NCBI RefSeq assembly: GCF_964188315.1
Contig: NC_135667.1
Coordinates: 20,894,001 to 20,958,000 of the forward strand
Origin: Podarcis muralis
Lineage: Eukaryota
Length of the DNA: 64,000 bases
Direction: 5' to 3'
Below are positions 1-64,000 of this stretch, piece after piece; positions within the stretch are counted from its first letter, which is position 1; every line of letters begins with the position of its first letter. A program made the translations under genes and the position numbers. Below the pieces are notes generated by a model. It had not been told where the DNA came from. It made no database searches and worked only from the letters and a program-made list of their open reading frames with translations.

Positions 1-528
1 TTTTGGCTATAATCTTGGGTCCGTGGCCCTTGTTGCTGGCTAGGCTGTGCCCATTGCCCCACCAGGGTGTGTAGGAATGCAAATTTAAACCCAGATGAAC
101 AGCGGGAAGCGATAAATTGTTTTTCTTCATTGCACGAAGTGCTTCTTTTCCTGCCCTGTGCCTCCCCCACCCCCTGTTCTGATCGCAATCTTTTTTCTGT
201 CTTGCTATTGCATTCACTCTCTCCTTCCCTCCCTCCTATTTATCCATCTCTGACACTGGGTTCGCTTTGAAGGGTGTGGGGCATAATAAACAAGTAACGC
301 TACATAGAAGAGGGCAAAAGAAATAGAACAGACACAGCCACGTAACAACCTCCCTCGAATTTTGGCCTGGCACCCTCCGCCCCCAACCAACTTTCCCATC
401 CCTTCGTTTTGCCATTTTGCTCCAGTTCCCTCCAACAAGCCAGTTTCCACCCAGTAACGGAACCCGTGGTTTGTGGTCACTTTGGCTTGTTGCCAGCGCT
501 CCAATCAAGTGGAGTAGAAGTGGGGAGA

Positions 529-562
<34 letters not shown>

Positions 563-2157
563 GGAGAGAGTTTGGCATTATTCAGAGGTGTCAAACGGTA
601 GGTTTCTCGCAGGCCCCATCCCTTTCCCTGCCCCCTCCCACCTACTGAATCATGAGTGGCGCCTAGAAGGTCTCGGCTAGCTTCTCTTCTCCCCCTCCCC
701 CCAAGCAAGACATTGCAACCTTGCAGCTGCAGAGTTGCAGCTGCAAATTCCCTCCCACGGCACCCACAACACAGAGCGAGGCTTTTTGCGCTGGCGCCCA
801 AATCCGGCTGTGGGTTGTTGTCACTGGCGTGAGTCACCCTTGCTCCCACTGCTGTTCCCACACTCTTTTTTTCTTCTTCTATGCTGGGGGAGGGGCGCAT
901 CAAAGAACCTTCACTTACAACCTCGGGCTTCTGGAACAGGTTTTCTCTGTGTAGGAAATGTGGCATGGAATGTAGTATCTGGTCAAACATTTGGATGGTT
1001 GTGTGTGGAGGTTTTTATTAACAACATTTATACCCCATTTAGGAGCAGCAGAGGCAGTTGCTTTAGACTGAATCAGACTATTGATCCATCTTGCTCATTA
1101 CTGTCAACACTGACTGGCAGCAGCTCCCCAGGGTTTCCCAGCCCTACCTGGAGATGCCTGGGATTAAATTTGGAATTTTCTGCAGGCAAAGCAGATTCTC
1201 CACCGCTGAGATACAGTCGTACCTTAGAAGTCGAATGGAATCCATTCCGGAAGTCCATTTGACTTCCAAAACATTCAGAAACCAAAGCGCGGCTTCTGAT
1301 TGGCTACAGGAAGCTCCTGCAGCAAAATCAGAAGCCCCGTTGGATGTTCGGGTTCCAAAGAACTTTCGCAAACCAGAACACTCCCGGTTTTTGATCGTTT
1401 GCGAACCAGAACCTTTGACTCCCAAGGTGTTCGGCAGCCGATGTACGACTGTACTGCCCTTCCTCAATAGTAGTAAAAGCTCTGAGAATTTGACAAGAAA
1501 TTTTAAAATTAGCAATCAATAACTAGCAATTGAAACAACTGAAAACATTAAAAAAAAATGTAAAAGGGATTAAAACATGGCAACATCTATCTGTCTGGAT
1601 AGGCTTGCCAAAACAAAAACGTTTTACGCAGGTGCAAAAAAGAGGTACAAGGAAAGGCAATCCTGCATGTAACCTGCTCCCAAATGCTTAAGGGCTTTAT
1701 AAATGAATAGTAATACTTTCACTTGGCCTGGTAACAAGTGAGAATTCAGTGCAGGTCTCTGAGCAAAAGTACTATATGCCAAGAGGGTCTCATTCCTGCC
1801 AGTAACTGTGCTGCACTAACTGAAGTTTGCAGGTTCAGTTCAAGGGAAACCCCACATAAAGTGCATTGCAGTAATCCAATCTTGAAGTCACCAGTGCCTG
1901 AATTACTGTAAATTCTCCCAGACCAGGAGTGATCAAAGCACATTTTGTACCATACGCAGCTGGCAAAAGACACTTCTGATGCCTCAGGACATGCCAACAC
2001 CCAAGTATAGAAGTGTCAGCTCCAAGTACCTAGCTCTATGATGTTCTTTCATTCACGATGGAGGTGTCTCCACTATACCTCCTAACCCAGCAATTTAATC
2101 CATGTAAGTTTCTAGTCCACAGCAATCTTTTTTAGTTGGAGTACCTTGACAAAAAAA

Positions 2158-2512
2158 GGGGATGAGGGTGGCGCTGTGGGTTAAACCACAGAGCCTAGGG
2201 CTTGCCGATCAGAAGGTTGGCGGTTCGAATCCCCGCAACAGGGTGAGCTCCTGTTGCTCAGTCTCAGCTCCTGCCAACCTAGCAGTTCGAAAGCACGTCA
2301 AAGTGCAAGTAGATAAATAGGTACCGCTCCGGCGGGAAGCTAAACGGCATTTCCGTGCGCTGCTCTGGTTCGCCAGAAGCGGCTTAGTCATGCTGGCCAC
2401 ATGACCCGGAAGCTGTACGCCGGCTCCCTTGGCCAATAAGTGAGACGAGCGCCGCAATCCCAGTCAGTCACGACTGGACCTAATGGTCAGGGGTCCCTTT
2501 ACCTTTACCTTA
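2158..2512 (+). mobile_element. Sauria SINE (full length)
   Basis: Head GGTGGCGCTGTGGGTTAAACC, B-box GGTTCGAATCC, tail CCTTTACCTTTACC; TSD TACCTTGACAAAA at 2142 and 2511. Confidence 0.9.
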
Positions 2513-4409
2513 CCTTGACAAAACCTATGTCCATTTTTAAATTATTTTGCTTACATCTGTCTTTCTTCTCTGGAGCTCAAGGAGGTGTGGGGAGGGTTCT
2601 AGCCAATCTCCCATCCAGACCCAGGCCAGTTTGGCTTCAGAACAGTGGCTGCCTTAGGTGCCTTCAGACTAGGGGTGAGGGAGAAATCCAATTGAGTTGG
2701 CATTTCTCTGTTGGCATTAAGTGAACCTACCTAATCCACACTTTCCGAAGCTGTACATGAACTGAAATAAAGCAGTCTTTTGAAATTTACACTCTTCTGA
2801 ATTTTGCAATGCAATTCTCTAACCAAGCAGTGCATAACAAAATGCATATACTGGGGCAATGTGTGCATTTAAAAGGCATGTACAAGGGAACATGCATTGT
2901 GTTAGGGGAATTTGCATTGCAAAATTATGTATATTTAGGGAAATGAGTGAATGCTCCACGCACAAACATACACTGCTCCTTTCAGGCAGCTGGGGATGGC
3001 AAAACCCTATCAATTTGGGTTTCTCTCTTTTTCCCATTTTTAAAGTCTTATGTTCAGATCTTCACATTAGTTTGCAATTTTTTAAAAAAAACCTCAAGAA
3101 AATTGATCAGCATTTTAGTGGAAATGTCTCCTAACAGACACCTCTGAAAGCAATTCTGTTCGCTAACTTCCCTATCTATTCCCCATCATGGTCACTTTTG
3201 TGGCAAACCATGACTCCGTTGTCTGTCTGTTGTCTCTTGCTCAAATCCAGAATGTGTATACCTGCCTTGGCTTTGTGAATTAGAATCCTTCTGAAAGGTA
3301 CTGTGGATCATAGCCTAGAACTCCATTTGTATCTCCAAGCTTGTATTGAATTTGGGGGGTCCCTCCTTTCTAAAGCCGCCTTGAACCACCCACCCCAACC
3401 ATTGTCTTTTGGCCCAGCCTTTTGGAGATTTCTTGTGCATCCTGCTGCTGCATGCAGTTAAGCGGCCTGTCAAGTGGGTTATTTCCACAGGACCACTGCC
3501 CGCTCTGCTGTGCTCCCTCCTGTTATCGCCTCCCTGGCTGATCTGTGGGGATCTCTGTGGTCTATCAGTAATGGTGGGATTAGCACATGCATTTAAAAGA
3601 GAGCTCACTCTGAGCTATTGATTGCCTTCCAGCTGCAAATTCATAAGGGGAACAATGTTGCGTAAGGCTCCGTATCTCTGTGCACACAGGGCAATGGTGA
3701 GGCCCTACAGGCCATGTTGTTCCATCCTGAGCGAACAGAGTATTCGGCTAGAATGTTTCCCTAGAGCCAGCCTACCCGCAGAGTCAAACAGCAACTTTTT
3801 GGGACCCAAATCCCCCAGAACACAGGCTGGTGCAGAGGAAGGGGGCAGCCAAGGTCTCGGAGGGCTAAGCCAGCTGGGGGGCCCTGAAAGACTTAAGGTG
3901 TCATGTAAAAAACGCCCTGGACCTCTCATCCGACTAGGGACTCTCGCCCTGGCCTCAGACAAGCTATGCGCAGGCCTGCTGGGGCACCTGCCTAAACTAT
4001 ATAAGTATCATGGAGATAACTCCCAAAATTGTAGCAAAAAGTTATCTCCCCCTCTTTTTTTCTTTGCTTCCACAGATGGATGCCAGCCATTGGCAAAATT
4101 GGGATTCTTATATCTGTTTATACCCTAGAAGTTTGGGATAAGTAGTTAGTCTAGCTAGAGCAGAAAAGCACAGTGCACAAGACTATCAGTGAGTTGCTTA
4201 CTGAAATGCCAAAATGAAATTTATATACATTTGCAAAACATTCACTGAGACAACATGATGTACTACTCAAATAATAAAAAATGAGGGATAAATAAAAAAT
4301 TTAAAAACTTTTCAATTTGACTGAGACGAGACAGAAAAAAAGCCGTGCGCTTTCCTTTGTGATTTGCCAGCGCTACATTGGCAGATGGGCAAGAATTATT
4401 GGCAGGTAG

Positions 4410-4781
4410 GTAAAAGTAAAGGTAAAGGTACCCCTGCCCGTACGGGCCAGTCGTGTCCGACTCTAGGGTTGTGCGCCCATCTCACTCAAGAGGCCGGGGG
4501 CCAGCGCTGTCTGCAGACACTTCCGGGTCACGTGGCCAGCGTGACGAAGCTGCTCTGGCGAGCCAGCACCAGCACAGCACACGGAAACGCCGTTTACCTT
4601 CCCGCTATAAAGCGGTACCTATTTATCTACTTGCACTTAGGGGTGCTTTCGAACTGCTAGGTGGGCAGGAGCTGGGACCGAAAGATGGGAGCTCACCCCG
4701 CCGCGGGGATTCGAACCGCCGACCATGCGATCGGCAAGCCCTAGGCGCTGAGGTTTTATCCACAGTGCCAACCGCGTCCCC
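4410..4781 (-). mobile_element. Sauria SINE, second subfamily
   Basis: Same head and tail, but a diagnostic different core (ACACTTCCGGGTCACGTGGCCAG, GGGGCCAGCGCTG), shared with the copy at 21383. Confidence 0.88.
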
Positions 4782-5696
4782 TTAGCAGGCAGGTAGAAGG
4801 CTGTAAAAAGGATTCCCTGACAGGAAATTTGAAGAGCATTTTTGTAGCGCAGGCCTGGCAAACTTGGTGTTTTTTAGAATATACTTCGGATTTTGCTAGA
4901 ACCCCACAATTCACTGGCCAGAGGCGGACACAAAACAGTAGCTTGGGTCAGAGTCAGACACAAAATAGTGGCCAGTGGGGTGGAGCCAATTATTTCTTGA
5001 ACCCCATGAGCCATACAGTGGAATGACCTTGCATATATAAATAAAAATTAGCATGTGGCGTAGAACGGGGATTCTAACAACCTAAATTTGGAGGGGGGAA
5101 TCTTTTTGTTAAATGTTCTCGGGAGTGAAAAACACTTGCCAATCTATTGCCAATCATTCCACGGTCTACCAGTTGAGACGTCCACACCTGCTAAGGCTTT
5201 GGCCTGAAGAAGAACAACCAAGACACTCCTTCCTCTGCCTGTTGGATACTGAATGTTCAAGTTCCCATTCAGGAAGAGAGAACAAATGCCTCTCTGCTGC
5301 CCTGTCTCCTAACATTCCAGCATTCTTCGGGCCTAGCAAAGGGGCTACCACATCACAATGTAAGCAAGCCCAAGCTGTTCTCCCCACACTCTGCTATCTT
5401 TTGTGACTTGCTGCTGCTACATAGTGTGAAAATCCACCCAAGCGCTGTCAAAACTCGAAATAAATTCTGAATAAGACATTTCAATAAGCTGAATTTTCTG
5501 GGTGGATAGGGACCGGGACAAACAGTTATATTTGGTTTCATTATTTGTTTAGCACACACCGAGAACTTGAATTTGGCTCTTTCCCCACAGGGCTATTGAC
5601 ATGTTGTGCCGCTAAGCTGCTCAATGCTGTTTTTCACCTCGGAGTTTGCACCTGCCCTGACTCCAGGATACTGCTACTGTCCCCCTTGCAGGTGGC

Positions 5697-8600
5697 ATGG
5701 ATGCCTCGCACACGGGTGACATCTTCTGGGTGCTGGCATTTACTGTCCCACTTCTGGTGATTCTACTGGTGCTTTGCATTGACTGCCGGGACCCTGAATT
5801 AGACAGTTAAGTCTCTTCCGCCCTCCCCAAACTTCCTTTTCCCGAGGAGCAAACAGTTCCTGACTTCTCCATTCATTGCTCTTACCCCAGTGAACTTCTT
5901 AATTACATTGGTGTCTCTTTCCCTCTCTCACAACAGCACAATCTGTTGATGATTACCAGTACAAGTAAGTGACTGGCCGGGGCTTAATTTGGGGGGGAAA
6001 TAGGGGGGGTGCAAAACCAGAGCTTGGGGAGGTTTGGAAAATGGATGCATGTTCTAAGGTAGCCAGATGCAATGGGCAGCTTCTACCCCAGATGGAAAGG
6101 GTGCATTTCTTAACATTTCTTCTCTTTTGCACCCCTAGGAAGGTACAGAGGTCCTGCCTTCTGTCTACTCCCCTCACCCCAACTCTATTATACAATTCCC
6201 AAAGTCGCAAAGCACATGGATACTGCCCAAAGGCCACTTTTTGATACAGTGGAGGAAAGGGAAATTGTTTGTGGTGTTAGCATGCTACTCTTTCAAGTGC
6301 TTCAGTCCCTGGCATCTCCTAGTAGGGCTGAGAAAGACTCTGATCTGAAACCTTGTACAGCCCATGTCTGTCAGTGTAGACCAGGGATAGGGAACCCTGT
6401 AGCCTTCCAGATGTTGCTAGACTATAATAGCCCCTGGCCATTGGGAGGGTGGGGCTTGAGGCCAGTGGACGTTGGGAGTCCCAACAGTAGCTGAAGAGCC
6501 CTGGGTTCCCCATCCATGGTGCAGGCCGTTTTCTACAGAGTGAGATGGACCAATGGCCTGGCTCTGTAGAAAACAGCTTCTGATGTTTCATCCAAAACCT
6601 GGAAGGGGAGAGTTTCTTGTGCTGTTTTGGGGAGCAGATTGATATGTCTCTCAAGCATGATTCCTGTACTGTCCATGAAGAGAAGAATGATTAATGCATT
6701 GCCCCCACAGGCCTTCAAGTAGTGCACGTTTGAGTTCAACCTTCAAGTTGATACGTCCTCCCTGTGAGTAGCTGCCCATTCAGTGCTATTTTAAAATTGA
6801 GGTTTTAAGAAAGGCTGGCTTGTCGTCTCCTGCTTTATCTGCTCTTGGTTGTTGTTGTGTTATTATTATTACTACTATTACTACTACAGTGGTACCTCAG
6901 GTTACATACACTTCAAGTTACAGACTCCGCTAACCCAGAAATAGTACCTCGGGTTAAGAACTTTGCTTCAGAATGAGAACAGAAATTGTGCGGCTGCAGT
7001 GCGACGGCAGTGGGAGGCCCCATTAGCTAAAGTGGTGCTTCAGGTTAAGAACAGTTTCAGGTTAAGTACGGACCTCCGGAACGAATTAAGTACTTAACCT
7101 GAGGTGCCACTGTACTATTTATTACCATCACTGAAGACTTTGGGAAGCTGATACAGCCATGTGGGGTCTCATTGAACAAATCTGCCCCACTGTTCTGCCT
7201 CAACACCACCACCACCTCAACAAGCCACAATCTTAGAGGATTCCTAACAATATCCTCTGCTCCAAACTTACAACTTTTAGATCTGAAATGCCATTGATGG
7301 CTATGCGCTGCCTCTACAGTTGGAGGCAACAATGTTTCTGAATACCAGTTGCTGGAAACCACAGGAAGTGAAAGCACTATTATGCTCAAATCCTGCTTTT
7401 GGATTTCCCACAGGCATCTGGCTGACCACTTTGTGAACAGGATGCCAGACTAGATGGGCCATTGGCCTGATCCAGTAGGCTCTTCTTATACTCTTAAATT
7501 CAACAAGGCATGGTCTTTTGACTCATTGCCAGTCAGAAGCAAACTACATGTGATACTAATTTGTGAGAAAGTCAGATTTTTTTGCTTATTTAATAGCCAT
7601 GAGCTGCTGTGCATGTGACTCCCCTCTCCAAATTTTCATTGGGAGCCCCCTCCCTCAGACTAATATAATAGCTGTGGTGAGGTTAGGGGGCCTATTTCCT
7701 TCCTTATTTTATTTTATTATTTTAATCCACTTAGTGGTTTTCCTAAAACCTTACCACTGCCAACATTTAATATCACTTATACCCTTTGCACCTTTAACAC
7801 ACCAATAATCCTAATGGTAACTCTGCGATGTAGGCGTGGTCCATAGTTACTATATTTAACAAAGGTATTAACATCTATGTATTGCAAGCTTCTATATGCA
7901 CCAGCTTATGTGGTAACTTTAATATACAGTAGTACTGTCTTTTTAGATGGTTATATACTGTACTAATTTGTTAGTGTTACTTTGATTCCAAAAGCTAACT
8001 TTGTACTACTATTAGAGCTTTGAGAAAGCGGTTAGTTACCCCATTAAAACACTTTTGCCAGATTGCCCTTGTACTTACTTCATCCTGGTTGTGCCTCACC
8101 AACACTATAACTGAGGACTTTTACTGAAGCCTTTGTTTTAACCCCTACTGACATACTGAGAAGCACATGTCTACTTCTACTGTACTGTCATACCTCGGGC
8201 TACAGACACTTCAGGTTGTGTTTTTTTGGGTTTGTTGTTGTTGTTTAGTCGTGTCCAACTCTTCATGACCCCATGGACCAGAGCACGCCAGGCACTCCTG
8301 TCTTCCACTGCCTCCTGTAGTTTGGTCAAACTCATGGTGGTAGCTTCGAGAACACTGTCCAACCATCTCGTCCTCTGTCGTCCCCTTCTCCCTATGGCCT
8401 CCATCTTTCCCAACATCAGGGTCTTTTTTGGGTTACAGACAGCCAAAACCCGGAAGTACCGGAATGGGTTACTTCGGGGTTTCGGCGGTTGAGCATGCGC
8501 AGAAGCGCAGAATTGCAACCCGTGCGTGCGCAGACGTGCAGACACAGGTTGTGAATGCTGCGGGTTGCGAACGTATATCCCGCACGGATCACGTTCGCAA

Positions 8601-11528
8601 CCTGAGCGTCCACTGTACTGGAATCTATACTCTTGCTTTCCTTCCAGGCACCAGAGTCCAGCAGCCAAAAGTGTCATTCACCTCTGCCCTCTTGGCAGAG
8701 GTGGAGCTAGCTGCTCTGGCACCCGGAGCAGTGCACATGCTGTGCACCCTGGGGCGGGACTAGCTGGGCGCGTGGGGGCGAGGCTAGTCAGGCCCGCGGC
8801 GAGTGTCCCAGGGGGCAGTGGGGCGGTGTCACCTCCCCTCAGGGATGACACCTGGGGCGGACCGCCCCCACCACACCCCTCTTCCTCCGCCACTGCCTCT
8901 TGGTGCTGTAAATGATGAGTTGTTCCTCTTGGCTCTTCAGCCTAAGCCAAGTGATTCACCTGACTTACCCCAGCCAATCTTTGGCCACTCTGCCTTCCTT
9001 TCAGGTCTTCTTCTTTCCTCTTCCGTGATCCAGCCTGGACTGAGCTCCTTGACTGGCCAGCACCCACCTTTACAGTCCCCCAGTCTAGCCCCAGCCAATC
9101 ACGCTGTCTAATTAAACATTCTAAACCTGCAACCACCAACCAGAATATGCGTATCTTCTATCCTTCTTTTGCATACTGAGAGTTCCATCTCCAGCCCCTC
9201 CTCCACTGTCAGTTAAGGTCCCCCACTGACAGTTAAACCAGCTTTTACCTGAACCAGAAAGAAGACTTCCCCCACCAAACACACTGCAGTGTACATCAGA
9301 ATATAAATGGCAAAGAAAGCACACCACTCAATACACATTGAAACACTGGTGAAATGAGGAGGATTTCTTCACAACAGTGCAGGGGAAAGCAATTTTAATT
9401 GGGATTGTAAACTTCTCAAACTGCAGCCTTGATTTATGTATTGAGGGCTCCTGTAACTTTTACATCTTCTTAAAAACTTTTGAAACACTTCGCTACCAGA
9501 TGTCCATGGCTGCCCCTCAAAACGTATTCCCTTATGGTTTGCAAAACAAAACACATTATAATTTTAAAACATTTTAAAATGTGCTAATATAGCGTAAAAA
9601 AATGTGATCCGTTAGGAATTTACCAAATGCAGCTTACACCATTAGAGCCCAGATCTTGTGTTGCTTTAAAATTCAAATTGTTTTTAAAGGCCTGGATGGA
9701 TAAAAGCAAATCTCTCCCCTTGTGCCAAAAAGGCCACAAACCTGATGGTAAGAAGCTCTTTCTGGGGAGGCCCTTTTGGAGCAGAGGTGCCACCACCAGA
9801 AAGGCCCTCTCCCTGGAAGCTGCCCCCTCCTGTAGCCTGGCAGGGCCAATGAGGTAGGGCCTCTGGCTCTGAAGAGAGGAACGTAAGGTTTGAGTGGGTG
9901 TGCATTTGCGAGAAGACAACCTTTCAATTTACCTGGTCCTCCCAAGCCATTAAAGACTGGAGTGTGGCCTTTGTGCTGCTGCTGCTTTTTGGGGGGTGGG
10001 GCATGGGAGGTGAGCCAAAAGCTGGGATCTCATGCAATCCTCTCAGGTGATGGCATCTGAGTTCTTCTCTTTCTTCAACCTTTCAGCCCCACCTTGGCCT
10101 GCTGTTTCATCCCAACCAGACATGTGGAGGTAAGCAGTCCCTGAACAATTTGCGAGCTGTTTACTGAGCATCCGTCCATCCAGGCATCTCCAACACCACA
10201 CACTTCTGTTTTGAGCAAAGAATAAGCTTGTTTCTGTGAGTGAGCACATGTGCTTGAAGCCTTGCCCTCTAGTACAGTGGTACCTCAGTTTTCGAACAAC
10301 TCCGCTGACGAACATTTTGGTTTTCGAACACCGCAAACCTGGAAGTAAATCCTTCGGTTTTAAAACCAACTGCTGAGTGCAAGATCCTGAGGCCTAGATG
10401 TTGGCTATTGAGTTTTTGGTTTTCAAACGTTTCAGAACTCGGAACGGTCTTCTGGAATGGATTATGTTCAGAAACATAGGTACCACTGTATGTCTGCACA
10501 CAAGCAAGTGTATTTTGCGTGTGGGGGAACATCAGCACATCAATCACCGCTGGTTTCTAAAGCTGTATGGGTACAATGGCCGCTCCCCACATCAAATGGG
10601 GGGGCGCCTTTTGTGTGGTTGTGTGCAGCCCCCCCCCCCGGATCCCAGTGTGGCTCCCGGTAGTACGGGCTAGCTTCGCCCTTCCCAGGCTGGATACCTG
10701 GAGGTCTCCGCCTACCTCAGCCAATCGCCCAATCCTGCCTGGGGAGGCGTTGCCAGGGGATCGGCCAGGTAGGGGGAGGGACCGCCCTGCCCACACAACA
10801 GAAGGTGAATCTTATCTGCAAAGTGTCAGTTGGCTCCAGAGCTTCTCCCACCTGTGTAAAGACATCCATACCCCACCCCCCTGGTGTGGACAGACAGTGG
10901 GCAACTTCAAAACACATCCAACTGTACTGATGTTTACACCAATGTACGAATGTGATTTGGAATGCAGTGTGGGAGGGGTTAGCTCCCTTGTTATGCTGTA
11001 AGCTGGTGACTATTCACCCAATATAAAAAATGCTGCATAAAAACCCGGAAGGAAGCAAAGCAATATACAGCAAAAGAGCAAGGCAGAATTCTAGCTCGGA
11101 GATCCTCCAAAATGCTTGGGCAAATAAGAGTCTGACTCTTAACCCTTCCCAGTGCATCATCCAATATTATTTATTTACCCACCCATCTGGCTTGGTTTCC
11201 CCCAGCCACTCTGGGTGGCTCCCAACAGAATATTAAAAACATGATAAAACACCAAACATAAAAAACTTCAGCTTCAGAGAATATCTCCAGTTGGCATTCT
11301 TCCAGCACCTATGGATTCCTCATCAAAGGGGGGGGGGGTGATGGCTGGAATAAGAAAAGCATGTTGGGAGCATCATCTTGGCCCCCTTGTCATTCCATGG
11401 CTGCTTTCGTACCTGTATTTAACCCCTTTCCCCTCTTTGTTCACAGGCACAGCAGATGCCCCCCATGCAGTCTTTCCTATCCAGCACTGTCATACAAAGT
11501 TGAAAGGGATAATGGTGAGTTATGAAGG

Positions 11529-11565
<37 letters not shown>

Positions 11566-14500
11566 GCAAGGTTTAGGAAGTGGAGGGCTTGGGGGGCTTC
11601 CTTCCTACCGAAGCCTTTAAAGGGCAATGGGAGGCTGAGGTCTGGGAATCTAGCCATCGGAATGAATAGCCTTTTGAAGGTCTACTTCTATGAAATAGAA
11701 ACGGGGGGATGAGGGGCAAATGGTATTGGTCTGGGAAGCTGCAGGCACTCAGTAGTCTTAATCAGCGCCCTCCTTTTCTCTTTGTGGCATGTCCCCGTCT
11801 CAGAAAGCATTCCCAGTTATGAAAACCAAGGTGAAGGTGAGTAGGAATTATTGGTTTTAAGGCCACTTTCTGGAAAATGCAGCTTGGCTCACTTGCATGA
11901 GTCATCTACTCGCTCTGCAGTTTTGCAGTGCTCTTGGACTTGACTGTGCCTCACTGTGAGTGGATTCTGAAGGCTGGTTTTGGCTCAGGGTTGGGGTGGA
12001 GGTTCCCAGTATATGTGAATGTAAGCTCATATGCATATCATAACTCTGCTAATGCTCTCTGTGCTTCCAGTACAAGCTGGTGCCACTGATGATGAGGATA
12101 ATGATGACAACTATGTCCCTCCATACATGTAAGTCTTGGGGGGGGGGGGTCAGAGGTCAAACGTTATAATGGATTTTAGCTGGATCACTCATAGGAACCT
12201 GTTGGCACACTATGTGCTCTGCATCTATAAAGTCCCCAGCATCTCTGCTTAATGGATTATATACCATCTTTCTTCTGCTTGCTCCATCAGTGTTGTTCAC
12301 TGCTTAAAGCAGGGATAGGGAATGTGTGGTTGTTGGACTGCAGCTCCCATCAGCCCCAGCCAGCACAGGCAAAGGCCAAGGGTGATGGGAGTTGTAGTCC
12401 AGCCAAACCTGGATCCTCTCCAGACTGTGCAAAACGGATTCCATTTTCTAAATCTGCATACTTCATACTGGCAAATTTACATTTGCACAACTACCGCGGA
12501 CCAAATCACTCTGCTGCTTTTGCACAGCAAATCCACTTTGAAAAAAAGTGCACATTTTGCAGTAGGGAAAGTGGTGGGGAAATGTGAAATATTATATGAA
12601 AAATATTAAACCACCAGCAGTTAATATGTTATAAATGGATGCCAACACACACACACACAAAAATCTAAAACATCTAAAAACACCTTTAAAAATGCAATTC
12701 CAGTACAGAGCTGCCTTGGGACTAGGATTAGCTGCGAAAGGCAGTATCCAAATGAAAATATATACCGTAAGCAGTGTTGGCCCTTGACCTCAGAAAACTG
12801 CTGCCAGTCCGAGCAGCCAATGCTGCATGAGATGGATTGGTGGGTTTCATTCAGCATGAGTCAACTGCTTATTTCTCGGATCCGTGCAGCACCAAAGCTT
12901 CTTTTCCCTTCTCTTCCACAGTGACGTGCTGCCAGATGCGCCACTTACAGATCAAGGCAATGAAGACGGTGCTTCCACAGGTGAGTTGGCAGCAGGTGGG
13001 ATGGACTGACTCCCTCCTGGCATCAGGGCTGGGGTTCTCTTGGAGAGTGTTGTGGCAACCCATCTGTCTGCAACCTCAGGGTCATCTAAATGTAGCATTT
13101 ATTTCTCTCCCACCTTACATCCAAGGAACTCGGAGGTGCTGTAAATGGCTGTTCCCCTCTCCCATTCAATCCTCACAGCAACCCTGCAGAGTAGGTTAGG
13201 CTAAGAGACAGTACCTGGTCCAAGGTCACCCAATAAGCCTCTTGGCTGAGTGGAGATTGAACCCCGGTCTCCCAGGTCCTGCTGCAACACCCTAACTCAG
13301 TGATGGCCAAACTTGGCCCTCCAGCTGTCTTGGGACTACAACTCCCATCATCCATAGCTAACAGGACCAGTGGTCAGGGATGATGGGAATTGTAGTCCCT
13401 AAACAGCTGGAGGGCTAAGTTTGGCCATCACTGCTGCATCACAGTGATTCTAAATGAGAAAGGAACTTGGGACACAATTGGGAAAGGGCAGTGTTTGAAG
13501 TGCTTCCAATTTTTCCTTTTCAGATTCCCTAGGAGAGCAGTATGAGAATGTGCTTGAGTGTGAGCGCAATTCGCCCGGTGAGTGTGGAAAGTAGATCTAT
13601 GGGGCCCGGCTAGTCAGGAATGAGGGTGTGCGATTGCATTGAAAATGGAGGTGGGTTTGTACATGCCATGCCGGGCACAGCTGGACGTATCATTAGGCAG
13701 AATCAGGGCCAGGCAGAATCGGGTGGGTGGAAGGTTAATTTTTGGTGTCCCAGAGCACTCAGTGGAGCTTACTCCCTAGTAAGGGCATTTAGGGTTGCGG
13801 GCAGAAGCAACCAACTGAAAGATCCAGCCAATGCTGACCCCAGCTTTGCACTAGTTGCCAGAGACTTATATTAAAAAACTTTGCTATGAGCAGCCTTGCT
13901 TCCAATATTTTTAAAACCGTATAATAATTTGCATAGCTCCTGCAAAGCAGTACACCACCTTGGCAAAAATAAAATAAAATAATAAAATAAAATGCTGTGA
14001 GCTGCAGGTTTCATTGTGCTGAGCAGATGGCCCACATAAGCTACTGTTTATGTGTCCATCCCAGAGGCTGAGTCAAGGAGTTTTGTGGTTGTGGAAGGGG
14101 ACTTGAAACTGGGTCTTCTTGAGTTAAACCAGCTCCTTCGTGCTGTCTCTGCTGTGACTGAGCAAGGCACTGCTGAGGCGCGTGCAGTGTAGGGTGGTCC
14201 GTCAGGACAAACAGGACACTTCCCCACCAAGCTCAGTCTGTCCTCAGCCCAACCCCTTTTGATGATCTCCTTCCTTACAAGCGGTCCAAGAGGTAGCGCC
14301 ATCTGCTGGACTCTTCTGCCTTAATTTCAGGGTTGCCTTTGTCAAACTCGGCAGGAAGGAAGGGTGTGGAGAAAACTAGAATGAGTTGGCTCCACCCATC
14401 ACTGGGTCTAGCTCCCCCTACTGTTGACCTCCCTGCCTTCTGCCCACACAGTCCCAGTGGACACCAGTCTCTCCACTGGATGTACCTCAGAACCTTCATT

Positions 14501-14817
14501 AAATCTTCCATTTTCTCTCTCCGTCAAAGGTGACTATGTCAACGTACTAGAACCAGAAGCTACCATGGTGGGTCCTTGTTTTGGTGAGTGGGAAAAGCCT
14601 GCTGTGTGGGCCTGCTAGGAAGTTCTCATTTAATTTCCCTATAGTCCCTCATTATCCATTTCTCTAGCTAATTGCCTGAGGGCTAAGGGTGGGGCCCTAT
14701 ATCTCCCTGCCATAATTTTAAGTCCTTTTTCATTTTCCTGTAGTTGGCAGTGGCACCAGTGATCGGGAGAGTGAAGATGACACTCCGGACTATGAGAATG
14801 TCTGTCCTGGGCTTTGA
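5697..14817 (+). CDS. LAT: Linker for activation of T cells (LAT), 11 coding exons, ~210 aa
   Basis: Exons 5697-5805, 5937-5964, 6711-6763, 10087-10129, 11447-11514, 11804-11836, 12071-12128, 12922-12980, 13524-13577, 14530-14583, 14744-14817. All junctions are GT-AG and in frame (633 nt). The protein has an N-terminal TM (IFWVLAFTVPLLVILLVL), a palmitoylation CxxC (LCIDCR), SYENQ, acidic DDEDNDDNY..Y.DVLPD and three Grb2-type YxN motifs (YENV, YVNV, PDYENV*). An intron follows just after the stop (donor 14819), as I recall for mammalian LAT. The 3'UTR exon starts at 14992 with AATAAA at 15269-15274. The exon at 6711 is the least certain. Confidence 0.9.
6887..7112. mobile_element. TA-flanked Tc1/mariner-type MITE (CAGTGGTACC TIR family)
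   Basis: TIRs CAGTGGTACCTC...GAGGTGCCACTG with TA on each side. Related copies: 1214-1451, 10275-10488, 34893-35118, 37705-37924, 43331-43547. Confidence 0.8.
8233..8423 (-). mobile_element. Bov-B (RTE) LINE 3' end inserted in a MITE
   Basis: The minus strand encodes LMLGKMEAIGRRGRQRTRWLDSVLEATTMSLTKLQEAVEDRSAWRALVHGVMKSWTRL, followed by a (CAA)n tail. An 11-bp TSD TTTTTTGGGTT lies at 8222-8232 and 8424-8434. Confidence 0.9.
13298..13433. mobile_element. Fully palindromic MITE-like element
   Basis: CAGTGATGGCCAAACTT...AAGTTTGGCCATCACTG with internal inverted repeats (GGACTACAACTCCCATCATCC / GGATGATGGGAATTGTAGTCC). Related internal motifs recur many times in the window. No clear TSD. Confidence 0.65.
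14295..14309 (-). promoter_or_regulatory. CTCF-motif match in LAT intron
   Basis: The minus strand reads CCAGCAGATGGCGCT, matching the CTCF core consensus CCASYAGRKGGCRSY. Motif match only. Confidence 0.5.
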
Positions 14818-15685
14818 GGTATCTGGATTATGGTGTCTGTTTGGGGCACGGGACGGATGTAGGGTGTGTGTGTGTGTATATATATATGGATGTGGCTTCA
14901 TATATATGATAGAGGGCAACCCTAGAACCTGTATGCCAGCAATCACCTCTGAGCATTTGTAGACTCTTAACCAACATCTCTTTCTCCCTAGGTTGAAAGG
15001 TTCCTTTGCCGGTTGCTCCAGTCACCTATATGCAGAATGCATTACCTGGTTGGCCTAAGGACACTGTCTTCCCAGTCACCCTCAAATATTGCCGTAACTT
15101 ATTGCCCTTCTTTGCACTTTGCATGACACATCCTGAGAATTTTCCACAATACTATAGAATCTTGGTAGCAAGATTCAGAAGCTTGACTGTCCATGTGGAA
15201 CTGGTCTTCTAACACTCCCCACCCCCCCAGCCCGCAAAGCATTCTGGGTTGTTTATGTCTCTTTGCTAAATAAAGAACTGGTAATTTCATCGTTGTTGTA
15301 CTTGAAAGGGAATTGGTGCAGGATTATGGATGGGGAGAGATGCCTAGAAGGGTCTGAACAGAGTGTGCAGGGTTCAGGTGAACAGATAAGTCTTGGCAAT
15401 TGCTAAACAGTGCACTGGGATTCTAACTTTGGTTTCTACTTCAACTGAAATGAACCTCAGAGGTTCCTCGCTTCCTGGAGCACTGCAGCCTGCATTCGGT
15501 TACTGGGGACGACAGAGTATTAGAGTATTAGAGACATTATGCAACATTATTGCTTCCTCGACTTGGGATGCTTACACACAAGGCTTTTAAAGTGGAATTG
15601 CTGTGCTTCATCCACTCTTACTTATGCTCCATCTTTCAGTTTTCAAAAGCACGGCACCAGGCAGTTTCATCATTAAAGCAACAAG

Positions 15686-15814
15686 CAGTGCTTTTTATCT
15701 GGGGGTACGCATACCCCTAACATTTTGTGAATCTAAGTTTGACCTCATTGAGGGGCAGTATGAGTAGGAAAATGAGAGTAGCCCCAAACATCTTTTTAAG
15801 GAAAAAAAGCACTG
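15686..15814. mobile_element. hAT-type MITE
   Basis: TIR CAGTGCTTTTT / AAAAAGCACTG; TSD GCAACAAG vs GTAACAAG (7/8). Confidence 0.7.
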
Positions 15815-16626
15815 GTAACAAGTCATTTTTTAAAAAAAAATTAGCATTAAATCAAGCCGATCAAACAGATCCACAAGGAGACGGAAATTAAAGGAGGCCA
15901 AAAGCTTATCAGAATACAGTGTAAACAAAATTTATGGCTCCAGAGAAACACTTGGCTGTCCTCTGTGCAACACAGTAGAGGATGATAGGGATGCAGGCTA
16001 CTGGATTATTTTATTTTTTGCTTTTCCTTGGATTCACAGAGTCCTGAAGTTATTGCTGCTCATTTTGTGAACAAAAGTCATATAATACCCAAACCTGCCC
16101 AGCTCCATTCGCCTCTAAGTGGAACGTTGGTTGGGGGAACCTCTTCTGTTTACGAGGAGTTGGCATACACTGATGGATGGAACAAGTCACAGCCACTGCC
16201 GCTCTTAATCTTATCTTCCATATGTTTTGTAAGCACAAGCCTCTTGGCGCGGGACCTTTGGGGCAGAGGGTGATGCCCTGCAGCCAGGTTCTTGAATCGA
16301 CTATCTGCCCAAGGCAAATGCCATTTTTATTCCACACCCAAGTCGCCACCGGCATTCAAGATAGGCCAGATGTTTCTTGCATAATAACCACGGGAATACT
16401 GGGTAGGGACAACAACAGATAGACAGGGTTGAGATCACAGGGGCAGTGCCAGGCAAGCACAAACACCCCATTATCTTGGGGTGCCAGAGAGTGTTGAGGT
16501 GCCCTTACAGTCTGCTGTCTCTGCTGATAACGGAAGCAGGCACGTAAGCCGTCCCCCCTTGGCTGTGTTTTGCTGTGCTGTTAGGGACTTCCACAATCTC
16601 CAGAAGAACAGTCATTGCTTGCAGGG

Positions 16627-19600
16627 ATGGGCTTCTTCACGTTGATCCTCCTCACCTCCTCCTGCTTCCTTGGAAAAGCCGGTGAGTTGCCTGCTTTGAA
16701 ATTGAAGGAGGTGGGCAGCAAAGGCATCTTAAGAGTTGGAAGAGACTTGAGAGGCCAAGATCTAGTTCAGCCACCTGCTCAATGCAGGATGGCACTACTG
16801 CAAGGTTGCTGGTGGTACCAGTGGCCCTCCAGATGTGGCTGGACTACACTCCCATCATCTCTGACCATGGGCCGTGTTGGCTGGGGCTGATGGGAGTCCA
16901 AGAAATCTGCAGGGCCATGGGTTATCCATCTCCAGACTGCAGCACCCCTGGAAGATGGTCCTCTAGACTCCAGCCAAGGAGTGCCCACCACTTCCCAAGG
17001 AAGTCAGACTTAATATAGCAGTATTATTCACAATTATCCACTATTCTGGAAAGCAATGTGCAACCACTTAAGTGGAGCGGTTGTAGGGGATGGCACTTGG
17101 CATGAAGTGTTGCTGGGCTGGAGAAGGGAGCAGAGAGCAGGGGAGGGACAGTGTTGTTTGTGACTTGCTTGTGAACCACCAGACACATTGTTTTTAACTA
17201 CTGTCAGTCATCTGGGGAGCAACCTGGTGCCTCTGCAAGCTCACAAGGTTTGCTCCCAGCCTTTCAGTACTTTAACACGGGTACATTACCTTTGAACATG
17301 GGGATTCCATCTTCCCAGTACCATATTTTTATATTTGTTTTTACATCAATATCTATCAATAGATTGCAATCTTTTGCAATCTGATCTTGTGGGCAGTTTT
17401 TGCTGCTAGGCAATTATCGATATAATTTGGCAGCCATCGAGCCCATCTTTAATGTGGAATTAAGTAAACTGTGTGTTTCATAAAGAAGAACTTTTGCTTG
17501 CCCTGAACCTATTTCTAATCAACACCATTGGGGTGGCTCAAGGTCTTTCCAGGTGACCTGCTCATTTGTCCCGATTTGTTTGAGAGGAGCTTAGATGGCC
17601 TTGCACCAAAGCAAGTGCAATCCAACGCTTTTGATGCCTTTCCTTGTCACTTTCCTTATCGCAAGAAGTCTGACCTTTTGGGGAAGCATGTTTGTTGCAC
17701 GAGACCTCCCAATCCCTTGCAGTTGTGGGACCTGAATTTACCTGTATGTGACTAAATCCCACCCGAATACAGTGAAAGCCTGGAAGCAACCCCTGAATGA
17801 AGTTAAATTGGCTTATCTGAATTGGGTGCAGTAATTTGACTGGCAAGAGCCTTCCAAGGATTTGGAAAAAGTCTCTTCTCAATCCTCTTAGCTGGTAAGC
17901 TTTTAGGTACAGATGCATGGAACTTAACCCAGGACAGTCTACAAGTAAGAGATCTGCTCATTTACTGAGCTATTTAGGCAAGATGGCCCATGGAAGACCG
18001 ATCACTGGATGATCTTTGGCTGTGTGGCTTCTCAGTTTGATGCCGTTTAAGATGGTCCTTAGATTTCCCCAATAATTATATTTAGGGCCACATAGGCATC
18101 ACTGATAAAGAGGAAACACATAACTTTTTTAAAAAAAGATATATTTGTGTAAAATCTGCATGTGCTAATTTGTATGTTTGGATGTAAATACAGACACAGT
18201 CACTATAATTGAAACAAAAATGCAATCCATCTCAACATCCTGGGGAAGACTGTGACCTGTGTAGATGGTCCATTTCAAGGCCCCTGTCACATGGAAGACG
18301 GAATTGTTGAGCTGAAAAGGGGCCCCAAGGATCATCTAGTCCAACCCCTTGCAATGCAGGAATGTGCAACTGTCCCATATGGGGATCAAACCTGCAACCT
18401 TGGTGTCATCAGCACCACGCTCTAACCAACTGAGCTATCAGGTGTCCAGTGGTTGTATTTTCTCAGTTAAGCAGGCAGCAACCCAAATGGAATGATAAAG
18501 TAGGATGCGCTGCCTGCCACCCTAAGGCCAATTCACACATGCCTGCATATTCATTGATTTCTCAGCACTTGCCAAACGGCAGCTGACTGTGAGACCTGAC
18601 TCCTAAGCAGAAGAGGAGAGCTCTTCTGATGTGTCTGTTCTGTGTTGCTTGACCCAGCTGGGAAGCTGCAAGTGCAGGCCGAGCCCTCTCTGGTGAAAGC
18701 TGCGGTTGGAGATGATGTCTTGCTGAATTGCATCTTTACTGTGGACGAGCCTACCGTGGACCTCAGCCGACTCTCAATCCTCTGGTTCCACCGGGGCAGG
18801 CAGCTGGCGGAATTTGACGATGTGGTGACCACCTCCGGGGAAGGCGTCAGCCTGAGCCGGGAAGAGCTGGGGAATGGCAATGCGTCCTTGCTCATCTCCC
18901 GGGTTGGCACTGGAAACTCTGGCAACTACAGATGCTACGTTACATACACGCTGGAAGTGCGCATCCGGGAAGTGACTTTGCAAGTTGCAGGTAAGAGAGG
19001 TGGATGGTGTGGCAGGTGGTGTGTGTGTGTGTGCGCGCGCGTGAGCGCAACCAAGCACCAACAGGACACAACATAACATTTGAAGATTAGGAAAGGTTGT
19101 GGAGAAAAGGGGTCAAGTTTACTGCATGTATGGTGTTAAAGGAAAATATTATGAAAATGATGTATAGATGGTACTTAACCCCTGTAAAATTAATAATATG
19201 TATTTTTTTATCTCCCCCCCCCCCACTCCATTTTTAAAGTTTTATTTTCTACATTACTGGATTCAAGGCAATTATTGTCCAAATATGCAACAAAAGTCAC
19301 CTTGCCACCCTACATTCATTCAGAGTATATTAACTGAATAATCCCTTTCACGCACAGCACAAGATAATTTATCTATACAATATCAGCAGATAATCAAACA
19401 AAACTGCACCCATCAATTCCAATTTAAATAATTTACAAATCAATAGCAAATAGCCACAGGTTGACACAGAATTGTGTGACTATCCTAGAAACCCATCCCC
19501 CCCCCATTCTTCACTGCTCTCTCTCTCTCTCTCTCTCTCTCTGAATCCCCCTTCAGTAAATATCTATTCCTAGCCCCCCTCTCTTTTGAATACATTCCCC

Positions 19601-20392
19601 TTTCAAACACCCTATGAAAGAGAAAGGCTTGTTTTCCTCTGGAGACTTCCAAAATGCAGCCTTTACCTTCTACATTGGTTCATTTTATTTCCAGTTTAAT
19701 TGGGCTTATAGTCACATTTTAAAAATCAAGTGAGCCTAGCTAACATCTATAAATCTTAGATATCAACAAAAAGACACTCACCTGTCTTCCCCCTGCTCCC
19801 TACATGATGTTAATAATTTGGGGTACATTAAAGGCATACATTTTGCACCACAAAAGAAAAGCTTTTGCTTTCTTCTAATTTACAAGTAACTCCTGCCTTG
19901 ATTTGCCTGCAGGTGGTGTGCCTTACTCACCCTAGGCGACTAGGCAGGTAGCTATGAACAAAGCCATATCAAATAGAGGTGGAAAAAGACTTGCCCAATG
20001 CCTAAACATTACTACAGTGCCTTGTAATTCTGCGTAGCAATTTCAGTTTTTGGAATTTGTATGGACTGTATTTAAACGTGGAAGAAGTACAGAAGATATT
20101 GATGGGTCCATCACAAATGTCTCAGCTTTGATTTCTGTGTTTCATTCATTCATTTCTAACCCTACTGTGTGTTGCATGCTGATACTAATTCCCTGCAGAC
20201 CCCGAGGAAGATCTGGAAGATTCCTTTTCATCCCCGTGTCTCAGCCGTTCAGATATCCTGAGCAAGCTGGGTCAAATTGAGGAAGCTGTGAAGCAACTCG
20301 AGGCCAAACTCCAGGAGCTCGTGACCAGCAAGAGGGCCACAAGATGCAGTTCTGAAGTTGCCTCCCCGACCATGCCAGAGCCCTCACGCTGA
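16627..20392 (+). CDS. Predicted secreted single IgV (B7-H6/NCR3LG1-like) protein with C-terminal coiled coil, 193 aa
   Basis: Exon 1 16627-16681 encodes a signal peptide (MGFFTLILLTSSCFLGKA). Exon 2 18658-18990 encodes a V-set domain (LLNC..ILWF..GNASLLI..SGNYRCYV..VTLQV). Exon 3 20199-20392 encodes DPEEDLEDSFSSPCLSRSDILSKLGQIEEAVKQLEAKLQELVTSKRATRCSSEVASPTMPEPSR*. Both junctions are phase-1 GT-AG. The family assignment is by resemblance only. Confidence 0.8.
18301..18439 (-). mobile_element. tRNA-Ile(GAT)-headed SINE with CR1-derived tail
   Basis: Minus strand GATAGCTCAGTTGGTTAGAGCGTGGTGCTGATGACACCAAGGTTGCAGGTTTGATCCCC, then TTCCTGCATTGCAAGGGGTTGGACTAGATGA like the CR1 3'UTR at 31918-31990. 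A second copy lies at 28441-28570 (-). Confidence 0.75.
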
Positions 20393-21382
20393 TTGCATTT
20401 CTGCACTGCTGCAAATCAAAATAGGCTTCAAACCCATTTAGCTTAAACTTCCCGTGTTATGCAAGTAAATGTGGAAACTGTAGCTCTGTGACAGGGCTTA
20501 GAGTCTCTTGACAAATCATTCCTGCAATATCTTAATTCCTAGGATTCCCTGGGGGGGGGGGATGTTATGACCATTAAACCAGCTTCAGAATTAATACTGT
20601 GTTGAAGGGCATTGCATGTACTGAATGGCAGTGGAGGGGTGGGGCTGAACTGACTATTTCTGAGTGCATCAGGGCCTGGAACCTGGTGGGGTGGAGACAG
20701 AGTTGGATTAAACAGGAGGCAACGCAGGGAACTGCTGAGGGCGCCAGCCTTGAGGAGTGTCTGGTTCGTTGACCACTCATCCTGATTTATTTGAGGGGAG
20801 ACTGAATGACATTGCCTCAGAGCAAGTGTCACCTCACACTTTCCAATGCATTTGCTCACCAGTAATCACCTTCCTTGTGGTAAAAAGCCCAATCTTTTGT
20901 AGAAGTGGGTTTCTTGCACAAGACCTCCCAATCCACTGTAACTATGTACCCTGAATTTGCTGGGATGTGACTGAATCCAACCCCAAAATGGTATGAATGG
21001 GGGGTGCGTGTTATTTCTAGATCTGCTCAACTATCAATAGCTGACTCAAATAGAATAAACACTTCATCTTCACCTATAAATCTGGCAATGACCTATGCGG
21101 ACAGCATGCATTACTCCTTTTTGAAAACAACATTAGAGAAGTTATTTAAAAACATAAAAATAGCTCTGTTAGATCAAGGCCAGTGGCCCACCTAGCACAT
21201 ACCTGTTCTCACAGTGGTCGGAATCTGCAATCAAGATCTGATCACCACAGCAACCTCCCAGCATTATGCATCCTGCTTTTGAGCTTTTGAGTGTGTTCTG
21301 GCTGACCAATTGATAAAGACCCAAGTTTTGGACTCCATGGACATGTGGTCAAATTCATTTGATATGTTCTAGCGTTATGATG

Positions 21383-21737
21383 GGATGCGGGTGGCGCTGT
21401 GGGTAAAAGCCTCAGCGCCTAGGGCTTGCCGATCAAAAGGTCGGCGGTTCGAATCCCCGCGGCGGGGTGTGCTCCCGTCGTTCGGTCCCAGCGCCTGCCA
21501 ACCTAGCAGTTCGAAAGCACGTCAAAGTGCAAGTAGATAAATAGGGACCGCTTACCAGCGGGAAGGTAAACGGCGTTCCGTGTGCTGCGCTGGCTCGCCA
21601 GATGCAGCTTGTCACACTGGCCACGTGACCCGGAAGTGTCTCCGGACAGCGCTGGCCCCCGGCCTCTTGAGTGAGATGGGCGCACAACCCCAGAGTCTGG
21701 CAAGACTGGCCCGTACGGGCAGGGGTACCTTTACCTT
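21383..21737 (+). mobile_element. Sauria SINE, second subfamily
   Basis: Shares the diagnostic core with the 4410 copy; has the (TTTACC) tail. Confidence 0.88.
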
Positions 21738-21774
21738 TAGCGTTATGTCAGTCCCACATTCTCTAGGTGCGCTA

Positions 21775-21867
21775 CATGGGCGGGGGCAAGAGGGGGGGCT
21801 GCCTCCCCTAAATCAATACAAATCTGAGCTTCTGCCCCCCCCCCTCCAAATCCTGGCTACTCCCATG
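21775..21867. mobile_element. 93-bp hAT-type mini-MITE
   Basis: CATGGG...CCCATG termini with a perfect 8-bp TSD GTGCGCTA. Confidence 0.7.
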
Positions 21868-21989
21868 GTGCGCTAGTCCTGGCTAGTACTCAGTAAAAAG
21901 CACTGCTTATGGTCAAGAGGCGCTCTTGTATTTTTCAATTACACAGCCCAGTGCACTGAGAAAAAAAACACACACAAAAACCGAATTAA

Positions 21990-22720
21990 GCTCTGGGGAA
22001 ATGCAACTCCTGGTTAAAGGCACAAGTCTGAGCCACCCGCTCCTTCGCCAGGAGAGGCACGCGGAAAACACACGCCGAGGGGCTTTCGCTTTAAGAGCCT
22101 CCCACTGGACTCTGGCTGGGGTACAACCTGGGTGTCGCTTAGCTTGGAAAGCGCTGAGGCAGCAGCAGCCTCCGGAGGGGGAAGGGGACGGCCAGGGGCC
22201 TGTTGCAAGAACCAGCCTGGAAGGGACGAGAGAAGCTCAGCAGCCCCCAGCATGGAAGGCTTGTAAGCGACTGATTCCCCCACCTCGCAAAACAATAACC
22301 GTGCCCGCCCCCTTCCCAGTGCCCACACTTCGCGCCCCTGCCCCACCCCCGCTTGCTTTTTGCAAGAGTGCCCTATTTTCCTAATACTCGTAATGGCACA
22401 AGAGGGTGGGGGATGCGTGCGCACGGGACAGGGCGTAATAAACGTAATATTGGCGCCACTCAAAGGTCCCTGAAACTAACATGTCGCTCCCTTACATGAA
22501 GTTTTGCAGTTAAGTTTGCTTGCTGCCGTAATGCAGGAGAATCTCATCAAGGAGAGTCCAAAAATGCAGGTAGCTGCGTCGATGCCTTCGACTGAAATGA
22601 ATAAAAGGTGCATCGCACAACGCCTAGTCCATTAGGGTCAGCTGGTAGCCATGGAGTCACGTGCTGGCAAAAGGTGGAATTTGTCGCTCGGGAGTGCGGA
22701 GGCTGGAGTTTCAGTTAGCC
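21990..22720 (+). promoter_or_regulatory. CpG-rich probable promoter of the ADPRH-like gene
   Basis: Locally high CpG density, GC boxes (CCGCCCC), an NRF1-like TGCGTGCGCA near 22414 and an E-box GTCACGTG at 22656-22663, about 1-1.7 kb upstream of the first recognised coding exon. Confidence 0.45.
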
Positions 22721-23730
22721 AGCTTAGCCCTACATAGCAAGGCTGTTGTGATAAATAGGCCACGCCCACATCCATGTATCAGTGGAGGGAGAGTGGTGAT
22801 CGCATGCAAAAACTTTGAAGCCTCGCGTATTGCACACAGCTTGCCAGGCAGTTGGGTCGCTTGTGAGGCTCGTTTGGAACAGTTTATAACAGATTGTTGG
22901 CCAATTTGTGCTTTTCCCGACATCTCTTTAAGGTAAAGATAAGACATCTTGGTACTGCACACTTGTAAAAGGCCACAAAACATCCGAGGGCGAGGGAAAG
23001 CAAGGAATGGGTCTCATTCAGGGAGACTTTGGCCATCTCCCTTTGCAATCCTGTGCATGTTTATGTGCAAGTATATGCCATTCATTTCCCACTGAGTAAG
23101 CATGCAGAGGACTGTAGCCTTAGCGTTTGCCCCAAGGCAAAATGCATAACCTCTTCATAGCGCATGTTAGATTCTATGTTCAATATTCTAAAAATGGCAC
23201 ATACTTGCTTTACGTGACCTTTGAGCCCCTTTATGCTCCATTTTCTCCCTCCCTACCCAAAATCTGCAGCTACCACAATGAGGCCAACACGTCATACATC
23301 CGATGTAATGGGCTTTTAGTCTATCGAAGCTTATGTATGTCACACAAACCCATTAGTCTTCAAGGCACAGCGAGCCTCCTTTTGGGGCGCATGCGATAGC
23401 AGACGTTATCCCTACAGCATCTTTGCACTGCCTCCCCACCACCCACCCAGCGCAAATGTCATACTGATGTTGTGGAAATAGCAATTGCGCCTAATGTCAC
23501 TGGTGGCAACTATTGATTGACCCTTCAGGGGTTGGTTGCTTGGTTATGGCTTCAGTGCATAGCCCTCCCCTGCGTATATAAGCAGCATGAACTGTGCAAA
23601 ACAAGAAATGCTACTCAGTTAATACAGGTTGAAGAATTCAGATTTTGTCAGGAGACTATTTGGTTGTTGCTGTTTGTATGTATGAAGTATACAAACACCT
23701 GTCTATGCACGTTCCCACGGCAGCCCCCAG

Positions 23731-28776
<5,046 letters not shown>

Positions 28777-29711
28777 AAGACCTTTCCGCTGTCTCTAGCA
28801 TCTAAGGATGGACTCTAATCTGTTGATTTTGGTTTCTTCTCAATCATAATTTCAGGTCTTCTCATTTCCACACCAATTTATGATCTGTGCATGGCACAGC
28901 CCTTGTGAAAATTAATCAGCGTTTTAGTGAGAATTTCGCTTGATACACGTCATTTCCCCCAATAGACACATTTTTCTGCAAAGCAATTTCCCTTATTGTA
29001 ATGTTGCTTTTCACTAACACCTGCATTTGTATGTACACTTTGCCCTAATATATGCATTCTTGTACATGTTACTTGGATGGAAAACTGCATTGCAAAATTT
29101 GGAGAAGCACCAATGTCCAAGGATGGCTGGCTTTCAATTTGCATATTGTTTTGGAAAGGGCAAATTTGTTAACTTCGTCTTTAAATGTGAACTGAATCTA
29201 ATTTCTGCTCCAGCATCCCAGGCCCCTGAGAGAGGCCCTGAACATGAGCTGCAACAAGCTGAAAGCTGTTCTTCACAGAATAAACCGAGGCTGTGTTTGC
29301 AGTTCTGCCTTGTGTTTTGTGGGAGGAAAATTTCAGCCACTGGTTTTCTAAGATCCTCTAAGGAACCTCCTGTGGCCTGGGAGATCTTCCATGAGATCCC
29401 AAAGCTATGGTGGAGAGCTGTTTTTAGTTAAGTGGTGAGGGAAATGCACTCTGCACATGCCCAGAGGCACTATCTTCTTTATTATATCTTCACATACACC
29501 ATTGGGGAAAATAATTTTGTGGGTGAAATCTTGGCCTCTTTCAGAGAACTCAGCAGTCTTAACCCCCATCTACCTCACTCCTGTCTGGCCCAGATCCCAT
29601 TCTTCTCCCAAAGAACCCAGGAGTCCTGGACACACACAGAGACCCAGCCATGATGGTTTAATTTGGCACCAAGGCAGTGTTTTAGGGTAGCCAAACTGGG
29701 ATGTGGGGAAA

Positions 29712-29742
<31 letters not shown>

Positions 29743-30509
29743 TGTACTTTCATTTTTAACCCCTGAGCAGGGATGTCAAATCAATGCAGAAACACGAAGG
29801 GCTACCCATCTCTGCGTCTGTTGGGAAGGTGGTTATGGTCCCAAAGAGTGATTGGCTTCTTTTGTTAGGTTGTCATGATTCTTTACAATACAGGATTATG
29901 GGAAATGTTTCAAGCCCCAGAGAGTTCTGGGAACAAGCCCATGAACTGCATGACAGCAGCAGTCAACGAGACCACAGGCCCTCAGCAGCAGAGGATGATG
30001 CGATTAGTCACAGCTGCTGCAGAGGATGATGGGAAAGTAACTGAAGTCTTGGGAAATGATGAGGCTGGTCATAATTCCCTCGGAGCAAAGAGTGGTTGCT
30101 AGTACATGGTCCACTGAAGACGAAACTGCTGACGTCGTCATGGTGAGCTTGGCACTGGATCAAACCAGGAAGGCATCCATAGAAGCAACGCATGATGAGA
30201 CGGTTACAAGCGTGGTGGGCGTTCATCACCAGCAGAAGAGCATGATGAGAAGGTGCTGATGCAAACAGAGCATGCTGGGATGGCCACATCCAGTCTCCAG
30301 TGGCAGACCATGATTTTGTTTGTCCACAAGAGCAGAGAATTATCAGAGGATAATTATCAGAGGATAGCCGGGTGTGTCAGCATGTCCTTAAACAGCAGAG
30401 CATGATGGGAAGGTTTCGACAATCATTTGAAGCACAGCATGATGGGAAGGTGTTGGTGACATAATTCTGTAGTGAGAGTTTCAAGCTGAGCCATCTGAAA
30501 GGGGAGGGC

Positions 30510-33500
30510 TCAAGGTCTCAGTGGAGTCTGTGCGAGGTACAAATAATTGTTGGAAGTAGCAGCTAGGACCCCACGGGGGCTGACATGAGTACTGTAGACA
30601 CCTCCAGGCAGGTCATTCAGTACCCCTGTGCTCTGGCAGCAAAGCAAGAGAAGACAACACATCAGAGAAGGCAGAAAGCTGTATTCCCCAGATCTCTTCT
30701 TCCTGCATCCCACCAACCCTTTCCATCTCCTTTCTAAAAACCAACTATCACTGAGTCATGCAACCTGAGAACATAGGAGCATCTAGACCAGCCTCCTGTT
30801 TCCAATAGAGGCCAGGCAAATGCTTACAACTTGCAGGTTCTCAAACTTGTATTCAGAAATGTACCCTCCATTGGTGATTCTCAAAACACTGCCCCCTCAG
30901 TTAAGGTTACCAGATTTTTTTCAATGAATCTGGGGACACTTTTCAACTTCAATGGATTTTGTATGGGGACTGATTTGTAAATCCGTGGACTGTCACCGGA
31001 AAGTCTGGTAACCTTACCCTCAGTAGACCACCTGAAAATGGCTGAAAACCTCAGTGGGACACTTATTTTTGCTTGCTTCAGTGCCAACATGAAATTTGCA
31101 GATCAGATTTGCAGATGACACCAAACTGGGAGGGGTGGCTAACACCCCAGAGGACAGGATCACACTTCAAAACGACCTTGACAGATTAGAGAACTGGGCC
31201 AAAACAAACAAGATGAATTTTAACAGGGAGAAATGTAAAGTATTGCACTTGGGCAAAAAAAATGAGAGGCACAAATACAAGATGGGTGACACCTGGCTTG
31301 AGAGCAGTACATGTGAAAAGGATCTAGGAGTCTTGGTTGACCACAAACTTGACATGAGCCAACAGTGTGACGCGGCAGCTAAAAAAGCCAATGCAATTCT
31401 GGGCCTCATCAATAGGAGTATAGCATCTAGATCAAGGGAAGTAATAGTGCCACTGTATTCTGCTCTGGTCAGACCTCACCTGGAGTACTGTGTCCAGTTC
31501 TGGGCACCACAGTTCAAGAAGGACACTGACAAACTGGAATGTGTCCAGAGGAGGGCAACCAAAATGGTCAAAGGCCTGGAAATGATGCCTTATGAGGAAC
31601 GGCTAAGGGAGCTGGGCATGTTTAGCCTGGAGAAGAGGAGGTTAAGGGGTGATATGATAGCCATGTTCAAATATATAAAAGGATGTCACATAGAGGAGGG
31701 AGAAAGGCTGTTTTCTGCTGCTCCAGAGAAGTGGACACGGAGCAATGGATCCAAACTACAAGAAAGAAGATTCCACCTAAACATTAGGAAGAACTTCCTG
31801 ACAGTAAGAGCTGTTCGACAGTGGAATTTGCTGCCAAGGAGTGTGGTGGAGTCTCCTTCTTTGGAGGTCTTTAAGCAGAGGCTTGACAACCATATGTCAG
31901 GAGTGCTCTGATGGTGTTTCCTGCTTGGCAGGGGGTTGGACTCGATGGCCCTTGTGGTCTCTTCCAACTCTATGATTCTATGATTCTATGAACATCATCA
32001 ACATTATATGGATGATTATATTATAAACAAACCACAGGCATTAAATCAGTGTCTTGTTGACCTGTTTGATTAATCCTGGTCAATCAAAAGGGCCTCAATT
32101 TCCATGTCAGAAAAAACAACAAGTGCAGGTCCAAATACAGATACTTTTGGTTGTTCCAGAAACTCTCAGCAAATCAGCTGGATGGAGCTTGCGGACCACC
32201 ACTGGTCCACAGACTACAGTTTAAGAACTTCTGGACCATCTTTGATGGGGCTACACCATTTGACCATCTAACCCAGTACTGTCTTCTCTGATTAACAGCA
32301 GCTCTCCAAGATCTCAGGCATAGACCTTTCCCATCACCCACAATGCCAGTTTCCTTGATATTGAGACGCCAGAGGGTAATGAATTTGGGGCTTCTCCACA
32401 TGATGCCTCTGCTCCCCCACTGAGCCACAGCTGTTTCCCACAAGCGACCCCAGCTAAGCCACCATACCATGAGGATTCTCCTGTCAATGAGCCGACATAA
32501 GTTATTCCGGCTCCCACCAGCTACAATATGGTCAACACCGAGGAAGTGGCAGGTATAAATCTGGGGAAGGAGGAAGAAGAGAATCAGGCAGAAGGACAGA
32601 ATGAAGAAAGGGGAACATTTTGAGTCCCACCATGCCATACTGCCAGGAAGGACTAGCATCTCACTAGCACCTCACTAGAAGATGGGAAAGGGGACCCTCT
32701 CAGGAATCTAGTACATTTTATGACCAGATCTCTTTGGTTGATGAGGAGCCAGGCCTGGAGAACACACACGATGCTTAGCCCAAAGGAAGGGTTGGGAGGA
32801 ATGGGGTCAAAAAAGGGTCTTCAACCTGCGAGTGGCCCCGGAAGTCTTCTGGGATGTCCATGATCTTGGAGCCAGTTTCAGCTTCCCAAATCTGGTTGAA
32901 GTAAAAAGTAGTATTTGTGTTAAACCCCCCCTTTTTAAAAAAAAAAAAAATCGACATTTTTGAAAACACATACATTATTTACACATGCACAGTTTATTTT
33001 TTAGCAATGTATCTCTCACTACTTCTAATTAAAGTCAAACTACACCCCCTGTAGGGACACGGGTGGTGCTGTGGGTTAAACCACAGAGCCTAGGACTTGC
33101 CAATCAGAAGGTCGGTGGTTCGAATCCCCACAATGGGGTGAGCTCCCGTTGCTCGGCCCCTGCTCCTGCCAACCTAGCAGTTCGAAAGCACATCAAAGTG
33201 CAAGTAGGTAAATAGGTACCGCTCCGGTGGGAAGGTAAACGGCGTTTCCGTGCGCTGCTCTGGTTTGCCAGAAGCAGCTTAGTCATGCTGGCCACATGAC
33301 CCGGAAGCTGTACGCCGGCTCCCTCGGCCAATAAAGCGAGATGAGCGCTGCAAGCCCAGAGTCGGCCATGACTGGACCTAATGGTCAGGGATCCCTTTAC
33401 CTTTACACCCCCTGTGGGATTTGACTTAGTTTTTAATTATTAGCAAACTTGAGGGGGCTGAGTTTTGGGGAAAGAGAACCCTGAGCTAGAATATTTAATC

Positions 33501-36500
33501 CTTTCTTCACTTGCCCTAAATATAAATCAATCTTCCCCCCTTCAAGCTGCTTAGGAAGCTCCTTATCCCAAAGCAGACCATTGGTCCATCTAGCTTAACA
33601 GTGACTGGCAGCAGTTTCCCAGCCGTACCTGGAGGGGCTGGGGATTGAACCTGGGACCTTCTGCATGCAAAGCGAATGCTCTGCCACTGAGCCATGGACC
33701 CTCCTCACTCCACCAGGGAAAAATATAGCCACCTCCGAAGCACCTCTTTCTCCAGTTCTCACCTGCAAGGTGTTGTTCCTCCTCCAGGAGCCTGTCAGGA
33801 TATGTGTCCCGGTTTTGTCTATCGAGACGGCATCACCACAGACGTGAGGCCCAGAAATGCGCCTGTGGCAAAGGTGGAGCAAGGGTGTGGAGGAGGAGGC
33901 GAGAGCAAGAAGAGAGGGGAAGAATCATTAAAGGCTGAGGAGATAAAAAAGAAAAGAAAAGCAGGAAGGTGGGTGGGGAGGGCGAGAGAAGATTGAGGGT
34001 GAGAAGGGGAAGGGCAGTGGGGGAAGTAGGGGGTGGCTGCGCAGGCGTACCGTAAGGCATGTGATGACTGCATGCTCCAGAACTGAGGGGACAGAAGCCA
34101 GAGAACTGAGGTTAGGTGGGGTTCTCCCTCCAGCATCTGCCTGATAACATTTCCCTTTTGCCTAAGCTGACAGAGAAGCAGGGGTTGCTGGTGCCCCTTG
34201 ATAGGGCAAAAGACAGGGAGTCCAACAGTAGGTGGTGCCAGAGCTAATGTCAGGCAGAGCCAACTATTGTTTGCTTTGCTCCATCCTCCTCTTCCTTGCT
34301 GAGCACGGAGACTGAGGAGGAGGCAGTTGACAGGCAGGGTCACCCAATGGGCTGGCTGTAAGCAGGAAGGCTGACAGGTGGGGCGCTGCCTAAGGGCAGA
34401 ATTACCGTACTTTTCCATGTATAAGACTATGTTTTTTTACAAAAATATATATGATTAAAATAGGGGGTCGTCTTATGCATGGATAGTGCATAGTGGGGAC
34501 GTGGGATTGGTTGATGTCACGAGCCGGAGATTGTCAGCAGCGTGTTATTGGTGGCCTTGGCAAGGGGCGGTGTCGATTCGTCAGTGGCGTAGCGTGGGGG
34601 GTGCAGGGGGGGCCGGCCGCACCGGGCGCAACATCTGGGGTTAGGGCAAATCCACAGGTTAGGGGGTGCAAATCCACGGGTTAGGGGGCGCAAATTACTT
34701 GCCTTGCCCCGGGTGCTGACAACCCACGCTACGCCACTGCGATTCGTTGTTGATTGTTTCTGCCGCTGAGGGGACAGATATTAGGAGGCTGTTGCACGAG
34801 TGTTAGCGTAGGTCAGGTGGGTGTGTGGTTTTCGGTAATCCTCCCCTAAAAAAAGCTCAACAACTCTGAGCTCTCCTCCCTCATTTTCTGTACAGTGGTA
34901 CCACTGGTTAAGAACTTAATTCATTCTGGAGGTCTGTTCTTAACCTGAAACTGTTCTTAACCTGAAGCACCACTTTAGCTAATGGGGCCTCCTGCTGCTG
35001 CCGTGCTGCCGCTGCATGATTTCTGTTCTCATCTTGAAGAGAAGTTCTTAACCCGAGGTACTATTTCTGGGTTAGAGGAGTCTGTAACCTGAAGCGTCTG
35101 TAACCTGAGGTACCACTGTATTTTTAGTCCCCCAAAATAGGGGGTGTCTTATACATGGGGGCGTGCTATACACAGAAAAGTACAGGAGCTTGGTAGGAGA
35201 GTGTCCCATTTCCCCTAATGGACCAGCCTCTGCTGCAAGGGAGGAAGGCCAGTGGTGTCTAAACTTCCTTCCTACAGCATGGCCAAGCCAAGATATTCTG
35301 CCACCTGAGGCAAAAGGACAATATGACGCCCCTTCCATGTACAGATATTGACTAGACTGGTGGTTGAATCACACCGGTAATGGGACAGCCGGTTAGCTTA
35401 GAGGGCACAGGGCAGACCAAATGACAAATACAGCTCTGTCCTCCAAACATTTTCCTTCCAACCCTGTAACACCTGCTGCCTGAAGTGGCCATCTCACACT
35501 GGCCTTCAAAGAAAACAGTCAGGACTTGGGAGCCATTGATTTGCTGCAGAACTCCTGCACATTGCAAAGGATTCTGGGAGATGCTAACGTCCTGCTGGAA
35601 TTTGGAGCTGTGCCCCCAACAAATTGAGAGTGTGCCCTAAAATATGGTGCCAGTTTCAGGATTTTTTTGCCAGGGCTGGAGGTGGAGACTTGGGCCTCCC
35701 TAATCTGGAAGAGGTGTATGTGCAGAGAATGCAAGCAGAGAATTTTTCCAAGATGCCTTTGAGCTTTCTGTGGCCTTAACAATTACTTGACCCAACCCCC
35801 TCTGGAGCTGGGCCTGAATACTCACATTGCACATTCCCCAGTAATTCAGCACCACCAACACTCATTTTTGCCCCTCACCTCACCCAAGCCTTCTACTTCC
35901 CACATCACAGACCCCATCACCTGCACTGTGTCATCCCATCCTCCAGAGATAAATCGTTCATCATTTTCCGGGAAGAAGGTCAGGGCATAGACCCGGGACG
36001 TGTGCCCATCCATCACAGTGGGGGAATAGCTGGAGGAAGAAAAGAGTTGCTGCTTAGGAAACCAAAAGCCAGCCAAAACACACACCCTACTAAATCCAGT
36101 GCACTGCATGTACTATTCCCCCTATTAGTACTGCCCGGTGTCCTACTACCAGCATAAAGGTAAAGGTAAAGGGATTCCTGACCATTAGGTCCAGTCGTGA
36201 CCAACTCTGGGGTTGCGGCGCTCATCTCGCTTTATTGGCTGAGGGAGCCGGTGTACTGCTTCCAGGTCATGTGGCCAGCATGACTAAGGCAAACCAGAGC
36301 AGCGCACGGAAACACCGTTTACCTTCCCACCGGAGGGGTACCTATTTATCTACTTGCACTTTGACGTGCTTTTGAACTGCTAGGTTGGCAGGAGCAGGGA
36401 CCGAGCAATGGGACCTCACCCCGTTGCGGGGATTCGAACCGCTGACCTTCTGATCGGCAAGTCCTAGGCTCTGTGGTTTAACCCACAGTGCCACCCACGT

Positions 36501-39500
36501 CCAGCATACCTTGGGCTAAAAGTCTGGATTTTCGCCCAGGTCTGAGCATCATACATGTAAATCCCGGGTCCTGCTCCGCCTGTGATGAACTTGGAGCCAG
36601 AAGGGTTGAAAGAGGCAATCATTGTCTGGCGGTCCTCCGTTATGGTTCTCACGCAGGTACGGGAGGGAACATGCCACAGTTTCACTTTCCCACCGGAATC
36701 TGTGACGGAGAGAGTGAGTGGCCAAAGGATTTATTACGACATGAAAGGTAGGCTTCTGAGACAAATATTTTCATGGGGCATAGGCAAGAACAGAACGGAA
36801 TTCTGAACAAATTTTTCTGACTTGAATCAGCTTGCAGAAATCCACATTCACCATTGAGGAAGCTGCCAGATTTTGGAGAAGACCCAGTTGGAAGTACCGT
36901 ATGTGACAAGAGGGTTTAATAGTATTCAGGGTCGTGTGTACTTATGGATAGGTGAATCAGTCCATTTCGGTTTCTCTGTTTTTCATTCTTCCAACCTTGA
37001 GTTCGGTTGCCCACATTTTCACAGCATTTTGTGATTTATTTATTTTTTTAAATCATCATGGAAATTCATCATTATTTTAGCTCAAATTTCTCCTACACAT
37101 TTTTGTATGTAATTTTGCCTAATCTGCAAATGTTTACAAATCAGTTTTTCATACTTTTGTATGTTCCTTTATGCCCATTTTACTCTAGCATATGCATTTT
37201 GGGGCACATTATTTAGCCTAGAGCACTATGCTACAAAATTTGGAGAGGTACAAATTGTGAAGGATGGTTTCAGAAAGAATGAATTAGGTAAATGTAAACT
37301 GAATCAAATTACTTTCCCATCTCTATGTGTACAACACCTTAAAAATAACTAAACATGAAAGAATCTGCAGCAGGAAAAGCTGGGTTTTGAGACCTGTATC
37401 AGTTTTGTATAATTTATTTTCCTTATTTTGCTACTTTAATCCTTAATATTTTGCTAGTTGTGAGAGAAACAAAATAACTGATGTTCCAATTCCAACCATT
37501 GGGAATCTTATTTGGCACCTTTCTGGATTCTGAGTTTGTGACAAGTCATTTCCCACACACTTTCACCACAGGGGCTAGAATATTGGCTTTAAAAGAGAGA
37601 GAAAAGATTCTGTACCCATTTCTACACCCATTATTTGCCTTGCACATAATGCTGACATAAGAACAGCGCTGCTGGATATGACCAAAGGCCTTTATTATCT
37701 AGTACATTGGTACCTCAGGTTACAAACACTTTGGGCTACAAACTCCACTAACCTGGAAGTAGTTACCTCGGGTTGCGAACTTTGCCCCAAGATGAGAACG
37801 GAAATTGCATGGCGGCAGTGCAGTGGCAGCAGGAGGCCCCATTAGCGAAAGCACGCCTCAGGTGAAGAACGGTTTCAGAACAGACTTCTGGAACAAATTA
37901 AGTTCGTAACCCGAGGTACCACTGTAGAGACAAACCTTGGCTGTCGAACGTAATCCGTTCCGGAAGCCCGTTCGGTTTCCAAAATGTTTGACAACCTAGG
38001 AGCGGCTTCTGATTGGTTGCAGGAGATTCCTGCACTCAAGCTGAAACCGCATCAGACGTTCGGCTCCCAAAAAACTTCTAAAACCGGAACACATACTTCT
38101 GGGTTTTCAGCGTTTGGGAGCTGAAACGTTCCAAAACGGAGCTATTCGAGAAGTGAGGTTTGACTGTATCCTGTTTCCCAGAGTGGCCAGTGAATAACTC
38201 ACAAACTTTAAGAAGAGATATTTTCTTCTTGACTTTTCTTTTAAAAATCCTTTTTACTGATAATGGAAACGATGAAAGGGTGGAGGAGAGTCAAAGGATT
38301 CAGAGAATCCTAAATGTTGATGTTGATGTTTAAATTAAAATTTGCAATGTAAAACTTAATAAAAAAGGTTTTTTAAAAAAATCCTTTTTACCGGAGCCCT
38401 CTCTTTTTTTTTGACATCTGAAGTCAAATGTGGCTGTATTGGTTGTCTTTGGCAATTGTCTATGGATACACATCTTGAATTTGGCACCACTCTGACAGTC
38501 ACTGTCTGCCATCAGTTCAATAGCACATGTGTCATGCACCTGGTCCTGGGGGTCATTAAGGCTGAAGTCCAGGGTTGCCTCCTCTCTGGTCAAAGGTCAA
38601 GGGAAAGGTGTTACTCACAGGTGGCAAGCAAGACATCCCCGTTGTGAGCAGGACCACGAGGCATAAAGTGCAGGGAGGTGACAGGTAACCCAAGGGCTAC
38701 AGTCTCGCTGTCAGCAAGAACTTGATGAAGTGACCCATCGTTGACAGAAAAAACCTTAATCAGAGAAGGGGAAAGAGGCTGTCAGGAACGCAAAGAGGTG
38801 GGCAGAACACAACACATGAACACACCATGCATAAGATCATGTAAATCGAATCAATTTACCTCCCCATTTCTATGTGTAAAGGTAAAGGGACCCCTGACCA
38901 TTAGGTCCAGTCATGGATGACTCTGGGGTTGCGGCGCTCATCTCGCTTTATTGGCCAAGGGAGCCAGCATACAGCTTCTGGGTCATGTGGCCAGCATAAC
39001 TAAGCTGCTTCTGGCGAACCAGAGCAGCGCACGGAAACGCCATTTACCTTCCTGCCAGAGTGGTGCCTATTTATCTACTTGCACTTTGACATGCTTTCAA
39101 ACTGCTAGGTGGGCAGGAGCAGGGACCGAGCAATGGGAGCTCATCCCGTCGCGGGGATTCAAACCACCGACCTTCTGATCGGCAAGTCCTAGGCTCTGTG
39201 GTTTAGACCACAGCGCCACCTGCGTCCCCATTCATCTCTATGTGTACCACAGATTAAAAATAACTATTCTCATGGAACAAAAATCGGAGTCTTCAGAAGA
39301 TGGCACTCCAAGGTCTCTGCACAGCATGAGCTGCGAGATACCATTTGTGTAGAGCTCAGCCCATAATATGAACCCCAGGGAGTGGACTAGCACATCGGGA
39401 CTGGCTTCAGATGGTGGCAGAACTGGGCATCTGCAAGGCCCCAAGACCAGCAGAGAGCACTCGGCTCTCCACTTTGCAAAGGTTATTCAAGAAGATCAAA

Positions 39501-42099
39501 TGTAGCCTAAGATTATTCTCATTTTGCATGTCCTGACTCTTCTAGATTGTGTTTGTGTGTGAGAGGGTGTCCAGTTTAGGGTGCCATGTCCGAAGGACCT
39601 CCAATCCTGGAACCAGCTCTGCATCCTTTAGAGAATGGGACAAAAGCCAGCCCAGCTTATGAGATGGACATCTTCATGGAGCACGGTCTTTTGCAGTGGA
39701 AACAGAACGCGGTGCAGCTCACAATATAGATCAAGGTTGGTGAGCCAGCAGCTCAAGGGCCAAATCCAGCCGCAGTCAATATTTTGTCTGGACCATAATA
39801 ACCCATGAGACTGACCTTAATGGTACCAGTGCGTATTCCTGCTGCAACCCGTGTCCCTTCATTATTGAACTGGCAGCAAAGAAGCTGATCTCCACAATCT
39901 CTGTTGAGGAAGGGAATATATGCCCAGATTATTTGCATTTATTTATTTAGTCTATCTGTTAGTCATTTTTGCACTAGAATTTTAGGCTGTCTTTTAATAA
40001 AAAAACAAAAAAAACTATAGGTCTTCATATAGGCCCATAGGCCAACCTGAATGCCCTCTGGAGACTTTGATCTACAACTCACATCAGTTGATAGGAATTG
40101 TAGTCTAAAATAATTAGAGGGCACCAGGATGGGGAAGGCTGCTATAGGCCTTTATTTTTCACCTATTGGCCTTCATGTATAACAAATGAAGTTATAAATA
40201 ATGAAAGCATACGATCCACAATAAAACAAGATCAAATGACGCAGTCACTGTGCAGCCGAAAGCCACCCCGTCAAATAAAACAGATGAAGGCGACTTGATC
40301 AAGGCAAAGGACTGACAAAGACATCAGGGTTTGACAGCTTATAAAAAGCCCACAGATTTTTTTATTTTTTAATACAATTATCCAAGGGAAGGAAGCTCCA
40401 CAGGCTAGGCTGCATACACAGTATATTTAAAGCACACTTCACCCGCCCACCCTCAATATTTATGGGCAGTGTAATTTGCCGTCACAGAACTATAATTCCC
40501 TGCATGCTTAACAAACTACAGTCCCCATAATTCTTTGGATGGTGTGGGAGGAGTGTGATTTATATAGGCTTTAAATGCACAGTGTGTGTGCCGCTCTAGA
40601 TGCCACAGAAGAGAATGCTGCCACATGTCACCATCAATCTTGCTTCTGATTGCGGTGGGAGATGGTGAAAGCAAAACCATCATCAGAGGCCAGCTGGGCT
40701 TCTGGAGACAGCCCACACCCCAGCAGAGGTCACCCTGACAAGAGCCCACTAGAGTGTTTCAGTGAGCAGATGACCCAGGGAAAGCCAATGCCATGTGTTC
40801 CAGATGTTGTGGGACTACAACTCCCATCATCCCTAGCTGTTGGCCGCTCTGCCTGGGACTGATAGGGAGTTGTAGGTCTACCACATCTGGAGGGCACCAT
40901 GTTGGCATCTCCTGAGATGGACTCAGAGAGAGTGCCTTTCCTAAGAGGCCTCCAAAAACTGGAGTCAACACTAGAAGCGTGGGCAGGTTCATTTGGGGGG
41001 AGAAGGTAGTCCTTAGAGATATCCCAGATATCAGCCATGAAAGGCTGTAAATGTAATCACCAGCATTTTGAAATATGTAGGTGGTCTGGGTGAATTTTGA
41101 GGGGACAGGGGTATGTAGCATCTAGGGAGGGAAAGGCCTGCCAATTTTGTAAGGTAACCAATATACTTAAGTCTAATTAATGCACGAAGGGGTTAAAACC
41201 ATGAAGCAAGCTGTCCTGCCAGGCTTAGCTCACCTTGGCTTGGGAAGGACTCTGTAATCAAGCCTTTGTTCCCCTCCAATCCACCTGATGAACTTGGTTT
41301 GTGAAGAGGCTAAGCTGGTTGCTCCAGCTTAGGCGAATAGCTCTAATAAGCTTCTCTTGAGTTCCTATACCAATAATTTAAGAACTTTCACTACTGTGAC
41401 TATGGCAGGTTTTACTGCCTGTGCAGCTGAATGCTGTATAGAAAAGCACATGAATCTGACCTTTAGAGAGTTTGTAAGTAAACAATCTTTAATTTATCAA
41501 ATGTGTGGTCTTTTTTCTCTGCTGAGAGAAGAGGGAAGTTTTGGAATTTACAATGGCATATTTTAAAGGCCTATCTTTCTGTGCTTTACCTTGCTGCGTA
41601 TTTTGTGATTTTAAATCTCTGCTGGGGTTCTCCTCGGGAAAATTCTTCAGCATTTTAGTGCAAATTTCTCTTAATAAACCCATTTTTTCCTGCAGATTTG
41701 ACTACTGTGCACATTTTTTGCAACCAAATTATCCTAACAGAATTCAGTTCAATGTTGTTTTCACCAATAGACTCATTTTTATGCACACTTCAACCTAATG
41801 TATGCATTTTGGCAAACAGTATTTGCAAAATCAGGATAACTGAATTTCGAAGGCCATCTTTCAGTTTCCATATTATTTCAGAAAGTGCGGGTTTGATAGA
41901 TTCTGCCTTCGATGCGAATTGAATTCCCCCTCCACCCCTAATTCACACCCATTGCCCCCCTGGTTACCTACATCGTATGGAGCAGCCGGAGATCCCCGGA
42001 GATGGAGGGGCTGCTTGTGAGGTTGTCTTGAGTGTTGGTGGTGGGGTTAAGAACGCTTGGTCCTGCTATGGACAGGCGGCCCCGGCGTGTAGACTGCAT
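30510..42099 (-). CDS. Unnamed WD40-repeat beta-propeller protein, 10 coding exons, 353 aa
   Basis: Exons in transcription order: 42099-41972, 39900-39816, 38754-38619, 36699-36510, 36029-35921, 34082-34051, 33862-33763, 32891-32826, 32560-32468, 30632-30510. All are GT-AG and total 1062 nt in frame. WD motifs: KVKLWHV, GIYMYDA, DGHTSRVYALTF..ISGGWDDTVQFWS, GPHVCGDAVSID..ILTGSWRRNNTLQIWE, RGHSQIYTCHF. Confidence 0.85.
31100..31990 (+). mobile_element. 5'-truncated CR1 LINE (ORF2 RT C-terminus plus 3'UTR) in the last intron of the WD40 gene
   Basis: An uninterrupted frame FADDTKLGG..LQNDLDRL..KCKVLHLG..EKDLGV..VRPHLEYCVQFW..RRLRGDMI ends at 31911, followed by a short UTR and an (ATTCTATG)n tail. 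The open frame suggests a young copy. Confidence 0.95.
33053..33403 (+). mobile_element. Sauria SINE
   Basis: Full length; TSD TACACCCCCTGT at 33041 and 33404. Confidence 0.9.
33575..33700 (-). mobile_element. tRNA-Ala(TGC)-like-headed SINE with probable L2-type tail
   Basis: Minus strand GGCTCAGTGGCAGAGCATTCGCTTTGCATGCAGAAGGTCCCAGGTTCAATCCCC...TAGATGGACCAATGGTCT. Related degenerate copies lie near 1040-1210 (-), 42220-42390 (+) and 63265-63330 (+). Confidence 0.6.
34582..34739. mobile_element. hAT-type MITE
   Basis: Perfect 16-bp TIR CAGTGGCGTAGCGTGG / CCACGCTACGCCACTG and a perfect 8-bp TSD CGATTCGT (34574-34581, 34740-34747). Confidence 0.9.
36157..36500 (-). mobile_element. Sauria SINE inserted next to a splice donor
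   Basis: Full length; TSD CCAGCATA at 36149-36156 and 36501-36508. Confidence 0.9.
38879..39228 (-). mobile_element. Sauria SINE
   Basis: Full-length match to the other copies in the window. Confidence 0.9.
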
Positions 42100-42635
42100 T
42101 GCCCAGGGGGTATGGGTCTTTAAGGGGAGGAAAGATACTCTGTTAGGGACACTTGGGAGGGGTTGTTTTGTTTTTGAGATTCCAGTCTTCTGGACCCCTT
42201 TCCAACATTCTGAGGAGGGAGCAAAGCTCAGTGCTTTGGTGTGCAGAAAGACCCCGGTTCAATCCCTGGCCTCGCCAGTTTTAAGAAGACTGGTTGCTGG
42301 CAACGGGAGAGGCCTTTGCCTGAGAATCTGGAGAGCCACTGCCAGTCAGAGTTGACAATGCTGGGCTACATGGACATATAGCCTGACAAAGTGCAAGGCA
42401 GCGTCCTCCCTCCTTAGCATTCCCTGCCGCCCCTCTGTCGTTCATCCTTTCCCCACATCTCTCCCACTGCCCGTCCGCCTTCTGCAGGCCCTTCATCCCC
42501 ACCAGCCATTCTCCCGCTATGCAAATTACCCCCCCGCCCCATCATCCTCATGCCCCAGGTTCCCAGCTGCCCCCCAACCCAGCTGCCCCTCATCCCGGCA
42601 CCAGCCTCTCTCTTCCTCTCTCTCGGGTTCTGCAG

Positions 42636-42694
42636 CGGCTCCTAGCAACCAATGAGGGAGAAGGAAGAAGAACCCACCTGGTTGCCGTGGCAGC
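42636..42694. promoter_or_regulatory. RFX X-box-like motifs at the 5' end of the WD40 gene
   Basis: GTTGCCGTGGCAGC at 42681-42694 matches GTTGCCATGGCAAC at 12/14. CCTAGCAAC at 42641-42649 overlaps a CCAAT. A candidate non-coding-exon donor lies at 42676-42677. Confidence 0.5.
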
Positions 42695-43084
42695 CGCGAG
42701 GGGAAGCCAAAGGTTCTCAAGGAGAGCAGGGCCCTCAACGTCCCACCATCCCACTTTCTCCTCCCCTTGGGACAGCGATGGCCTGGCCCCTAGCCAGAAC
42801 GAGGTGTTCTCAGGCGGTAGACCAGGTGTGGGAAGACAGAATGGTAGAATTGTGGAGTTGGAAGGGGCCGCTGGGATCACCCAGCAGTGTTTGTGTCATG
42901 CTACCTACACGTCTTCCAAGCCAGCCTACACCCCACAAGTACAGCGCCACCGCCATTGAAGTAAGATTCAACCGACAATTCAGTTGGCTTTTGTCCATGG
43001 AGTGGGAAGGAGATGTGAAGGGAGCCTGCCTGGGCCCCTCGATCTTCATCTGAGGCCCGTCTCCTGCTCCCTCCTCTATGGGAG

Positions 43085-43237
43085 GCTCAGAGGGAGATGG
43101 GTCAGTGTGTCTGGCTGTTAACCAGAAGGTTGGTGGTTAAGCCCACTCAGGGATGGCTGTGGGCAGGATTCCTGCACTGGGGTGGGGTGAGCTAAATGAC
43201 TCGGGGTTCCTTCGAAGTCACCAGTTCTATGATTCTA
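43085..43237 (+). mobile_element. tRNA-Asn(GTT)-headed SINE with CR1-derived tail (degenerate)
   Basis: GGCTGTTAACCAGAAGGTTGGTGGTTAAGCCCACTCAGGGATG resembles tRNA-Asn-GTT; it is followed by ATTCCTGCACTGGGG...TTCTATGATTCTA. Confidence 0.65.
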
Positions 43238-43317
43238 GGTCCTTTTCAGTTGTGGCCCCTGTCTGTGGAACCCTCTCTCCAGTGGGGTCTGCCTGGCGCC
43301 TTCACTGACTCCTTTTT

Positions 43318-43543
43318 TTATATACATATACAGTGGTTAAGTACTTAATTCATTCCGGAGGTCCATACTTAACCTGAAACTGTGCTTAACCTGAAGCACC
43401 ACTTTAGCTAATGGGGCCTCCTGCTGCCGCTGCGCTGCCGGAGAACAATTTCTGTTCTCATCCTGAAGCAAAGTTCTTAACCTGAAGCACTACTTCTGGG
43501 TTAGCGGAGTCTGTAACCTGAAGCGTATGTAACCTGAGGTACC

Positions 43544-43590
<47 letters not shown>

Positions 43591-44008
43591 TTAACATATC
43601 ATTTTCAACAGTAATTAAACATACTTTTACATCTTATTCAAATTTTTGACTACCATCAATCCTGCTGAAAATTTTCCAATCTAATCTCTAAGTATGCATT
43701 TCTTATCTTCCCTATTACATTTCAAACTCATAACCAATATCTCTATCTTTTTCTACCTTGTAACACTTCGTATATTTCTCCTTACAAAACTTCTTGTAGT
43801 CCTACTAGCGTAATTTGTTGATTACAGTTGCTCTTCAAATAATTCATATACTTCTTCCAATCTTCTGTAAATCTCTGGTCCCGCAGGTTTCGAATCCTTC
43901 CTGTCATTTTGTCCAATTCTGCATAGTCCATTAATTTCGTCTGCCATTCTTCTTTCGTTGGAATTTCTTCTTGTTTCCATTTCTGGGCTAACAATACTCT
44001 TGCCGCAC
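43318..44008 (-). mobile_element. L1-like LINE 3' fragment
   Basis: ORF2 C-terminal-like peptide AARVLLAQKWKQEEIPTKEEWQTKLMDYAELDK (43782-44012). A 16-bp TSD TCACTGACTCCTTTTT lies at 43302-43317 and 44009-44024. Confidence 0.75.
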
Positions 44009-44811
44009 TCACTGACTCCTTTTTGGGCCAGGTAAATACTCACCTTCCTCCACAAGCCTTTGATGGACTGAATTGATTTTGTTCTACTGTGGATGTTATG
44101 ATATGTTTACACAACCCAAGTTGCTCAGAGGTCAGGTCGATCAATATATCATCTCTGCTAAGTGACTAGATTGACCAGAAATATTAGCTAGTTACAGTGC
44201 TTCCCCCTGCCCTTAAAAAATGTTTAGGGGTACTCTCATTTTGACTCAAGAAAATCACCATTTTATAGTTCAAATTGGGAAAAATAAATACAATTAATGG
44301 GCAAAAGTACAAAGATTCACAAAATGTTTAGGGGCATGCATACCCCTGCGTCCAGGGCCATAGCTAGGGGGTGGTGAGGTGGGGCCCCGCCAGGGGTGCA
44401 GGCAATGGGTGTGTGTGTGCAAAAATGGCTAAAAATATGTCCATAAATATAAATATAAATATTGATTATTGCCTCATAAGAAATGGTTTTTAAATAGAGG
44501 GTGAATTGAATGGGTGGGAGGGGGAATTGGATGAGAGGCAGAAAGAAGAGCTAATTTGTCTGTGGCTAGGTGGCGAATCGGGACGGTTCTGCCAGGGCGC
44601 AAGATCACCCAGCTACAGCTCTGCCTGCATCCCCCCAGGGAAAAAAAGCACTGGCTAGTTATATACTTACAGTTATTATCTTTCTTACTTGGGGTATTAA
44701 ATTTGCCTCTGCTCCCTACCCACTCCCTGCCCTGAAAAGGTTCCTTCCTTTGTATGGGAGACTGCAAAATGTCTTTTCTAAAAATTATGGCTGCCATCCA
44801 GTTCTTGCAGC

Positions 44812-45886
44812 NNNNNNNNNNNNNNNNNNNNNNNNNNNNNNNNNNNNNNNNNNNNNNNNNNNNNNNNNNNNNNNNNNNNNNNNNNNNNNNNNNNNNNNNN
44901 NNNNNNNNNNNNNNNNNNNNNNNNNNNNNNNNNNNNNNNNNNNNTGAAGAACTGGGGCAGCTCTTTTGCCCGTCCAAAGTTCTTAGTGCAAGTCAATTAA
45001 TTTAAGAAAATTGCAGGCCTAATTTATTTATTAATTAATGCATCAATTAGAACAGATGGGGGTCATTTGACTCGTATTTCATGCACTAGACAACAGACCG
45101 AATTGTGTGGCACACCTGATACCTGACTGGATGCCTCTGCCGCTGCTGCTGCTGCTGCTGCTGTTTAATGAATGCCAGAGTCTGCCGTAGATGAACGGTA
45201 ACTCTTTTACTGTCCGAAAGTGACTATAGAACATGCCTAACAATCGCACTAATGCAGTCCCTGCATTGCTTCAGTCCCTAGTTCTAGTTTCATTTTCCAT
45301 GCTGTTCCTTACAAGGCATTGCCTGTCTGGTGAGGGTTATATCTCAGCACAACTCCCACTTGTAGAAATAAACTAAAACAAACACATCAAAACAAGAAGC
45401 TCTTTACATTTTAAAAAGACAAATGCTCTTTATTTTCCTATCCACACCCACCAATGCTCTTCATCCACCACACTCCATACCTCTATAAAGATACTTTATC
45501 CACCCCCACACAAACACATATTGGGTTCACAACCTTTTTCCCCCTGGTAGAGACAGCTGCTGCATCTTAACCCAGGTACACTACAGGTGAACCTGATCCC
45601 GTCTCCCCATCCCAGTGACAGGCAGAACCTGTGCGAAAAGATATCCAAGGAAGTGGGTTGGGAAAGGGGTGGGGGGTCCCCCTGAACCCACCCGAAGCAC
45701 TCTAGCTCTAACTGTATAAAATAACATGGCTGCCCTAAAGAACCCGCTGCACTATANNNNNNNNNNNNNNNNNNNNNNNNNNNNNNNNNNNNNNNNNNNN
45801 NNNNNNNNNNNNNNNNNNNNNNNNNNNNNNNNNNNNNNNNNNNNNNNNNNNNNNNNNNNNNNNNNNNNNNNNNNNNNNNNNNNNNN
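44812..45886. other. Two assembly gaps (N at 44812-44944 and 45757-45886)
   Basis: Runs of N in the intergenic region upstream of CABP5. Confidence 1.
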
Positions 45887-46594
45887 CCCCTCCCCAAGGA
45901 ATCCAGGAACTGTAGTTGTTTAAAGGGAATTGTTGCTCTGTGGGGTGTAAACTACTGCCCCCAGGATTCTTGGGGGGGGGGGAAGCAATGTGCTTCAAAG
46001 CATGGCATGCTGGCAGCCTCACTCATTGGCCCTTGGGGTGCCTCCAGACTCTCAGTTTTCTGTGGGAGGGATCCAAGCGCTTACAGTACTGGGAAATTTA
46101 GGTTTGTGCAATTGAAGTGGATTAAAGCGCTCTGGTGCCTTAGAGCAACAAATCCACTTTTGCAGTTAGGAAAGTGACAGGAAAATGAATGGCAAAGTCT
46201 AATATGAATGGCTGATTAATAGGAAGACATATAAACACACTGTGAGCAAATCAGGGTGAATGTAATATAGATCAGAACAAATAAACAAATAAATCGACCA
46301 TCAGGAGGAGTCTCAAGTGTCCCAGAATGACCCAGCAAGAGTTCTGGATCAAATCTGCCACTAAATCCCACTCCCTCTTTCCCAGACAGCCGCAGCAGAA
46401 CCCTGCACCCCATCCCATTACTCTCTGGACCCTTCTGGCTCCTCTGCCCAGCCTGAGGAGTCCTGGCTGCCAGCTCTTACCATGCGGCAGATGTTAATCT
46501 GGGGAGGGGAGGAGGGATTTATTTTGCAGATACCACAGCCAGGAGCAGAACAAAAAGGCCTGGACAGCGGGGGTGAGGATCAGAAGTGAGGGGG

Positions 46595-46630
46595 GAGAGA
46601 TAATCCCCTTTCCCCTCTATAAAACATCCT
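46595..46630 (+). promoter_or_regulatory. CABP5 core promoter: CRX/OTX2-type site plus TATA box
   Basis: TAATCC at 46601-46606 and TATAAAA at 46618-46624, about 100 nt upstream of the ATG at 46723. Confidence 0.6.
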
Positions 46631-46722
46631 CATCCATAAGAGCCATCTCTTCTTCTGCTAAAGGGGACAAGGCGTCAGAAGGACCGTACGGAGGGTGACC
46701 AGGACACGCAGCACTCAGCGCC

Positions 46723-49700
46723 ATGCAGAACACCCTGGGACCAGCCTGCATCTTCCTGCGCAAGGGGATTGCTGAGAAACAGGGGGTATGGCCATTGCGG
46801 GGGGGGGGGACTGGGCAAGAGGGCACAGCAGCCCAGGTGGGCAGGGCAAACGGTCTGGAACGGTCAGCCAAGGCAAGGGCTGAGTTTCCATTTTCCTCTG
46901 CAAGGGAAATTAACCAAAAGTGGGGCCCGGTGGGATGAGGAGCCCCAAGGATTCCAGACTCAGCTCCACAAAGGCAGCTTGCAGTTTATGGTGTTCTGGA
47001 GGATCCAGGTCCCCGGAGGAGAAGTCTAGTGCGTTGGAGAAGCAAGAGGGAGATGGAATTCTATGGGCTTGATTTAACTTCTAGAGTGTTGGTTTGAAAG
47101 AGGCAACGCGTCTTGCATGCTGCCATCTCTCGTTCCCCTTTTGCCTCTGGCAGGCAGGGTTTTCTTATTTTTTTCCTTTTTATTAGATGGTTTCCAAAAC
47201 ATGCCCCAACTTTTCAGTCAAAATGACATGATGGGAAATGTATGCGTGTCCTGTGGGAGTACCCTTCTCACAACCTATTCTCTGTCACCACCACAGCCAA
47301 ATAGATAACCTGGCTGGGTCTCTGAATGCTGGGAAAGTATGCCAGAGAAAGGCAGTCGGGGGCTAAGCTGGCCTCAGGGGCGTTGGGTAGGAACTAAAAC
47401 ACTCGGTGCACAGGGCCACGGGGGCACAAATTAACTGCCGGGCAAATTAAAATGGTTGGGGGTGTCTGAGGCTGTCGCTGGCACTGTCGGGTGCAGCACA
47501 CCCAGTCATCTTGTGAGCAAACTTTTGTTTTTAAAAGGTTATAATAGGGAAGGCGCAGGAGACTGGGGGCGGGGAGTCTAAGGCAAAATAACTGGGACTG
47601 GGTCCTGTGAACCATCTCTTAATTCCCTCCCCCTTAGTATGAATTATCTGTCCTGTCCTACCCCAGGCTCAGTAGTGGAGCAGATTATGATATCTTGGTG
47701 TGCTGCAGCCCTAACATGCATTTAAAGCGTACCTTCCCCCAAACCTGAGAACTGTAGTTTACCTCTGACAGAGCCCAGTACCCTTAATAAACAACAGCTC
47801 CCGGGATTCCTTACGGGGAGGGAAATGTACTTTAACTATATGGTGTGTACGCATCTCTAGTGATCCTCAAGGCCCTCAGCTGCTGCCAGCTCATGGACTC
47901 ACCCTCGGTTGTACTTGCTTGAAGTTTCGGGGATGGGTCTCTGTGAATCAGAAAGCACAGTGAGATGGTCTCAGCCTTTCTCTTTCTCTCCAAACATCTG
48001 CAGCTACATGGTTGCTCCTCCACGGGCTCTGCACCTCCTGGGTTTTGTCACTGAGTTTTGGGATTGTGTAGGGTTTCTCTCTCCCTGCCGCCCCACTTCT
48101 CCGTCCCTCCATCTCACTGTGATCACTGGCTCTGTCATTCTGGGCAGCGTTCCAGTTCATTGCTGGATCCACTTTGTCCTTCTGTGTGCCTGTAAATATT
48201 GAGCTGTCAACTCAACGGGAGCATTGCTGTGTTTTTGACAGCGCGATGCAATTATTTCGATTGGCCTTAGGGAAGAGGAGCCTTTGTTTGGGCGTCGGGA
48301 AGGGTTGGGTGGAGAGACTAGTTTCGCAGTAGGGCTTTGGGGGACTTGTTTTCTACAGTTCGGGGGGAAGGAGTAGTTTCTTGTGAGGTTGAGGACTGTG
48401 AACCAAGACTTCTTCATTTCCTCCCTTCCTATGTGCCTGTATCACTATGGATGACTTTACATCTGCCTTACAGGAGCGGGAACTGGGAGCAGATGAAATC
48501 GAAGGTAAGTAGGATGGGCATTTGTGATACTTTTGAGCAGCAGCTTTGGGGTTTTTTAAAAAATTGTTCTGGGAAATTCTGAGTTGCTTTGGAAGATTAT
48601 GAGGGATTCTTTGATGGGAAGATCAGTAACGTTTGAGCTTCCCATAAAAAGAGTTTCCCAACCATGACTGACCTTCCTCTGGTGTTTAATATAAACATGG
48701 ATGAGGGAGAAATTCAATCCAGTTTGCATTTAAAGGCAAACCTACATAATTTGCACTTTCCGCAGCAACAAGCAAACCGAAACACAGCCTTCCTTTATAA
48801 GTCACACGTCTCTGAATTTTGCAGTGTAGTTCCCCAGCTAAATAATGTTTACAAAAATATTTTAGGGTAAAGTATGCATAAAAATGTATATATTGGTGAA
48901 AATGACATATATCATGGGAAATCGCTTTGCAGAAATGTCTATGTTGACCCACATTTCATTAAAACTGTGTATATCACGTGAAATTCACACTTGAAATTAC
49001 TTGAATTTCACACTAAAATGCTGGTGAATTTTCTCGAGGTCCTTTTAAAAGCACAAAATGGCAAACTGATGAGAAAAGGGAGAGAACTGTTTGGAAAAAT
49101 AAAAAACTGGGGGAAAGTGAAATGGACAGATGCGCCCATCCCTAGCCATAGGGGATATTGATTGCACACCCAGTTCATGTGGAATGATGGTGAGGCCTTA
49201 AGAAAGGGATGAGGAACCTACGGCCCTCCATCTTATTACTGGAAAACAGCTCTCATCAGCCCCAGCCAGCATGACCAATGGTCAGGGACGATGGGAGCTG
49301 TAGTCCAGCAATATGTAGAGGGCCACGGCTTCTATACCCTTGCCTTAAAGCATACCCAGAATCTTCTAGAACATGTTGGAACTCCACAGCAGGTGCTAGA
49401 GGGTTCCTCAGCAGGCCTTCCAGAGGAAGTGTTCCCTGAGGTAAAAACCTGGAAAACCAATGACACAGAGGTTTTCTTTACTCGGTTATTATTGCTACCC
49501 TTGCTGCTACTCTTGCTGCTCCCGTTTTGCAAAAACAGAGCTCCGTGAGGCCTTCGATGAGTTTGACAAGGACAAGGATGGCTATATCAGCTGCAAAGAT
49601 TTGGGCAACCTCATGAGGACAATGGGGTACATGCCGACTGAGATGGAGCTTATCGAACTGTCGCAGCAGATCAACATGAATCGTAAGTGCCTGGTCTCCG

Positions 49701-51059
49701 AGGACTGGGTTGAATATTTCAATAAAGAATGGTGCTGGACTGAAGATACAAGGCAGCCTTCCTCAGCTAGCAGCCCTCCAAAAGTCTTGGACTACAACTC
49801 CCATAATCTCTTACCATGAACAATACTAAGCAAGGGCTGCTGGGAATTGTAGCCCAAAGCGTATTGAAGACCTCAGGTTGGGGAAGGCTGACGATGGGAA
49901 GGAGTCCTGGTATCACTACCTGGGTCTCCAATGGGTGTTGGCTCTAACATAAAGGATGGCCACTGTCAGCTTGCCTGGGATTCAACCAGCCCTTGACTTC
50001 TCTGCCATTTCAGAGGGGAAAGAGGTTTGTGTGGAGCCGGTGGTAGGCAGCAGTGAGGCAGCTTCCTGTGTGATGCAGTGGCTGGACTTCAGGCTCACCC
50101 ACAATTCTGCTTGTCCCGTGCCTAGAAAGCACAGGCCCAAAAGTCCCCCCCTCTCCCCCCAGGCCTCCAACCAACTTTGGGAAAAGACAATCCCACAGGA
50201 TGGAAAACGACAACAACACCACCACAGTAAATAGATATTATTCATAGCTAGAATGATTCTGGAGTATACACCATATTTTTCGCTCTAGAAGACGCACCAG
50301 ACCATAAGACGCACCTAGTTTTTAGAGGATGAAAACAAGAAAAAAAAGATTCCGAATCAAAAGTTGTTGAAGAGGCTTTGCGCGGCTATCCCTGAAGCCA
50401 GAACAGCAAGAGTGATTGCTGCGCGGCAGTCCCTCTTGTTGTTCTGGCTTCAGGGATAGCTGCGCAGCCTGCATTTGCTCAATAAGACGCGCACACATTT
50501 CCCCTTGCTTTTTAGGAGGGAAAAGTGCGTCTTATAGAGCGAACAATACAGTATGTTAAATACTCTGAATAATGGTTATATACACAATTGGCAGACAGGG
50601 AACTGAAAATATCTCTCTTTTATCTTTCTCTTCTTTCTTGCCCCCCCCCCCCTATTTTTTCTTTCTTTTTGATTGGGTTTCTTGTGTGATGTCTGATTTC
50701 TGGTGGCTCTCCAGTAGCATTAACTAGATGTATGTCTTAATTAATATTAATTAATACATATATATATATAATACATACACACACACACACACACGATAAA
50801 TGAAGATACATACAAGGAGCTGACATGTATGAGAGGCAGGTCAAAGTGGCTTTTCTCAGGGTGAGAGACTGAGGAAGGAGAAGCTCTCCCTGCTGGGAGG
50901 ATTCAACTCTCCATATGTGTGAAGCTTAAGGTAAAATGTTGAGTGAGGGTTCTATTTATAATTTTGTGTTTTATGAGGATCATATGATGATTCTATGAGG
51001 ATTATTATTAATGTATCTTACTTTCTTTTTCTCTTTAGTTCCCTCCCCCCCATTTGAGA

Positions 51060-51099
<40 letters not shown>

Positions 51100-54000
51100 A
51101 TCTATCTAATCTCTTTAGTTTAGTTTGAATTTTTTTGTATATTAGCTTGTAAAGCACATGACTTCCCCCAAAGAATTCTGGGAACAGTAGTCCACCCCTC
51201 ACAGAGCTACAATCCCCAGCACCCTTAGCAAACTACATTCCCAGGATTCCTAGGGGAAAACCATCCGCTTTAAACGTATGCTGTATATGCAGCCCCAAAC
51301 CGGCTGCTGATCAGGGATATGTAAGGAAACTTGAAGGGAAAACCAAGATATCTGAGTCTTCTAAGAAATTAACCTGACTGTGGTCACTGCAGTTGGAGGG
51401 CGCGTGGATTTCGAGGACTTTGTGGAGATGATGACCCCAAAGCTGCTGGCAGAGACGGCGGGCATGATTGGACTTCAGGAAATGAGGGATGCCTTCAAGG
51501 AGGTAAGATGGGCTGGGGTTGGACAGGACTTTGGAGTTCTTTCTCTCAGCCTTGTTTCTTGTTCTCAGGGGTGGGGCAGAAATCTGATTCCGTTCTCATT
51601 CAAAGGCAAATCTAACAAATCTACCACGCTTTCTGCAGCAATACACAAACAGCCATCCCTTAAGAACCCGCACTTCCCCGAATTAGCGTTAAAAATGCAT
51701 TTGTCAGTGGAAATGAAATATGAAAGTGCATTCTGTTTGGGAAAATGGATTTGCAAAAATGTGTATGTTGGGCAAAATTACATTGGTAAATGTGCACATT
51801 AGAAGAAATTCATACTAAAATGCTGGTGAATTTTCACGACGACTTAATTCCCAGCTCCACAATCTGATACGGAAATGTGGAGAAGTGGTTAAGACTAGAA
51901 AAACAGATTCACTTATCCCAGCTTGTCATATGTCCCCTTTCCCTCCCAGAAAATTGAACACCTCTCATTCCCCAACTAGACAACATTGATCCCCACCCAC
52001 CCTAAAAGCTGGGGATGGGACATAGCACTCCCCATGACTATCCCTTCTCTGCCAACCTTGCTAGTTCCATAAAAAAATAAGAGAAGAAAGAGGAAGAAAC
52101 TTCCTGGATCAGACCAAAGGTCTAGACAATCTCTCTTACTTCACAGAAGTCCTCTGCTGGAAGCACTGTGAGGGGAACAGTGCTCTATTTAAAGGGTTCC
52201 TTTATTTGAAGGACTGTCTGGTCCACGTCTGATTTAAGGGAGAGAAAGACCCTTTAATTTGCTCATCAACAGTTGGCATCTGGAAGCAGATAAGACAGGC
52301 ACACAAGTTACCTGGTCACATACATCATGAGGTGTACTGTATTTGTATTTAAATAATTATTATTTATCAATTTGCTTTTATACATATGTTACCACACCGG
52401 AATTTTACTCACAGCTGTGTCCGCTTTTTTTGGTGGTCCATAAGTGGCCACTCTCATCTAATTCAGCATTCTACTTACGAGGTTCTTCTTTTTTTCAGTT
52501 CTCATGAGAATCCATCAACCTTTTGGTGCAAATCCTTTTGGTACACTTCCCTTTTTTTTTTTTGGACAGCACTAATATTTCACTAATATTTATATTTCCT
52601 TAATGCATTTTTCCTCCATTATTTTTCACTGACATGTGCTTCTCTATGCACACTTTAAGGGACGCGGGTGGCGCTGTGGGTTAAACCACAGAGCCTAGGA
52701 CTTGCCGATCAGAAGGTTGGTGGTTCGAATCCCCGCAATGGGGTGAGCTCCCGTTGCTGGGTCCCTGCTCCTGCCAACCTAGCAGTTTGAAAGCACGTCA
52801 AAGTGCAAGTAGATAAATAGGTACCGCTCCGGTGGGAAGGTAAACGGCCTTTCCGTGCGCTGCTCTGGTTCGCCAGAAGCGGCTTAGTCATGCTGGCCAC
52901 ATGACCCGGAAGCTGTACGCCGGCTCCCTCGGCCAATAAAGCAAGATGAGCGCCGCAACCCCAGAGTCGGCCACGACTGGACCTAATGGTCAGGAGTCCC
53001 TTTACCTTTACCTATGCACACTTTACCCTCGTATGTGCATTTTGGCACAATTTCTTGGCTGGAGCGCGGCATTGCAAAATTTGGGGAAATGCGACTTTTG
53101 TAAAGGATGGTTGCGTTTTGGTTTCCTTATTTTTTTGGCATGCGTGAATGACACCAGTTCACCTTTTAAATGCAAACTGAATTGGATTTCTCTCCTATCA
53201 TTAATCCTGATGAAAAGACATTGATAGATCCTATTTCCGTTAGCTTTAAAATGGGATCAGGTTAACTGGCCGCCACTGCATCTTGTGGCAATGAGTTCCA
53301 TATGCTAACGAACCACTGCACTAAGAGGTACTTCCTCTCTTCTGTCCTGCATCTTGTGCCATTAAGCTTCGCCCTCTTGCTCCTGTTCAGATTAAGCATG
53401 CTGACTCTCACCGCAACTAACTACCATGCCTCTCCCTGTTTCCAGTTTGACACCAACGGGGATGGCGAGATCACTCTGGATGAGTTGTACCAGGCCATGC
53501 AGAGGCTGATGGGCGAGCGGCTGACGTCCCGGGAGATTGCTGATGTGGTGAAGGAAGCCGACGTCAATGGAGACGGGACGGTGGATTTTGAGGGTGAGAT
53601 GCAATCGGGGAATATAGGATTGATGGAAAGAGATTATAGGCTTATCGGGATACAAGGTGAGAGGTTAAAAGCTTTAAAGGTCTGGGGAGATGGGATTTAG
53701 GAGCACAGGCTGAAAAGATATAGGCTTAAATGGGCTTGGATAATAGGGTTAGAGAGTTATTGGATTGCTCCAATTGCATGGAGGTGGTAGCACACAGCCC
53801 ACCTGTCAAAACGGGCTGGTGGTGCTGGGGAAACCAGGAGCTGGACCACCCAGCCTCCCTGCTCCACCTGCCCTGTTTTTGGATTGCAACCCCATTGGCA
53901 GGGTGGTTGTGGTACTAATTTAATGAGCAGGCACTAGATAACAGAGTGTGGGAGTTGTCGCAACACACCAGGCAAGACTTAATGACCCTGAATGCTATGT

Positions 54001-55842
54001 TCTTCCTCCACTGTCGGAGGCAGTAATGCTTCTGGAGGGACGCAGGTGGCGCTGTGGTCTAAACCACTGATCCTCTTGGGCTTGCTGATCAGAAGGTTGG
54101 TGGTTCGAATCCCCACAATGGGATCTGCTCCCATCGCTCTGTCTCAGCTCCTGCCAACCTAGCAGTTCGAAAGCACACAAGTGCAAGTAGATAATTAGGT
54201 ACCACTGCGGCAGGAAGGTAAACGGCGTTTTCATGCGCTCTGGTTTCCGTCATGGTGTTCTGTTGTACCAGAAGTGGTTTAGTCATGCTAGCCACATGAC
54301 CCAGAAAGCTGTCTGTGGACCAATGCCGGCTCCCTCAGCCTGAAAGTGAGATGAGTGCCGCAACCCTATAGTCGACTTTGACTGGACTTAGCCGTTGAGG
54401 GGTCCTTTTACCTTTACCTTTAATGCTTCTGGATTCCATTCTGGGAGAGTGCTGTTGAGCTCAGGTTCTGTTTGTGGCCTTCCCATAGGTTGACCCCTGA
54501 GAATAGGATGCTGGACTAAGCGAACCACTGGCTTGATCCAGCGGCCTCCTCCTTACAACTTAGGTAACGGGACCTAGGTCATTTCAGAATACAGATTCTG
54601 GGGATATTTCAGGCTACTATGACAGCACAACCAACTTCCAGCACAAGTAACCTAAATGATGCAGGTGAAGCAGCAAATGTAAAAGCAGAATTTCCCCAGG
54701 TGACAGAACTGACTTATCTTGTTGCACAGTTTGGATTGCACTGGAAACTCATTTGTTTAAGACTGCTCACTGCCAGCCAAAAAGGGCACAATAGCCAGCC
54801 TTTAGCAAGCATAGGAGCATGCCTTATACCAAAGCCATACTATTTGTCCATCCAGGCCAATATTGCCTACCCCAGCAGGCAAACACTCTGTAGGGTCTCA
54901 GGCCAGGGCTGCCCCCGTCTTGTGCTCCCTCATCCTTCTTCATTTCATTTATTTAACAAAATTTGCGTACAGCTCCATGTTAATGGAACATCTAAGCCGT
55001 TTACAAAATGCAGCAACATTTTGTAGAATCATAGAATTGTAGAGCTGGAAGGGACCCCCATGTCATCTAGTCCAATGATTTGAATTATTGATAGAAGGTA
55101 GTTAAAAACAGATATTTTGAGAACTTTAAAAAGATAATTAAATTCAGCGCTAGACAAAACAGAACATTAAGCAAATAACGATACACCCAAAATAGTTGAA
55201 TAATATCATAATAATATGCATGTCCAGCACAGGTTTATCGTCTTACTAAACTGAAATAACTACAAATAGCAGCAGTAAAAACATCAATAATATGTGAATA
55301 AAAACTCATTGGTAAAAATATCAAAGGCCTGTCTGACTAATGCAAGTTTTGAAAGACAAGAGAGCAAGAATGACTGCAGCTGACCTTCCATGAGCAAGTA
55401 GTGCCACAGGGCAGGGCCTGCGCCACTAAACCCTGGTAAATGTTGGCCAAATCCTGGGGGCATGGAGGACCACCAAGAGTGCCCATCCGAAAGTTTCAGT
55501 GATCAAAGTGGAGAGAATGGAATCTGGGTGTCCTTAAAGTTGTTCAGGACTTTGTGAATTAACACAAAAGACCTGAACCTGGCCCAGTAGCAAATTGGCA
55601 ACCAGGGCATCATTATTTTACACGTGAATTACACATTTATCTCCAAGGAGCAGGCGGTGGCCTTCACAGCCATTTATCTCCCTTTGGGTAAGCACAACAG
55701 CCCTGTGAGGTAGGTCAGGACGAGGGAGCACTCAGCAGTCTTCGTAGATTTGAAGCCAGGTCTCTGGGGCCTCGCTCCCCAGCCGCACTGATGTGTTTCT
55801 TACGTTTGCCTTACAGAGTTTGTGAGGATGATGTCACGCTGA
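46723..55842 (+). CDS. CABP5: Calcium-binding protein 5 (CaBP5), 6 exons, 173 aa
   Basis: Exons 46723-46785, 48474-48504, 49539-49682, 51393-51502, 53446-53593, 55817-55842 (522 nt). The N-terminus [20 protein letters not shown] is characteristic of CaBP5. EF-hands: [36 protein letters not shown]; the protein ends EFVRMMSR*. Confidence 0.93.
52658..53012 (+). mobile_element. Sauria SINE in CABP5 intron
   Basis: Full length; 13-bp TSD TATGCACACTTTA at 52645 and 53013. Confidence 0.9.
54036..54420 (+). mobile_element. Sauria SINE, divergent variant
   Basis: Shares the head and tail, but the core differs (TTTCCGTCATGGTGTTCTGTTG, GAAAGCTGTCTGTGG). Confidence 0.85.
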
Positions 55843-58589
55843 TGGAGTCGCCCTCCCCTCTCTGGTTCCAACGAATATGTGAATGTATGGAGTTCAACAT
55901 CAAATCCCAGTGTGAACTGGGAGGGGAGGTCAAACCTCTGTTTGCACAAGAGACTGAGCAGGGCAAGGGGTGGGTTGGCAGGCGGGCGTTCTTGGATCGT
56001 CTCCCTAAGAGGAGGGCAAGCATCCCACTTGGCAAAGTCCAATCCCTGCAGGAATCCCTTATTACCGGGCAGCTGCATTCATCAAATCTATCCCACAACT
56101 GGTCCAACCAGCTCGGTTGATCCCTCTCAAACACACCCCGGAAGGTCGCTTCCCAGTGCAACGCCCTGCCTTACCTCTCCCTCCCCTCCAGCAATCATGT
56201 ACAATAAAGACTTCCTGGTATAGGATCGCTCAGGATCTGCGTGGGGGTGGCTTTTTTTGTGGCACATCGACTGGAGCCGCCCGCTGCTGCCGGCACCCAC
56301 AGAGGTCAGAATAACACCCTGGCAGCTCCACGTCTGGCCCTGCCAAAAGCGGCTTATCTGCTTTAATCGCTGCTCAGAAGGGCAGCATATGGGGCAGGAA
56401 TAAACAGATTAAAGAGGAAGCAGGGACCCTCCTGCGTAGGAAGGCCAGAGGTTTTCAGAAGCGGGACTTTGGTGAAGCGGGACACTTGGGTTTGATCACC
56501 GTGTGGGCGGGGAGCACCGAGGGTCTAGCTGGGCACAGGATGAGGGAGTAGAAGAGCTCAGACTCCTGGCTCTTTGGCTATCAGAGCCCCTACAAAGAAT
56601 TGCAGCTCCAGGACTGTTTGCTTCCTCCTAATGAGCCTTTGCAGATTAAAAGTCATGGGGCCCGAAACAGCTGCTGCACTTCCACCTCTCCATTCCCCTA
56701 ATCACAGTGGCAGGGAGGGTGGCAGAGGAAGAAGCGGAGCAGCGGGCAAACCCTCAAGAATGTGCCAAGGTCACTCCGGGGCAAACAGATTTAGCTCTGC
56801 CCCTGTCTCTTGGTCCTCAGGGCTGCTACCCCTTTTAGCCCAGCCGCAAGACCACTCTGGGACGGTGCTGCAGTTACGGGGAAGCAAGTGGGGGGAGCTC
56901 TCTTAATAAAACCTACAAGGCCCATCCCAACCCCTCCCGATTTAGGTTAAGCCAAGTCATAACCCCCCTCCCCTACCACTTCTAACCATCCAGAAACACA
57001 GGAAGGCCCCCAATTGTTGTGCATGCCCAGTTCTCTTCACGGAGAGAAACAAGGCAGCCTGCCTAACCTTTGCAGCACTCTAGAGGGCACGACTGCAAAA
57101 ACCCCATTTTATCTGCCCTGTCTAGCATCTTTGGGCAATGTGGAACTGTTGGATCTGTCATCCAGTTATTCCTGCCCACAGAGAATCACGAAATGGTTGA
57201 GCTGGAAAGGACCCAGTCCAACCCCCGTGCTGTGGCAGGAGTCAACATCAACCAACCTACCTCCTCAGAGACTCCAACTCGCTAGGACACAAATTTGGCT
57301 AAGCCTGTTATATAAAGCCCTTCTCCATCTGTGCTCCACCCCCGCCCCCCAGACCTGGCTTGCAGTTTGGCCTTGTGTGGCTCGGCACCAAACCAAGCCA
57401 GTCAGGACAGGAGGACACGGGGCACTTGTAGGCAGAGAAGCCTTTATTCTGGGATTGGAGCCACTGCAACAGCACACATGTTTTTCGCAGCATGCACACG
57501 TAATCACGGTTTTCAAAATGCCAGCCTGTACTCTTTTTATTTATTTAAAACGTCTAATCTGGATTCCCCCTTAACACAGAAAATCTGATTTGTAAAAATA
57601 ACCCAGTTACTGCTTGTGTGGAATTCCTTTAGCACATTTTGGGGTGGGCAGGTGGTTTGGGGTGTGAACACCTTTGCATAGCAAAAAGACTTGTGCTCAT
57701 GTCCAGCTTGGGTGATTCCCATAGGCGTCTGTGGTTGGCCACTGTGAGAACAGGATTCTGGGTGCAGGGTGATGGGCCATTGGCCAAAAGGGCTTTTCTT
57801 ATGTTCCCCCTGTCCCATCAACATCCCCTGGTGTGTACATGAACAGAAGCGAATCTGAATGGCTAAAGACTCCAATTGGTGTAAAGCTGGTTTGAGAAAC
57901 AACATTTCAAGCAGTAGTGCTTTGTAACAAAGGACAGGATACTTATGCATTTGGGATAACATCATGGGAAGATGGATTCAAAACACACAGTAAGTGGGAG
58001 CTGAAGACACTCAGATTTTGGGATCCGTGCTGAAGGTCTCAGGGCAGCAAAGTTAGATCTCAAGGCCACCAGCCAAGCTCAAATTACTACTCTTGAATCC
58101 AGGAGCTTTGCAATTGTGTAATTGGTTATAAAAAATTAAACCACTCATTATTCTGAAAGAGAAAGCATTGCATAAGAGTTTTGCTTGTCAGTGTGTTTTC
58201 CTAAACTTTCATTCCCCACGCCCACTGAGATCTTCAAAATAAAAACTTCAGCATTTCCCCCCTGATTCTACCCCCCTCCCAGGCCTCACATTTCTAGATC
58301 TTTCCCCCGTCTCATATATTTGGCAGGGTTCAGTTTTTCTCTTTCTAGAGTTAGCGGCTCCATGATATCACAAGGTCCTACGCAGACAACACTAAAGCCC
58401 GTCACATCACTAAGCCCCAACCCATAAGTCTAGGGCTTTGGGATGCTGGAAACCAGGTAACCCAAGAGGGCAGTTTATTCCCTCATGAAGATCATGAGGG
58501 AAGTGAGCTGGAGACATTGCAATGTAGGGCCCTGGTTCCATGAATAAGCATTGGGAGGTGGGGTAGTTCTTTGGGATACTTAGATTCCC

Positions 58590-58777
58590 TCAAGGCCGCC
58601 TCAGAACCCGTTTCCGAAGCTCCATTTGCAGCAGATCTCGCTCCTTCCGGATCCCAAGTAAGACGCTTTGGTTCTCATGAGCACGGCGGATCAAGTAGGG
58701 GATTACTTCTTCCACAGAGCCGAAAGGGATAGATTTGTAGATGGCATAACCGGCCTGGCCTAGATTTGGGCACAAGA

Positions 58778-58844
<67 letters not shown>

Positions 58845-61800
58845 GGTGACAATATCGCAGGAGGAACAGAAGTGGCTGTGGGTGTGGAGAGCATCTGTGG
58901 GAAGCAGGGTCTACGCTACACTCACCTAGTGCCAAGGAAATCTGATCGCACATGCCCAGCAGCTGCCCAAAGCTGACCGGTCCAGCACCCTTGTCGATGC
59001 CCATCTCTGCCATCCTTAAAAGAGATAAAACAAGCACATTTCAGCGACAGGTTGGGGAGAAGTTATGAGAGTATCATACCAGTGAACAGCATAAGCTGTA
59101 AGCTACAAGGGCTAGGAGTCCAGCTCAGTCACAAAGACGCTGGCTGGTTTTTTAGGCGAGCTGCTTGCCGCTAGACCTCACCTTCAACCCCTCATCTGCA
59201 ATATGGGGATAATATTATGGGGTCAGCTTTACAGGGTTGCTGTAAGAAACAATGGAAGTATTATTTCTACAGTAACCAATGGTGGCTGTGTGTGTTGTGT
59301 ACAGGTTTTGCATAATGTGAATGGGGCTTCTTTTGCTGCTATTGTCTCGGGTTTCTAACGTCCTGGATAAAGTGTCCCCGTCCTCCTCCCGAAGGGATGC
59401 ATGTGCTGTCAGCTGTCTGCCCAGACGATGTCTGCTGATTTTTCTTTACCTCTATATGCCGAAAACCAATTATTTTGCTCCTAGGCATGTCATGATAGCA
59501 GTATGCCACTTCCCTTATATATAGCTTGCTTTCATGCAAATAGATCTGAGAGGTGGATATGGATTGGAGTATTGGTTGCTGATGTCAGAAAGGCAGCACA
59601 ATGCTTACACATACAATTGTGTATGTATGTGTGTTGTAGTGTGGAGAGGCTCCCTTCCAAGGCTATTCCCCCCACCCGTGGCTCCCACTTTCAGAGAGTA
59701 CCCAAATGTCCAAACCATCAGAACATGTGGACATGCCAGCTGGTGCTTGTTATGTAGAAAGACAACCCCACTCACTTCCCCTTTGTGGTATTCCCCCTAC
59801 CTTTGAACAGTGTGCATCACGGACGCTTCATTGTGTGTGGCCACGATCATCTCAAACCTTCCCCTGGCTCGAGACACTTGATCCAAACCAAAATCCAAAC
59901 AGCACTGGTAACTGGATCACAGGAAAAAGGAAGAGGGCAAGAGAATGAAGCAGAGGGGGCAAAAAATGAGAGGGGTGCACCGTGCATCAAATTTGTATAG
60001 GCTGGTTTATATGGATGGATGGACATTAAAAAATCACTACTGTATAACTGATAATAGAAAAATGCAATGCGTCTAATTCAAGTGAGAATAACAGTTGCAT
60101 ACACACCGCACATTTAAAACACAGGTCTCCCCACAAAGAATCCTGGGAATTGTAGATTTACCTCCTCGCAGAACTACAATTCCCAGGAACTTTAAGAAGG
60201 CAGAGTTCCCAAGATCCTTGGGGGAAGCCCCGTGCTTTAAATATACCGTATTTTTCCATGTATAACTCGCCCCTGTATATAAGACACCCTCTATTTTGGG
60301 GGCAACAACCAATCACACGTTCCCCCTATGCACTATCCGTATATAAGACTACTCCCCCCTTTTTAACATTATTTTTAGTATATAGAAAAAACATGTCTTA
60401 TACACGGAAAAGTACGGTACTTTCAATAGATGGTGTGTACGCAGCCCAGTGACCTCAGATTGCTATCCCTGTGTGCTAATGAGTGATGGGCAATTTCAAG
60501 GCCACTCCTGAGCTCCCTTCTTATGGTTCTTTATCTTTAAACCAGATTTGGACCAGGCAGCCCTTCAAATAAACAATTTTGCCACAGAAAGGACCATCCT
60601 AGGTCACACGATGGAAGGAAGACACCATAGGAAGCTTCTCTTCCCATGCCTCATATTAATGACCCGCAGAGTAGTGGAACAGGGGGAGTCCTCCTCACTT
60701 TTCGTTGGTAGCCTCCCAACTGGGCTGCACAGGATCAGGGTATCCTTTTTCCTTTGCCAGTTTCCGCTCTTTCTCCAGGTAAGCCCCCCGGACCAACTTC
60801 ATTCCGAAACAGACACCCAAGTGCTCAGTGAGGGCGACGTCCTGTTTCAACCGCTCCAGAGTGTCCTGGAGGGAGACAAGTTGTTCCAAAGACCGTAGTA
60901 GAACAGGAAAGGAGTCCTCCAATACCACTGAGTTGTCAAGGTGAGAGCAGACCTTCCTTACTTCCAGGACGTAAGGTGGATAGAAGGAGGACTGTTTCTG
61001 GGGGAGGAACTCACCTTGAGATATGCCTGGTATGTGTTCCAGATCCATGGCTTTTGGGTGTTCCAGACAGCCATCATTGCCACGGTGACAAGCGTCAGGG
61101 CGGGGTTAATGTAGGTGTATTCTGCATCCACCAGGACACGGACTCCTTTTTCCACAGCATACTGCAGACGGAAAGAGGTTGGGAAGATGAGAACCAGAAC
61201 AAAATGAACACCATCGCCAAGGCTGGGCTCCCCTGCTTCTGTCCTCCCCGTAAAGTACCTGCGCTACAGAATTGAGCCGCCTCAACGATTTCTTGAAATG
61301 GTGGTTCTCTTCCTGGGTCAGGCAGCTGAAGTTCAGCTCCTGTGGGGGCAGGAGAACAGTGGGAGATAATACACAGGTCAAATAAAGGGTTAGCTCTCTT
61401 TGGAGCAAATGTAATCCATCTGGAAGGCAGTGGCAAAAAGGCTCCTCACCTCCCCTTTCATGGCAGCCACCACTCTCTTGATGCTCAGGTCTGACTTCGT
61501 CTCCTGCTCTTGCAAACGCAGGGTGATGGTCTTCTGCAAAGGGAGCAGGGGAAAGTAATCCAAAATAAAAGCAGGGTAGCTCCCTGTACGCCGGCTCCCT
61601 CGGCCAATAAAGCGAGATGAGCACCGCAACCCCAGAGTCAGTCACGACTGGACCTAACGGTCTGGGGTCCCTTTACCTTTACCTTAGCTGGGACGCGGGT
61701 GGCACTGTGGGTTAAACCACAGAGCCTAGGACTTGCCGATCAGAAGGTCGGCGGTTCAAATCCCCGCGACGGGGTGAGCTCCCGTTGCTTGGTCCCAGCT

Positions 61801-62529
61801 CCTGCCCACCTAGCAGTTCGAAAGCACGTCAAAGTGCAAGTAGATAAATAGGTACCGCTCCGGTGGGAAGGTAAACGGCGTTTCCGTGTGCTGCTCTGGT
61901 TCGCTAGAAGCGGCTTAGTCATGCTGGCCACATGACCCGGAAGCTGTACGCCGGCTCCCTCGGCCAATAAAGCGAGTTGAGCGCCGCAACCCCAGAGTCG
62001 GTCATGACTGGACCTAATTGTCAGGGGTCCCTTTATCTTTACCTTAGCTCCCTTCCCTTCACAAGAATTGGGCCAGAATGAGGTCCTATGCATCAAAAAT
62101 AAGGGATGGACTGAGATGGTAGAATCCTGGAGGAGAGTGGGTTGGCAAGAGAAGCAAGCAGAGGCACCAGTCTCTAGAGCAAATAGTTTTTAAGACATCA
62201 TGCCCAAGAAGATAATTGCATGATACTCCCCACGCTGCCCAATTACTTTGCATGCTATGTTTTATAATTCTGTGGTGAATACCACTTCAGGTTTTTCTGT
62301 TCAGTATAAAGTGGTACATAAATGTAACTTAAACCAAGGATACACATCTGTTCAGAGCTTGCTACCCCCAATGCCCCAACAGTCCCTCTGCCATCCCACA
62401 ATACTCACGCAGAGTGCAGCTGCCATCAGCGCTGTCACCTTCAGTTGCATCATGGGATTGATGGCACCAACTGCAGACAGATCCAGGCAGGTAAGCATAG
62501 ATTGGGCATTCTTGTCATACCAGTCTTCC
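58590..62529 (-). CDS. PRODH2: Hydroxyproline dehydrogenase PRODH2, 3' portion (8 coding exons; 5' exons not found in window)
   Basis: Exons 62529-62409, 61533-61450, 61339-61259, 61161-61015, 60865-60699, 59911-59801, 59014-58926, 58759-58590, GT-AG and in frame. Motifs: MMQLKVTAL, LVDAEYTYINPAL, WNTYQAYLK, GMKLVRGAYLEKER, VATHNEAS, FGQLLGMCD, YKSIPFGSVEEVIPYLIRRAHEN. An AATAAA lies on the minus strand at 58474-58479. Confidence 0.9.
58785..58839. repeat. (AG)n microsatellite in the last PRODH2 intron
   Basis: Directly visible. Other microsatellites: (TG)n 531-560, 11531-11562, 43546-43588; (CT)n ~19517-19543; (ATCT)n ~51059-51110; (CTG)n ~45142-45164. Confidence 0.95.
60246..60417. mobile_element. 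TA-flanked MITE with CCGTATTTTTCC TIR
   Basis: CCGTATTTTTCCATGTATAA ... TTATACACGGAAAAGTACGG flanked by TA. Relatives lie at 34405-35185 and 50271-50551. Confidence 0.8.
61582..62043 (+). mobile_element. Tandem Sauria SINEs: 5'-truncated copy (61582-61683) followed by a full copy (61690-62043)
   Basis: Two consecutive (TTTACC) tails; TAGCT(CCC) is repeated before, between and after the copies. Confidence 0.88.
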
Positions 62530-62550
62530 CTGGTTGGGGCAAAGCAGATA

Positions 62551-62551
<1 letters not shown>

Positions 62552-62596
<45 letters not shown>

Positions 62597-62900
62597 TTAT
62601 TTATACCCCACCCATCTGGCTGGGCTTCCCCAGCCACTCTGGGCAGCTTCCAACAAAATATTAAAATACAGTAATGCATCAAACATTAAAAGCTTCCCTA
62701 AACAGGGCTGCCTTCAGATGTCTTCTAAAAGTAGTTGTCGTTCTCTTTGACGTCTGGTGGGAGGGCGTTCCACAGGGCAGGTACCACTACAGAGAAGGCC
62801 CTTTGCCTGGTTCCCTGTAACTTGGCTTGTTGCAGTGAGGAAACCGCCAGTAGGCCCTCAGCGCTGGACCTGTGTCCGGGTAGAACAATGGGGGTAGAGA
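62552..62900 (-). mobile_element. Probable L2-type LINE 3' end with (ATT)n tail
   Basis: The (AAT)n run at 62552-62597 abuts sequence shared with a second copy at about 11165-11310 (CACCCATCTGGC..CCCAGCCACTCTGGG). The clade assignment is tentative. Confidence 0.55.
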
Positions 62901-62920
62901 CACTCCTTCAGATATACAGT

Positions 62921-63060
62921 ACATAGGATTGCAGAGTTGGAAAGGGCCACGAGAGTCATCTAGTCCAACCCCTACAATACAGGAATCTTTTGCCCAACAT
63001 GGGATTCGAACCCACAACTCTGAGATTAAGAGTCTCATCCTCTACCGACTGACCTATCCC
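62921..63060 (-). mobile_element. tRNA-Lys(CTT)-headed SINE with CR1-derived tail
   Basis: Minus strand GGGATAGGTCAGTCGGTAGAGGATGAGACTCTTAATCTCAGAGTTGTGGGTTCGAATCCCATGTTGGGC, then ATTCCTGTATTGTAGGGGTTGGACTAGATGA..TTCCAACTCT. Confidence 0.8.
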
Positions 63061-64000
63061 AAAGTCAGTGCAGAATCTCCTTCTGGTGATCTCCTTCTGT
63101 CCTGGTGTTCAATGATCCCCTTGAAGCTTTTGTTGCCAGTTTCCCCAAATAGAAGTAAAGGGCCAAATGGGTAGATGATTTGTGTTAAAGAAATAGTTGT
63201 TACTGATCAGCAGCACGGTGGGGGCCAAAAGTTATAGCCTCCTTTTCTCACACCATAAGGGACTCTAGCTTAGTGGCAGAGCCTTGCATGCAGAAGGTTC
63301 TAGGTTCAAATCCTGATGTCTCCAGGTCAAGCTACAGAGCTACAGTTCCCAACCCACAGCTCTTAACAAACCCACAATTCCCAGGATTCTTTGGGGGAAG
63401 TCACATGCTTTAAGGTGACTAACAATCATGTCTACCCTTCTCTATCTACTGTACTTATAGACCATATTATGGTTTGCGAAAATTACTCAAAGCAAGTCCA
63501 GGTTTTGATTTGAGGACACTGGTTTTTTTTTTAGGTAATCTCTATACACTCCCCACTCTTTTTGGAACCTTTGGTTAGACTGTCCCCTAACTGTATCTGT
63601 CAGTTTTGCCATTTCAAAATATTCAAATGATGAAATGAGAAAGAAAACGTTTAACAAACAGGAAAACAGACCCGCTTTGAGGAGGCAGGAAGTCTACTAG
63701 AAAAGAATAAGAATGGGAAATTTAAAGTAGGGTAACAGCGTGCAAGAGTGTACAGATTTATGGTTATACGTTTGTTATTTGTTTTGTGCTTTCTATTTAG
63801 TTTCTTTCTTAATTGTCGTTGTATCTTAGTGTGTGTGTTTATGTGTTGTGACAAAAAGTTAATGAAAAGCATTAAAAATAAACAAGGTGGCTAACAATTC
63901 CAATAATCATAAAAACCTTGAGGGTTTTTAAGTCAAGACTGAAAGCAAAATAAGCAGCAGTATTAACAAATCAGCAAAAAGAAAAGCAACCACCCACTCA

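What the first reader, a model, noticed from the sequence alone, without database searches (positions are those of the whole stretch)
16627..20392. Secreted B7-H6-like IgV domain fused to a Cys-flanked coiled coil: a candidate soluble multimeric immune ligand next to LAT
Seen in sequence: a three-exon ORF of signal peptide, one V-set domain and a 64-aa tail with no hydrophobic TM. The tail has a perfect 4-3 heptad repeat over three heptads (I-xxx-L-xx-I-xxx-V-xx-L-xxx-L-xx-L in ILSKLGQIEEAVKQLEAKLQELV), with one Cys on each side (PCLS, TRCS). Established: B7-family ligands are normally V+C+TM membrane proteins, and short Cys-locked coiled coils drive oligomerisation in secreted proteins such as C4BP. 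Inference: this is a secreted, disulfide-linked multivalent IgV, perhaps a decoy or cross-linker for an NKp30/CD28-type receptor. I know of no named mammalian gene with this architecture, and it starts about 1.4 kb after the LAT polyA signal.
Basis: partly seen in the sequence, partly recalled or inferred. Interest (0 to 1): 0.8.

Follow-up and report, generated by a model that had tools for sequence, protein, structure and literature searches.

The report
Secreted PD-L1-like IgV with coiled-coil tail
This is a real three-exon wall-lizard gene for a small secreted protein, one B7/PD-L1-type immunoglobulin V domain on a short self-associating helix; it is conserved from frogs to lizards, was not found in mammals or birds, and has only automatic database names.

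Summary
Exons 16627-16681, 18658-18990 and 20199-20392 join through canonical GT-AG sites in phase 1/1. They give a 193-aa product: signal peptide, one IgV domain, an acidic linker, one helix (residues 146-177) and no transmembrane segment. That product is identical to RefSeq XP_028559904.2, "CD276 antigen-like isoform X1" of Podarcis muralis, so the model is already annotated, but only by automatic naming. The same architecture occurs in other lizards, turtles, salamanders, caecilians and frogs. Their automatic names disagree (PD-L1-like, CD276-like, NCR3LG1-like, VTCN1-like, tapasin-related, obscurin-like). A salamander RNA contig carries the uninterrupted coding sequence. No mammal, bird, crocodilian or fish protein with this tail was listed.

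Seven a/d core positions stay hydrophobic in 88-100% of 16 sequences. A cysteine just after the helix is kept in 13 of 16; the upstream cysteine in only 5 of 16. The IgV is closest to PD-L1, B7-H4 and B7-H3, not B7-H6. Between lizard families only the IgV and tail exons align, and no hidden transmembrane exon was found.

Most likely this is a soluble, self-associating, often disulfide-stapled B7-type ligand. Oligomer state, receptor and tissue remain untested. No paper on it was found. This scan had not noted it on other DNA.

The parts
15269..15274 (+). AATAAA taken as the polyA signal of the upstream LAT gene; marks the 1.36-kb intergenic gap
   Evidence: LAT (PF15234) is called upstream in the orthologous loci.
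16627..16681 (+). Exon 1: start codon and signal peptide (18 codons plus 1 base, phase 1)
   Evidence: It matches residues 1-19 of P0001 by tblastn. The hydrophobic N-terminus is conserved in all orthologues.
16682..18657 (+). Intron 1 (GT...AG); contains interspersed repeats
18658..18990 (+). Exon 2: one complete B7/PD-L1-type IgV domain (residues 19-130; Cys43-Cys111 pair; GNAS sequon at N93)
   Evidence: Pfam V-set/I-set. PDB profile search. Foldseek puts PD-L1 IgV first. AF2 pLDDT is 93-98. It is one of only two blocks that align with Anolis sagrei DNA.
18991..20198 (+). Intron 2 (GT...AG); microsatellites; no conserved or TM-like exon
20199..20392 (+). Exon 3: acidic linker, helix, Cys and short C-terminal peptide, then the TGA stop
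   Evidence: A tail HMM finds it only in amphibian and reptile family members. It is the second of the two blocks that align with Anolis DNA.
20237..20239 (+). Cys143, upstream of the helix (lineage-variable, 5 of 16 sequences)
20246..20344 (+). Predicted single alpha-helix, residues 146-178, with a/d core I149, L153, I156, V160, L163, L167, L170
   Evidence: AF2 predicts helix 146-178 and 146-177, with pLDDT about 90 over residues 150-170. Heptad statistics are; coordinates.
20345..20347 (+). Cys179, directly after the helix. A Cys at 177 or 179 is present in 13 of 16 family members; it is the candidate inter-chain disulfide.
20573..20578 (+). First ATTAAA after the stop; candidate polyA signal (others at 20707 and 21054)
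   Evidence: not verified by transcripts

Best explanation
The locus is an intact, conserved gene of Podarcis muralis. It encodes a small secreted protein: a cleavable signal peptide, one B7-family IgV domain whose nearest solved relative is the PD-L1 IgV, a flexible acidic linker, and one amphipathic helix of about 32 residues. A conserved cysteine follows the helix.

The helix most likely pairs in parallel with the same helix of other chains, forming a dimer or a small oligomer. The cysteine then locks the bundle in most lineages. The result would be a soluble particle carrying two or more IgV heads.

Such a particle could bind and cluster, or block, a still unknown IgSF receptor on leukocytes without cell-to-cell contact. 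The human secreted PD-L1 splice form works this way: it is active only because a tail cysteine dimerises it.

Shown here: gene structure, secretion-type architecture, conservation, heptad core, and absence of a membrane anchor. Inferred: self-association, disulfide linkage, immune ligand role.
For: **Gene model.**
- Canonical splice sites and a 193-aa ORF.
- The product is identical to RefSeq XP_028559904.2.
- The same three exons and phases were rebuilt in P. lilfordi, Lacerta agilis, Zootoca vivipara and Anolis sagrei.

**Distribution.** The architecture is conserved in lacertids, anoles, cordylid, anguid, geckos, two turtle paralogues, salamanders, caecilians and frogs.

**Transcript.** Logan contig L003 carries an uninterrupted 193-codon CDS with UTRs. 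The Pleurodeles gene spans 144 kb, so this contig is spliced mRNA.

**No anchor.**
- No 19-residue window of any tail reaches a mean Kyte-Doolittle hydropathy (KD19) of 1.0.
- No TM-like exon was found between 18991 and 23700.
- Only the IgV and tail exons align between lacertid and Anolis DNA.

**Helix.**
- AF2 predicts residues 146-177 at pLDDT about 90.
- The seven a/d columns are strongly hydrophobic in 88-100% of 16 sequences, and Cys177/179 is present in 13 of 16.
- In amphibians the Cys falls on a d position.
- The heptad run has p of about 4e-4 by shuffling.

**IgV.**
- The closest solved relatives are PD-L1, B7-H4 and B7-H3.
- dN/dS is 0.2-0.3.

**Functional precedent.** secPD-L1 (PMC6426808).
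Against: - No lizard transcript was recovered, so expression and tissue are unknown.
- The tail evolves fast: dN/dS is 0.6-1.1, from small counts.
- The Bombina tail has no Cys and Pelodytes lacks the C-terminal one, so a disulfide is not obligatory.
- The helix spans only about 3.5 heptads, and oligomer state could not be modelled because no multimer tool was available.
- No receptor is known. The extra CD28-family members absent from human that have tetrapod copies (CD28HL1, CD28X) are also absent from squamates (PMC11599192), so they do not fit this gene's distribution.
Confidence: 0.55

Rival explanations
1. The helix is a docking module for a different chain, either a membrane protein or the tandem paralogue. 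In that case the protein is a disulfide-linked subunit of a hetero-complex, possibly at the cell surface, not a free homo-oligomer.
For: - There is a single conserved Cys next to a short helix.
- Two tandem or paired paralogues exist in turtle, caecilian and Anolis sagrei.
- Several e positions (150, 157, 171) are hydrophobic, which widens the interface.
Against: - Lacertids carry a single copy in the window.
- No partner with a complementary helix was identified.
- The one g-to-e' pair that carries charge on both sides in the window protein (K152/E157) is compatible with parallel self-pairing (inference).
Confidence: 0.2
2. It is a secreted protein with a non-immune role, for example in plasma, mucosa, skin or the reproductive tract. 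On this reading the B7-type IgV reflects ancestry only.
For: - No expression data were obtained.
- No receptor is known.
- The tail is under weak constraint.
- The family is missing in mammals and birds, which keep the classical B7 system.
Against: - The IgV is under purifying selection and is closest to checkpoint ligands.
- It sits next to LAT, a lymphocyte gene, although linkage is weak evidence of function.
Confidence: 0.2
3. The main product is membrane-bound through an unrecognised exon, and the 193-aa form is a minor isoform or an annotation artefact.
For: - The closest non-tail relatives in lungfish, coelacanth and frogs are IgV-IgV-TM or V-C1-TM proteins.
- Alternative isoforms are annotated: Elgaria X2, Rhineura X2 and P. 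muralis X2.
Against: - No TM-like phase-compatible exon lies within 3.3 kb downstream or in intron 2.
- No further block is conserved with Anolis.
- None of the alternative isoforms has a TM.
- P. muralis X2 needs a 41-nt internal deletion without GT-AG ends.
- The salamander mRNA encodes the tail form.
Confidence: 0.03
4. The tail exon derives from a UPF0184/BBLN-type coiled-coil gene.
For: The window tail gives a weak Pfam hit to PF03670: E 1.1e-3, 19.8 bits, below the 21.5-bit cut-off.
Against: Only 1 of 16 family tails gives this hit. The tail profile matches generic coiled coils (Lpp, GCN4 chimeras, HA2, chemoreceptors) at E values of 1e-3 to 10, none of them a specific relative.
Confidence: 0.02

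Closest known systems
PD-L1 (CD274) and the B7-H4/B7-H3 group of the B7 family
   Same: - The N-terminal IgV has the B7 signature (GNASL, YRC, the Cys43-Cys111 pair).
- PD-L1 IgV is the best solved match by sequence profile (about 53 bits) and by Foldseek (TM by target 0.7-0.84, about 25% identity).
- The leader and IgV lie on separate phase-1 exons.
   Different: - It has no IgC domain, no transmembrane segment and no cytoplasmic tail.
- It ends in an acidic linker plus a helix.
- It is not in a known B7 locus but between LAT and an ARH1-like gene.
secPD-L1, the secreted human PD-L1 splice variant (PMC6426808)
   Same: A soluble B7 ligand whose C-terminal tail carries a cysteine. Covalent dimerisation through that cysteine makes it functionally active. 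This is the closest mechanistic precedent.
   Different: - secPD-L1 is a minor splice form that keeps IgV and IgC and has an 18-aa intron-derived tail without a coiled coil.
- Here the secreted form is the only product found here and has a dedicated, conserved helix exon.
B7-H6 (NCR3LG1)
   Same: It is a B7-family IgV, and several orthologues are auto-named 'NCR3LG1-like'.
   Different: - B7-H6 scores only 28.6 bits against the family profile, behind PD-L1, B7-H4, PD-L2 and B7-H3.
- B7-H6 is a V-C1-TM protein with a long cytoplasmic tail.
Butyrophilins and chicken BG proteins
   Same: An IgV of the extended B7/BTN superfamily combined with a heptad-repeat helix (established knowledge of BTN juxtamembrane and BG cytoplasmic coiled coils).
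   Different: - In BTN and BG the coiled coil is cytoplasmic, behind a transmembrane helix, and in BG it is built from many 21-nt exons.
- Here there is no TM, and one exon encodes the whole tail.
Cys-stapled oligomerisation helices of secreted proteins (C4BP, COMP, matrilins)
   Same: A short C-terminal amphipathic helix with neighbouring cysteine(s) that would multimerise a binding domain (established knowledge).
   Different: There is no sequence homology: Pfam gives no hit to those modules. The flanking cysteines are only partly conserved.
Hyperolius 'nectin-2-like' protein XP_068099138 (P0134)
   Same: A frog protein with Ig domains followed by a Cys and a long heptad tail and no TM. This looks like a convergent architecture.
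   Different: - It has three nectin-type Ig domains.
- Its tail is not detected by this family's tail HMM.

Membership tests
B7 family (CD80/CD86, PD-L1/L2, B7-H2 to B7-H7) | N-terminal IgV domain with B7-type sequence and fold | tested here: met
   The PDB profile search gives PD-L1 at 53 bits, VTCN1 at 43 and CD276 at about 30 per domain. The top 50 Foldseek matches are all PD-L1 IgV.
B7 family (CD80/CD86, PD-L1/L2, B7-H2 to B7-H7) | Membrane-proximal IgC domain | tested here: not met
   The product has one Ig domain only. No other exon is conserved with Anolis.
B7 family (CD80/CD86, PD-L1/L2, B7-H2 to B7-H7) | Type I transmembrane anchor | tested here: not met
   The KD19 maximum in the tail is below 1.0 in all orthologues. 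No TM-like exon was found.
B7 family (CD80/CD86, PD-L1/L2, B7-H2 to B7-H7) | Binds a CD28-family or NKp30-type receptor | not testable with these tools
   This needs binding assays. CD28HL1 and CD28X are absent from squamates (PMC11599192).
B7-H6 (NCR3LG1) orthologue | B7-H6 is the closest B7 member | tested here: not met
   B7-H6 (6yjp) scores 28.6 bits and ranks last of the 60 matches shown, behind PD-L1, VTCN1, PD-L2 and CD276.
Butyrophilin / BG | IgV followed by a TM and then a cytoplasmic coiled coil and/or B30.2 domain | tested here: not met
   There is no TM, no B30.2 domain and a single tail exon.
Parallel coiled-coil oligomerisation module | At least three heptads with hydrophobic a/d positions, conserved across homologues | tested here: met
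   Seven a/d columns are strongly hydrophobic in 88-100% of 16 sequences. Shuffle p is about 4e-4. The AF2 helix has pLDDT about 90.
Parallel coiled-coil oligomerisation module | Observed self-association and inter-chain disulfide | not testable with these tools
   No multimer prediction or biochemistry was available. Cys177/179 is present in 13 of 16 sequences and Cys143 in 5 of 16.
UPF0184 / BBLN (PF03670) | Pfam match above the gathering score, shared by family members | tested here: not met
   The hit scores 19.8 bits against a 21.5-bit cut-off, in 1 of 16 tails.

The most novel reading that the evidence does not exclude
This is the lizard member of an undescribed, roughly 350-My-old tetrapod family of humoral B7-type ligands. 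Members would be covalently oligomeric, secreted IgV 'soluble checkpoint' factors acting at a distance on an orphan receptor. Amphibians, turtles and squamates keep the family; mammals and birds have lost it.
Probability: 0.35. Interest if true: 0.75.

Novelty: new variant of a known kind. Interest (0 to 1): 0.55.

Why it matters
B7 ligands are textbook membrane proteins that act across a cell-cell contact. Soluble forms in mammals are shed fragments or minor splice variants. Here a dedicated gene makes only a soluble B7-type IgV on an oligomerising stalk, and it has been kept from frogs to lizards. That would add a humoral arm to the co-stimulation/checkpoint system of ectothermic tetrapods. 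It would also point to a receptor that is still unidentified. The mammalian and avian losses would give a dated example of immune-gene turnover. In practical terms, the scattered automatic names (PD-L1, CD276, NCR3LG1, VTCN1, tapasin-related, obscurin-like) should be replaced by one family name. Otherwise comparative studies will miscount true PD-L1 or B7-H3 orthologues in reptiles and amphibians.

Tried and rejected
- **UPF0184/BBLN origin of the tail.** Sub-threshold Pfam hit in 1 of 16 tails. Rejected as a chance coiled-coil resemblance.
- **Hidden TM or IgC exon.** No phase-1 open segment with KD19 of at least 1.9 exists. Two weak hydrophobic stretches lie in intron 2 (19663-19719 and 20134-20190), and neither was recovered as a separate conserved block against Anolis. 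Rejected.
- **GPI anchor.** The C-terminus is hydrophilic. Rejected from the sequence.
- **Lizard transcript evidence from Logan.** Exact-protein look-ups for P. muralis and Anolis carolinensis returned only genome records or nothing.
- **ESM Atlas and AFDB cluster searches.** They returned only generic V-set or IgV-plus-TM-helix proteins, and no informative relative.
- **Literature.** Searches by topic, by RefSeq accession and by SRA run found nothing on this family.
- **CD28HL1 and CD28X as cognate receptors.** Their distribution (absent from squamates) does not match this gene.
- **LAT or ARH linkage in turtle.** Nothing was found within 10 kb of the Emydura genes.
- **Second tandem copy.** None exists in the window.
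Full report
**1. What is in the sequence**

The + strand between 16627 and 20392 carries three exons.
- Exon 1 (16627-16681) opens with ATG and encodes a hydrophobic leader. It ends in phase 1 at a G|gtgagt donor.
- Exon 2 (18658-18990) follows a cccag acceptor, encodes 110 full codons and ends in phase 1 at G|gtaaga.
- Exon 3 (20199-20392) follows a cctgcag acceptor and runs to TGA.

The joined CDS is 582 nt and encodes 193 aa.

The exon 2 product matches the Pfam V-set, I-set and ig models. The tail has no hydrophobic segment: the best 19-residue Kyte-Doolittle mean (KD19) beyond the IgV is 0.18, against about 1.6 for a membrane span.

**2. It is an annotated gene of Podarcis muralis**

The spliced product is identical to P0172 = XP_028559904.2, "CD276 antigen-like isoform X1 [Podarcis muralis]". 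Close orthologues exist in P. raffonei, P. lilfordi, Lacerta agilis and Zootoca vivipara.

I rebuilt the same three exons, with the same phases and GT-AG sites, from the genomic loci of P. lilfordi, L. agilis, Z. vivipara and Anolis sagrei. In all four lacertids the gene order is LAT, this gene, then an ADP-ribosylglycohydrolase-family gene. LAT is also immediately upstream in A. sagrei. The AATAAA at 15269 is 1358 nt before the ATG.

**3. The architecture is a family feature**

Word-indexed searches and one exhaustive HMMER profile search of 1.84 billion representatives recovered proteins of 180-250 aa. All share the same layout: leader, IgV, a 'DP..K..EE(D/E)' acidic linker, a helix and a short C-terminus.

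They come from these groups:
- Lacertids, anoles, a cordylid (Hemicordylus) and an anguid (Elgaria).
- Geckos (Eublepharis, Sphaerodactylus).
- Turtles, with two paralogue lineages that lie in tandem in Emydura.
- Salamanders (Pleurodeles, Lissotriton, and one Logan contig) and a caecilian (Geotrypetes, two genes).
- Frogs (Ascaphus, Bombina, Pelodytes, Mixophyes).

An amphisbaenian (Rhineura) contributed only a truncated 124-aa isoform (X2) that lacks the tail.

An HMM built from the tails detects all of these.

After the family, the score in the word search drops from 147 to 91 bits. The nearest proteins without the tail are uncharacterised lungfish, coelacanth, bichir and frog proteins with two or more IgV domains, or V-C1, plus a transmembrane anchor.

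No mammalian, avian, crocodilian or teleost protein with this tail was listed. This is absence of detection in protein databases, not proof of loss. Snakes were also not seen, which I cannot interpret, because the clusters are represented at 50% or 90% identity.

Source names for the family are inconsistent: PD-L1(-like), CD276(-like), NCR3LG1-like, VTCN1-like, tapasin-related-like, obscurin-like, or uncharacterised.

**4. Evidence that the tail form is the real product**

- The Logan contig L003 (run SRR11300564, 1144 nt) has a 110-nt 5' UTR, the uninterrupted 193-codon CDS and at least 450 nt of 3' UTR. The gene of the related Pleurodeles protein spans 144 kb. The contig must therefore be spliced mRNA.
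- Between P. muralis and A. sagrei, the whole interval 16000-23800 gives only two blastn blocks: the IgV exon and the tail exon. This argues for coding constraint on the tail exon and against a hidden IgC or TM exon.
- No phase-1 open segment after any AG between 18991 and 23700 contains a TM-like stretch. The only hydrophobic stretches in any frame are weak (KD19 of 1.77 and 1.61) and intronic.
- The annotated alternative isoforms carry no TM. Elgaria X2 reads into the intron and Rhineura X2 is truncated. P. muralis X2 requires removal of 41 nt inside exon 3 with no GT-AG boundary.
- I found no lizard transcript contig. Lizard expression therefore rests only on the existence of the RefSeq models.

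**5. The helix**

AlphaFold2, run with the 16-sequence family alignment and the window's own protein as target, gives mean pLDDT 82.5. The IgV scores 93-98. There is one helix at 146-177 with pLDDT about 90 over residues 150-170. The linker (130-145) and the C-terminus (178-193) are disordered (an earlier model is).

In the family alignment, the columns of residues 149, 153, 156, 160, 163, 167 and 170 are strongly hydrophobic in 88-100% of sequences. The columns between them are polar. This is an a/d core kept in register from frogs to lizards. In the window protein alone, a run of seven such positions occurs in 87 of 200,000 shuffles.

Several e positions (150, 157, 171) are also often hydrophobic. 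By the usual coiled-coil rules this widens the seam and is compatible with more than two strands. That is inference only.

A cysteine lies at 177 or 179 in 13 of 16 sequences. In amphibians and one turtle paralogue it falls on the next d position (177), where parallel helices can cross-link. In squamates it sits two residues later, behind a Gly/Pro break. The upstream Cys143 is present in only 5 of 16. Bombina has no tail cysteine and Pelodytes lacks the downstream one. The 'Cys on each side' picture is therefore lineage-specific; the single downstream Cys is the conserved element.

The tail evolves faster than the IgV. Pairwise dN/dS is 0.6-1.1 for the tail against 0.2-0.3 for the IgV, from small counts. 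This is usual for linkers and coiled coils, whose pattern rather than sequence is constrained, but it is also a caution.

**6. Which IgV**

A profile of the family against all PDB sequences ranks as follows: PD-L1 IgV about 50-53 bits; B7-H4 42.9; PD-L2 37.5; B7-H3 29-32 per domain; B7-H6 28.6.

In Foldseek against the PDB, the top 50 matches are all PD-L1 IgV, with TM by target 0.7-0.84 and about 25% identity. 'B7-family, PD-L1-like' is therefore more accurate than 'B7-H6-like'. I could not build a named phylogeny.

**7. Mechanism proposed**

- Shown: a secretion-type architecture without an anchor, and a conserved amphipathic helix with an adjacent cysteine.
- Inferred: parallel self-association, stapled by a disulfide in most lineages, giving a soluble particle with two or more IgV heads. 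Multivalency is what makes soluble B7 ligands active.
- Precedent: the human secPD-L1 variant inhibits T cells because a tail cysteine dimerises it, whereas monomeric ectodomain is weak (PMC6426808).
- Unknown: the receptor. Of the extra CD28-family members absent from human that occur in tetrapods, CD28HL1 and CD28X were reported absent from squamates (PMC11599192). They do not fit this gene's distribution.
- Rivals: a hetero-complex subunit, a non-immune secreted protein, and a minor isoform of a membrane protein. They are weighed in the dedicated fields.

**8. Rejected leads**

The Pfam hit of the window tail to UPF0184/BBLN is below threshold and seen in 1 of 16 tails. The tail profile otherwise matches generic coiled coils at E values of 1e-3 to 10, none of them a specific relative. 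The ESM Atlas and AFDB clusters gave only generic V-set neighbours. Literature searches by topic, accession and run number found no description of the family. An earlier-findings search by words found nothing like it.

**9. Verdict**

It is wrong in two details: the B7-H6 affinity and the two flanking cysteines as a rule.

The gene model is already in RefSeq. What is new is recognising a coherent family, found here only in amphibians, turtles and squamates, of secreted B7-type IgV proteins with a coiled-coil stalk. That makes it a new architectural variant of a known kind.

Noticed in passing
window 23731-28776 (neighbour gene); L001 15425-22341; L006 15915-22909; L007 15547-23966: The downstream neighbour is an ADP-ribosylglycohydrolase (ARH1-like) gene in all four lacertids. 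In human, CD80 and ADPRH are close neighbours at 3q13.33 (my own knowledge). A cis-eQTL SNP in CD80 that affects both genes fits this (PMC6525733). The IgV gene plus the ARH1-like gene could therefore be a duplicated copy of a CD80-ADPRH pair. This was not tested.
   Followed up: partly
window 20251-20293: RefSeq isoform X2 of P. muralis (P0169, 167 aa) requires deleting 41 nt inside exon 3. None of the three possible boundary pairs is GT-AG. The deletion frame-shifts the helix, so this is probably an annotation or alignment artefact.
   Followed up: yes
window 18301-18437: A roughly 135-nt interspersed repeat in intron 1 also matches a second site inside the neighbouring ARH-like gene in P. 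lilfordi, L. agilis and Z. vivipara. It looks SINE-like by eye, but ARAGORN calls no tRNA there.
   Followed up: partly
window 17647-17764 and 20866-20986: Two diverged copies (about 68-76% identity) of another interspersed repeat: one in intron 1 and one in the 3' flank of the gene.
   Followed up: no
window about 31046-31950: An open segment of at least 269 aa is 80% identical at the protein level to sequence in the Anolis sagrei locus. It also matches the turtle locus. This is most likely a transposable-element ORF.
   Followed up: no
window 19027-19050 and 19519-19541: (GT)n/(GC)n and (CT)n microsatellites in intron 2.
   Followed up: no
window 44812-44944 and 45757-45886: Two runs of N, 133 and 130 bases long.
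   Followed up: no
P0020-P0022, P0025, P0035, P0038 (Protopterus annectens): Lungfish proteins with 2 to about 15 tandem copies of an IgV very close to this family's IgV score highest in the profile search. Some have mucin-like stalks and a TM but no helix tail. This may be a large lungfish expansion or fused gene models.
   Followed up: partly
P0134 (Hyperolius riggenbachi XP_068099138): A frog 'nectin-2-like' protein with three Ig domains, then a Cys and a roughly 70-aa heptad tail, and no TM. This is an apparently independent case of an Ig-plus-coiled-coil secreted architecture.
   Followed up: no
L004 6200-8785 and 10001-11545 (Emydura macquarii): Turtles carry two tandem paralogues of the family. 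One is squamate-like. The other is GC-rich and has three tail cysteines. Several other turtle RefSeq models of the first paralogue read through the intron after the IgV exon and miss the tail.
   Followed up: partly
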